A DNA stretch of 64,000 nucleotides, taken from Cetorhinus maximus (Eukaryota). The notes under the pieces are model-generated. The model was not told where the DNA came from. It saw nothing but the letters and a program-made list of their open reading frames with translations, and did not search any database. The translations under genes and the position numbers were made by a program. Below are positions 1 to 64,000 of the stretch, piece after piece; the stretch's first letter is position 1; the number at the start of each line of letters is the position of its first letter. Where the stretch lies: assembly GCF_964194155.1 (NCBI RefSeq), contig NC_135916.1, positions 992,001 to 1,056,000 on the forward strand. The letters run 5' to 3'.

Positions 1-284
1 TTTTACAAGGATTGAAATAGAAGCAGGCATCTGACTCTTTATAGAAAGTGTAGTATTGAGGGGGGAATATTGCCGACAGTATTGATTTTAATACGATTTT
101 CTAAATAGCTGGTTTATGATGTTGGCGTGTTTAAGTTACTTTAACAGCTTTCTGTTCAGCTCTCTTCAAAATTTGATAAATAAATGCGTTTTTGGCAGGC
201 AGGAGGTGGAGCTGGTTTACCAAAGACGTTAGTTGTGTCTGTCACTCGGTCTCTTCGCCCCGCCTCTCTCTCTCTCTCCCTTCC

Positions 285-312
285 TCAGTCAGGTCGGGGC
301 GGGCTGTATAAA
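285..312 (+). promoter_or_regulatory. H4 promoter: H4 box/site II-like element, GC box, TATA
   Basis: TCAGTCAGGTCG-GGGCGGG-CTG-TATAAAA; the same block precedes the H4 genes at 35203, 53862 and 56977. Confidence 0.8.
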
Positions 313-360
313 AGCGGAACGTGAAGCAGCTCCCAACTCATTCAGCAGCGATTTGACTGA

Positions 361-681
<321 letters not shown>

Positions 682-714
682 ACAAATCGACCCGACTCTC
701 TAACAAAACCCAAA

Positions 715-757
715 GGCTCTTCTAAGAGCCGCCCACAACCTCACATTGAGAGCAGTG
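715..757 (+). terminator. Histone 3' stem-loop and U7-binding downstream element (HDE) of H4
   Basis: GGCTCT-TCTA-AGAGCC at 715-730, then TGAGAGCAGTG. Confidence 0.9.
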
Positions 758-1844
758 ACCTCAGAGCAGGAGAGGAAAAGCGATATGTAGTTTTATATAA
801 ACACTGCGTTTCCATCTGCGCATTCTCCATTAACAATATAATCGTGAGTCACACAAAATTCATGGTTTAATTTAGTTCGGTTTTCAGGAATTCGCTTCCT
901 TTATACTTGCCGAATCTCGATTCAAAGCTTGACTGAGGAACACGACAGCTCCCAAACTAACACCGAGTTCACAAGATAAAGGCCATCATTTATTACACTT
1001 TAATCAGGAGTAACTATTTTGAGACACATCATTCTCGCTTCTTCGCCCCATTATCACCCTGTCTTCTTTCTTCGCCATCTGTTCCTGGGTCGTTGAGACA
1101 TGACAGGGTCTGGGAGGTACCAGTATACCAGCTTTAAATGGATCAGCCTGTATCCATGCAGCATGTTGTCTGGTTCCTGGGAGCACTGAACAGATTTATT
1201 CTGGCCTGTATCAGGGCGATCAATGAAATAACCCAAATTTAAACGGGAATGTAAGGCGAATATTGAGAGGCTGATTGAAAAATCTGACTACACTTAATCA
1301 CCTCGATTCTGCAACCCAGGACGGACTGAAGGGTGATGTGGAAGATCTGATTTTGGTGCATGGTTTGGACTGCGAAGATGCATTTACGCACATTGTGGAA
1401 GATAGTTCAAATATGTAAACTTAGATATTAACTTGATTTACAGAATGGGTGCGCAATCCGCCCACCCACATCGCCTCCCCCAGCCATAAAACACTAGAAA
1501 CAAGAGCCAAGCCATTCTCTCTATAACATCTATAGGGCTTTGACCTGAATAAACCGATAATGTTGATCAGTTTTAAATGTGAGACCCAAAATTTCGCCCA
1601 TCAATAGGAGTTTGATTCCAGCCTGCTGTAAGCCGATCAGGGAATGAAGGAGAATTTAGTCCGTGTTCGAAAGCAGGAAGTCGGAGCGGGGACCGAAATG
1701 GGGCTCGCAAACTTTCAGACCTTGTGATATTTGTCCATTCAGATTGATTTTATCTGTCTTCAAACTAGGTTTATTTTAATGTCAGTTACTCGTTCCTCTG
1801 AAATTGGCGGGCATTTTGAAATTGATGAACTGTCAGTTTCTGCT

Positions 1845-1957
1845 CCACCAATCAGGGCCCAGAAATCCATGCAGCCCGCTGCTCTTTTCAAATTTCTCGG
1901 CGGGATTGCGCTGCATCCAATCAGGACAGGAGGGAGGTGACGGACATGTCTTAAATA
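1845..1957 (+). promoter_or_regulatory. H3 promoter: two CCAAT boxes and TATA-like element
   Basis: CCAATCAG twice and TTAAATA; conserved before every H3 copy. Confidence 0.75.
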
Positions 1958-1958
1958 G

Positions 1959-2426
<468 letters not shown>

Positions 2427-2468
2427 ACTCACCCTACCCGACTCTAGACTTACACCGAGAACCACAAA

Positions 2469-2509
2469 GGCTCTTTTAAGAGCCAACAAGTCGGTCAGAG
2501 AAAGAGCTG
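2469..2509 (+). terminator. Histone stem-loop and HDE of H3
   Basis: GGCTCTTTTAAGAGCC then GAAAGAGCTG. Confidence 0.92.
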
Positions 2510-2890
2510 CGATCCCTTGTTAAAAACTCCAGCACCTAAAACCCTCAAACCTACAATTTATTTTCTTTCCTTCTGTTTACCCGTTTCCCTCCCTCTGATG
2601 CATTTGGGGTTATGAGGTGATTCCGTTTATATTTGTTTGTAATTTTACATCATTTAATTGGAAATGGGATGATTTAATTATTCAAGAACGTTTCCCTGAA
2701 CATTGTCAATTGGTCATATTTAGATGCAGCACAGACTCCTCATGTCTGGAAAAGGCAACAGCACCAGCGTCTCGTTGTAAGCAGCGCTTTCACAGATCGC
2801 ATTAGAAATATAATGTCATTCCGAATCGATAGGGATGTTATCGCACATGCGGATAGACAATAGGTCGCCCCTTTCACTGATTAAGTGAGT

Positions 2891-2906
2891 GGCTCTGAAA
2901 AGAGCC
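2891..2906 (-). terminator. Histone stem-loop of H2A
   Basis: Minus strand GGCTCTTTTCAGAGCC. Confidence 0.92.
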
Positions 2907-2936
2907 TTTGGGTTCTCAGTTTAAAGAATGGTGGCT

Positions 2937-3380
<444 letters not shown>

Positions 3381-3384
3381 TCAG

Positions 3385-3570
3385 TTCCCTTATACCCTCA
3401 GGAGGAATGGTGGTGCGCTCAGAGCTGATTGGGCAATTATATTATAGCTCATAATATTCTTCATGTTACCAATCAGATTTCTGCCTGACTCACCAATGCG
3501 GGCAAGCAACGTATGAAGTCGGAAGTTAAGGGCGCCAAATCATCAGTTAAACAAACGATTATATATTTCA
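3385..3570 (-). promoter_or_regulatory. H2A promoter region
   Basis: TATAAG on minus strand and several CCAAT/ATTGG boxes directly upstream of H2A. Confidence 0.65.
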
Positions 3571-4450
3571 AAATGAATAAGAGCGCCAAAAATTTAATCG
3601 ATGGAAATATCGCACAGAAATCGTCTTAGCTAAACAAAGGACAATTCCTTTACAAATTGTTCTAATGCTTAACATTAAAGCAGTTCTCTTACAGAATGTT
3701 AGAAGGTTTCTCGCTCTCGTTTCCTCGTCTACAGTTTACCCGTAACTATCAGTTTCTGGTTTTACCTGTGGACAAGAGGACAATAAAGGATCCAATTTTC
3801 CAGAATCCAAACTTTTGTTTTTTTCATGTTCGTGAGTGTCAAAAGCGGAGTGCACATTTTTTGGCTTAAATCTGCCAGTATTGAAACTGAGGCTTCCTAC
3901 ACCGCCAGGGCTGATACGGAATGAATTGATCAAATCAACTTTTATAATGCTGGGGAGGGATAGCATCTTTGAGGGTTCAAAGATAGACTCTGCTTGATTA
4001 CATTTATACAACAAGGCAGGGTCTACCCTGAAGCAGCAAACATACATTGTATTCCAATCCAACAATACAAATGAAAATCCTCTGCAGGCTATGTGATTCT
4101 GGGATTAAGCCTAATCATCATTATTTGTTACTTAAATGTAGTTTTCGCTCCCTGAAGCTTTTCTCCCGAAATTGACATCAACGATATATGTTTTTGTTTT
4201 TGTCTCTGTAACATTCAGTTTTAAGTCAGTTTGGATTTTATCTGGTGCATGTCAATCCCTGGAGAAAATTTTATATTTCATTCGACATATATTGCTGCCA
4301 CCATAAGATTATGCTTCTATTCTCATTTTAATCCCGACATTATCTGTTAAACCCTGCTATGGGTGCATGGAATATCTGTCTGTTCATGATAAATAAATGG
4401 GAACTTTAATCTGAAATGTATAATTTTCTAAAAAAATAAAGCAGCGTAAA

Positions 4451-5423
4451 AAACAGGGAATTACAGACTGATTAGCCTATCATCAGTGGTAGACTTAATA
4501 CGAGAGTCCACTCTGTCATAATAAGAGACTTTGAAAATGTCAAATGGATTGGACAAAGATAGCATGCGTTTATGAAAGGAAAATCATGTTTGACAAACCT
4601 ATTGTAGCTTTTTTGGGAATTAAATTGCAAAGTAGATAAGGGAAAACCAGATGATGTGGTCTATTTAGATTTTCAGAAAGCTTTTGTTAAATGCCCACTT
4701 AACTGGTTTGTGTACCAAATTGAAGTGCATGGGATGGGGGTTTGGATTGGCATGTACAGTGAAAGGATTAGTAAACAGGATAAAGAGAGCAGGAATAAAT
4801 CAGTCTTTTTGAGAATGGCAGAAGTTGACAAGTGGTGTGCCACAGGGATCAGTGCTTGGGTCCCAGTATTCAGAATAGACAAGAATGATTGTGATGAAGG
4901 AAGCAAAGATAATATTTCCAAGGTTGCTGATGACACAAATCTAGGAGGGAATGTGAGAGATGAGGAGGAAGTTAAAATTGCCCAAGGAGATTTAGATAAC
5001 TTGAGTGAGTGGGAAAAAAACATGGCAGATGGAGTATAAAGTGGCTAGATGTGAATTCATCCACTTTGGTACGAAAAACAGAATGGCAGAGTATTATTTA
5101 AATAGTGATAGGTTGGGAAATGTTGATTTACGAAGAGACCTGCGTGCAGCACATGATCACCAGGCTGATTCATGGGCTGGCAGGATTGTCACATGAGGGG
5201 AGAATGGGCCGATTCGGACTGTATACACTCAGTGATTGTAGAATGAGAGGGCAAGTATTTGAAATACATGAAATAGTGACAGCGCTGGTCAGGCTGGGTG
5301 CAGGGATGATGTTTCCTCTGGCTGAAAGGCCTAGCACATGTGTTCAATCTCAGGATACGTTGTAGTCCATTTCGGGCTGTGTTGAGGACAAAGTTGTTGA
5401 CTCATAGGGTGGTGAACATGTGA
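4451..5423 (+). mobile_element. Degenerate CR1 LINE ORF2 (RT) fragment
   Basis: YLDFQKAF, SKVADDT and WQMEY motifs with stops, frameshifts and an internal deletion. Confidence 0.9.
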
Positions 5424-6356
5424 TTGAGTTGCATTCATTTTGTAACCTCCAGTATCTTGTATGTGAACGTATATATAATTCCCTCCATGTATCCGTGATG
5501 TTTGCAAGAGTGGAACTAACTCTATTTTTAATATTTTAATGTGCTATCTCCAAAAGTGAGATTTCGTTCGAATCACTCAAAATCTGGAACCAAATGTGAA
5601 GTTCCAATTGATATTCATATAGTCAACTGCTACAAGTATGTTTTCCTTGTGTGTCGATTGGTGACATATTGCCTGACTGTAGATTTGGCCCTGTAACATT
5701 CGGATTTTCCTCATTGTTATGTTTTTAGTGTATGTTTGTGGTTTTATCCCTGTATTTCATTCACTGGTACTTTGCATCAGATGGGGATAATTCATTGCTT
5801 CTCAGCGTCTTGTATAATCTGTGAGTTTGGCCATGGTTCTATAATTGTCAGTCTCTCAAACTGAATGTGAGTGTGTAATAATTCAGTCTTTAAGAGCAAC
5901 GAGCTGACAATGAGTGTGTGATTCATTCCACTGAACTGTGCATCTGGTTTGTATGAGTATGTTCCACTCTCTGCATATCTCTCATTGTCCTTTACAGTGC
6001 ATGATTTGGGGATTAAATTGAACATGACAGTTTCCAATAGACGATGTGATTGTGGGGTTATTTCTGTATTTTTATGGTTTCAGCTATTCTATTTGAATGA
6101 GATCTTTTCTGCCTCATTCAGATTCAGGTAGTGTAGTGAGTGTGGGATTTATTATAAAGCTTTCAGACTTGGAAATTTGGGTGATTAACATCTGCATCAT
6201 GGATTTTTGCTCCCCAGGCACAGTGTATGTGGGGATAATTATGTAGTTGCCGTTCTCTGGTATGCTTTGAATTTATTTTTGTTCTTATAGCTGTATTTGA
6301 TCTGTGTTTGAATGTGTGAGTAATTTTGCACCTGAGAATTCTGCCCATCTAAGTAT

Positions 6357-6572
6357 ATACAACTTCTCTCTCCCCCCGCCACCCCACCTTAAACCAGCTT
6401 ATATTTCACCTTTCTCCTAACTATGCTTCAGTTCTGCCGAAGGGTCGTTAAGACTCGAAACGTTAACTGATTTCATCTCCACCGATGCTGCCAGACCTGC
6501 TGAGCTTTTCCAGGTAATTCTGTTTTTGTTTTGGATTTCCAGCATCCGCAGTAGCTTTTAGCTTTTTGTTTT
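6357..6572 (+). mobile_element. Solo Penelope pLTR
   Basis: Near-identical to 48960-49169; flanked by TAAGTA direct repeats. Confidence 0.85.
6429..6469 (+). ncRNA. Minimal hammerhead ribozyme-like motif, variant core
   Basis: CAGTT-CTGCCGA-A-GGGTC..GACTC-GAAAC-GTT-AACTG: stem I, stem II, palindromic AACGTT. Confidence 0.6.
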
Positions 6573-8492
6573 TAAGTAGGTATATTATTCAATCTGTATC
6601 TGTTTTTCTCCACTGTTGCAGGTAAGTGTGAGATAAGACTATATCTGGACTTTTAATGAAACGTGTTGGAATATATTTTTATGAAACCCTCAACATAGCA
6701 GTATTTGTTAACCTTTGGTTTAACCTATAACATTGGCTTCATGTGTTTTGTAGTCACAGGTTATATTCAATAGTTGCCTGGGATTTGTGGAATCACATTT
6801 GATTTTTAGCTCTGTGAAAACAATTGTGAATATTTAATCAGATACACAGCCTCATATGTAATTTGTTCATTTTGTATAAAGGGATTGCTGTTGAATCTTT
6901 ACTGATGCTGCCATTTTTGGTGTGAAATATATAGATATGTCTAAATTCTAAGGGACGGTGCTGCAATTTATTCTGTCCCTTCCAATCAGTTATTTCTTGT
7001 CTAATGAGGCTCAGAATAATTAATTAATTTCTGACCAACGCAACACAATATAATTAAATCTGATATTTGGTGTGTTTTCTGTGAACATGTTGATGGATGT
7101 ATGCTCCTCTCATCTAGGTTACTGGAAATAAAAACAAACAACAACAATAAAATCAGACTCTCCTGCTCAGTTTGTATCTTGCATTGAAAAGTTGTCACTT
7201 CCCTTTGAAACAGTGTGGGAATGAACAATTAATTGGTTGTGACTGTGGACATAATGACCTGGAAGTTTCTCTGCTCTCAGTGAATGGTCCTGTACCTAGC
7301 TAGTGTTGCAGCTAGCTCACTTTTTAACCTTGTTCATTTTGTGACTTTTGAAGTTGTCACTATTATCTACCTTTGTCACTAACATCATCATGCAGCAGGA
7401 ATACCCATAGCACAGCTTGTGAGCTAAGATTTGTTTGTCTCTTTTCATGTTGTACCTTTCAACCATTATTCATTCCTGATATTTCGACTGCAGATTGATT
7501 TATTAATTTGGAGACCTGTACTATTATTTCAGTAATTTTTCCATGTAGAAATATGAAGGTGAGTTTCACTTTTGGAACACATGGATGAAAATAGTATTTT
7601 GCCATTTTTATTTGAACAGTGATATCCTTCTTTGCTGGACCACTCCTCTGATTGCATTGACAATCACTGGGATGCATTTAAGTATTTTATTCTGTATCTA
7701 TTGTTTTCTGAGATGAAAAGGTGAAAGCTTTGTAACTGTCAATCTTTAAGTCTCATAACAATGCACATGTCGAATTTTGTTTTGTCTGATTTTTCTCATA
7801 AATATTTAAATGCCAGGTTTGTTGTCATCTAAGGCTGTGTTTCTGTCTCCATCTGCCAGTTTTTTTTATGAGTGTGAGTTTTAAACTGTCGGGTGTGCTT
7901 TCACATATGTGAGTATGATTTCCGTTTCTTAATCTGCTGCTGTATTTATCAGTTTCTGGGATTCTTAATGTGACTGTGACTCAGTAACTGTCAGGTTCTG
8001 GTAAGTGATTGCTGGTGTTAGAATGTCCATGTGAATGTCTTGTTTTACTTTCTAGCACTTCCTTACTTGCTATTGAGCTTTTTTCCCTCAGTCTCTCCAT
8101 TAGTTTGTGGCATGTGAATGTGAGTGCTATTCTGTATCTGTCAATAACTGCATTGTGAGCGTGAGTCATAATTGCAATTGCCAGTTTTAGGTATGTGTCT
8201 GGAATGCAAATGTGAATTTTACACTGCAGTTCTCACTTTTGAATGTCTGAATGTATGTTTGAGATTACTTCACTGACTTTGACAATGTAACTATGATTAT
8301 TCTCAGTGCATTTTCTATGAGTATAGCCTACATTCTTTATCTATTAGTGTCTTATCAGCAAATGTAAGACTTATTCAAAATCTGTCAGTATTATAGTATT
8401 GTCATTGTGCGATTGATGATGTGTCTGTGCATGCCTGCTTTTATCTGTGTTTGGGTCTGTGTGAGAGACAGAGAGAGAGAGCATGTCTGAAG

Positions 8493-8520
8493 ATGTGTGT
8501 GTGTGTGTGTGTGTGTGTGT
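8493..8520 (+). repeat. (TG)n microsatellite
   Basis: Direct reading. Confidence 0.95.
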
Positions 8521-9114
8521 TCATGGTGTTTTTTTGTGTTTTCGTTCCTTCTGTCTCTCTAATGTGTTTATAGACTTATCTTTTTATTTGTCATTGTTCA
8601 ATATAGAAATGTGCATGTTGATTGGTACTCATAATTATCTGGCATGATGGCATGGATTCATTCTGTACATGTCCAATTCTTCCCTTTTCAATTTTGATAG
8701 TCTTGGCTGTAAGCAGTAACTGTTAGGTTTGGTGTATGTAAGTTTGCATTTTATCAGTAGTTGACCTTTTCAGATATGAGACTGCGGTATTCAATCTACC
8801 CGCTCATTTCCAGTTTGTGTTGTGAGCATGTCTTTTACTTTGTTAAAGTGAACATGTAGTTTCTGAGACTCTGCATTTACAGTGAATCTGTTGTATGAAT
8901 GCCGATTTTAGTCTGTACCAATTTGATTCAGTTTCTTGTTTTATTTTCGGTGCTCAAATCTCTGTTTTACAAGTGATATATTCCATTCTGCTTGTGTCAA
9001 TTTTTGATGAACTGAACAATAGTTTTTGTGAGATTCTGTTGATATTTTGTGTCTGAATATGGGATTTCCTTTGTACATGTCAGATTTTAGCATGAAGGAA
9101 TGTTTATCAACTGC

Positions 9115-9350
9115 AACTAAGCAAAGCCAAAATATTCTCGGCTGGATGTTGGAAACCTCAAAAAAAGGGAAGAAAATTGCTGAGAATACTGAGCAGGATT
9201 GTCAACATCTGTGGAGAAAAAGCTGAACTGCCCGTTATCTGAAATTCCTGATGTGATGGAAGGTCATTTGCCTGTAATGTTCACCCTCAATCTTTCTAAA
9301 CAGTTGTTGCCGTCCCTGCTGAATATTTCCAGCATTGTCGGTGTTTTTTC
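9115..9350. mobile_element. Old inverted pair of Penelope-type pLTR remnants
   Basis: AATTGCTGAGAATACTGAGCAGG ... CCTGCTGAATATTTCCAGCATT; orthologous copies at ~26915-27150 and ~42750-42985. Confidence 0.6.
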
Positions 9351-10211
9351 CTCCCCCTGTCTGTGTTAATTCCCAGCTGGTAAATATCACTCTGCACCTG
9401 ACAGAGTCTGATACTTACATTTCACTTTTATTCTGACAGAATCTCCAAGTGCATTTTCCTCTCTGACTCTCATTTATGTGTGTGTCTGAATCATTGTCGA
9501 TTTTACGGTGAGCCTGTTAGCCGACAATATTTATGAATGATGGCCACCTTTCAGTTTTCCATTTAGTATGAAAGCATGAACCTATTTTCCATGTCCCTCT
9601 CGGTTTATGGAATGGACTGATTTGTTTTGATCAGCGACTTAAAGTTTTTAATGCATGTTCATGTGTGTTTTTACAGTAGCCATCAAGATCAGCGATGTGT
9701 GTAGCCATGCTTCTCCTATTTTGAAAAGGCTTATAGAAAATTTGATTTTATTCTGCATCTCTATGTCCCTGGAATGTGTCTGTGGTTTTACAATGTAATT
9801 GTCTGTCTCTGTTATGGGAATGCAGGATAGTTCCGTGTCGGTCAGACTCTCCTCTGAGAGTGGTGTTATGTTATTCTCTGTACTTGTCAATATCTGCTTT
9901 GTGAGTTAAGTTTTAACCATTTTTTGTTTGTAGTGATCTGTCGAAGTGAGTGTTTGTGACAATATTCCTCTGGCATGTCTATGCACGCCTCCATTAACAA
10001 AAATATACTCTATCTTGATTTCTGATATTGAATAAGATTTTTGGAATGGAATTTAACTTGTTGCTTTGCGAGAACTTTGCATGTATTCATGAAGAATTCT
10101 GCAAACATTAATTGTCTGATATTTAAGTTGTAGCTAATGATCTACTCTTGTGACATGAATGGACTGCCCTTCAATCTGATAATGTTTGCGATTTTGGACT
10201 GAAATTGGTGC

Positions 10212-10703
10212 TGTTGTGCTTTCTTCTAAGAATCGAATACAGTGACACAGATACAAGTTTAGGATTGTTTATTAAAGGGAACAACAGGGAGGGTCTGCTC
10301 CCTTTGAATGCCTAAAACAGAACTCTACCGATTACAGGATAACAATCTTTTTAAACACTAAACCGTTCACGTACACATTACACTATTCTAATTCCAATCT
10401 TGGCAGTACATAATCACATGACAATCAGATGCCGCCAGTCCGAGGAACATACATTTACTTTCCCAAGCAGGGCCTCTTCATCTCGTTCTAGCCTGGCTCT
10501 ATCCCTGATACTCTTTGTCATTACACTGATGTGTTTATCTTCATCCCTCTTCTATCTCCTAACCAGTTAATCCCTTATGATCCCAAAGGTCTTCCTAGAG
10601 AGAGCTGCTGATACCAGCCCTTATGGTGTACAAGTTTTCACTGGAGAATTTTGCTGACCTTTGGTTTCACTAAAAACATAGAAATCGCTGCTTACCTCTT
10701 ACA
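10212..10703 (-). mobile_element. Solo LTR
   Basis: 492-bp insert absent from the paralogous site at ~29490; TGT...ACA termini; GTGC/GTGG imperfect TSD; minus-strand AATAAA at 10268-10273. Confidence 0.7.
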
Positions 10704-10799
10704 GTGGGTCTACCATTCAGCAGTACCGAGTAGCAGTGTTTTGTGGGGAATATAATTCAGTCTCCCCTGTGTGTTAGCCTACTGGATTGATCATGTGTA

Positions 10800-11727
10800 T
10801 CAGGGTTTGAGTTCAATTCGAGTCTGACTATTTCTGCTCTGGGTGATGGTCACAGTGATGTTCTGTCTGTATCTGTGCACTCTTGGAGTAGGATCGTACC
10901 TGCTGCCAGTTAGAAGGAGATAGCTGCACCTCTGTGTTGGCTGGTGGAACTTGAGATTGAAACTGACCCCTTCATTAACCTGCCAGAGAGGAAGAAAGAT
11001 ATCTCCAGTAAGGCAAAATCAGCTGAGGTCAGTAAAAGGCAATAGATCAATGTAATATTTCAACTGATAATCAATTTCAAAAATACTGTACATATCATGG
11101 CGGACAACGAAAAAACTACAGTGTCTGATTCCACTTCTAACTATTGAGTGAGATTCAGAATCAACCCGCATCTGCACTGCTCCAAGTGTGTCACTACCAG
11201 GGCCCAGAGATATTGGTACAGGACAGATTTCAATTTCCAGCTCCCTTTGTAAGAACCGCCAACTCAATCTAACTGTGGAAGGTACAATGTTTCTTTGAGA
11301 CGCCTCAGCTGAACAGCTGGTGCCTGCAACACGTGTCGTTAACGTTACTGCTCCACTCCTTACTCTCCGTCTGTTTCCACGATTCACTGTCCAAAAGCCA
11401 ACACGTTGTGTGAATCAGCAGCTAAACTTGGAATATGCATTACAGGATTGAGGGGGGATATCCCAATAGTTTTCAATTGCAGCTTGCTCAGGTTCTGTCT
11501 CCCTCAGCAGGGCCACACACAGCCCCAGAAAGGCCTCTCCCCGACCACCAGCTCACTCCAAGTTCCGGAACACGTTCCCGCTCCGCTCCGCCTCTTACAA
11601 ACAGCCCCCCGGTTCCCCCTGAACTTACCCCGAGTCAATGATGATTGCTGTGTCCACACTGACAAACCGGTGCCCTGCTGGAATCAGAACGCTGTTTACT
11701 CGCTTACCCGGGCCCCAGTATTTCCAT
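10800..11727 (-). pseudogene. Disrupted copy of the putative spliced spacer gene (exons 11727-11708 and 10899-10800)
   Basis: MEILGPG exon, GTAAGC donor, CAGCAG acceptor; premature TGA after 39 aa, further stops and a downstream LTR insertion. Confidence 0.35.
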
Positions 11728-11760
11728 TTCCGTCTGATTGAAACAAAGGTCTTCCGCTCG

Positions 11761-11870
11761 CTGAGTGAAAGGACGTCAAGGGCAGTGGTTGGTGGGAAGG
11801 GAAGCGCGCATGCGCCCGACTAGTCACCGAGAAATTCCAAAACGCAGGGCTGCAATGCGCATGTGCTTTT
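11761..11870 (-). promoter_or_regulatory. NRF1-type promoter
   Basis: GCGCATGCGC at 11806-11815 plus TGCGCATGTGC; retained in all three spacers. Confidence 0.6.
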
Positions 11871-13227
11871 GGAAACTAACTAAGAACAAAACCAGGTCAT
11901 CTGGTCCTTCCCCATGTCAATTTCCTCAGCCTTGAGCATAGGAATTGGAATGTGGGGAACGGGCAGAGACGTTACGAGCAGGAGGGCCATCCCTGTATTA
12001 AATCCAAACTGGGCGTCTTTGCTGTTCATTCGACGGTCTCCGCAAATTAATCCACATGTCGAATAGGTCTGTTTGCTGTTATAGCTCAGAACTTAATATC
12101 AGATCGTAAAAGTCTCAGGTTAATATAATCAGATTGAAAATGTCAGTCACTGACTGTCGTATTCAACAATTTTAGTCGAAGATTTCCCGAGAGTTCCAGA
12201 GTTTATAGAATGTTATATTTCATTATTATTGCCTCAACACCACTCAGTTTCCTGGACTGTGGGACAGAAATGTATCTGCCTCTCCTCCAATGTTAATGAG
12301 AGATGAGGCCTGGTATTTCGCACCGCTGGGGGATCTATAAGCCTTATCGATCAGCTTCAGAATATTCAGTGTTTCAAAAAGAAAACCTCTCAATCTTCTA
12401 AACTCCAATGACGATTATTCCAACTTGATCATGATTTCCTCACCAGTCAACAACTGGAAGCTGCTCATGAACATTCCCTGAACTGTATCAAGGGATCGAT
12501 ATTATTCAGTTGTCCCCCATCCCTCTACTGCTGTTGATGTGCATGTTACTAATGTTACTGATAGGATTATATAAACTGATACTCACACTCCTCCCATGTG
12601 AGGTGAGGGACTGTCACTGTTCATTCTCCTCTCAGAAATTCAAGTATGACATTTCATTAGATTATCTCCAGTCAAACATCGAATTCTGCTCTGAAAAACT
12701 CTGTCACTGTCAGGAACGTGACGATGGGAGAAGTCATCGCAGCCACCGCGACTCAGGAGGGAATCGAGGAGGACCCACTGTCAAAGAATGGAATAGCCCC
12801 AAGCATTACATTGCTGTAGTGTTTCCATCCCTCCCTCATCCTCAAACCTAAAAAACAGAGAGAGGGGAAGAGGCAGTGTCTCCAGGAGTGCACCAAATCT
12901 GCGAGGGATACTCTTCTGAAAGTGGAATTTAAAGAAAAAGCAGCTGATTGCTGAGTAAATCCTGGGAGCAGACTCGGAGGGAGGAGAACCGAAGCGGTGA
13001 GTGTAAACCTAGCTTACCTTGAGGATTCGCAGTCTTGTCTCTAGGGAGCAGACTCGGAGGGAGGAGCAGCAGAGTGGTGACCTCGGGGCACAGAGTAACT
13101 GAAGCCAAAACTGGAAAAAGTGACGTCACATGAAAGCTGTGACCTGATTGGTTGGTAGGAAATCTGCACCAAATTTGAAAAAAAAAACACGGCAAAGCTA
13201 ATTAATAAATTAATTATCTAAGTACAG

Positions 13228-14183
13228 ATGGCTGGGCAGGTGATGTGCTGTAGCTGTATGATGTGGGAGCTGGCAGATCCCAATGCGAGCCACAGTGACC
13301 ACATCTGCAGCAAGTGTTGTTGCTGGAGGAACTCCGGCTCAGAATTGATGAGCTGGAGTCCGAGTTCTGGACACTGCGGCACCTTCGGGAGGGGGACAGT
13401 TACCTGGACGCTTTGTATCAGGAGGCGGTCTTACCTGGTAGATTAAGTACCTCAAATCCGGTCAGTGGTCAGGGTCAGCAGGGTGTGACTGCAATTGAGG
13501 CAGGTAGAGGGATCCTGTGTTCAGTAAGTGAGGACCCTCAGCTCTTGACCTTGTCCAACAGGTACGACGTACTTGCTCCCTGTATGGATGGGGAACAGGG
13601 CTGTAGGGAGGATGAGCCAGCTGACCACGGCACCATGGCACAGGAGGCCCTTCAAGAGGGGGGAGCACAGAGACAAGTGGTAGTTGTAGGGGATTCTATA
13701 ATTAGGGGAATTGATAGATTCCTTTGTAAGCAGGATCGAGGGTCCCGCATTGTATGTTGCCTGCCCTGTGCCAGGATGAAGGACATCTCTGACCGGCTTG
13801 AAAGGATATTGGAGAGGGAGTGGGAGGATCCAGTTGTTGTGGTCCACGTCGTGACAAATAACATAGTTCAGACTAGGAAACAGGACCTGTTTGGGGATTA
13901 TCAGGAACTAGGAACTAAATTAAAGAACAGGTCCTCAAGGGTTATAATCTCTGGATTACTACCCGAGCAACGTGCAATTTGGCATAGGGACACAAGAATA
14001 AGGGAAGTAAACACGTGGCTAAAGGAGTGGTGCGGGAAAGAGGGGTTCCATTTCGTGGGGCACTGGCATCAGTATTGGAACAGGAGGGATCTGTACCGTT
14101 GGGACGGTCTCCACCTGAACCGATCTGGGACCAATGTTCTAGCGAAAAGCGTAAGTAGAGTATTCAACAGGACTTTAAACTAG
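13228..14183 (+). pseudogene. CR1 ORF1 (zinc finger, coiled coil, SGNH esterase), frameshifted
   Basis: CxxC..CxxC, VVVGDSIIR and DGLHLN motifs; frameshift near 13320. Confidence 0.88.
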
Positions 14184-14223
14184 AAAGTGGGGGGGGGGAG
14201 GGAAGGGTAAAACTGCAAGAAAT

Positions 14224-17200
14224 ATGACTAATGGGAAACAGAGCAGCAGGTTAGCATGTGGGGTGGTGGATTCAACTTCATGGAAAATTATGAAAAAACT
14301 GAAAAGAAAGGAGAGCCCAGGAGAGGCTATTAAAGTCTCCAGAACACAAAATAGGACAGAGTGTTTGGAAAGGGCTAGGAATCTAACTTCAAGCACATCA
14401 GATAAAGGGACGACAATGAGAAAGGGGACGGGAAATACAGGACTGAAGGTGTTGTATCTGAATGCACACAGTATACGAAATAAGGTAAATGAGCTTGTGG
14501 CGCAGATTGAAATTGGCAGGTATGATCTGGTGGGCATTACGGAGACATGGCTGCAAGGGGATCAGGGCTGGGAGCTAAATATCCAAAGATATACAACCTA
14601 TCGAAAAGATAGGCAGATTGGCAGAGGAGGTGGGGTTGCTTTGTTAGTAAGAAATGAAATTAAATCGATAGCAAGAAATGATGTAGGGTCAGAGGATGTA
14701 GAATCTGTGTGGTTAGAGTTGAGGAACCACAAAGGTAAAAAAAAACATAATGGGATTTATGTACAGGCCTCTGAACAGTAGTCAGGATGTGGGCCACAAG
14801 ATACACCAGGAGATAGAAAAGGCGTGTAAGAAAGGCAAGTTTACAGTGATCATGGAGGATTTCAATATGCAGGTAGAATGGGAAAATCAGCTTGGTAGTG
14901 GATCCCAAGAAAAGGAATTTGTGGAATGTCTACACGATGGCTTTTTGGAGCAGCTTGTGGTGGAGCCCACTAGGGAACAGGCAATTCTAGATTTAGTGAT
15001 GTGTAATGAGGCAGCTAAGGGAGCTAAAGGTGAAGGAACCCTTAGGAGGAAGTGACCATATTATGATAGAATTTACCCTGCAATTTGAGAGGAAAAAGCT
15101 GGAATCAGATGTAACGGTATTACAGTTGAATAAAGGCAACTACAGAGGCATGAGGGAGGAGCTGGCCAGAATTGACTGGGAGATAAGCCTAGCAGGAAAG
15201 ACAGTGGAACATCAATGGTAGGAGTTTCTGGGAGTAATTTGGGAGAAAAAGCAAAAATTCATCCCTAGGAAGAAGAAGCATACTAAAGGGAGGATGAGGA
15301 AACCATGGCTGACAAGGGAAGTCCGGGACAGCATAAAAGCTGAAGAGAAAGCATACAATGCGACGAAGAGCAGTGGGAAACCAGGGGATTGGGAAGCCTA
15401 CAAAGACCAACAGAGGACAACTAAAAAAGAAATAAGGAGGGAGAAGATTAAATATGAGGGTAAACAAACAGTAATATAAAAGAAGATTGCAAAAATTTTT
15501 TTTACATATATAAAGGGCAAGAGAGAGGCAAAAGTGGATATTGGGCCGCTGGAAAATGACGCTGGAGAAGGATTAGTGGGGAACAAAGAAATGGCGGAGG
15601 AACTGAATAGGTACTTTGCGACAGTCTTCACAGTGGAAGACACGAGTGACATGCCCAAAGTTCAAGAGAGTCGGGGGACAGAGGTGAGTATGGTGGCAAT
15701 TAACAATAAGAAGGGGCTAGGAAAACTGAAAGGTCTGAAGGTGGATAAATGACCTGGACCAGATGGATTACACCCCAGAGTTCTGAAGGAGATAGCTGAA
15801 GAGACAGTGGAGGCGTTAGTGGTGATCTTTCAGGAATCACTGGACTCAGGGATGTTCCCAGAGGACTGGAAAATCGCTAATGTAACCCCCTTGTTTAAGA
15901 AGGGAGTGAGGCAAAAGTCGGGAAATTACAGGTTTAATAGCCTGACTTCTGTCATTGGTAAGATTTTAGAGTCCATTATTAAGGATGAGATTTCAGAATA
16001 CTTGGAAGTGCATGGTAAAATCGGGCAAAGTCAGCATGGTTTCATCCAAGGGAGGTCATGCCTGACAAATCTGTTAGAATACTTTGAGGATGTAACGAGT
16101 AGGTTAGACAAAGGAAAGCCAATGGATGTTATGTATTTGGACTTCCAGAAGGCCTTTGACAAGGTGCCACACAGGATGCTGATCAGTAAGATAAGAGCCC
16201 ATGGTGTTAGAGGCAAGGTACTAGCATGGATAGAAGATTGGCTGTCTGGCAGAAGGCAGAGAATGGGCATAGGGGGGTCCACCCCAGGATGGCGGCCGGT
16301 GAGTAGTGGAGTTTTGGAGGGGTCAGTGTTGGGACCACAACTTATCACTTTATATATTAATGATCTAGTTGAAGGAACTGAGGGCATCCTGGCTAAGTTT
16401 GCAGATGATATAAAGATAGGTGGAGGGACAGGTAGTATTGAGGAGGCGGGGAGGCTGCAGAAGGATTTGGACAGGTTTGGAGAATGGGCAAAGAAGTGAC
16501 AGATGGAATACAACGTGGGGAAGTGTGAGGTCATGCATTTTGGTAGGAAGAATAGAGGCATAGACTATTTTCTAAATGGGGAGAGAATTCAGAAATCTGG
16601 ATTGCAAAGGGACTTGGGAGTGCTAGTCCAGGATTCCCTTAAGGTTAACTGCAGGTTGAGTCATTAGTTAGGAAGGCAAATGCAATGTTGGCATTTACTT
16701 CGAGAGGACTAGAATATAAAAGCAGGGATGTGGTGCTGAGGGTTTCTAAGGCTCTGGTCAGACCACATTTAGAATATTGTAAGCAATTTTGGGCCCCGTA
16801 TCTCAGGAAGGATGTGCTGGCCCTGGAGAGGGTCCAGAGGAGGTTCATGAGAATGATCCCAGGAATGAAAAGCTTAACATATGAGGAACGTTTGAGGACT
16901 CTGGGTCAATACTCGATGGAGTTTAGAAGGATGAGGGGGGATCTGATTGAAACTTACAGAATACTGAAAGGCCTGGATAGAATTGACGTGGGGAAGATGT
17001 TTCCATTAGTAGGAGAGACTAGGACCCAAGGGCACAGCCTCAGAGTAAAGGGCAGACCTTTTAGAACAGAAATGATGAAAAACTTCTTTAGCCAGAGAGT
17101 GGTGAATCTATGGAAATCAATGCCACAGAAGGCTGTGGAGGCCAGGTCACTGAGTGCATTTAAGACCGAGGTAGATAGGTTCTTCATTGGTAAGGGAATC

Positions 17201-17236
17201 AAAAGTTACGGGGAGAAGGTGGGAGTATGGGGTTGA
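14224..17236 (+). pseudogene. CR1 ORF2 (APE endonuclease and RT), broken into several frames
   Basis: YLNAHS, ITETWL, SDH, YLDFQKAFD and FADD motifs; multiple stops and frameshifts. Confidence 0.92.
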
Positions 17237-17767
17237 GAAACTTATCAGCCATGATTTAATGCGGGGCAGACTCGATGGGCCGAATGGCCTAATTTCTGCT
17301 ACTATGTCTTATGGTCTTATGATGCGCGAAAGTGCCTCCATACATAACTGGACTTCTCTGGGTGTTGAGATTGGGATAAAAGGCAATTGGTGAAATTGTG
17401 ACATCTCAGTTCAGGAGGAGCAACGTTAAAAGGGAAATCTAGAGCGACTGGGAGCAGATAATTTGTATTGTCACCAGAAATAAACATCTTGATGTGAGCT
17501 ATTCAGACAATTACTTGAAATCATATATGTTTGGCACTACCGCGGAATCTGCGAATCAGACTCTCTGCGGGTCCAATGCCTCAGAGTGTTTAATGTTAGC
17601 TGAATTCACAATCGACAGCAAATAAATAGAAACCGGAGCAAGGATCGAAAAGAGAAGGAAATCTCTACCGAGACATTCACAATTGTTCATCTTGTTGCCA
17701 ATGAACCTTTAAATGTGAACATTGTGTAAGAGAGTGTTTGAAGTGGGCGGGCGAGTCAGAGGATTGA

Positions 17768-18187
17768 AACTGTGTTTGTGTGACCGTTCTGATCAGGACA
17801 TTTCCGAGTCCCGCTTAGGTAAAATAAAAATAATTTCCAAAGAAATACACCCCCTGCTCCCCAGCTTGACGCCAAAGTGAGATTTCAAGACAATTTCTTT
17901 GTTGTTTTCTAGATTTCAGACTAAAAGTAGAGGACATGTCATCGATCGGGTGAAGGAGCCGCAGTTAATCGGGTTTAAATCGAAATTGGAGTCTTCAATT
18001 CGAGTGAAATATTTTCGACAGCGAACATTACAGTGTCAGAGATGAGAAGGATTCAGTCTGGGACACTGCAGAGCCGGAATTTCCATGGAATTGGGAAGTT
18101 TGTGAGGAGAGAAAAACACAGAGAGGCAGCAGCAGCCTGGAGCTGACAGCAGCCTGTCTCCGCCCCGTCCGCTCGCTGCCTTTAAGT
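17768..18187 (+). promoter_or_regulatory. H1 promoter: TG box-like, AC box, GC box, TATA-like
   Basis: TGTGTTT at ~17772, AAACACA at ~18114, CCGCCCC-GTCCGC, TTTAAG; same before H1 at 33657 and 52029. Confidence 0.7.
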
Positions 18188-18266
18188 TGCTCAGTGCCGC
18201 CACCAGCGGCTTCATTTCTCAGCCCGTTCAGATTGACAGAGACACTTCTGTGCAGAGTCCCGGAAC

Positions 18267-18923
18267 ATGACCGATACTGCAGCCGCCGAAACGGCTCCTC
18301 CAGCCGCTCCCGCCGCCCAGGTCAAGACTCCCAAGAAGAAGAAGAAGGCGGCTCCCCGGAGCAGTGCAGCCGGTCCCAAGCTGGGCGAGCAGATCCTCAA
18401 GGTTGTGGCGGATTGCAGCGATCGCAAGGGGATGTCGCTGCCCGCGATCAAGAAGGCGCTGCGCGGCAAAGGGCTGGATGTGGAGAAACTCGGCTCCCAG
18501 ATCAAGCAAAGCGTCAAGAGGAATGTGAAGAATGGCTTCCTGGTTCAGGTCAAGGGCACGGGCGCCTCGGGCTCCTTCAAAGTCCCTAAGAACACAACCC
18601 CGGGGAAAGTGGGAAAGAAGGCGAAGGCAGCAGCTGGCAAGAAATCTCCAGTGAAGAAAGCGGCAGCCAAGAAGGTGACAGCAAAGAAAGCAGCGGCCAA
18701 AAAAACTCCAGTCAAGAAAGCAACGGCCAAGAAATCTCCAGTCAAGAAAGCAGCGGCCAAGAAATCCCCAGCGAAGAAAGCAGCGGCCAAGAAAACAGCC
18801 AAGAAGGCGGCAACTCCCAAAAAACCGGTGAAGAAAGCAGCCCCCAAGAAAAAGTCTCCGGCCAAGAAGGTGACGGGCGTCAAAAAAGTGGCGATAGCGA
18901 GGGCCAAGCCCAAAACGAGATAA
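18267..18923 (+). CDS. H1: Histone H1
   Basis: 218 aa; globular domain ending KGTGASGSFK; K/A/P-rich tail. Confidence 0.97.
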   Translation: MTDTAAAETAPPAAPAAQVKTPKKKKKAAPRSSAAGPKLGEQILKVVADCSDRKGMSLPAIKKALRGKGLDVEKLGSQIKQSVKRNVKNGFLVQVKGTGASGSFKVPKNTTPGKVGKKAKAAAGKKSPVKKAAAKKVTAKKAAAKKTPVKKATAKKSPVKKAAAKKSPAKKAAAKKTAKKAATPKKPVKKAAPKKKSPAKKVTGVKKVAIARAKPKTR

Positions 18924-18981
18924 GCAAAGACAGAAAAGAAGGGAAACGTCCCGAGCAAATTGTAAACCTCTAAACCCAAAA

Positions 18982-19022
18982 GGCTCTTTTCAGAGCCACC
19001 CACATTTCACACGAAAGAGCTG
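18982..19022 (+). terminator. Histone stem-loop and HDE of H1
   Basis: GGCTCTTTTCAGAGCC-ACCCA then GAAAGAGCTG. Confidence 0.93.
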
Positions 19023-19583
19023 ATCCCCTGATCATTTGATCCCTGTCTCCGCGCTGGGAGCTGATTTCAGGTGGAAATGTTTTATTTTCCTGTAAATCCA
19101 ATATTCCCGCTGACTCCCTGAAATGCGCTTCACCCGCACTTCCACTCCCTCCCCCTACTCCGACACTCATTCCTGCAACAACACACATCGATAACCTTTC
19201 CGATTCGTATCCGGGGTGTGTCCAAGAGCAGTTAATGTTTATCTTCCTTTCTTTATTCAAATATTCAGGGTGGGAGTCTGCAATAGAGAAACCAGGTGTA
19301 AAGGAAACTCCTCACAGCTGACACCCAAACCCATTATTTTCTCTCATTCGGTTGGGAGATGTTGGCTAAATTCCCAATCACTGTGGGAGCGGAGGTGTGG
19401 GTGGGGATGGAATTGGAGCTGGGGTTGAAATCGAAGCAGAAATTGACTCGTAAGGAAAGTTCATTATTGAGGCGGAAATGAGACGGACAAGACGATGTTT
19501 AATAGATTCGAGTTGCTAATTAGCTGCTTCATCATATTCAAGTGTGTAAGTTCTGTTCAAAGACTCTGTTCACTTCCCTTTAG

Positions 19584-19886
<303 letters not shown>

Positions 19887-21164
19887 ACAAATCGACCCGA
19901 CTCTATAACAAAACCCAAAGGCTCTTCTAAGAGCCGCCCACAACCTCACCTTGAGAGCAAGTGACCTCAGAGCGGGAGAGGGAAAGCGATATGTCGTTTT
20001 ATATAAACACAGCGTTTCCATCTGCGCATTTTCCATTAACAATATGATCGTGAGTCACACAAGTTTCATGGTTTAATTTAGTTCGGTTTTCAGGAATTCG
20101 TTTCCATGATTCCTGCCGAAACTCGATTCAAAGCTTGACTGAGGAACACGACAGCTCCCAAACTAACACCGAGTTCACAAGATAAAGGCCATCATTTATT
20201 ACACTTTAATCAGGAGTAACTATTTTGAGACACATCATTCTCGCTTCTTCGCCCCATTATCACCCTGTCTTTTTTCTTCGCCATCTGTTCCTGGGTCGTT
20301 GAGACATGACAGGGTGTGGGGGGTACCAGTATACCAGCTTTTAATGGATTAGCCTGTTCCGATGCAGCATGTTGTCTAGTTCCAGGGAGCACTGAACAAC
20401 TTTATTCTGGCCTGTATCAGGGCGATCAATGAAATAACCCGAATTTAAACGGGAATGTAAGGCGAATATTGAGAGGCTGATAGAAAAATCTGACTACACT
20501 TAATCACCTCGATTCTGCATCTCAGGACGGACGGAAGGGTGAAGTGGATGATCTGCTTTTGGTGCATGGTTTGGACTGCGAAGATGCATTTACGCACATT
20601 GTGGAAGATAGTTCAAATATGTAAACTTAGATATTAACTTGATTTACAGAAAGGGTGCGCAATCCGCCCACCCACATCGCCTCCCCCAGCCATAAAACAC
20701 TAGAAACAAGAGCCAAGCCATTCTCTCTATAACATCTATAGGGCTTTGACATGAATAAACCGATAAGGTTGATCAGTTTTAAATGTGAGACCCAAAATTC
20801 CGCCCATCAATAGGAGTTTTATTCCAGCCTGCTGTAAACCGATCAGGGAATGAATGAGAATTTAATCCACGTTCAGAAGCCGGAAGTCGGAGCTGGGACC
20901 GAAATGGGGCTCGCAAACATTGAGACCTTGTGATATTTGTCCATTCAGATTGATTTTATCTGCCTTCAAACTAGGTTTATTTTAATGTCAGTTACTCGTC
21001 CCTTTGAAATTGGCGGGCATTGTGAAATTGATGAACTGTCAGTTTCTGCTCCACCAATCAGGGCCCAGGAATCCATGCAGCCCGCTGCTCTTTTCAAATT
21101 TCTCGGCGGGATTGCGCTGCATCCAATCAGGACAGGAGGGAGGTGACGGACATGTCTTAAATAG

Positions 21165-21632
<468 letters not shown>

Positions 21633-21948
21633 AAACCCGACCCCCAGCACCATGTGCAACAAAGGCTCTTTTAAGAGCCACCAAGTCGGTCAGAGAAAGA
21701 GCTGCGATCTATTGTTAAAAGACGCCACCTCTTCTGCATATAATTTTCATTGTATTTCACCCTATACCTTTCCTTTGCTACATTTGTTGGGCTTTGGAGA
21801 ACATTTGAAAGACGGTTATTTTATTATTCCAGGAACGTTTTCCCAAGTAGTGACAATTGAGGAAAACACACATCCCATTGGCTTCTGCACGTTATCAGTT
21901 ACATCTCTGTTTGAGTGACCAATGTGGAGGGTCCACGCATTGACTTAT

Positions 21949-22135
21949 CTTATACCTTTGGGAGGAATGGCGGTGCGATCAATGCTTATTGGTCCATTTT
22001 ATTACAGCTGGTAATGTTCCTTTATATTACCAATCAGATCTCTGCTTGATTCACCAACGTGGAGACGTCACGTGGTTGACTTCCTAAAGTAATGGCGCGA
22101 AATCGTCAGTTACTAACCCATTATATATTTCAAAT
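21949..22135 (-). promoter_or_regulatory. Orphan H2A promoter homolog with no CDS
   Basis: Colinear with 3389-3570 (TTATACC..GGAGGAATGG..TTACCAATCAGAT..ATTATATATTTCAAA). Confidence 0.75.
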
Positions 22136-24312
22136 TTGGAAAGACCGCACTGAAATCGTAATAGCTAATTCCCTTTTTAAATTATAACAATGCACGATTC
22201 ACCCAACTCTTTCCATCTTTTGGACATCCTGCAGCTTACCTGTATCTGTTAGTTTCTGACTTTTGAGTGCGGAGTTTCATGTCTCTGACATGAAGCAGAA
22301 ATTAAAGCGCCAATTTTGCAGGAACCGAGCCTTTGTTTTATTGAACATTGAAAAGCCCGACGAAACGTGTGTAAAACGAATAATTAATTTGATACAGAAT
22401 ATTGCCTTAACATATAACACAGTCATTTCCATTTTTTAAAAGATTGGTCTCCCTTACTGCACTATATCATATTTGGTCACAAGCCCCAAATTCGCTTTTA
22501 AGATCCGGAATCCATTCGGGTTTAATCTCGGACCTTTTTTCCAGTCCTCTTTCTCTTTGTTCAACATATTCTGGCATGTGAATATGGGCTTTTGTTAGGA
22601 CTCTCTGCACCTTGTATATCATTGTCCGTTCTTTGAATATGATGCTCACTTTTCAACTTTTTAATGTAGCATGCGAACATGGATTTTAATCAGGACTTAT
22701 CAGTTGTTGACTGTGTATAAGTGTCATATTCATTCTGTATGTATCAGCCTCTGGTGCTGTGTATGAATGTTGCTAACCTTTGTTATGTGCCTGTTGTGGT
22801 TCTGTATATGGCTGCAGAATTAATACTCTAAATGTAAATTTTGGACCCTGTGGGCATTGAATTCGTTTTTTTCTTTCACCATATCTGTTAAGAATTGATG
22901 AGTTGTGTGTTTTATTAAGTGTTTTCAGTTACTTGAATACTGTGATAGAGTTGAATTAATCCTGTACCCACCAGTGTGTTGCATTGTATGTGGATGAATA
23001 CATTTTGCCCTCTGTGTAGTACTCTGTACCTGCTATGTATGGAAGAGTGCATTCATTCTATCTGCAATATTTTCTGGTACTATCCGTGAGAGAGGGATTC
23101 CATCTGAATCTATCAATATCTGGAACTAAATGTGAGAATGAAGTTGATACGGATCCAGCCAAGCTGTTTGAGAACAATATTTTTTTGTGTGTCAGTCAAT
23201 CTGGGCAATTTTATGTCATTGTGGGTTTTTGGCTCTGCGTCCTTAAGACTTTTCTAAAAAGATTTGTGTATGTCTGTGGCTCCTGCTCTCCATTTAATTC
23301 CCTGCTACTCTATATGTGGTTGAATAATGCATTGCTTCCAAATATATTGTTAGTTTCTTGCTCTATATTTATTAGTCCCTTAAATTGATGGAGTGTGTAT
23401 TCACTCATTTAGCTGACAGTGAGTGTGATTCATTCAAATTATCCCTGCATCTGCTATTGCATGGGAATGTGCCACTCTCTGCATGTCTTTCAGTGCCTAG
23501 TACAATGCATGATTTTGGGATTAAATTGTACATGACAGCGTCGGGTAAGGTATGTGTTTGTGGAGTTATTTCTATGATGTTATGGCCTCTATGATTCTAT
23601 ATGAATGAGATTATTTTGGTATCCTTCAGTTTCAGGTAGGCTAAGTGAATGTGGGGTTCATTATTTATCTTTCAGCCTTGGTGCTTTCCAAGAGTAAGTA
23701 CTAAGGGTAAACAAGAAATGTTCAGAGAACTTACATTATGATTCTTAGTGAGAATATTGATATGGCACATGTTGTGTATTAAGGTCTGTATTCATTAAAA
23801 TTATATTTTACCTTTATTTCAGATATTGTATGAGATCTTTGGTGTGTAATTTAATATGTTCCTCTGCGTGGCGTCTGGGTACATTCTTAGCTTCACATAT
23901 ACAGCTGATTGAAATGCACAGATTTAATGCTAAGACTCCACTCTTGTGAAAGGAATGGATTGTCTTTCAATCTGAAAAAGTTTTGGGCCAGGATTGATGG
24001 GCCTACCATTCTGTGACACTCATTGAGTTTGAATTGGGGATCATATTCTGTCTCCCCTGTCGTGTTTGAATGTTGTATTGAACATGTCTGCCCATTTTTG
24101 GTTTAACCTATAACATGGGTTCTACCAATGTTATAGCCATAAGTTATATTCTGTAGTTGCATAGGAGTTCAAAAATGGTACTCAATCTGTAGCTCTGTGA
24201 AAACAATTGTGAATAGCTACATCACCTTCAATCAACTATATAGCCTCAAATGTAATTGATGCAGTTTGTAGTCAAGGAATTACCATTGTACCTTTATTCA
24301 TGCAGAGCTTTT

Positions 24313-24794
24313 CATAGAATCACAGAATCACACAGTGCAGATGAGGTCCTTCAGCCCATCGAGACTGCAACAACACGTGAGAAACAGCTGACCTACCTAC
24401 CTAATCCCATTTATCAGCACTTGGCCCCTTAGCCTTGAATGTGATGATGTGCCAAGTGCTCATCCAAGTACTTTTTAAAGGATGTGAGGCAACACACCTC
24501 CACCACCCTCCCAGGCAGCGCATTCCAAACCGCCACCACCCTCTGGGTAAAAATTTGTTCCTCACATCCTTCATAAACCTCTTGCCGCTCACCTTGAACT
24601 TACGCCCCCTTGTGACTGACTCTTCAGCCAAGGGGAACAGCTGCTCCCTATCCACCCTGCACATGCCTCTCATAATCTTGCACACCTCGCTCAGGTCGCC
24701 CCTCAGCCTTCTCTGCTCCAACGAAAACAACCCAAGACTATTCAACCTCTCTTCATAACTTAAATGTTTCATCCCAGGCAACATCCTGGTGAAT
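24313..24794 (-). mobile_element. CR1 3' fragment
   Basis: LSYEERL..LGLFSLEQRRLRGDL; ATTCTGTG-type tail. Confidence 0.9.
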
Positions 24795-27700
24795 ATTTTC
24801 TTAGACTGCTATGAAATATATAGCCCTGACTAAATTCTGAGGTACTGCATTGCAATTTATTAAGTAACGTACAGTGAGCTATCTTTTTTCTGTTCTGGCT
24901 AAGAAGATTTAAGTAATATCTGATGAGAATGAAAGAGAGAGTATGATATTTGTTGTGTTTTCTTTTAATCCTTTGATTGGTCTGCTGGATTATATGGTAG
25001 ATGGAAATATAAACCATATTAAGACTCTCCGGAGCAGTTTGTCTTTTGGATTGAACAGTTGTCTCTTCCCTTTGAAACAGTGTGGGAATGAATAATTATT
25101 TACTCGTGACAGTGGACATAATGACCTGGCAGCATCTCTGTTCTCTGTGAACGATGCTGCAAGTATCTTGTGTTGGAACAAGCTCACTTTTCATCTTGCT
25201 TATGTTATAACTTTTATAGTTGTCACTATTATGTATCCACCTTAGTTACTAGCCTCATCTGTCGATGCATAGCATTGTTTGTGAGCTGAGATTTGTTCAC
25301 TTCTTTTTAAATTGATCATTTCAACCATTTTATGTGTACCATTGTTTCCACTGCATATTAATTTATTAATTTGCAGGCCTGTACTATTATTTGAGTAATG
25401 TTTCCATTTTTAAAAATGATGCTGAATTTCACTTTCATAACATATGGGTGAAAAGATTATTTTGTCATCTTATTGGAATTGGGATCCCCCTTCTTTGCTG
25501 CAATTAATTCTATGAATTGCATGTAAAGTCACTGGGATCCATTTAGGTATTTTAACCTGTATCAAATATATTATTTTCGCTGGAATGGAAGTGTGAAGTT
25601 GGTCTGTAACTCTCAGGATTTGTTTGTAATTACACTGCACGTTAATTTTTGCTGTGAGTGACTGACTGTTTAGAAAATCCACCCATGTCATTTTTTTTTT
25701 TAGCATAAGATGTGTTTCATTCTCTATTTTACAGTTTTGTTTTATAAATGAGTGTAAGTTCTGTATAATTGTGTGCATTTTCAGGTATGTGAGTATGATT
25801 AGTTTTTATTCTCCTGTTGTATTTATTAATTTCTAAGATGCCAAAATGTGATTTTGACATGGTGCCTGTCAGTTACTGGTAAGTGAGTGCTAGTGTTACA
25901 CTGTCCCTGTGAATATCTGTTGTATGAGCATTACTTTGTAGCACTTCATTACTTGCAAGTGACTTTTTTTTCTCCCTCTTTGTGGCATGTGAATGTGAAT
26001 ATGTGTGTTGCTCTTACTTGGCATTTGACAGTTTTGTTACGTGTCTGGTAAGTTAATGTGAATTTACACTCTTTCTTTTTCAGTTTTTAACATGTAAACA
26101 TGTATTTGAGACTGATTCCCAATCTCTGGCATGAAAATTAGGAAATACCATAAATGTTTCAGTTTTTTATTCTGGATGTGTCACAAATATTCTTTAATCA
26201 TTCTTCTCTTGTAAAGAAATTCTAAGATTTACTCAGATTCTCTTAGTAATGTTATGAAATTGTGTGATTATTGAACTGTGTGTAAGCCTGTCTGTGTGTG
26301 TGCACCTGTCTGTGTGTGTGTGGGTGTGTGTGTGGGTGTGTGTGCCTGTTTATGCTCCTTTTGTCTATCTTATGTGTGAATGGACTTTTCTCTCTATCTG
26401 TCATTTTTCAATATGTACATGTGCACATTGACTGGCACTCACAAGTATCTGGCATGCTGGTAAAGGTACATTTTGTACATATCCAGTTTTAGCTTTTCCC
26501 TTAGGATAGCCTTGGCTTTAAGTTGTAATATTCAGCTTCTGGTATGGAAGTGTGCATGTTACCCGTACCTGACCCTTTCAGATATGAGAGTGTGGTATTC
26601 AAATTGTCTGCTCGTTTCTAGCCTCTGATGTGAGCATTTTTACTTTTGTTAAAGTTAGCATTTTTAATGAGACTCTGCATTTACTGTGAATTTCAGTATC
26701 TGATCTACGATTGTGGATTTTAATCAGTCCTGATTTGTTTCTGTTTGGGATTGATATCTCTGTTATAGGAGTGATATATTCCATTCTGTTATTGTCACTT
26801 TCTAATGAGGTGAACGATCCTTTTTGATCAGAATCTGTTTAATTTTGGTGCCTGAATATGGGATTTCCTTTGCAATTGTCAGATTTTGACATGAAGGAAT
26901 GTTTATAATCTGTAGCAAAAGCAAAAACAAAATATCTACAGGTGGATGCTTGAAATCTCAAGAAAAAGGAAACACAATTGCTGGAAATACTGAGCAGGCC
27001 AGACAACATCTGTGGAGTCAGGAGCTGAATTACCCTCCACCTGAAAATTCTGACATCAGAAAAGGTCATTGAACTGTCATGTTCACTCTCAGCCTTTCTG
27101 AACAGGTGCTGGCTTCCTTGCTGAGTATTTCCTGCATTGTTGGTGTTTCTTCCTACCCTTGTACGTGTTAATTTCCAACAAGTGAATATGGCATCACTGT
27201 GCACCTGCCAATGTCTGACAAATATGTTTCACTTCTATTCTGACAGGGTTTCAACGTAGAATTTGGTGTGCATGTGTGCACATGTGCATGTTTCTAGAAT
27301 GGTAGAAATTTTTTTTTTCTGCACTTTTCATAGAATGCTATGCGAATGTCAGTTCCCCCTGTATCTGTCACTTTTTAACATGTTACTATGAGTCTTATTG
27401 TTTACCTGTCTGTGAATGGGGATTTTAAAATGCACCAAGTTATTTGCTGCTGTGTGACTGATTTCTTTTATACATGTTTGGAATTAATTATGGGTTTTTA
27501 AAAAATATATATACTTTATTTATAAAACATCTGAAAGAAAATTTCTAAATCGCCATCACAAGAAGTGAAAACAGATTCAACTTTTAGACATGGATCACGA
27601 GATGCTTCAATACATTCAATGAATATTACAATCATTTCAATATGGTCATTACAGACAGTCAGACAGCGCAATGATATTGGAGTTATCAACATACATCATG

Positions 27701-28676
27701 TTGCACATTTGAGGTGTTACAGTGCTATTACTATTCAATGCAGATATTTTTTGTGAGCAGTACAGCTTTACTCTGGGTATTTAACTCTCTGTAATGCACT
27801 TGTGGCTATTACTCTGCAGCTGCCAGTGACTGACATGTGAGGATGCATTTTGCATTCACTGTTGCTGACATGTAATGCATATTTTACTACTTAACTCTCA
27901 GTTACTGGTATATAGATGTGCAGATTTTATTCTGTATCAGTAATTCTGTGATATGTCAGTTTGATTCATTTTCCTGTTGTTTGGGTCAGGGTCAGAAGTA
28001 TGATCATGGAAAAATAAATATGTTGAAACTCTTAGGCTATTTTAAATGAATGAGAATTTAATTATTTCCTTTCAATCCCCGGCATGAGAATGTGGCCTAT
28101 GCTTATCATATTCTTGTAGGTGAGTATTGTCTTTCCTCCAGGTCTGTATGCACCTTGTAGGTCATTGTCGGTTTTGCCGTGAACATGTCAGCCTGTATTA
28201 CTTGAGTGTGATGTTCACATTGCAGCTTTCAATTTAGTGTGTGAGCATAGACCATTCGTTCCCTCCTCCCAACCCTTCAACCCAAAGCTACAGATTTTGA
28301 TGCATGTTCATGTGTGATTTTACCGTAGCTATCAACGTCTGCTTTCTGGGTACCCATTTTCTTCTTATTTTGAAAATTCTGATGTGGAAAAAATGATTTT
28401 ATTCTGCACCTCTCTATCGCTGGTATGTGTCTGTGGTTTTACAATGTAAGCATCTGCCCCTGTCATGGGAATTCAGGTTTCTTCTGTATCTGTCAGTCTC
28501 TCCTATGAGAGCGGTGAAACGTTATTTGCTGTACTTGTCAATATCTGCTTTGTCAGTTAAGGTTTAAGCTTTCTTGTTTGTAGAGATCTGTTGATATAAC
28601 TATTAGTGAGAATATTGCTCTGGCACGTGATGTGTATGTGTGTCTGTCTTAATGAATATGTACTTTATCATTATCA

Positions 28677-29295
28677 GGGGAGGCGATGGTGTGGTGATGT
28701 TGTCATTGGGCTATTAATCCAAAGACCTAGGGTAATACTCTGGGGACACGGTTTTGAATCCTGCCGAGGTTTGGCGGATTCTGAAATCAATAAAAATCTG
28801 GAATTAAAAGAATAATGGTGACCATTGTCGATTCTTGTAAGAATCCATCTGGTGCACTAATGCAGGAAACCTGTTGTCCTTACCTGGTCTGGCCGACATG
28901 CGGTGTTGTGTTAGACCCACTTGGCCACACAGTTGTAATAAACTGCTAAAAAGTCACAAAAATGGAATGGAATCAGATGGACCACCCGACATTGAGTGAG
29001 GCTCCGGAAACAAAAACGACTAAACTCAGCCCTGTTGACCCTGAGGGTAGATGGGAACACCTCCAGCTAGAATTTCCACTCCAAGTCACTCCACCATCCT
29101 GACTTGGAAATATATCCTGTTCCTTCACTGTTGCTGGGGAAAAAATTTGGAATTGACTCCCTAACAGCACTGTGGGTGTACCTACACCACGTGGACAGCA
29201 GGGGTTCAAGAAAGCAGCTCACCACCACCTTCTCAAGGGCAACTAAATGGTGGCACAGCCAGCAAAGCCACATCCCGTGAATGAATTTTAAAAAA
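28677..29295 (+). mobile_element. tRNA-derived SINE with LINE-like tail
   Basis: A-box-like TGGTGTGGTG, degenerate B box, tail GCAGCTCACCACCACCTTCTCAAGGGCAA...TGAATGAAT; absent from the first spacer. Confidence 0.7.
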
Positions 29296-29450
29296 GATAT
29301 TATATAGGATCTTTGGTGTTGAATTTATGGTGTTGCTTTATGAATGCTGGGTGCACTCAAGGATTAATTCTGTAAATTTCAATCAGCTTTAATACCTGGT
29401 ATTTAAATTACAGGCGATGTTCTACTCTTGTGACATGAAAGGGCTGCCCT

Positions 29451-30491
29451 TCAATCTGATAATGGCTGTGATTGTTGACTGCAATTGGTGGACCTGCAAT
29501 TAAGCAGTACTGAGTAGGAGTGTACTGTGGTAAAATTATTCCACCTCCCCTGAGTGTCTGACCATTGGATGGAGCATTTGTACCTAGTTTTGAGATCAAT
29601 TTGAGCCTGACTATTTCTGTTCTCGGTGATGGTGGAGCTGATGTTCTGTCTGTATCTCTGCACTCTCGGAGTAACATCGTACCTGCTGTCAGTTAGAAAG
29701 AGGTGGCTAGACTTTTATTTTTCCTGGGATATCATCAGCTTGAAATTGATCCTTTCATTGATTTGCCTGGGGGAAGAAACAAAAGTCTTATAACTCAAAA
29801 TCAGCAGAGGACATTGAAAGACAATAGGTCAACGTAATATTTCAACTGACAATAAATAAAAAAATATATATCTAAATGCAAAACATAACGAAACAATAAA
29901 AACTACAGTGTCTGATTCCACGTCAGCAACCTGCTTTGGTAGTTATCAAGCAATTGAGTGACACTCAGAAACAATCCACATCTGTATGGCTCCAAGGGTG
30001 ACACTCCCCGAGGAAACAAAGACAGTTCAGATTTCAATATCCTGCTCCTAGCCGGTGCTAAAATGTTTATATCTTAATAGCTGGTGCCTCCAATACGTGT
30101 CCCCTACATGGTTTCTCTCCTCCTTACTCTCTGCCTGTTTCGACTGTTCACTGTCCAAATGCCGACAAGTTGCATGAATCAGCAGCTATACTTGGAATAT
30201 GCATTACAGGTTTGAGGAGAGAAAATCCCAATAGTTTTCAATTGCAGCTTCCTCAAGTTCTGTCTCCCTCAGCAGGGCCACACACAGCCCCATAAAGGAC
30301 TCTCCCCGTTCAACCGCTCACTCCAAGTTCCTGAACACGTTTGCGCTCCGCTCCGCCTCTTACAAACAGCCCCCGGTTCTCCCTGAACTTACCCCGAGTC
30401 AATGATGATTTCTGTGTCCACACTGACAAACCGGCGACCTGCTGGAATCAGAACGCTGTTTATTCGCTTACCCGGGCCCTAAGATTTCCAT
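29451..30491 (-). CDS. Putative two-exon 83-aa protein of unknown function (30491-30472 joined to 29682-29451)
   Basis: GAAATGG start, GG|GTAAGC donor, CTAAC..CAGCAG acceptor, in-phase open frame; prediction only. Confidence 0.35.
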
Positions 30492-30524
30492 TTCTATCTG
30501 TTTGAAACAAAGATCTCCCGCTCA

Positions 30525-30640
30525 CTGGGCGCATGCGCTCTTCTAGTCATGTATGGGGAAACTGAAGGAGGGCAACAATGCGCACGCGCTTCTCTGGAAG
30601 AGACGTCACAGAACAAACGTCATTTGCTCCTCCCCTCAGT
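30525..30640 (-). promoter_or_regulatory. NRF1-type promoter
   Basis: GCGCATGCGC at 30529-30538, TGCGCACGCGC, GACGTCA. Confidence 0.55.
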
Positions 30641-31614
30641 CAATGTTCTCCAGCTTGAGCATCACAATGGGTCTGTGTGGAACGGGCAGAGTTTCAGGCA
30701 GGTGGACGACTCCTGTATGAAGCTCAAACTGATATCGCTCCCTGCAGCATCTTTGCTGTTCATTCACAGGTTTAGCAAATCAATCCGCCCAGTGAATCTA
30801 TGTGTTTGCTGTGACCAGGCAGAAGTTAATGTCTGGTCTTAAAATCACTGTTTAATAAAATCAGTTTGAACCTCTCAGTCACTGAGTGTCAATTCGAACA
30901 TTTTTTATCCAAAGTTTACAGAGAGCTCCAGAGGTTATGGATCATTACATTTCGGATACTATTCACCTCACCCACTGGCATTACTTCTGTGTGTGTGATA
31001 GAAATGTGTCTGCCTCTGGCCCAGTATTAGCTGGAGCTGAATCACGTCATCTCTCACCTCTGTGGGTCTGTCAGTTTTAAATTAGTTTTCCCGATCAGGT
31101 TCAGCATCTTCGGTCTTTCAAAAAGGAAAACTCTCAATCTTCTAATTTCCAATGATTAAAAGTTCAACTTGTTTATGATTCCCTCATCAGTCAACAGCAT
31201 CATTTCTGGAATCTAGTCAGGAAAATTCACTGAATAATTTCAAGAGAATTATATCCCTCTCTGGTTCTAAAGGATGTTTGGGACAAAATTATTAATTCTC
31301 ATATTTTTATATTCTATTGAAATACTGATGATCTGTATGCCTCTATCCGATGATAGATATGAGGGCCACTCATTGCTATATTGACACGTGGTAGCAATAG
31401 AGAGACCGATTTCTCTGCCTCTCCCTCCCTTGCTCCTTCTATCTCCTTCAATCTTGCTCCCTCTCCCCCCTATCTCGCGACTTCTGGTGCTGTGCAAGTT
31501 AATAATGTTAATGATAGGTCAATATACACTGGCAATGTGAACACTCCCCCAGTGTTATGAGTCAGAATGTCACTGTTCCTTCTCCTCTCGGAAATTCAGG
31601 CCTGACATTTGATC

Positions 31615-31765
31615 TGATTTCAAAATTGATTTCACCCGAAGGAGAGTCACACTGACTCGAAAAGTTGACTCTGTCTTCCTCTCCACAGAGGCTCTCAGAG
31701 CTGCTGAGTTTTTCCAGCTATTTTTGTTTTTCAGATTTCCAACACCTGCACTATTTTGCTTTTAT
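31615..31765 (+). mobile_element. Degenerate Penelope-type pLTR fragment
   Basis: GAGTCACACTGACTCGAAA..CTGCTGAGTTTTTCCAGC; copy at ~49985-50140; absent at ~12655. Confidence 0.65.
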
Positions 31766-32043
31766 TTCATCGGTTCATCTCCAATCAAAAATCGAAGCGA
31801 GCTCTGAAAAGCCCTTTCATTGTCAGGAACTTGACTATGCGCGAATTTGTGTTCATATATAACTGGCCCGCTCTGGTTGTTGAGATTGGGGTACATTGCA
31901 AACTGTGAAATTTTGACCCGTCAGTTCAGTAGGAGCAACATAAACAGGGAAGTTTGGAGGGACCGGGAGCAGTTAATTTGTATTGTCATCAGAAATAAAC
32001 ATCTTGATGTGAGCTTTTCAGACAATAGCGTGAAATCATATAT

Positions 32044-32935
32044 CACAGAATCACACACAGTGCAGAAGAGGCCCTTCGGCCCATCGAGTCTGCACTGACA
32101 CGTGAGAAACACCTGACCTACCTACTTAATCACATTTACCAGCACTTAGCCCATAGGCTTGAATGTTATGACGTGCCAAGTGCTCATCCAGGTACTTTTA
32201 AAAGGATGTGAGGAAACCCGGCTCCACCACCCTCCAAGGCAGTGCATTCCAGACTGTCACCACCCGCTGGGTTAAAAAAAAGTTATTCCTCACAGTCGCC
32301 ATGAACCACCTGCCCCTCACCTTGAACATATACCCCCTTTTGACTGACCCTTCAAATAAGGGGAACACCTGCTCCCTATCCATACTGTATATGCCCCTCA
32401 TAATCTTGTACACCACGATCAGGTCGCCCATCAGTCTTCTCTGCTCCAACGTAAACAACACTAGACTATCCAACCTCTATTCATAACCTAAATGTTTCAT
32501 ACCAGGCAACATCCTGGTGAATATGCTCTGCACCCACTCCAGTGCAATCACATCCTTCCTATAATGTGGCCACCAGATTGTACTCCAGCTGTAGCCTCAC
32601 CAAGGTTCTATACAACTCCAACATGACCTCCCTACTTTTGTAATCTATGCCTCGATTGATTAAGGCAAGTGTCCCATATGACTTTCCCCCACCCCACTAA
32701 CATGCCCCAGCGCCTTCAGAGATCTAGGGACACACACGCCAAGGTCTCTTTGTTCCTCAGAACTTCCTAGTGTCATGCCGTTCATTGAATACTTCCTTGT
32801 CAAATTACTCCTTCCAAAGTGTATCACCTCACACTTTTCACGGTAAAACTCCATCTGCCTCTTATCTGCCCATTTGACCATCCCATCTATATCTTCCTGT
32901 AGCCCAACACACTCAACCTCGCTGTTAAACACCAA
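32044..32935 (-). mobile_element. CR1 3' fragment
   Basis: QMEF..KCEVIHFGR, QRDLGV and LEQRRLMGDL motifs; absent from the paralogous site at ~17528. Confidence 0.9.
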
Positions 32936-33656
32936 TCTGCGAATGAGACCATCTACGGCTCCCATGCCACAGAGAGCTAAACGTTCGCTGAGTTTACAAT
33001 CGACAATATTCTTCAAAGGAAAGGGAGCAAAGTACGAAAAAGGGGAGGAATTCACGCCTGAGAGCTTCACATTATTGACCGCTGTTCCCTGTAAACATGT
33101 AGATGTGAACATTGTGTAAGAGAGTGTTGGAACTGGGCGGGAGAGTCAGAGGAATGAAACTGTGTTTGTGTGTCCGTTCTGATCATGAGATTTCCGAGTT
33201 CTGCTTGCCTAAACTAAAAATATTTTCTATTCATAAGTTCCCTCTTTTCCCCAGCTTGACGCCAAAGTGAGATTTAAAGACAATTTCTTTGTTGTTATCT
33301 AGATTTCAGTCGAAAAGTAGAGGACATGTCAGAGATCGGGTGAAGGAGCCGCAGTAAATCCGGTTTTAATCGAAACTCGAGTCTTCAATTCGCGTCAAAT
33401 CTTTTCGACAGCAAACATTACAATGTCAGAGATAAGAAGGATTTAGTCTGGGACACTGGAGAGCCGGAATTTCCATGGAATTGGGGAGTTTGTGAGGAGA
33501 GAAAAACACAGAGAGGCAGCAGCAGCCTGGAGCTGACAGCAGCCTGTCTCCGCCCCGTCCGCTCGCTGCCTTTAAGTTGCTCAGTGCCGCCACCAGCGGC
33601 TTCATTTCTCAGCCCGTTCACATTGACAGAGACACTTTTGTGCAGAGTCCCGGAAC

Positions 33657-34313
33657 ATGACCGATACTGCAGCCGCCGAAACGGCTCCTCCAGCCGCTCC
33701 CGCCGCCCAGGTCAAGTCTCCCAAGAAGAAGAAGAAGGCGGCTCCCCGGAGCAGTGCAGCCGGTCCCAAGCTGGGCGAGCAGATCCTCAAGGTTGTGGCG
33801 GATTGCAGCGATCGCAAGGGGATGTCGCTGCCCGCGATCAAGAAGGCGCTGCGCGGCAATGGGGTGGATGTGGAGAAACTCGGCTCCCAGATCAAGCAAA
33901 GCATCAAGAGGAATGTGAAGAATGGCTTCCTGGTTCAGGTCAAGGGCACGGGCGCCTCGGGCTCCTTCAAAGTCCCTAAGAACACAACCCAGGGGAAAGT
34001 GGGAAAGAAGGCGAAGGCAGCAGCTGGCAAGAAATCTCCAGTGAAGAAAGCGGCAGCCAAGAAGGTGACAGCAAAGAAAGCAGCGGCCAAAAAAACTCCA
34101 GTCAAGAAAGCAACGGCCAAGAAATCTCCAGTCAAGAAAGCAGCGGCCAAGAAATCCCCAGCGAAGAAAGCAGCGGCCAAGAAAACAGCCAAGAAGGCGG
34201 CAACTCCCAAAAAGCCGGTGAAGAAAGCATCCCCCAAGAAAAAGTCTCCGGCCAAGAAGGTGACGGGCGTCAAAAAAGTGGCGATAGCGAGGGCCAAGCC
34301 CAAAGGGAGATAA
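33657..34313 (+). CDS. H1: Histone H1
   Basis: 218-aa paralog; stem-loop at 34371-34386. Confidence 0.97.
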   Translation: MTDTAAAETAPPAAPAAQVKSPKKKKKAAPRSSAAGPKLGEQILKVVADCSDRKGMSLPAIKKALRGNGVDVEKLGSQIKQSIKRNVKNGFLVQVKGTGASGSFKVPKNTTQGKVGKKAKAAAGKKSPVKKAAAKKVTAKKAAAKKTPVKKATAKKSPVKKAAAKKSPAKKAAAKKTAKKAATPKKPVKKASPKKKSPAKKVTGVKKVAIARAKPKGR

Positions 34314-35193
34314 GCAAAGACAGAAAAGAAGGGAAACATCCCAAGCAAATTGTAAACCTCTAAAGCCTAAGGCTCTTTTCAGAGCCGCGCACATTTCACA
34401 TGAAAGAGCTGATCTCCTAATCATTTGATCCCTGTCTCGGAGCTGGGAGCTGATTTCAGATGGAAATGTTTCTTTATCCTTCCACTTAAATCCCATTTTC
34501 CCGCTCAGTCATTGACACACTCTCCACCCGTCCCCCCCCGCACTGTGCAATAAAACACAGGGATATCCTTACAGCTCCCTATCCGGGATGTGTCCCAGTG
34601 CATTCAATGTTTATCTTTTCTTTATTCACATTTTCAGGGTGAGAGTCTGCAATGGAGTGAGCATCGCTCAAAATTCCGCCTCACAACTAAGGCCCATTAC
34701 TGTTGTTTCTCTAATTCTGTTGGAAGAGATGTTAGGGAATTTCTCAATCCCTTTATTTCATTGTGGAGGGGAGAGGTCGGGGGCGAGTCTAGAGTTGTGT
34801 TGGTATAGAATAGGAGAGGGATTGAAATAGACGTAAACATTTGACGCTTAATAGAATTGCAGTATCGAGGGGGGGATATTACTGAGAGGATTGGATTTAA
34901 TAAATTCGATTTTCGAGCTAGCTGGTTAATGATGTTGAAGTATTTCAGTTACGTTTAAAGCTCTTTGTTCAATTCTCTTCAGAATTTGATAAATAAATGT
35001 ATTTCGGGCAGGCAGGAGGAAGAGCTGGTTTAACAAAGAGGTTGTTCTGTCTGTCACTCAGTCTCTCCCGCCCCGCCTTTCACACACACACTCTCTCTCT
35101 CTCTCTCTCTCTCTTCCTCAGTCAGGTCGGGGCGGGCTGTATAAAAGCGGAACGTGAAGCAGCTCCTCACTCATTCAGCAGCGATTTGACTGA

Positions 35194-35514
<321 letters not shown>

Positions 35515-36787
35515 ACAAATCGACCCGACTCTATAACAAAATCCAAAGGCTCTTCTAAGAGCCGCCCACAACCTCACATTGAGAGCAGTGACCTCAGAGC
35601 GGGAGAGGGAAAGCGAGATGTAGTTCATAAAAACATCTTTTTCATCTGCGCATTCTCCATTCGGTATTCTATAGTGAGTTGCACAAGGTTTCATGGTTTA
35701 ATTTCGTTCGGTTTTCAGGAATTCACTTCCTTTCAACCTCCAGAAAATCGATTCCCAGCCTGGCTGAGGAACACGACAGCTCCCAAACTAACACCGAGTT
35801 CACAAGATAAAGGCCATCATTTCTGACACTTTAATCAGGAGTAACTATTTTGGGACCCATCATTCTCGCTTCATCGCCCCATTATTACCCTGTCTTTTTT
35901 CTGCGCCATCTGTTCCTGGGTCTTTGAGACATGACAGGGTCTGGGAGGTACCAGTATACCAGCTTTAAATGGATCAGCCTGTATCCATGCTGCATGTTGT
36001 CTGGTTCCAGGAAGCAATGAACAACTTTACTCTGGCCTGTATCAGGGCGATCAATGAAATAACCCGAATTTAAACGGGAATGTAAGGCGAATATTGAGAG
36101 GCTGATTGAAAAATGTGACTACACTTAATCACCTCGATTCTGCAACCCAGGACGGACGGAAGGATGTGGAAGATCTGATTTTGCTGCATGGTTTGGACTG
36201 TGAAGATACATTTACGCACGTTGTGTAAGATAGTTCAAATATATAAACTTAAGAGATAAACTTGATTTACAGAAAGGGTGCGCAATCCGCCCACACACAT
36301 CGCCTCCCCCAGCCATAAAACACTAGAAACAAGAGCCAAGCCATTCTCTCTATAACATCTATAGGGCTTTGACCTGAATTAACCGATAACGTTGATCAGG
36401 TTTATATGGGAGTCCAGAATTCCGCCCATCAATAGAAGCTTTATACCAGCCTGCTGTAAACCGATCAGGGAATGAATGAGAATTTCATCCGTGTTCGAAA
36501 GCAGGAAGTCGGAGCTGGGACGAAAATGGGTCTCGCGAACATAGAGACATTGTGATATTTGTCCATTCAGATTGATGTTATCAGCATTCAAACTAGGTTT
36601 ATTTTAATTTCAGTTACTCGTCCCTCTGAAATTGGCGGGCATTTTGAAATTGATGAACTGTCAGTTTCTGCTCCACCAATCAGGGCCCAGAAATCCATGC
36701 AGCCCCGCTGCTCTTTTCAAATTTCTCGGCGGGATTGCGCTGCATCCAATCAGGACAGGAGGGAGGTGACGGACATGTCTTAAATAG

Positions 36788-37255
<468 letters not shown>

Positions 37256-37573
37256 ACTCACCCTACCCGACTCTAGACTTACCCCGAGAACCAGAAAGGC
37301 TCTTTTAAGAGCCACCAAGTCGGTCAGAGAAAGAGCTGCGATCTATTGTTAAAAGACGCCACCTCTTCTGCATATAATTTCCATTTTTTTTCACCCTATA
37401 CCTTTCCTTTGCTGCCTTTGATGGGCTTTGGAAAGACGGTTATTTTATTATTCCAGGAACGTTTTCCCAAGTAGTGACAATTGAGGAAAACACACATCCC
37501 ATTGGCTTCTGCACATTATCAATCACATCTCTGTTTGAGTGACCAATGTGGAGGATCCACGCATTCACTTATT

Positions 37574-37757
37574 TTATACCTTCGGAAGGAATGGCGGTGC
37601 GGTCAATGCTTATTGGTCCATTTTATTACAGCTGCTAATGTTCTTCCTATTACCAATCAGATCCCTGCATGATTCACCAACGTGGAGACGTCACGTGGTT
37701 GACGTCCGAAAGTAATGGCGCCAAATCGTCAGTTACCAACCCATTATATATTTCAAA
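37574..37757 (-). promoter_or_regulatory. Orphan H2A promoter homolog with no CDS
   Basis: Paralog of 21949-22135 and 3389-3570. Confidence 0.75.
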
Positions 37758-39949
37758 TTTGCAAGACCGCCAAAAAAATACGGCACAAAAATCGTAATAG
37801 CTAATTCCCTTTTTAAATTATAACAATGCGCGATTCACCCAATTCTCTCCAACTTTTTGACATCCTGCAGTTTACCTGTATCTGTTAGTTTCTGACTTTT
37901 GAGTGCGGAGTTTCATGTATCTGACATGAAGCAGAAATTAAAGGCGCCAATTTTGCAGGAACCGAGCCTTTGTTTTATTGAACATTGAAAAGCCCGCCTA
38001 AACGTGTGTAAAACGAATAATTAATTTGATACAGAATATTGCCTTAACATATAACACAGTCATTTCCATAGTTTAAAAGATTGGTCTCCCTTATTGCACT
38101 ATATCATATTTGATCACAAGCCCCAAATTGGCTATTAAAATCCGGAATCCATTCGGGTTTAATCTCGGACCGTTTTTCCAGTCCTCTTAGTCTATGTTCA
38201 ACATATTCTGGCATGTGAATATGGGCTTTTGTTAGGACTCTCTGCACCTTGTATATCATTGTCCATTCTTTGAATATGATGCTCACTTTTCAACTTTTTA
38301 ATGTAGCATGTGAACATGGATTTTAATCAGGACTTATCAGTTGTTGACTGTGTATAAGTGTCATATTCCTTCTGTATGTATCAGCCTCTGGTGCTGTGTA
38401 TGAATCTTGCTAACCTTTGTTATGTGCCTGTTGTGGTTCTGGAAATGGCTGCAGAATTAATACTCTAAATGTAAATTTTGGACACTGTGGGCATTGAATT
38501 CGTTTTTTTTCTTTCACCATATCTGTTAAGAATTGATGAATTGTGTGTTTTATTATGTGTTTTCACTTAGTTGAATACTGTGATAGAGTTGAATTAATCC
38601 TGTACCCACCAGTGTGTTGTATTGTATGTGGAGGAATACATTTTGCCCTCTGTGTAGGACTCTGTACTGCTATGCATGGAAGAGTGCATTCATTCTATCT
38701 GCAATATTTTCTGGTACTATCCGTGAGAGAGGGATTCCATCTGAATCTGTCAATATCTGGAACTAAATGTGAGAATGAAGTTGATACGGATCCAGCCAAG
38801 CTGTTTGAGAGCAATATTTTTTTGTGTGTCAGTCAATCTGGGCAATTTTATGTCATTCTGGGTTTTTGGCTCTGCGTCCTTAAGACTTTTCTAAAAAGAT
38901 TTGTGTATGTCTGTGGCTCCTGCTCTCCATTTAATTCCCTGCTACTCTGTATGTGGTTGAATAATGCATTGCTTCCCAATATATTGTTAGTTTCTTGCTC
39001 TATATTTATTAGTCCCTTAAATTGATGGAGTGTGTATTCACTCATTTAGCTGACAGTGAGTGTGATTCATTCAAATTATCCCTGCATCTGCTATTGCATG
39101 GGAATGTGCCACTCTCTGCATGTCTTTCAGTGCCTAGTACAATGCATGATTTTGGGATTAAATTGTACATGACAGCGTCCGGTAAGGTATGTGTTTGTGG
39201 AGTTATTTCTATAATGTTATGGCCTCTATGATTCTATATGAATGAGATTATTTTGGTATACTTCAGTTTCAGGTAGGCTAAGTGAATGTGGGGTTCATTA
39301 TTTATCTTTCAGCCTTGGTGCTTTCCAAGAGTAAGTGCTAAGGGTTAACAAGAAGTGTTCAGAGAACTTACATTATGATTCTTAGTGAGAATATTGATAT
39401 GGCACGTGTTGTGTATTAAGGTCTGTATTCATTAAAATTATATTTTACCTTTATTTCAGATATTGTATGAGATCTTTGGTGTGGAATTTAATATGTTGTT
39501 CTGTGGGGCATCTGGGTACATTCTTAGCTTCACATATACAGCTGATTGAAATGCACAGATTTAATGCTAAGACTCCACTCTTGTGAAAGGAATGGATTGT
39601 CTTGCAATCTGAAAATGTTTTTGGATAAGATTGATGGGCCTACCATTCTGTGACACTCAATGAGTGTGAATTGGGGATAATATTCTGTCTCCCCTGTCAT
39701 GTTTGAATGTTGTATTGAACATGTCTGCCCATTTTTGGTTTAACCTATAACATGGGTTCTACCAATGTTATAGCCATAGGTTATATTCTGCAGTTGCATC
39801 GGAGTTCAAGAATGGTACTCAATTTGTAGCTCTGTGAAAACAATTGTGAATAGCTACATCCCCTTCAATCAACTATATAGCCTCACCTGTAATTGATGCA
39901 GTTTGTAGTCAAGGAATTACCATTGTACCTTTATTCATGCAGAGCTTTT

Positions 39950-40430
39950 CATAGAATCACAGAATCACACAGTGCAGAAGAGGTCCTTCAGCCCATCGAG
40001 TCTGCAACAACACGTGAGAAGCACCTGACCTACCTACCTAATCCCATTTACCAGCACTTGGCCCATAGCCTTGAATGTGATGATGTGCCAAGTGCTCATC
40101 CAAGTACATTTTAAAGGATGTGAGGCAACCCGCCTCCACCACCCTCCCAGGCAGCGCATTCCAAACCGTCACCACCCTCTGGGTAAAAATTTGTTCCTCA
40201 CATCCTTCATAAACCTCTTGCCCCTCACCTTGAACTTACGCCCCCTCGTGACTGACTCTTCAGCCAAGGGGAACAGCTGCTCCCTATCCACCCTGTCCAT
40301 GCCCCTCATAATCTTGTACACCTCGATCAGGTCGCCCCTCAGTCTTCTCTGCTCCAACGAAAACAACCCAAGCCTATCCAACCTCTCTTCATAACTTCAA
40401 TGTTTCATCCCAGGCAACATCCTGGTGAAT
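39950..40430 (-). mobile_element. CR1 3' fragment
   Basis: Duplicate of 24313-24794; LGLFSLEQRRLRGDLIEVYKI. Confidence 0.9.
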
Positions 40431-41917
40431 ATTTTGTTAGACTGCTATGAAATATATAGCCCTGTCTAAATTCTGAGGCACTGCTTTGCATTTTATTAAG
40501 TACCTTACAGTGAGCTATCTTATTTTCTGTTCTGGCTAAGAGCAGTTAAATAATATCTGATGAGAATGAAAGAGTGAATATGATATTTGTTGTGTATTCT
40601 GTTAATCCTTTGATATTCTGCTGGATTAGATGCTAGATGGATATATAAAGCAAGTTAATGAAGACTCACCGGATCTGTTTGTCTCTTGGATTGAACAGTT
40701 GTCTCTTCCCTTTGAAACAGTGTGGGAATGAATGATTATTTATTTGTGACAGTGGACATAATGACCTGGCAGCATCTCTGTTCTCTGTGAGCGATGCTGC
40801 ACCTACCTTGTGTTGGAACAAGATCACTTTTCATCTTGCTTATGTTATAACTTTTATAGTTATCACTATTATGTATCCACCTTAGTTACTAGCCTCATCT
40901 GTCAATGCATAGCATTGTTTGTGAGCTGAGATTTGTTCACTTCTTTTTAAATTGATCCTTTCAACCATTTTATGTTTACTATTGTTTCCACTCCATATTA
41001 ATTTATTAATTTGCAGGCCTGTACTATTATTTGAGTAATGTTTCCATTTTTAAAAATGAGGCTGAATTTCACTTTCATAACACATGGGTGATAAGATTAT
41101 TTTGTCATCTTATTTGAATTAGGATCCCCTTCTTTTCTGCAATTAATTCTATGAATTGCATGTAAAGTCACTGGGATACATTTAGGTATTTTAACTTGTA
41201 TCAAATATATTTTTTTCTCTGGAATGGAAGTGTGATGTTGGTCTGTAACTCTCAGGCTGTATTTGCAATTACACTGCACGTTAATTTGTTGTGAGTGAAT
41301 GACTTTTTAAAAAATCCATCCATGTCTTTTTTTTTAGCATAAGATGTGTTTCATTCTCTATTTTCCAGTTTTCTTTTAGATAATGAGTGTAATTTCTGTA
41401 TAATTGTGTGCATTTTCAGGTATGTGAGTATGATTAGTTTTTCTCCTCCAGTTGTATTTATTAATTTCTCAGAGGCTAAAATGTGACTTTGCCATGGTAC
41501 CTGTCAGTTACTGGTAAGTGAGTGCTGGTGTTACACTGTCCCTGTGAATATCTGGTGTATGAGCATTACTTTGTAGCACTTCATTACTTGCAAGTGACTT
41601 TTTTTTCTCCCTCTATCTGTCAGTTTGTGGCATGTGAGTTTGAATGTGTGTGTTGGGCTTACTTGGCATTTGACTGTTTTGTTACGTGTCTGCTAAGTTA
41701 ATGTGAATATACACTTTTTTTTTCAGTTTTTAAAATGTAAACATGTGTTTGAGTCTTATTCCCGGTCTCTGACATGAAAATGAGGAAATACCATAAATGT
41801 TTCAGATTTTTTTTCTGTATGTGTCACATATATTCTTTAATCATTCGTCTCTTGTAAAGAAATTCTAAGATTTACTCAGATTCTCTCAGTAAAGTTATGT
41901 CATTGTGTGATTGTTGA

Positions 41918-42182
41918 ACTGTGTGTGAGCCTGTCTGTGTGTGTGCGCCTGTCTGTGTGTGTGCGCCTGTCTGTGTGTGTGTGTGCGCCTGTCTGTGTGT
42001 GTGCGCCTGTCTGTGTGTGTGCGGGGGGGTGTGTGTGTGTGTGTGTGTGTGCGCCTGTCCTTGTGTGTGGGTGTGTGTGCCTCCCTGTGTGTGTGCGCCT
42101 GTCTGTCTCTTTGCGTGCCTGTCTGTGTATGCGCTTGTCTGTGTGTGTGCGCCTGTCCTTGTGTGTGGGTGTGTGTGCCTGT
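41918..42182 (+). repeat. Compound (TG)n-CGCCTGTC minisatellite
   Basis: Repeated GTGTGTGTGCGCCTGTCT units. Confidence 0.93.
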
Positions 42183-44511
42183 TTATGCTCCTTTTGTCTC
42201 TCTTATGTGTGAATGGACTTTTCTCTCTATCTGTCATTTTTCAATATGTACTTGTGCACATTGACTGGCACTCACAAGTATCTGGCATGGTGTTAAAGGC
42301 TAATTTTGTACATATCCTGTTTTAGCCTTTCTCTTAGGATAGCCTTGGCTTTAAGTTGTAATATTCGGCTTCTGGTATGGAAGTGCACATTTTACCTGCA
42401 CCTGACCCTTTTAGATATGAGATTCTGGTACTGAAATTGTCTGCTCGTTTCTAGCCTCTGATGTGAGCATGATTTTTACTTTTGTTAAAGTTAGCATTTT
42501 TAATGAGACTCTGCATTTACTGTGAATTTCAGTATCTGATCTACGATTGTGGATTTTAATCAGTCCTGATTTGTTTCTGTTTGGGATTGATATCTCTGTT
42601 ATAGGAGTGATATATTCCATTCTGTTATTGTCTCTTTCTAATGAGGTGAACGATCCTTTTTGATCAGAATCTGTTTAATTTGGTGCCTGAATATGGGATT
42701 TGCTTTGCAATTGTCAGATTTTGACATGAAGGAATGTTTATAATCTGTAGCAAAAGCAAAAACAAAATATCTACAGGTGGATTCTTGAAATCTCAAGAAA
42801 AAGGAAACACAATTGCTGGGAATACTGAGCAGGCCAGACAACATCTGTGGAGACAAGAGCTGAATTACCCTCCACCTGAAAATTCTGATATCAGAAAAGG
42901 TCATTGAACTGTGATGTTCACTCTCATCCTGTCTCCACAGGTGTTGGCTTCCTTGCTGAGTATTTCCTGCATTGTTGGTGTTTCTTCCTCCCCCTGTACG
43001 TGTTAATTTCCAACAAGTGAATATGGCATCACTGATCACCTGCCAATGTCTGACAAATATGTTTCACTTCTATTCTGACAGGGTTTCAACGTAGAATTTG
43101 GTGTGCGTGTGTGCACATGTGCATGTTTCTAGAAAGGAAGAAATTTATTTTTTCTGCACTTTACATAGAATGCTATGCGAATGTCAGTTCAGCCTGTATC
43201 TGTCACTTTTTAACATGTTACTATGAGTCTTATTCTTTACCTGTCTATGAATGGGGATTTTAAAATGCACCTAGTTATTTGCTGCTGTGTGACTTTTTTC
43301 TTTTATAGATGTTTGGAATTAATTATGGGTTTTTTAAAAAAATATATACTTTATTCAAAAATTATCTGAAAGAACATTTCTAAATCGCCATCACAAAAAG
43401 TGCAATCAGATTCAACTTTTACACATGGATCAAGAGTTGCTTCTATACAATCAATGAATATTACAATCAATTCAATATGGTCATTACAGGCAGTCAGACA
43501 GCGCAATGATATTGGAGTTATCAACATACATCATGTTGCACTTTTGAGGTGTTTCAATACTATTACTATTCAGTGCAGATATTTTTTTGTGAGCCGTACA
43601 GCTTTACTCTGGGTATTTAACTCTCTGTAATGCACTTGTGGCTATTACTCTGCACCTGCCAGTGCCTGACATGTGAGGATGCATTTTGCATTCACTGTTG
43701 CTGACATGTAAAGCAAATTTTACTACTTAACTCTCAGTTACTGGTATATAGATGTGCAGATTTTATTCTGTATCTGTAATTCTGTGATATGTCAGTTTGA
43801 TTCATTTTCCTGTTGTTTGGCTCAGGGTCAGAAATATGAGCATGGAAAAAAAATATGTTGAAACACTTAGGCTATTTTAAATGAATGAGAATTTAATTAT
43901 TTGCTTTCAGTCCCCAGAATGAGAATGTGCCCTATGCTTATCATATTCTTGTATGTGAGTATTGTCTTTCCTCCAGGTCTGTATGCACCTTGTAGGTCAT
44001 GGTCGGTTTTGCTGTAAACATGTCAGCCTGTATTACTTGATTGTGATGTTCACATTGCAGCTTTCAATTTAGTGTGTGAGCATGGACCATTCGCTCCCTC
44101 CCCCCAACCCCTCAACCCAAACCTACAGATTTTGATGCATGTTCATGTGTGATTTTAGCGTAGCTATCAACGTCTGCTTTCTGGGTATCCATTTTCTTCC
44201 TATTTTTAAAATTCTGTTATGGGAAACTTGATTTTATTCTACACCTCTCTATCGCTGGTATGTGTCTGTGGTTTTACAATGTAAGCATCTGCCCCTGTCA
44301 TGGGAATTCAGGTTTCTTCTGTATCTGTCAGTCTCTCCTATGACAGTGCTGTAATGTTATTTGCCGTACTTGTCAATATCTGCTTTGTCAGTTAAGGTTT
44401 AACCTATCTTCTTTGTAGAGATCTGTTGATATAACTATTAGTGAGTATATTGACCTGGCACGTGATGTGTATGTGTGTCTGTCTTAATGAATATGTACTT
44501 TATCATTATCA

Positions 44512-45137
44512 GGGGGAGGCGATGGTGTTGTGATGTTGTCATTGTTGTCACTATTAATCCAAAGACCTAGGGTAATACTCTGGGGACCCGGGTTCGAATC
44601 CTGCCGAGGTTTGGCGGATTGTGAATTCAATAAAAATCTGGAATTAAAAGAATAATGGTGACCATTGTCGAATGTTGTAAGAACCCACCTGGTTGACCAA
44701 TGCCGGAAACCTGTTGTCCTTACTTAGTCTGGTCTACATGTGGTGTTGTGTTAGACCCACTTGGCCACTCACTTGTAATAAACTGCTAAAAAGTCACAAA
44801 AATGGAATGGAATCAGATGGACCACCCGACACTGACTGAGGCACCGGAAACAAAAATGACTAAATTCAGCCCTGTCGACCCTGAAGGTAGATGGGAACAC
44901 CTCCAGCTAGAATTTCCACTCCAAGTCACTGCACGATCCTGACTTGGAAATATATCCCGTTCCTTCACTGTCGCTGGGGAAAAATTTTGGAACTGCCTCC
45001 CTAACAGCAGTGTGGGTGTACCTACACCACGTGGACAGCAGGAGTTCAAGAAAGCAGCTCACCACCACCTTCTCAAGGGCAAGTAAATGGTGGCACAGCC
45101 AGAAAAGCAAACATCCCGTGAATGAATTTAAAAAAAG
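44512..45137 (+). mobile_element. tRNA-derived SINE, duplicate of 28677-29295
   Basis: Perfect B box GGTTCGAATCC at ~44592; same tail. Confidence 0.72.
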
Positions 45138-45291
45138 ATATTATATGGGATCTTTGGTGTTGAATTTATGGTGTTGCTTTATGAATGCTGGGTGCACTCA
45201 AGGATTAATTCTGTAAATTTCAATCAGCTTTAATACCTGGTATTTAAATTACAGGCGATGTTCTACTCTTGTGACATGAAAGGGCTGCCCT

Positions 45292-46332
45292 TCAATCTGA
45301 TAATGGCTGTGATTGTTGACTGCAATTGGTGGACCTGCAATTCAGCAGTACTGAGTAGGAGTGTACTGTAGTAAAATTATTCCACCTCCCCTGAGTGTCT
45401 GACCATTGGATGGAGCATTTGTACCTGGGTTTGAGATCAATTTGAGCCTGACTATTTCTGTTCTCGGTGATGGTGGAGCTGATGTTCTGTCTGTATCTCT
45501 GCACTCTCGGAGTAACATCGTGCCTGCTGTCAGTTAGAAAGAGGTGGCTAGACGTTTATTTTTCCTGGGATATCATCAGCTTGAAACTGATCCCTTCATT
45601 GATTTGCCTGGAGGAAGAAACATAAGTCTTGTAACACAAAATCAGCAGAGGACATTGAAAAACAATAGGTCAACATAATCTTTCAACTGACAATAAATAA
45701 AAAAATATATATCTAGATGCAAAACATAACGATACAATAAATACTACAGTGTCTGATTCCACGTCAGCAACCTGCTTTGGTAGTTTTCAAGCAATTGAGT
45801 GACACTCAGAAACAATCCACATCCGTATGGCTCCAAGGGTGACACTCCCCGAGGATACAAAGACAGTTCAGATATCAATATCCAGCTCTCAGCCGGTGCT
45901 AAAATGTTTATATCTTAATAGCTGGTGCCTCCAAAGCGTGACCCCTACATGGTTACTCTCCTCCTTACTCTCTGCCTGTTACCACTGTTCACTGTCCAAA
46001 TGCCGACAAGTTGCATGAATCAGCAGCTATACTTGGAATATGCATTACAGGTTTGAGGGGAGAAAATCCCAATAGTTTACAATTGCAGCTTCCTCAGGTT
46101 CTGTCTCCCTCAGCAGGGCCACACACAGCCCCAGAAAGGCCTCTCCCCGACCACCCGCTCACTCCAAGTTCCGGAACACGTTCGCGCTCCGCTCCGCCTC
46201 TTACAAACAGCCCCCGGTTCCCCCTGAACTTACCCCGAGTCAATGATGATTTCTGTGTCCACACTGACAAACCGGTGCCCTGCTGGAATCAGAACGCTGT
46301 TTACTCGCTTACCCGGGCCCTAAGATTTCCAT
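45292..46332 (-). CDS. Putative two-exon 83-aa protein, second open copy (46332-46313 joined to 45523-45292)
   Basis: Same signals as 29451-30491; two amino acid differences; prediction only. Confidence 0.35.
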
Positions 46333-46404
46333 TTCTATCTGTTTGAAACAAAGGTCTCCCGCTCACTGAGTGAAAGGCCCTCAAAGGTCATTTCTTGGGA
46401 GAAA

Positions 46405-46515
46405 TGAGGGGCGCATGCGCTCTTCTAGCCATGTCTGAGAAAACTGAGGGCAGCAATGCGCAAGCGCTTCCCTGGAAGTGATGTCACAGAACAGACGTCA
46501 TTTGCTCCGCCCCTC
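46405..46515 (-). promoter_or_regulatory. NRF1-type promoter
   Basis: GCGCATGCGC at 46411-46420, GGAAGT, GACGTCA, CCGCCCC. Confidence 0.6.
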
Positions 46516-46761
46516 AGTCAATGTTCTCCAGCTTGAGCATCACAATGGGGCTGTGTTGAACGGGCAGAGTTTCAGGCAGGTAGACGATTACTGAATGAAG
46601 CTCAAACTGATATCGCTCCCTGCAGCATCTTAGCTGTTCATTCACCGGTTTAGCAAATCAATCCGCCCAGTGAATCTATGTCAAAAAAAAACAGAATTAC
46701 CTGGAAAAACTCAGCAAGTCTGGCAGCATCGGCGGAGAAGAAATCAGTTAACGTTTCGAGC

Positions 46762-48657
46762 CGTCTCAATTTCTCTGCTCCTCTCACCCATTCTAATCTG
46801 TCTCTCTCTGAACTCACTGCACTCCGTTCTCTCAGGTCCAACCCCAACATTGTCATCAAACCCGCTGACAAAGGTGGTACTGTTGTTGTCTTGCGCATGG
46901 ACCTCTACCTCGCGGAGGCTGAGCGTCAACTCGCAGACGTTTCCTCCTACCTCTCCCTGGACCATGACCCCACCACAGAACATCAAGCCATTGTTTCCAG
47001 GACTGTCACTGACCTCATCTCCTCTGGAGATCTTCCTCCCACAGCTTCCAACTTGATAGTCGCCCACCTCGGATGGCCTGCTTCTACCTCCTACCCAATA
47101 TCCACAAACAGAACTGTCCTGGCAGACCGATCGTGTCAGCCTGTTCCTGCCCCACGGAACTCATTTCTCGTTATCTTGACTCCCTTCTCTCTCCCCTTGT
47201 CCAGTCTCTTCCCACCTACATCCGTGATTCCTCTGACACCTTACGTCACATCAACAATTTCCAGTTCCCTGGCCCCAACCGCTTCCTCTTCACCATGGAT
47301 GTCCAATCCCTCTACACCTCCATCCCCCACCAGGATGGTCTGAGGGCCCTCAGCTTCTTCCTTGAACAGAGGCCCCAACAATCCCCATCCACCACTACTC
47401 TCCTCCGTCTGGCTGAACTTGTTCTCACACTGATCAATTTCTCCTTTAACTCCTCTCACTTCCTCCAAATAAAAGGTGTGGCTATGGGTACCCGCATGGG
47501 CCCCAGCTATGCCTGTCTCTTTATGGGGTATGTGGAACATTCCTTGTTCCGGTCCTACTCCGGCCCCCTCCCACAACTCTTTCTCCGGTACATCGATGAT
47601 TACTTCGGTGCTGCTTCATGCTCTCGTCGGGACCTGGAAAAATTTAGTAATTTTGCTTACAATCTCCACCCCTCCATCATCTTCACATGGTCCATCTCTG
47701 ACACTTCTCTTCCCTTCCTTGACCTCTGTCTCAATTTCTGATGATAGACTGTCCACCAATATCCATTACAAGCCTACCGACTCCCACAGCTACCTCGACT
47801 ACAGCTCCTCACACCCCGCTTCCTGTAAAGACTCCATCCCATTCTCTCAGTCCCTTCGCCTCCGTCGCATCTGTTCTGATGACGCTACCTTCAAAAACAG
47901 CTCCTCTGACATGTCCTCCTTCTTCCTTAACCGAGGTTTTCCATCCACGGTCGTTGACAGGGCCCTCAACCGTGTCCGGCCCATATCCCGCGCATCCTCC
48001 CTCACGCCTTCTCCTCCTTCCCAGAAACATGATAGGGTCCCCCTTGTCCTCACTTATCACCCCACCAGCCTCCGCATTCAAAGGATCATCCTCCGCCATT
48101 TCCGCCAACTCCATCATGATGCCACCACCAAACACATCTTCCCTTCACCCCCCTTGACGGCATTCCGTAGGGATCGTTCCCTCCGGGACACCCTGGTCCA
48201 CTCCTCCATCACCCCCTACTCCTCAACCCCCACTTATGGCACCTCCCCATGCCCACGCAGAAGATGCAACACCTGCCCCTTCACTTCCTCTCTCCTCACC
48301 GTCCAAGGGCCCAAACACTCCTTTCAAGTGAAGCAGCATTTCACTTGCATTTCCCCTAACTTAGTCTACTGCATTCGTTGCTCCCAATGCAGTCTCCTCT
48401 ACATTGGAGAGACCAAACGCAAACTGGGCGACCGTTTTGCGGAACAACTGCGGTCTGTCCGCAAGAAAGACCCAAACCTCCCTGTCGCTTGCCATTTCAA
48501 CACTCCACACTGTTCTCTTGCCAACATGTCTGTCCTTGGCTTGCTGCATTGTTCCAGTGAAGCCCAACGCAAACTGGAGGAACAGCACCTCATCTTCCGA
48601 CTAGGCACTTTACAGCCCACTGGGCTGAATATTGAATTCAACAACTTTAGATCTTAA
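46762..48657 (+). pseudogene. Penelope RT and GIY-YIG endonuclease ORF with two frameshifts
   Basis: IKPADKGG, GVAMGTRMGPSYA, RYIDD and NLVYCIRC..LYIGET motifs; shifts near 47065 and 47725. Confidence 0.9.
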
Positions 48658-49022
48658 ACTCCCCCTCCCCCCATCCCCACCCCGTTTCTTTTCCCCCCCC
48701 CACCCGCTTTTTTTTCAATAATTTATATAGATTCTTCTTTCCCCACCTATTTCCATTATTTTTAAATCTAAAACTAAAACCTTTAGTCTTTCCACCCCAC
48801 CCCCACTAGAGCTGTACTTTGAATATCCTGTTTTCCATTCTTAATTAGCACTTTTCTCAGACAAAGAACTCCACCTTCAACACCTCTTTGATCCTTTTGT
48901 CTGTGACATCTTTTGATTATCTGCTCACACCACACCCTCAATGTGTCTCTTTCCCCCACCCCCCCCCTACCCCCCACCCACCTTAAACCAATTTATATTT
49001 CTCCCTTGTTGAAACTATGCTG

Positions 49023-49063
49023 CAGTTCTGCCGAAGGGCCATGAAAGCTCGAAACGTTAACTG
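49023..49063 (+). ncRNA. Hammerhead-like motif in Penelope pLTR
   Basis: CAGTT-CTGCCGA-AGGGC..GCTC-GAAAC-GTT-AACTG. Confidence 0.6.
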
Positions 49064-50418
49064 ATTTCTTCTCCGCCGATGCTGCCAGACTTGCTGAGTT
49101 TTTCCAGGTAATTCTGTTTTTGTTTTGGATTTCCAGCATCCGCAGTAGCTTTTAGCTTTTTGTTTTTATCAGTGAATCTATGTGTTTGCTGTGACCAGGC
49201 AGAAGTTAATGTCTGGTCTTAAAAGTCACTGTTTAATATAATCAGTTTGAACCTCTCAGTCACTGAGTGTCAATTCGAACATTTTGTGTCCAAAGTTTAA
49301 AGAGAGCTCCAGAGGTTATGGATCATTACATTTCGGATACTATTCACCTCACCCACTGGCATTACTTCTGTTTGTGTGATAGAAATGTGTCTGCCTTTGG
49401 CCCAGTAATAGCTGGAGCTGAATCACGTCATCTCTCACCTCTGTGGGTCTGTCAGTTTTAAATTAGTTTTCCCTATCAGGTTCAGAATCTTCGGTGTTTC
49501 AAAAAGGAAACCTCTCAATCTTCTAAGTTCCAATGATTAAAAGTTCAACTTGTTTATGATTCCCTCATCAGCCCACAGCATCATTTCAGGAATCTAGTCA
49601 GGAAAATTCACTGAATAATTTCAATATAATTAAATCCCTCTCTGGTTCTAAAAGATGTTTGGGACAAAATTATTAATTATCATATTTTTATAATCTTTTG
49701 AAATAATTATAAAATGTATGCCTCTATCCGATGATAGATGCGAGGGCCACTCATTGCTATATTGACACGTGGTAGCAATAGAGAGAGCGATTTCTCTGTT
49801 TCTCCCTCCCTTGCTCCTTTTATCTCCTTCACTCTTGCTCCCTCCCCCCCCCCTATCTCGCGACTTCTGTTACTAATGTTAATGATAGGTCAATATACAC
49901 TGGCAATGTGAACACTCGCCCCGTGTTATGAGTCAGAATGTCACTGTTCCTTCTCCTCTCGGAAATTCAGGCCTGACATTTGATCTGATTACTAAATTGA
50001 TTTCACCCGAAGGAGAGTCAGACTGACTCGAAAAGTTAACTCTGTCTTCCTCTCCACAGAGGCTCTCAGACCTGCTGAGTTTTTCCAGCTATTTTTGTTT
50101 TTGTTTCAGATTTCCAACACCTGCACTATTTTACTTTTATTTCATCGGATCATCTCCAAACAAAAATCAAAACAAACTCTGAAAACACCTTTCATTTTCA
50201 GGAACGTGACTATGCACGTCTTTGTGTTCATATATAACTGGCCCACTCTGGTTGTTGAGGTAGGGGTACATTGCAAACTGTGAAATTGTGACCTGTCAGT
50301 TCAGGAGGAGCAACATAAACAGGGAAGTCTGGAGGGACCAGTTGCAGTAAATTTGTATTGTCACCAGAAATAAACATCTTGATGTGAGCTTTTCAGATAA
50401 TAGCGTGAAATGACATAT

Positions 50419-51305
50419 CACAGAATCACACAAAGTGCAGAAGAGGCCCTTCGGCCCATCGAGTCTGCACTGACACGTGAGAAACACCTGACCTACCTAC
50501 TTAATCACATTTACCAGCACATAGCCCATAGGCCTGAATGTTATGACTTGCCAAGTGCTCATCCAGGCACTTTTAAAAGGATGTGAGGCAACCCGCCACG
50601 ACCACCCTCCAAGGCAGCGCATTCCAGACCATCACCACCCTCTGGGTTAAAAAAGTTATTCCTCACAGTCGCCATGAACCACCTGCCCCTCACCTTGAAC
50701 TTATACCCCCTTGTGACTGACCCTTCAACTAAGGGGAACACCTGCTCCCTATCCATACTGTCTATGTCCCTAATAATCTTGTACACCTCGGTCAGGTCGC
50801 CCATCAGCCCTCTCTGCTCCAACGTAAACAACACAAGAGAATCCAACCTCTTTTCATAACCTAAATGTTTCATACCAGGCCACATCCTGGTGAATCTCCT
50901 CTGCACCACCTCCAGTGCAATCACATCCTTCATATAATGTGGCCACCAGATTGTACTCCAGCTGTAGCCTCACCAAGGCTCTATACAACTCCAACATGAC
51001 CTCCCTACTTTTGTAATCTATGCCTCGATTGATTAAGGCAAGTGTCTCATGTGCCTTTCCCCCACCCCACTAACATGCCCCTCCACCTTCAGAGATCTAG
51101 GGACACACACGCCAAGGTCCCTTTGTTCCTCAGATCTTCCTAGTGTCATGCCGTTCATTGAATACTTCCTTGTCAAATTACTCCTTCCATAGTGTATCAC
51201 CTCACAGTTTTCAGGGTAAAACTCCATCTGCCACTTATCTGCCACTTGACCATCCCGTCTATATCTTCCTGTAGCCCAACACACTCAACCTCGCCGTTAA
51301 ACACC
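50419..51305 (-). mobile_element. CR1 3' fragment, duplicate of 32044-32935
   Basis: KDVIALEVVQRRFTRM and WQMEF motifs. Confidence 0.9.
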
Positions 51306-52028
51306 AATTTGCGAATGAGACCATCTACGGCTCCCATGCCTCAGAGAGCTAAACGTTCGCTGAGTTTACAATCGACAATATTCTTCATAGAAAAGGGCGC
51401 AAAGTACGAAAAAGAGGAGGAATTCACGCCTGAGAGATTCACATTATTGACCGTTGTTGCCTGTAAACATGTAGATGTGAACATTGTGTAAGAGAGTGTT
51501 GGAACTGGGCGGGCGAGTCAGAGGAATGAAACTGTGTTTCCGTCTCCGTTCTGATCATGAGATTTCCGAGTTCTGCTTGCCTAAACTAAAAATATTTTAT
51601 ATTCAAAAGTTCCCTCTTTTCCCCAGCTTGACGCCAAAGTGAGATTTAAAGGCAATTTCTTTGTTGTTATCTAGATTTCAGTCGATAAGTAGAGGACATG
51701 TCAGAGATCGGGTGAAGGAGCCGCAGTAAATCCGGTTTTAATCGAAATTCGAGTCTTCAGTTCGCGTCAAATCTTTTCAACAGCGAACATTACAATGTCA
51801 GAGATAAGAAGGATTCAGTCTGGGACACTGGAGAGCCGGAATTTCCATGGAATTGGGGAGTTTGTGAGGAGAGAAAAACACAGAGAGGCAGCAGCAGCCT
51901 GGAGCTGACAGCAGCCTGTCTCCGCCCCGTCCGCTCGCTGCCTTTAAGTTGCTCAGTGCCGCCACCAGCGGCTTCATTTCTGAGCCCGTTCAGATCGACA
52001 GAGACACTTTTGTGCAGAGTCCCGGAAC

Positions 52029-52685
52029 ATGACCGATACTGCAGCCGCCGAAACGGCTCCTCCAGCCGCTCCCGCCGCCCAAGTCAAGACTCCCAAGAAG
52101 AAGAAGAAGGCGGCTCCCCGGAGCAGTGCAGCCGGTCCCAAGCTGGGCGAGCAGATCCTCAAGGTTGTGGCGGATTACAACGATCGCAAGGGGATGTCGC
52201 TGCCCGCGATCAAGAAGGCGCTGCGCGGCAAAGGGCTGGATGTGGAGAAACTCGGCTCCCAGATCAAGCAAAGCATCAAGAGGAATGTGAAGAATGGCTT
52301 CCTGGTTCAGGTCAAGGGCACGGGCGCCTCGGGCTCCTTCAAAGTCCCTAAGAACACAACCCCGGGGAAAGTGGGAAAGAAGGCGAAGGCAGCAGCTGGC
52401 AAGAAATCTCCAGTGAAGAAAGCGGCAGCCAAGAAGGTGACAGCAAAGAAAGCAGCGGCCAAGAAGACTCCAGTCAAGAAAGCAACGGCCAAGAAGACTC
52501 CAGTCAAGAAAGCAGCGGCCAAGAAATCCCCAGCGAAGAAAGCAGCGGCCAAGAAACCAGCCAAGAAGGCGGCAACTCCCAAAAAGCCGGTGAAGAAAGC
52601 AGCCCCCAAGAAAAAGTCTCCGGCCAAGAAGGTGACGGGCGTCAAAAAAGTGGTGATCGGGAGGGCCAAGCCCAAAACGAGATAA
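52029..52685 (+). CDS. H1: Histone H1
   Basis: 218-aa paralog; stem-loop at 52743-52758. Confidence 0.97.
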   Translation: MTDTAAAETAPPAAPAAQVKTPKKKKKAAPRSSAAGPKLGEQILKVVADYNDRKGMSLPAIKKALRGKGLDVEKLGSQIKQSIKRNVKNGFLVQVKGTGASGSFKVPKNTTPGKVGKKAKAAAGKKSPVKKAAAKKVTAKKAAAKKTPVKKATAKKTPVKKAAAKKSPAKKAAAKKPAKKAATPKKPVKKAAPKKKSPAKKVTGVKKVVIGRAKPKTR

Positions 52686-53202
52686 GCAAAGACAGGAAAG
52701 AAGGGAAAGATCCCGAGCAAATTGTAAACCTCTAAACCCAAAGGCTCTTTTCAGAGCCACCCACATTTCACATGAAAGAGCTGATCCCCTGATCATTTGA
52801 TCCCTGTCTCGGGGCTGGGAGCTGATTTCAGATGGAAATGTTTCTTTATCCTCCCATGTAAATCCTATTTTCCCACTCACTCACTGACACACTCTCCACC
52901 CGTCCCCTCCCGCACTGTGCAATAAGACACAGGGATATCCTTACAGCTCCCTAAACGGGATGTGTCTGAGTGCATTCAATGTTTATCTTCGTTCCTTTAT
53001 TCACATTTTCAGGGTCTGCAATGGAGTGATAATGGAGTAAAACCCCGTCTCACAACTAATAACCATACCTTTATATTTTCTCTAATTCTGTTGGATGAGG
53101 TGTCAAGCGAATTTCCCAATCCCATTTGGGGGTGTGGAAGGAAGGGTGAGGCTTGAGTCTAGAGATTTGTGTGTATAGAATATTACAAGGATTGAAATAG
53201 AA

Positions 53203-53632
53203 ACAAAAACAAAAATACCTGGAAAAACTCAGCAGGTCTGACAGCATGGGCGGAGAGGAACACAGTTTACGTTTCGAGTCCTCATGACCCTTCAACAGAA
53301 CTAAGTAAAAGTAGAAAAGGGGTGAAATATAAGCTGGTTTAAGGGAGGGGGGTGGGACAAGAAGAGTTAGGTAGAGGGCCAGTGATACGTGGAGATAACC
53401 AAATGATGTCCCAGACAAGAGGACAAAGAGGTGTTGAAGGTGGTGATATTATCTAAAGGAATGTGCTAATTAAGGGTAGAAAGCAGGACAAGCAAGGTGC
53501 AGATAGCCCTAGTGGGGGTGGGGGTGGAGTGAACGAATCGAAACAGGCTAAAAGGTAGAGATAAAACAATGGATATAAATACATTTAAGAATATTGGAAA
53601 TATGTGGGGAAAGAAAAATCTATATACATTAT
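53203..53632 (-). mobile_element. Penelope pLTR/3' fragment upstream of H4
   Basis: Reverse complement resembles 48720-49125; hammerhead-like motif at 53264-53302. Confidence 0.85.
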
Positions 53633-53852
53633 TGGATAAATAACTGCGTTTATGGCAGGCAGGAGGAGGAGCTGATTTACCAAAGACCTTGTTCTGACTG
53701 GTACTCAGTGTCTCCCGCCCCGTCTCTCACACACACAAACACACACACACTCTGTTTCTCTCTCTCTCTCCCTTCCTCAGTCAGGTCGGGGCGGGCTGTA
53801 TAAAAGCGGAACGTGAAGCAGCTCCCCACTCATTCAGCAGCGATTTGACTGA

Positions 53853-54173
<321 letters not shown>

Positions 54174-55269
54174 ACAAATCGACCCGACTCTATAACAAAA
54201 CCCAAAGGCTCTTCTAAGAGCCGCCCACAACCTCACATTGAGAGCAGTGACTTCTGAAGGGGGAGAGGGGAAAATAAATCTTTGTATTTTCTTATTAAGA
54301 GGCACTGCTTTGCCACCAATGCATCCTCTTTTCACAATACCATCGTGAGTTTCAAAAATACCTTGGTTTAATTTAGATCTGTTTTCACGAATTACCGTCC
54401 TTTCTACCCGACGACCACGGCTCTACCCAATGTAATGTCGAATTTCATCAGGAGAAACTATTCTTAAACCTTTTATTCCCCCTTCGACGCTCTAATTTTA
54501 TTTTTTTTCCCCATCGGTTTCTGTTCCTGGGTCTTTGACGCATGACAGGACCTGGGAGGTACCAGCTTTATATGGATCAGCCTGTATCGATTCAGCATGT
54601 CTGAACAGAGCTTTATCCTGGCCTGCCTCTGAACAATCAGATAAAGAATCCGAATTCAAGACGGGTTATAAGGCAGACATTGACTGTCTCTTGCTGCCGA
54701 TTATATTCAGAGCATATTTTACAGCCGGCATGAATCAGACCAATATCGATTTACAGACTTGAAAAGTAAAACTACCCTTAATCACCTCTATTCTGCAACA
54801 CGGGCCGAACAGAAGTTTTGAACAGATAGATGTTTGATGGCCGCCCAGGACACGATGGACTTTTTCTATGTTGTACAACTTTATTTCTCTATCAGAAGGG
54901 AAAACTCTGCTTTTGGCGCTCGGTTTGGACTATACTAAACATGCATTTCTGAATAATTGTGGAAGAGAGTTTGAATGAAAGTGGGGTATTGGATAAATCC
55001 ATTAAATTGAGGTCCACCGGGCAACGGCACATGGTTGTGATGTACAGTCAAAGGCCAAATGTTATTCAAACCCAACAAATAATGAAGCCGGAATGAGAGA
55101 GGGATGCAGTTTCCGCCAGTTCATTTTACCTATTACAATAATTAGAACATAATCGTTCATCAGTGTAAATTTCGACAGATACACGGTTTACATAAACGGT
55201 CTGCAAGCCCCCCTCCCCCATAAAGACCCCACCGCGCACCCATTCACCAGCAGAAACAGGAACCACACC

Positions 55270-55663
55270 ATTTTCTCTTAAACATCTATAGCGCGTTGAC
55301 ATGAATAAACCGAGTCGGTTGATGAGGTTTCTGTGTGAGTGCCAAAATTTCCCCCATCAATAGGAGTTTTATTCCAGCCTGTTGCAAACCGATCAGGGAA
55401 TGAATGAGAATTTAATCCACGTTCCAAAGCAGGAAGTCGGAGCTGGGACCGAAATGGGACTTGCAAACATTGAGATATTATGATATTTCTACTTTGAGAT
55501 TTATTTTATCTGCCTTCAAACTAGGTTTATTTCAATGTCAGTTACTCGTCCCTCTGAAATTGGCGGGCATTTTGAAATTGATGAACTGTCAGTTGCTGCT
55601 CCACCAATCAGGGCCCAGAAATCCATGCAGCCCGCTGCTCTTTTCAAAGTTCTCGGCGGGATT
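55270..55663 (+). promoter_or_regulatory. Truncated H3 upstream region with no CDS
   Basis: Matches ~1515-1907 and breaks at CGGCGGGATT, before the second CCAAT box and TATA. Confidence 0.85.
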
Positions 55664-55673
55664 CCTTCTTATA

Positions 55674-56136
55674 AATCCTTCTTATCTCTAACACTGTAAT
55701 GTTCGCTGTCGAAAATATTTCACGCGAATTGAAGACTCCCATTTCGATTTAAACCTGATTTTCTGCGGCTCCTTCACCCGATCTCTGACATGTCCTCTAC
55801 TCTTAGACTGAAATATCGAGAACAACAAAGAAATTGTCTTGAAATCTCACTTTGGGGTTAAGCTGGGGAGCAGGGGGTGTATTCCTTTGGAAAATATTTT
55901 TATCTTACCCAAGCGGGGCTCGGAAATTTCCTGATCAGAACGGACACACAAACACAGTTTCATTCCTCTGACTCGCCCGCCCACTTCAAACACTCTCTTA
56001 CACAATGTTCACACTTAGAGGTTCATTGGCAACAAGATGAACAATTGTAAATGTCTCGGTAGAGATTTCCTTCTCTTTTCGATCTTTGCTCCGGTTTCTA
56101 TTTATTTGCTAACATTAAACACTCTGAGGCATTGGA
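55674..56136 (-). repeat. Inverted copy of H1 upstream region
   Basis: Reverse complement of ~17571-18053. Confidence 0.9.
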
Positions 56137-56222
56137 AGAAGGGAAAGATCCCGAGCAAATTGTAAACCTCTAAACTCAAAGGTTCTTCTCAGAGCCACCC
56201 ACATTTCACATGAAAGAATTGA
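56137..56222 (+). pseudogene. Orphan H1 3'UTR with degenerate stem-loop and HDE
   Basis: Matches H1 3'UTRs; GGTTCTTCTCAGAGCC at 56181-56196; GAAAGAATTG. Confidence 0.85.
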
Positions 56223-56967
56223 TGCCCTGATTATTTGATCCGTGTCTCGGAGCTGGGAGCTGATTTCAGATGGAAATGTTTCGTTTTCCTCCCACGTAAA
56301 TCCTATTTTCCCGCTCACTCACTGACACACTCTCCACCCGTCCCCTCCCGCACTGTGCAATAAGACACAGGGATATCCTTACAGCTCCCTAACCGGAATG
56401 TGTCCCAGTGCATTCAAAGTTTATCTTTTCTTTATTCACATTTTCAGGGTGAGAGTCTGCAATGGAGTAAAACCCCGCCTCACAACTAATACCCATACCA
56501 GTATATTTTATCTTATTTTGTTGGATGAGGTGTCAGCGAATTTCTCAATCCCTTTTGGCGGTGTGGAGGGAAGGGTGAGGCGTGAGTCTAGAGATGTGTG
56601 AGTATAGAATTTTACAAGGATTGAAATAGAAGCAGGCATCTGACTCTTTATAGAAAGTGTAGTATTGAGGGGGGAATATTGCCGACAGTATTGATTTTAA
56701 TACGATTTTCTAAATAGCTGGTTTATGATGTTGGCGTGTTTAAGTTACTTTAACAGCTTTCTGTTCAGCTCTCTTCAAAATTTGATAAATAAATGCGTTT
56801 TTGGCAGGCAGGAGGTGGAGCTGGTTTACCAAAGACGTTAGTTGTGTCTGTCACTCGGTCTCTTCGCCCCGCCTCTCTCTCTCTCCCTTCCTCAGTCAGG
56901 TCGGGGCGGGCTGTATAAAAGCGGAACGTGAAGCAGCTCCCCACTCATTCAGCAGCGATTTGACTGA

Positions 56968-57288
<321 letters not shown>

Positions 57289-58565
57289 ACAAATCGACCC
57301 GACTCTCTAACAAAACCCAAAGGCTCTTCTAAGAGCCGCCCACAACCTCACATTGAGAGCAGTGACCTCAGAGCAGGAGAGGAAAAGCGATATGTAGTTT
57401 TATATAAACACAGCGTTTCCATCTGCGCATTCTCCATTAACAATATAATCGTGAGTCACACAAAATTCATGGTTTAATTTAGTTCGGTTTTCAGGAATTC
57501 ACTTCCTTTATACTTGCCGAATCTCGATTCAAAGCTTGACTGAGGAACACGACAGCTCCCAAACTAACACCGAGTTCACAAGATAAAGGCCATCATTTAT
57601 TACACTTTAATCAGGAGTAACTATTTTGAGACACATCATTCTCGCTTCTTCGCCCCATTATCACCCTGTCTTCTTTCTTCGCCATCTGTTCCTGGGTCGT
57701 TGAGACATGACAGGGTCTGGGAGGTACCAGTATACCAGCTTTAAATGGATCAGCCTGTATCCATGCTGCATGTTGTCTGGGTCCAGGAAGCACTGAACAG
57801 ATTTATTCTGGCCTGTATCAGGGCGATCAATGAAATAACCCAAATTTAAACGGGAATGTAAGGCGAATATTGAGAGGCTGATTGAAAAATCTGACTACAC
57901 TTAATCACCTCGATTCTGCAACCCAGGACGGACTGAAGGGTGATGTGGAAGATCTGATTTTGGTGCATGGTTTGCACTGCGAAGATGCATTTACGCACAT
58001 TGTGGAAGATAGTTCAAATATGTAAACTTAGATATTAACTTGATTTACAGAATGGGTGCGCAATCCGCCCACCCACATCGCCTCCCCCAGCCATAAAACA
58101 CTAGAAACAAGAGCCAAGCCATTCTCTCTATAACATCTATAGGGCTTTGACCTGAATAAACCGATAATGTTGATCAGTTTTAAATGTGAGACCCAAAATT
58201 TCGCCCATCAATAGGAGTTTGATTCCAGCCTGCTGTAAGCCGATCAGGGAATGAAGGAGAATTTAGTCCGTGTTCGAAAGCAGGAAGTCGGAGCGGGGAC
58301 CGAAATGGGGTTCGCAAACATTCAGACCTTGTGATATTTGTCCATTCAGATTGATTTTATCTGTCTTCAAACTAGGTTTATTTTAATGTCAGTTACTCGT
58401 TCCTCTGAAATTGGCGGGCATTTTGAAATTGATGAACTGTCAGTTTCTGCTCCACCAATCAGGGCCCAGGAATCCATGCAGCCCGCTGCTCTTTTCAAAT
58501 TTCTCGGCGGGATTGCGCTGCATCCAATCAGGACAGGAGGGAGGTGACGGACATGTCTTAAATAG

Positions 58566-59033
<468 letters not shown>

Positions 59034-59543
59034 ACTCACCCTACCCGACTCTAGACTTACACCGAGAACCACAAAGGCTCTTTTAAGAGCCAACAAGTCG
59101 GTCAGAGAAAGAGCTGCGATCCCTTGTTAAAAACTCCAGCACCTAAAACCCTCAAACCTACAATTTATTTTCTTTCCTTCTGTTTACCCGTTTCCCTCCC
59201 TCTGATGCATTTGGGGTTATGAGGTGATTCCGTTTATATTTGTTTGTAATTTTACATCATTTAATTGGAAATGGGATGATTTAATTATTCAAGAACGTTT
59301 CCCTGAACATTGTCAATTGGTCATATATAGATGCAGCACAGACTCCTCATGTCTGGAAAAGGCAACAGCACCAGCGTCTCGTTGTAAGCAGCGCTTTCAC
59401 AGATCGCATTAGAAATATAATGTCATTCCGAATCGATAGGGATGTTATCGCACATGCGGATAGACAACAGGTCGCCCCTTTCACTGATTAAGTGAGTGGC
59501 TCTGAAAAGAGCCTTTGGGTTCTCAGTTTAAAGAATGGTCGCT

Positions 59544-59987
<444 letters not shown>

Positions 59988-61056
59988 TCAGTTCTCTTAT
60001 ACCCTCAGGAGGAATGGTGGTGCGCTCAGAGCTGATTGGGCAATTATATTATAGCTCATAATATTCTTCATGTTACCAATTAGATTTCTGCCTGACTCAC
60101 CAATGCGGGCAAGCAACGTATGAAGTCGGAAGTTAAGGGCGCCAAATCATCAGTTAAACAAACGATTATATATTTCAAACTGGAAAAGACAGACAAAAAA
60201 TTAATCGAAGGAAATATCGCACAGAAATCGTCTTAGCTAAACAAAGGACAATTCCTATACAAATCGTTCTAATGCTTAACATTAAAGCAGTTCTCTTACA
60301 GAATGTTAGAAGGTTTCTCGCTCTCGTTTCCTCGTCTACAGTTTACCCGTAACTATCAGTTTCTGGTTTTACCTGTGGACAAGAGGACAATAAAGGATCC
60401 AATTTACCAGAATCCAAACTTATGTTTTTTTCATGTTCGTGAGTGTCAAGAGCGGAGTGCACATTTTTTGGCGTAAATTTGCCAGTATTGAAACAGAGGC
60501 TTCCCACACCGCCAGGGCTGATACGGAATGAATTGATCAAATCAACTTTTATAATGCTGGGGAGGGATAGCATCTTTGAGGGATCAAAGATAGACTCTGC
60601 TTGATTACATTTATACAACAAGGCAGGGCCTACCCTGAAGCAGCAAACATACATTGTATTCCAATCCAGCAATAAAAATGAAAATCCTCTGCAGGCTATG
60701 TGATTCTGGGATTAAGCCTAATCATCATTATTTGTTACTTAAATGTAGTTTTCGCTCCCTGAAGCTTTTCTTCCGAAATTGACATCAACGATATATGTTT
60801 TTGTTTTTGTCTCTGTAACATTCAGTTTTAAGTCAGTTTGGATTTTATCTGGTGCATGTCAATCCCTGGAGAAAATTTTATATTTCATTCGACATATATT
60901 GCTGCCACCATAAGATTATGCTTCTATTCTCATTTTAATCCCGACATTATCTGTTAAACCCTGCTATGGGTGCATGGAATATCTGTCTGTTCATGATAAA
61001 TAAATGGGAACTTTAATCTGAAATGTATAATTTTCTAAAAAAATAAAGCAGCGTAA

Positions 61057-62029
61057 AAAACAGGGAATTACAGACTGATTAGCCACCATCAGTGGTAGAC
61101 TTAATACGAGAGTCCACTCTGTGATAATAAGAGACTTTGAAAATGTCAAATGGATTGGAGAAAGATAGCATGCGTTTATGAAAGGGAAATCATGTTTGAC
61201 AAACCTATTGTAGCTTTTTTGGGAATTAAATTGCAAAGTAGATAAGGGAAAACCAGATGATGTGGTCTATTTAGATTTTCAGAAAGCTTTTGTTAAATGC
61301 CCACTTAACTGGTTTGTGTACCAAATTGAAGTGCATGGGATGGGGGTTTGGATTGGCATGTACTGAGAAAGGATTAGTAAACAGGATAAAGAGAGCAGGA
61401 ATAAATCAGTCTTTTTGAGAATGGCAGAAGTTGACAAGTGGTGTGCCACAGGGATCAGTGTTTGGGTCCCAGTATTCAGAATAGACAAGAATGATTGTGA
61501 TGAAGGAAGCAAAGATAATATTTCCAAGGTTGCTGATGACACAAATCTAGGAGGGAATGTGAGAGATGAGGAGGAAGTTAAAATTGCCCAAGGAGATTTA
61601 GATAACTTGAGTGAGTGGGAAAAAAACATGGCAGATGGAGTATAAAGTGGCTAGATATGAATTCATCCACTTTGGTACGAAAAACAGAATGGCAGAGTAT
61701 TATTTAAATAGTGATAGGTTGGGAAATGTTGATTTACGAAGAGACCTGCGTGCAGCACATGATCACCAGGCTGATTCATGGGCTGGCAGGATTGTCACAT
61801 GAGGGGAGAATGGGCCGATTCGGACTGTATACACTCAGTGATTGTAGAATGAGAGGGCAAGTATTTGAAATACATGAAATAGTGACAGCGCTGGTCAGGC
61901 TGGGTGCAGGGATGATGTTTCCTCTGGCTGAAAGGCCTAGCACATGTGTTCAATCTCAGGATACGTTGTAGTCCATTTCGGGCTGTGTTGAGGACAAAGT
62001 TGTTCACTCATAGGGTGGTGAACATGTGA
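61057..62029 (+). mobile_element. Degenerate CR1 RT fragment
   Basis: Duplicate of 4451-5423. Confidence 0.9.
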
Positions 62030-62962
62030 TTGAGTTGCATTCATTTTGTAACCTCCAGTATCTTGTATGTGAACGTATATATAATTCCCTCCATGTATCC
62101 GTGATGTTTGCAAGAGTGGAACTAACTCTATTTTTAATATTTTAATGTGCTATCTCCAAAAGTGAGATTTCGTTCGAATCACTCAAAATCTGGAACCAAA
62201 TGTGAAGTTCCAATTGATATTCATATAGTCAACTGCTACAAGTATGTTTTCCTTGTGTGTCGATTGGTGACATATTGCCTGACTGTAGATTTGGCCCTGT
62301 AACATTCGGATTTTCCTCATTGTTATGTTTTTAGTGTATGTTTGTGGTTTTATCCCTGTATTTCATTCACTGGTACTTTGCATCAGATGGGGATAATTCA
62401 TTGCTTCTCAGCGTCTTGTATAATCTGTGAGTTTGGCCATGGTTCTATAATTGTCAGTCTCTCAAACTGAATGTGAGTGTGTAATAATTCAGTCTTTAAG
62501 AGCAACGAGCTGACAATGAGTGTGTGATTCATTCCACTGAACTGTGCATCTGGTTTGTATGGGTATGTTCCACTCTCTGCATATCTCTCATTGTCCTTTA
62601 CAGTGCATGATTTGGGGATTAAATTGAACATGACAGTTTCCAATAGACGATGTGATTGTGGGGTTATTTCTGTATTTTTATGGTTTCAGCTATTCTATTT
62701 GAATGAGATCTTTTCTGCCTCATTCAGATTCAGGTAGTGTAGTGAGTGTGGGATTTATTATAAAGCTTTCACACTTGGAAATTTGGGTGATTAACATCTG
62801 CATCATGGATTTTTGCTCCCCAGGCACAGTGTATGTGGGGATAATTATGTAGTTGCCGTTCTCTGGTATGCTTTGAATTTATTTTTGTTCTTATAGCTGT
62901 ATTTGATCTGTGTTTGAATGTGTGAGTAATTTTGCACCTGAGAATTCTGCCCATCTAAGTAT

Positions 62963-63178
62963 ATACAACTTCTCTCTCCCCCCGCCCCCCCACCTTAAAC
63001 CAGCTTATATTTCACCTTTCTCCTAACTATGCTTCAGTTCTGCCGAAGGGTCGTTATGACTCGAAACGTTAACTGATTTCTTCTCCACCGATGCTGCCAG
63101 ACCTGCTGAGTTTTTCCAGGTAATTCTGTTTTTGTTTTGGATTTCCAGCATCCGCAGTAGCTTTTAGCTTTTTGTTTT
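62963..63178 (+). mobile_element. Solo Penelope pLTR with hammerhead-like motif at 63035-63075
   Basis: Duplicate of 6357-6572. Confidence 0.85.
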
Positions 63179-64000
63179 TAAGTAGGTATATTATTCAATC
63201 TGTATCTGTTTTTCTCCACTGTTGCAGGTAAGTGTGAGATAAGACTATATCTGGACTTTTAATGAAACGTGTTGGAATATATTTTTATGAATCCCTCAAC
63301 ATAGCAGTATTTGTTAACCTTTGGTTTAACCTATAACATTGGCTTCATGTGTTTTGTAGTCACAGGTTATATTCAATAGTTGCCTGGGATTTGTGGAATC
63401 ACATTTGATTTTTAGCTCTGTGAAAACAATTGTGAATATTTAATCAGATACACAGCCTCATATGTAATTTGTTCATTTTGTATAAAGGGATTGCTGTTGA
63501 ATCTTTACTGATGCTGCCATTTTTGGTGTGAAATATATAGATATGTCTAAATTCTAAGGGACGGTGCTGCAATTTATTCTGTCCCTTCCAATCAGTTATT
63601 TCTTGTCTAATGAGGCTCAGAATAATTAATTAATTTCTGACCAACGCAACACAATATAATTAAATCTGATATTTGGTGTGTTTTCTGTGAACATTTTGAT
63701 TGATGTATGCTCCTCTCATCTAGGTTACTGGAAATAAAAACAAACAACAACAATAAAATCAGACTCTCCTGCTCAGTTTGTATCTTGCATTGAAAAGTTG
63801 TCACTTCCCTTTGAAACAGTGTGGGAATGAACAATTAATTGGTTGTGACTGTGGACATAATGACCTGGAAGTTTCTCTGCTCTCAGTGAATGGTCCTGTA
63901 CCTAGCTAGTGTTGCAGCTAGCTCACTTTTTAACCTTGTTCATTTTGTGACTTTTGAAGTTGTCACTATTATCTACCTTTGTCACTAACATCATCATGCA

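Follow-up and report, generated by a model that had tools for sequence, protein, structure and literature searches.

An NRF1-type promoter and a probable spliced non-coding RNA recur among the histone genes of a tandem array in Cetorhinus maximus

CpG promoters driven by NRF1 and divergent (promoter-upstream) long non-coding RNAs (lncRNAs) form a known class of transcription units, and a bidirectional promoter is conventionally recognized by a head-to-head start lying within ~1 kb of a coding gene. Histone gene repeats can also harbor non-histone RNA genes, as illustrated by the 5S rRNA or rDNA genes interspersed in the histone repeats of Artemia, Mytilus, the boll weevil and Potamopyrgus (PMC13525598). 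The accessible text of that review contains no occurrence of shark, cartilaginous or chondrichth-. Histone clusters of sharks and rays have been described beside tRNA loci (bioRxiv 10.1101/2025.06.08.657570), and the accessible part of this preprint does not mention a unit of the kind reported here. Nor did we find a description of it in listings of the literature outside subscription journals and database annotations.

The unit was encountered in a window of 64,000 nucleotides of Cetorhinus maximus DNA (positions 992001-1056000 of contig NC_135916.1, hereafter C39), which belongs to a tandem histone array with H4, H3, H2A and H1 genes. A preliminary description had proposed that each of three long spacers in this window hides a co-amplified, spliced non-histone gene, oriented away from H1 on the minus strand and encoding a protein of 83 amino acids. 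The spliced minus-strand unit is supported by our analysis, its first donor being used in a contig of one sequencing run, and the protein is not. We regard it as likely that a promoter module, present once per histone unit, drives a spliced lncRNA of ~2.3 kb away from H1 and has been copied as a passenger. Since the 83-aa frame is broken in three quarters of its copies, the unit is most likely an RNA gene carried as a passenger and not a hidden protein gene; it is probably both transcribed and spliced.

The histone content of the array differs between units. No H2B gene was found across the 64 kb, H2A occurs in two places only (2937-3329 and 59544-59936), an additional H4 lies at 53862, and a degraded H4 copy with 72% protein-level identity occupies 19638-19883 in the second repeat unit. 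The H1 copies at 18267, 33657 and 52029 differ from one another mostly in amino acids, with 7, 7 and 12 non-synonymous versus 1, 6 and 5 synonymous codon differences. Each H1 promoter contains a minus-strand 10-nt motif (33559-33568, 18169-18178 and 51931-51940) resembling the initiator-like motif of the unit, possibly by chance. Fragmented insertions, presumably of the LINE type, separate the promoter module from H1 in two of the three spacers (13584-17236 and 46678-48657). Elsewhere on C39 the orientation of the array flips near 1.65-1.70 Mb, and an inverted partial copy of the last-exon region, devoid of a promoter, is found within 1926100-1936000, upstream of the array's final H1.

A 17-mer spanning donor 1 yielded 44 matches in a single array at C39 0.98-1.90 Mb (the reversed control gave 2), and an independent 24-mer recovered the same 44 copies along with one stray match containing 3 mismatches. 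The remaining 18 matches to the 17-mer are dispersed, and none of the 8 that were checked aligns to the unit. An origin from a transposable element, which the preliminary description had envisaged as a possible objection, is rejected: no dispersed copy of the unit was found among the 8 matches checked, and 44 of the 45 matches to the 24-mer lie in the array. The 44 copies resolve into three subfamilies, A (16 copies), B (15) and C (13), with a mutual identity of 73-79%, and two of the three spacers initially noticed hold copies of subfamily A and the third a copy of subfamily C. An LTR-like insert of ~492 nt, with an identical junction in 13/13 C copies, falls within the proposed coding region; in the first spacer it spans 10212-10703 (492 nt, TG...CA ends) within the exon-2 region. 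The coordinates of the principal features are collected in Table 1.

Table 1. Features of the unit near 30 kb, its paralogous copies and its neighborhood, in window coordinates
Feature	Position	Strand	Evidence or remark
Distal NRF1-like site, variant palindrome	30580..30589	-	Similar site at the same position in the C32 homologue
Proximal NRF1 consensus palindrome, predicted site	30529..30538	-	44/44 copies; exact match to consensus
Initiator-like motif, likely transcription start region	30518..30527	-	Kept in C32 homologues; contig depth falls here
Exon 1 (predicted), ATG at 30491	30472..30527	-	X3 joint at 30471, with 57 letters on the exon side; splice simulation
Splice donor 1	30466..30471	-	GT kept in 43/44 copies; used in one X3 contig
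Splice donor 2 (GTAAGT)	30387..30392	-	42/44 copies
Homogenized, CpG-enriched block common to three subfamilies	30150..30500	.	Between-subfamily identity
Intron, 705 nt (predicted)	29767..30471	-	Donor 1 to acceptor 29767
GT-AG intron, 128 nt	29894-29767	-	Acceptor 29767 shared with the 705-nt intron
Long last exon (predicted)	27500..29766	-	Overlapping contigs in three runs
Coding exon 2 of the preliminary description	29451..29682	-	Inside the predicted last exon; frame not conserved
Candidate poly(A) signal AATAAA, within a repeat	27515..27520	-	Fits the end of contig coverage
Paralogous copy, subfamily A	45292..46420	-	ATG 46332; 83-codon frame open
Paralogous copy, subfamily C (first spacer)	10100..11815	-	ATG 11727; frame ends after 39 codons
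Histone H1 gene	33657..34313	+	Divergent neighbor of the 30-kb unit, 3.2 kb off

The sequence elements on which the preliminary description was built are all in place: 1) the NRF1 palindrome GCGCATGCGC at 30529-30538; 2) the ATG at 30491, kept in 43/44 copies; 3) the donor GG/GTAAGC at 30472/30471; 4) a GTAAGT donor 79 nt further downstream, at 30392; and 5) the acceptor motif CTAAC..CAGCAG ending at 29683, of which the CAGCAG is kept in 43/44 copies and the CTAAC occurs in just 1 of the 15 subfamily-B copies. Equally, exon 1 of the first spacer does differ from the others by three synonymous changes only. The motif at 30518..30527 is termed initiator-like by comparison with the general initiator consensus; in 7/41 copies, the 30-kb copy included, ~41 nt are missing from the stretch that separates it from the NRF1 site. 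The CpG observed/expected ratio is 0.73 for 30150-30650, against ~0.34 in the flanks. The consensus used for comparison of the NRF1 site was that given in the accessible part of PMC10810270.

Evidence for transcription was sought in unstranded contigs of three runs (X1, X2 and X3), taken by guess to be RNA, which come from three studies of a related species diverged by 4-10%; each run has 10-11% of the sequence words, and the contigs were aligned to 26500-31300. These contigs, probably RNA of the related species, cover ~27.6-30.52 kb (~2.9 kb) and end at the promoter: their depth is 90, 34 and 892 in the three runs within 30364-30524, drops to 1, 0 and 5 within 30525-30685, and is 0 beyond. 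At the opposite end, the depth of X1 and X2 is 0 in 27144-27465, just past the AATAAA. The empty flanks could be an effect of divergence between the species. The intron bins have a depth of 7-145, and hence unspliced RNA or DNA is also present. A further, small run labeled with a closer species (X8) covers 5/30 bins, all of them repeats, which does not amount to evidence of absence.

GT-AG joints of the kind expected of a spliced lncRNA were found twice, each in one contig of one run, among 15 of 28 joints that were listed. The X2 contig skips 128 nt, from 29894 to 29767, with minus-strand GT-AG ends, and the X3 contig passes from donor 1 at 30471 to 29702 with unknown letters between, showing a second gap of the same depth at 29529-29600. 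Furthermore, long contigs terminate at 29765-29767 in all three runs. Splicing was simulated with 36 models from six genomic copies, and donor 1 to acceptor 29767 proved to be the sole simulated splice giving the observed boundary at 30471 (6/6 copies); with the previously proposed acceptor at 29683, the exon-1 alignment ends at 30469, not 30471. Simulated B-type copies also reproduce the X3 break at 29529, and the acceptor-side boundary at 29702 is matched only roughly (29698-29767 depending on the copy). Because both the 30471 boundary and the 29529 break are reproduced in the simulation, we interpret the X3 contig preferentially as a B-type transcript in which donor 1 is joined to 29767. 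No genomic copy lacking the intron was found, the interval measuring 785-831 nt in 30/31 copies in which both sites were located.

Acceptor 29767, which lies 84 nt upstream of 29683 and is preceded by 75% pyrimidine versus 65% at the latter, was overlooked in the preliminary description, yet it is the one to which the contigs point. Subfamily C is devoid of its AG, and a splice there would shift the frame. The junction 30472-29682 does not appear among the 15 of 28 joints listed, nor does any joint at donor 2, and the former may be used as a minor form. An arrangement with 29766-29683 as an internal exon followed by a donor at 29682 was considered and rejected: since contigs of three runs cross the site unspliced, this donor, which reads GTAAGT in the homologue on a second contig (C32), is at most ancestral or minor. 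The suspicion voiced at the outset, that the short frame might be a uORF of a lncRNA produced by the downstream donor, comes close to the right answer, which is reached through a different acceptor instead.

The resulting transcript model measures 2323 nt. Its first frame has 23 codons, its longest ATG frame 89 aa, and a conserved ORF of at least 100 codons is absent from it; the stop reported for the overlapping 89-aa frame in the 46-kb copy is indeed there. The last exon consists in part of remnants of an old 40-42-nt repeat and of interspersed repeats, with a decayed 40-42-nt period (z ~4) in 27700-28700 and no significant 41-nt periodicity inside the proposed ORF region (z ~1.8). A role as a snoRNA or miRNA host gene was rejected, as 27300-33700 gave 0 Rfam matches at E<=1, the intron contains no structured small RNA, and no stable fold was detected (the folding z was not lower than -1.8 in any of 64 windows). 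No rRNA or tRNA gene was found in the spacer, the Rfam matches in the window being only 5 histone stem-loops and no tRNA. Zinc-finger genes are common in shark clusters, and a remnant of such a gene was likewise rejected: the window has no C2H2 motif, and there is no zinc-finger array near the C32 copies.

The coding potential of the proposed frame was assessed across all copies. In the three spacers, the joined frame is open for 83 codons in the 30-kb and 46-kb copies, as had been claimed, and stops early in the first. The join 30472-29682 gives 83 aa in 11/44 copies and 16-107 aa in the rest: in subfamily A, 11/16 copies give 83 aa and the remaining five give 16, 37 or 41 aa; in subfamily B the product has 43-107 aa following a 1-nt deletion, with one copy lacking the ATG; and in subfamily C it has 39 aa in 13/13. 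Codons 8-37, which are common to all subfamilies, hold 12 synonymous and 37 non-synonymous variants, where 22% synonymous would be expected by chance; their omega of ~0.87 lies within the range of nine intron windows (0.69-1.38), and the other two frames are no worse. For the 83-aa frame omega is 0.80-0.92 (P 0.28-0.52), and variants found in at least 3 copies comprise 5 synonymous versus 32 non-synonymous (omega 1.8). The comparison of dN/dS across copies, advocated in the preliminary description, gives an exon-2 omega of ~0.9, and the substitutions look neutral. In subfamily A, 6/21 variants in the 83-aa frame are stop-gains, against 5.8% expected (P ~0.001, post hoc, several being of one lineage), possibly a chance excess. 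A homologue search with the exon-2 frame, at lengths of 41-133 aa, found none, in agreement with the initial failure to recognize one, and none of the three frames (3/3) matches a Pfam family.

The 5' portion of the unit behaves differently from the remainder. Between subfamilies, 30500-30150 is 94% identical versus 74-78% downstream, and the block extends ~240 nt beyond donor 2. Polymorphic sites shared across subfamilies number 14/83 in the block versus 7/181 (P=0.0008), and its divergence to the related species, in 9 contigs picked from 32 listed, is 6-10% versus 4-9% elsewhere. Given these shared polymorphisms and a block no more conserved between species, gene conversion is favored, and it is likely, judging from sequence comparison, that conversion rather than coding constraint keeps the 350 nt alike; selection as the cause of the block is not favored by the same divergence values.

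Another histone cluster, larger than the first and containing two diverged families of the module, is located at C32 8.7-21.3 Mb, and tRNA genes occur near some of its H1 genes. A profile search with the unit detected diverged homologues near the C32 histone genes, and the combination of NRF1 site and initiator-like motif occurs in 89 places, 69 on C32, 15 on C39 and 5 on small contigs (control 0). All 12 C32 copies examined keep the promoter and have neither the ATG nor donor 1, and in 4/4 translated copies every frame of the exon-2 region contains stops. The old part of the unit is the promoter module, and the peptide start is local to C39. That both clusters still have the promoter, at 40-70% identity, may be due to selection rather than hitch-hiking.

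In the reading that we prefer, a promoter module composed of two NRF1-type sites, an initiator-like motif and a CpG-enriched first exon would direct RNA polymerase II to start near 30527. The transcript would be spliced from donor 30471 to acceptor 29767, alongside alternative and unspliced forms, and would end near the AATAAA at 27520; the ribosome would meet short frames only, that of 23 codons first. The unit would be spread together with the histone genes by unequal crossing-over, its first 350 nt being kept uniform by gene conversion. A function, if there is one, would most likely be local, putatively residing in open chromatin or in the act of transcription, without a product.

A more ambitious version of this model, which we consider doubtful, holds that each repeat of the two histone clusters (>110 copies) is built with a dedicated, constitutive Pol II lncRNA unit, retained ever since the two clusters separated for the reason that the promoter or the nascent RNA helps to hold the array open or to organize the histone locus body outside S phase. 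A related alternative, unlikely in our estimate, is that selection maintains the module as a DNA element of the histone unit, such as an enhancer, a boundary or the remnant of a two-way promoter, with the RNA as a by-product. It overlaps the preferred explanation, the claim of selection being the sole difference. It draws on the presence of one module in each unit, divergent from H1 in 40/44 copies, on the head-to-head placement of C32 homologues with H4 at ~0.75 kb in 3/6 regions (one region is 1.8 kb from H1), and on the NRF1 site and initiator-like motif being kept in both clusters while their surroundings are not. Weighing against it, the H1 distance varies from 2.0 to 6.6 kb through insertions, the partner gene is not the same in both clusters, and the block is no better conserved between species than its flanks.

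That the unit yields a very short peptide or a regulatory uORF, of 7 codons (unspliced or via donor 2) or ~23 codons (to 29767), appears quite improbable. In codons 1-6, the variants found in at least 3 copies are all synonymous (3 versus 0 non-synonymous; P=0.01 post hoc, with six tests made), and the length of the 23-codon frame holds in 12/16 A and 14/15 B copies. Nevertheless, the single-copy variants of exon 1 change residues in 5/5 cases, one losing the ATG; codons 8-23 have 7 synonymous versus 17-21 non-synonymous variants (P=0.2-0.3), so that the 23-codon frame shows no detectable constraint; the frame would change in subfamily C, which has no AG at the acceptor; exon 1 falls within the conversion block; and the ATG is missing from the C32 homologues.

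It is slightly less credible still that the unit is silent, with the contigs stemming from DNA or read-through and the splice signals being relics of a dead gene. The RNA status of the runs is a guess, the intron is covered by contigs, and the small run from the closer species reaches repeats alone; against this, two joints fall at GT or AG boundaries with no genomic deletion copy found, and coverage ends at the promoter and near the AATAAA in independent studies. Finally, a co-amplified gene for the 83-aa protein, spliced from 30472 to 29682, is scarcely credible: the frame is open in 11/16 subfamily-A copies, the ATG, the donor GT and CAGCAG are each kept in 43/44, and donor 1 is used in one contig, but the frame is broken in 33/44 copies, 0/28 B and C copies encode the protein (through frameshifts, stops and the LTR-like insert), substitutions are neutral, the proposed branch-point region stays exonic in the joint seen, the C32 copies read as a donor-like GTAAGT at the homologous site and lack the ATG and donor 1 in 12/12 examined, and no homologue was found.

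The immediate consequence is that a false small-protein prediction is removed and replaced by an RNA model with a start at ~30527, a junction at 30472-29766 and an end at ~27500. If the unit is selected, it would be a regulatory component of vertebrate histone arrays that has gone undescribed; if it is not, it illustrates how gene conversion makes a promoter look conserved and how a young subfamily makes a chance ORF look shared. Were the dedicated-unit version true, the 5S-histone linkage would for the first time have a non-coding counterpart transcribed by Pol II, and this might include a constrained 7-codon uORF.

As far as the accessible parts of the respective sources allow, the unit can be placed among described systems. 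Like spliced lincRNA genes acting in cis or through transcription (PMC6238598), it has a predicted Pol II-type promoter and probable splicing, lacks a conserved ORF, and has exons evolving at the background rate; unlike them, it exists as 44 tandem copies within a histone array, and a second cluster harbors a related family. As in NRF1-driven CpG promoters (PMC10810270), an exact NRF1 consensus stands just upstream of the likely start, directed away from the coding gene. In contrast to divergent promoter lncRNAs, the unit lies too far from H1 for a shared core promoter, at 2.0-6.6 kb in 40/44 copies on C39 (counting exact pattern matches only), and a distance typical of bidirectional promoters is seen only toward H4, in the three C32 regions mentioned above. 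It would share with the read-through transcription of newt satellites (PMC2114352) the transcription of old tandem-repeat DNA, but it is equipped with a promoter and splice sites of its own, and its 40-42-nt period has decayed. In its arrangement it resembles the 5S/rDNA-histone repeats (PMC13525598), in which, as here, a non-histone RNA unit alternates with histone genes and undergoes concerted evolution. It does not belong to that class: the known examples are transcribed by Pol I or III, whereas the unit described here would be of Pol II type and is probably spliced.
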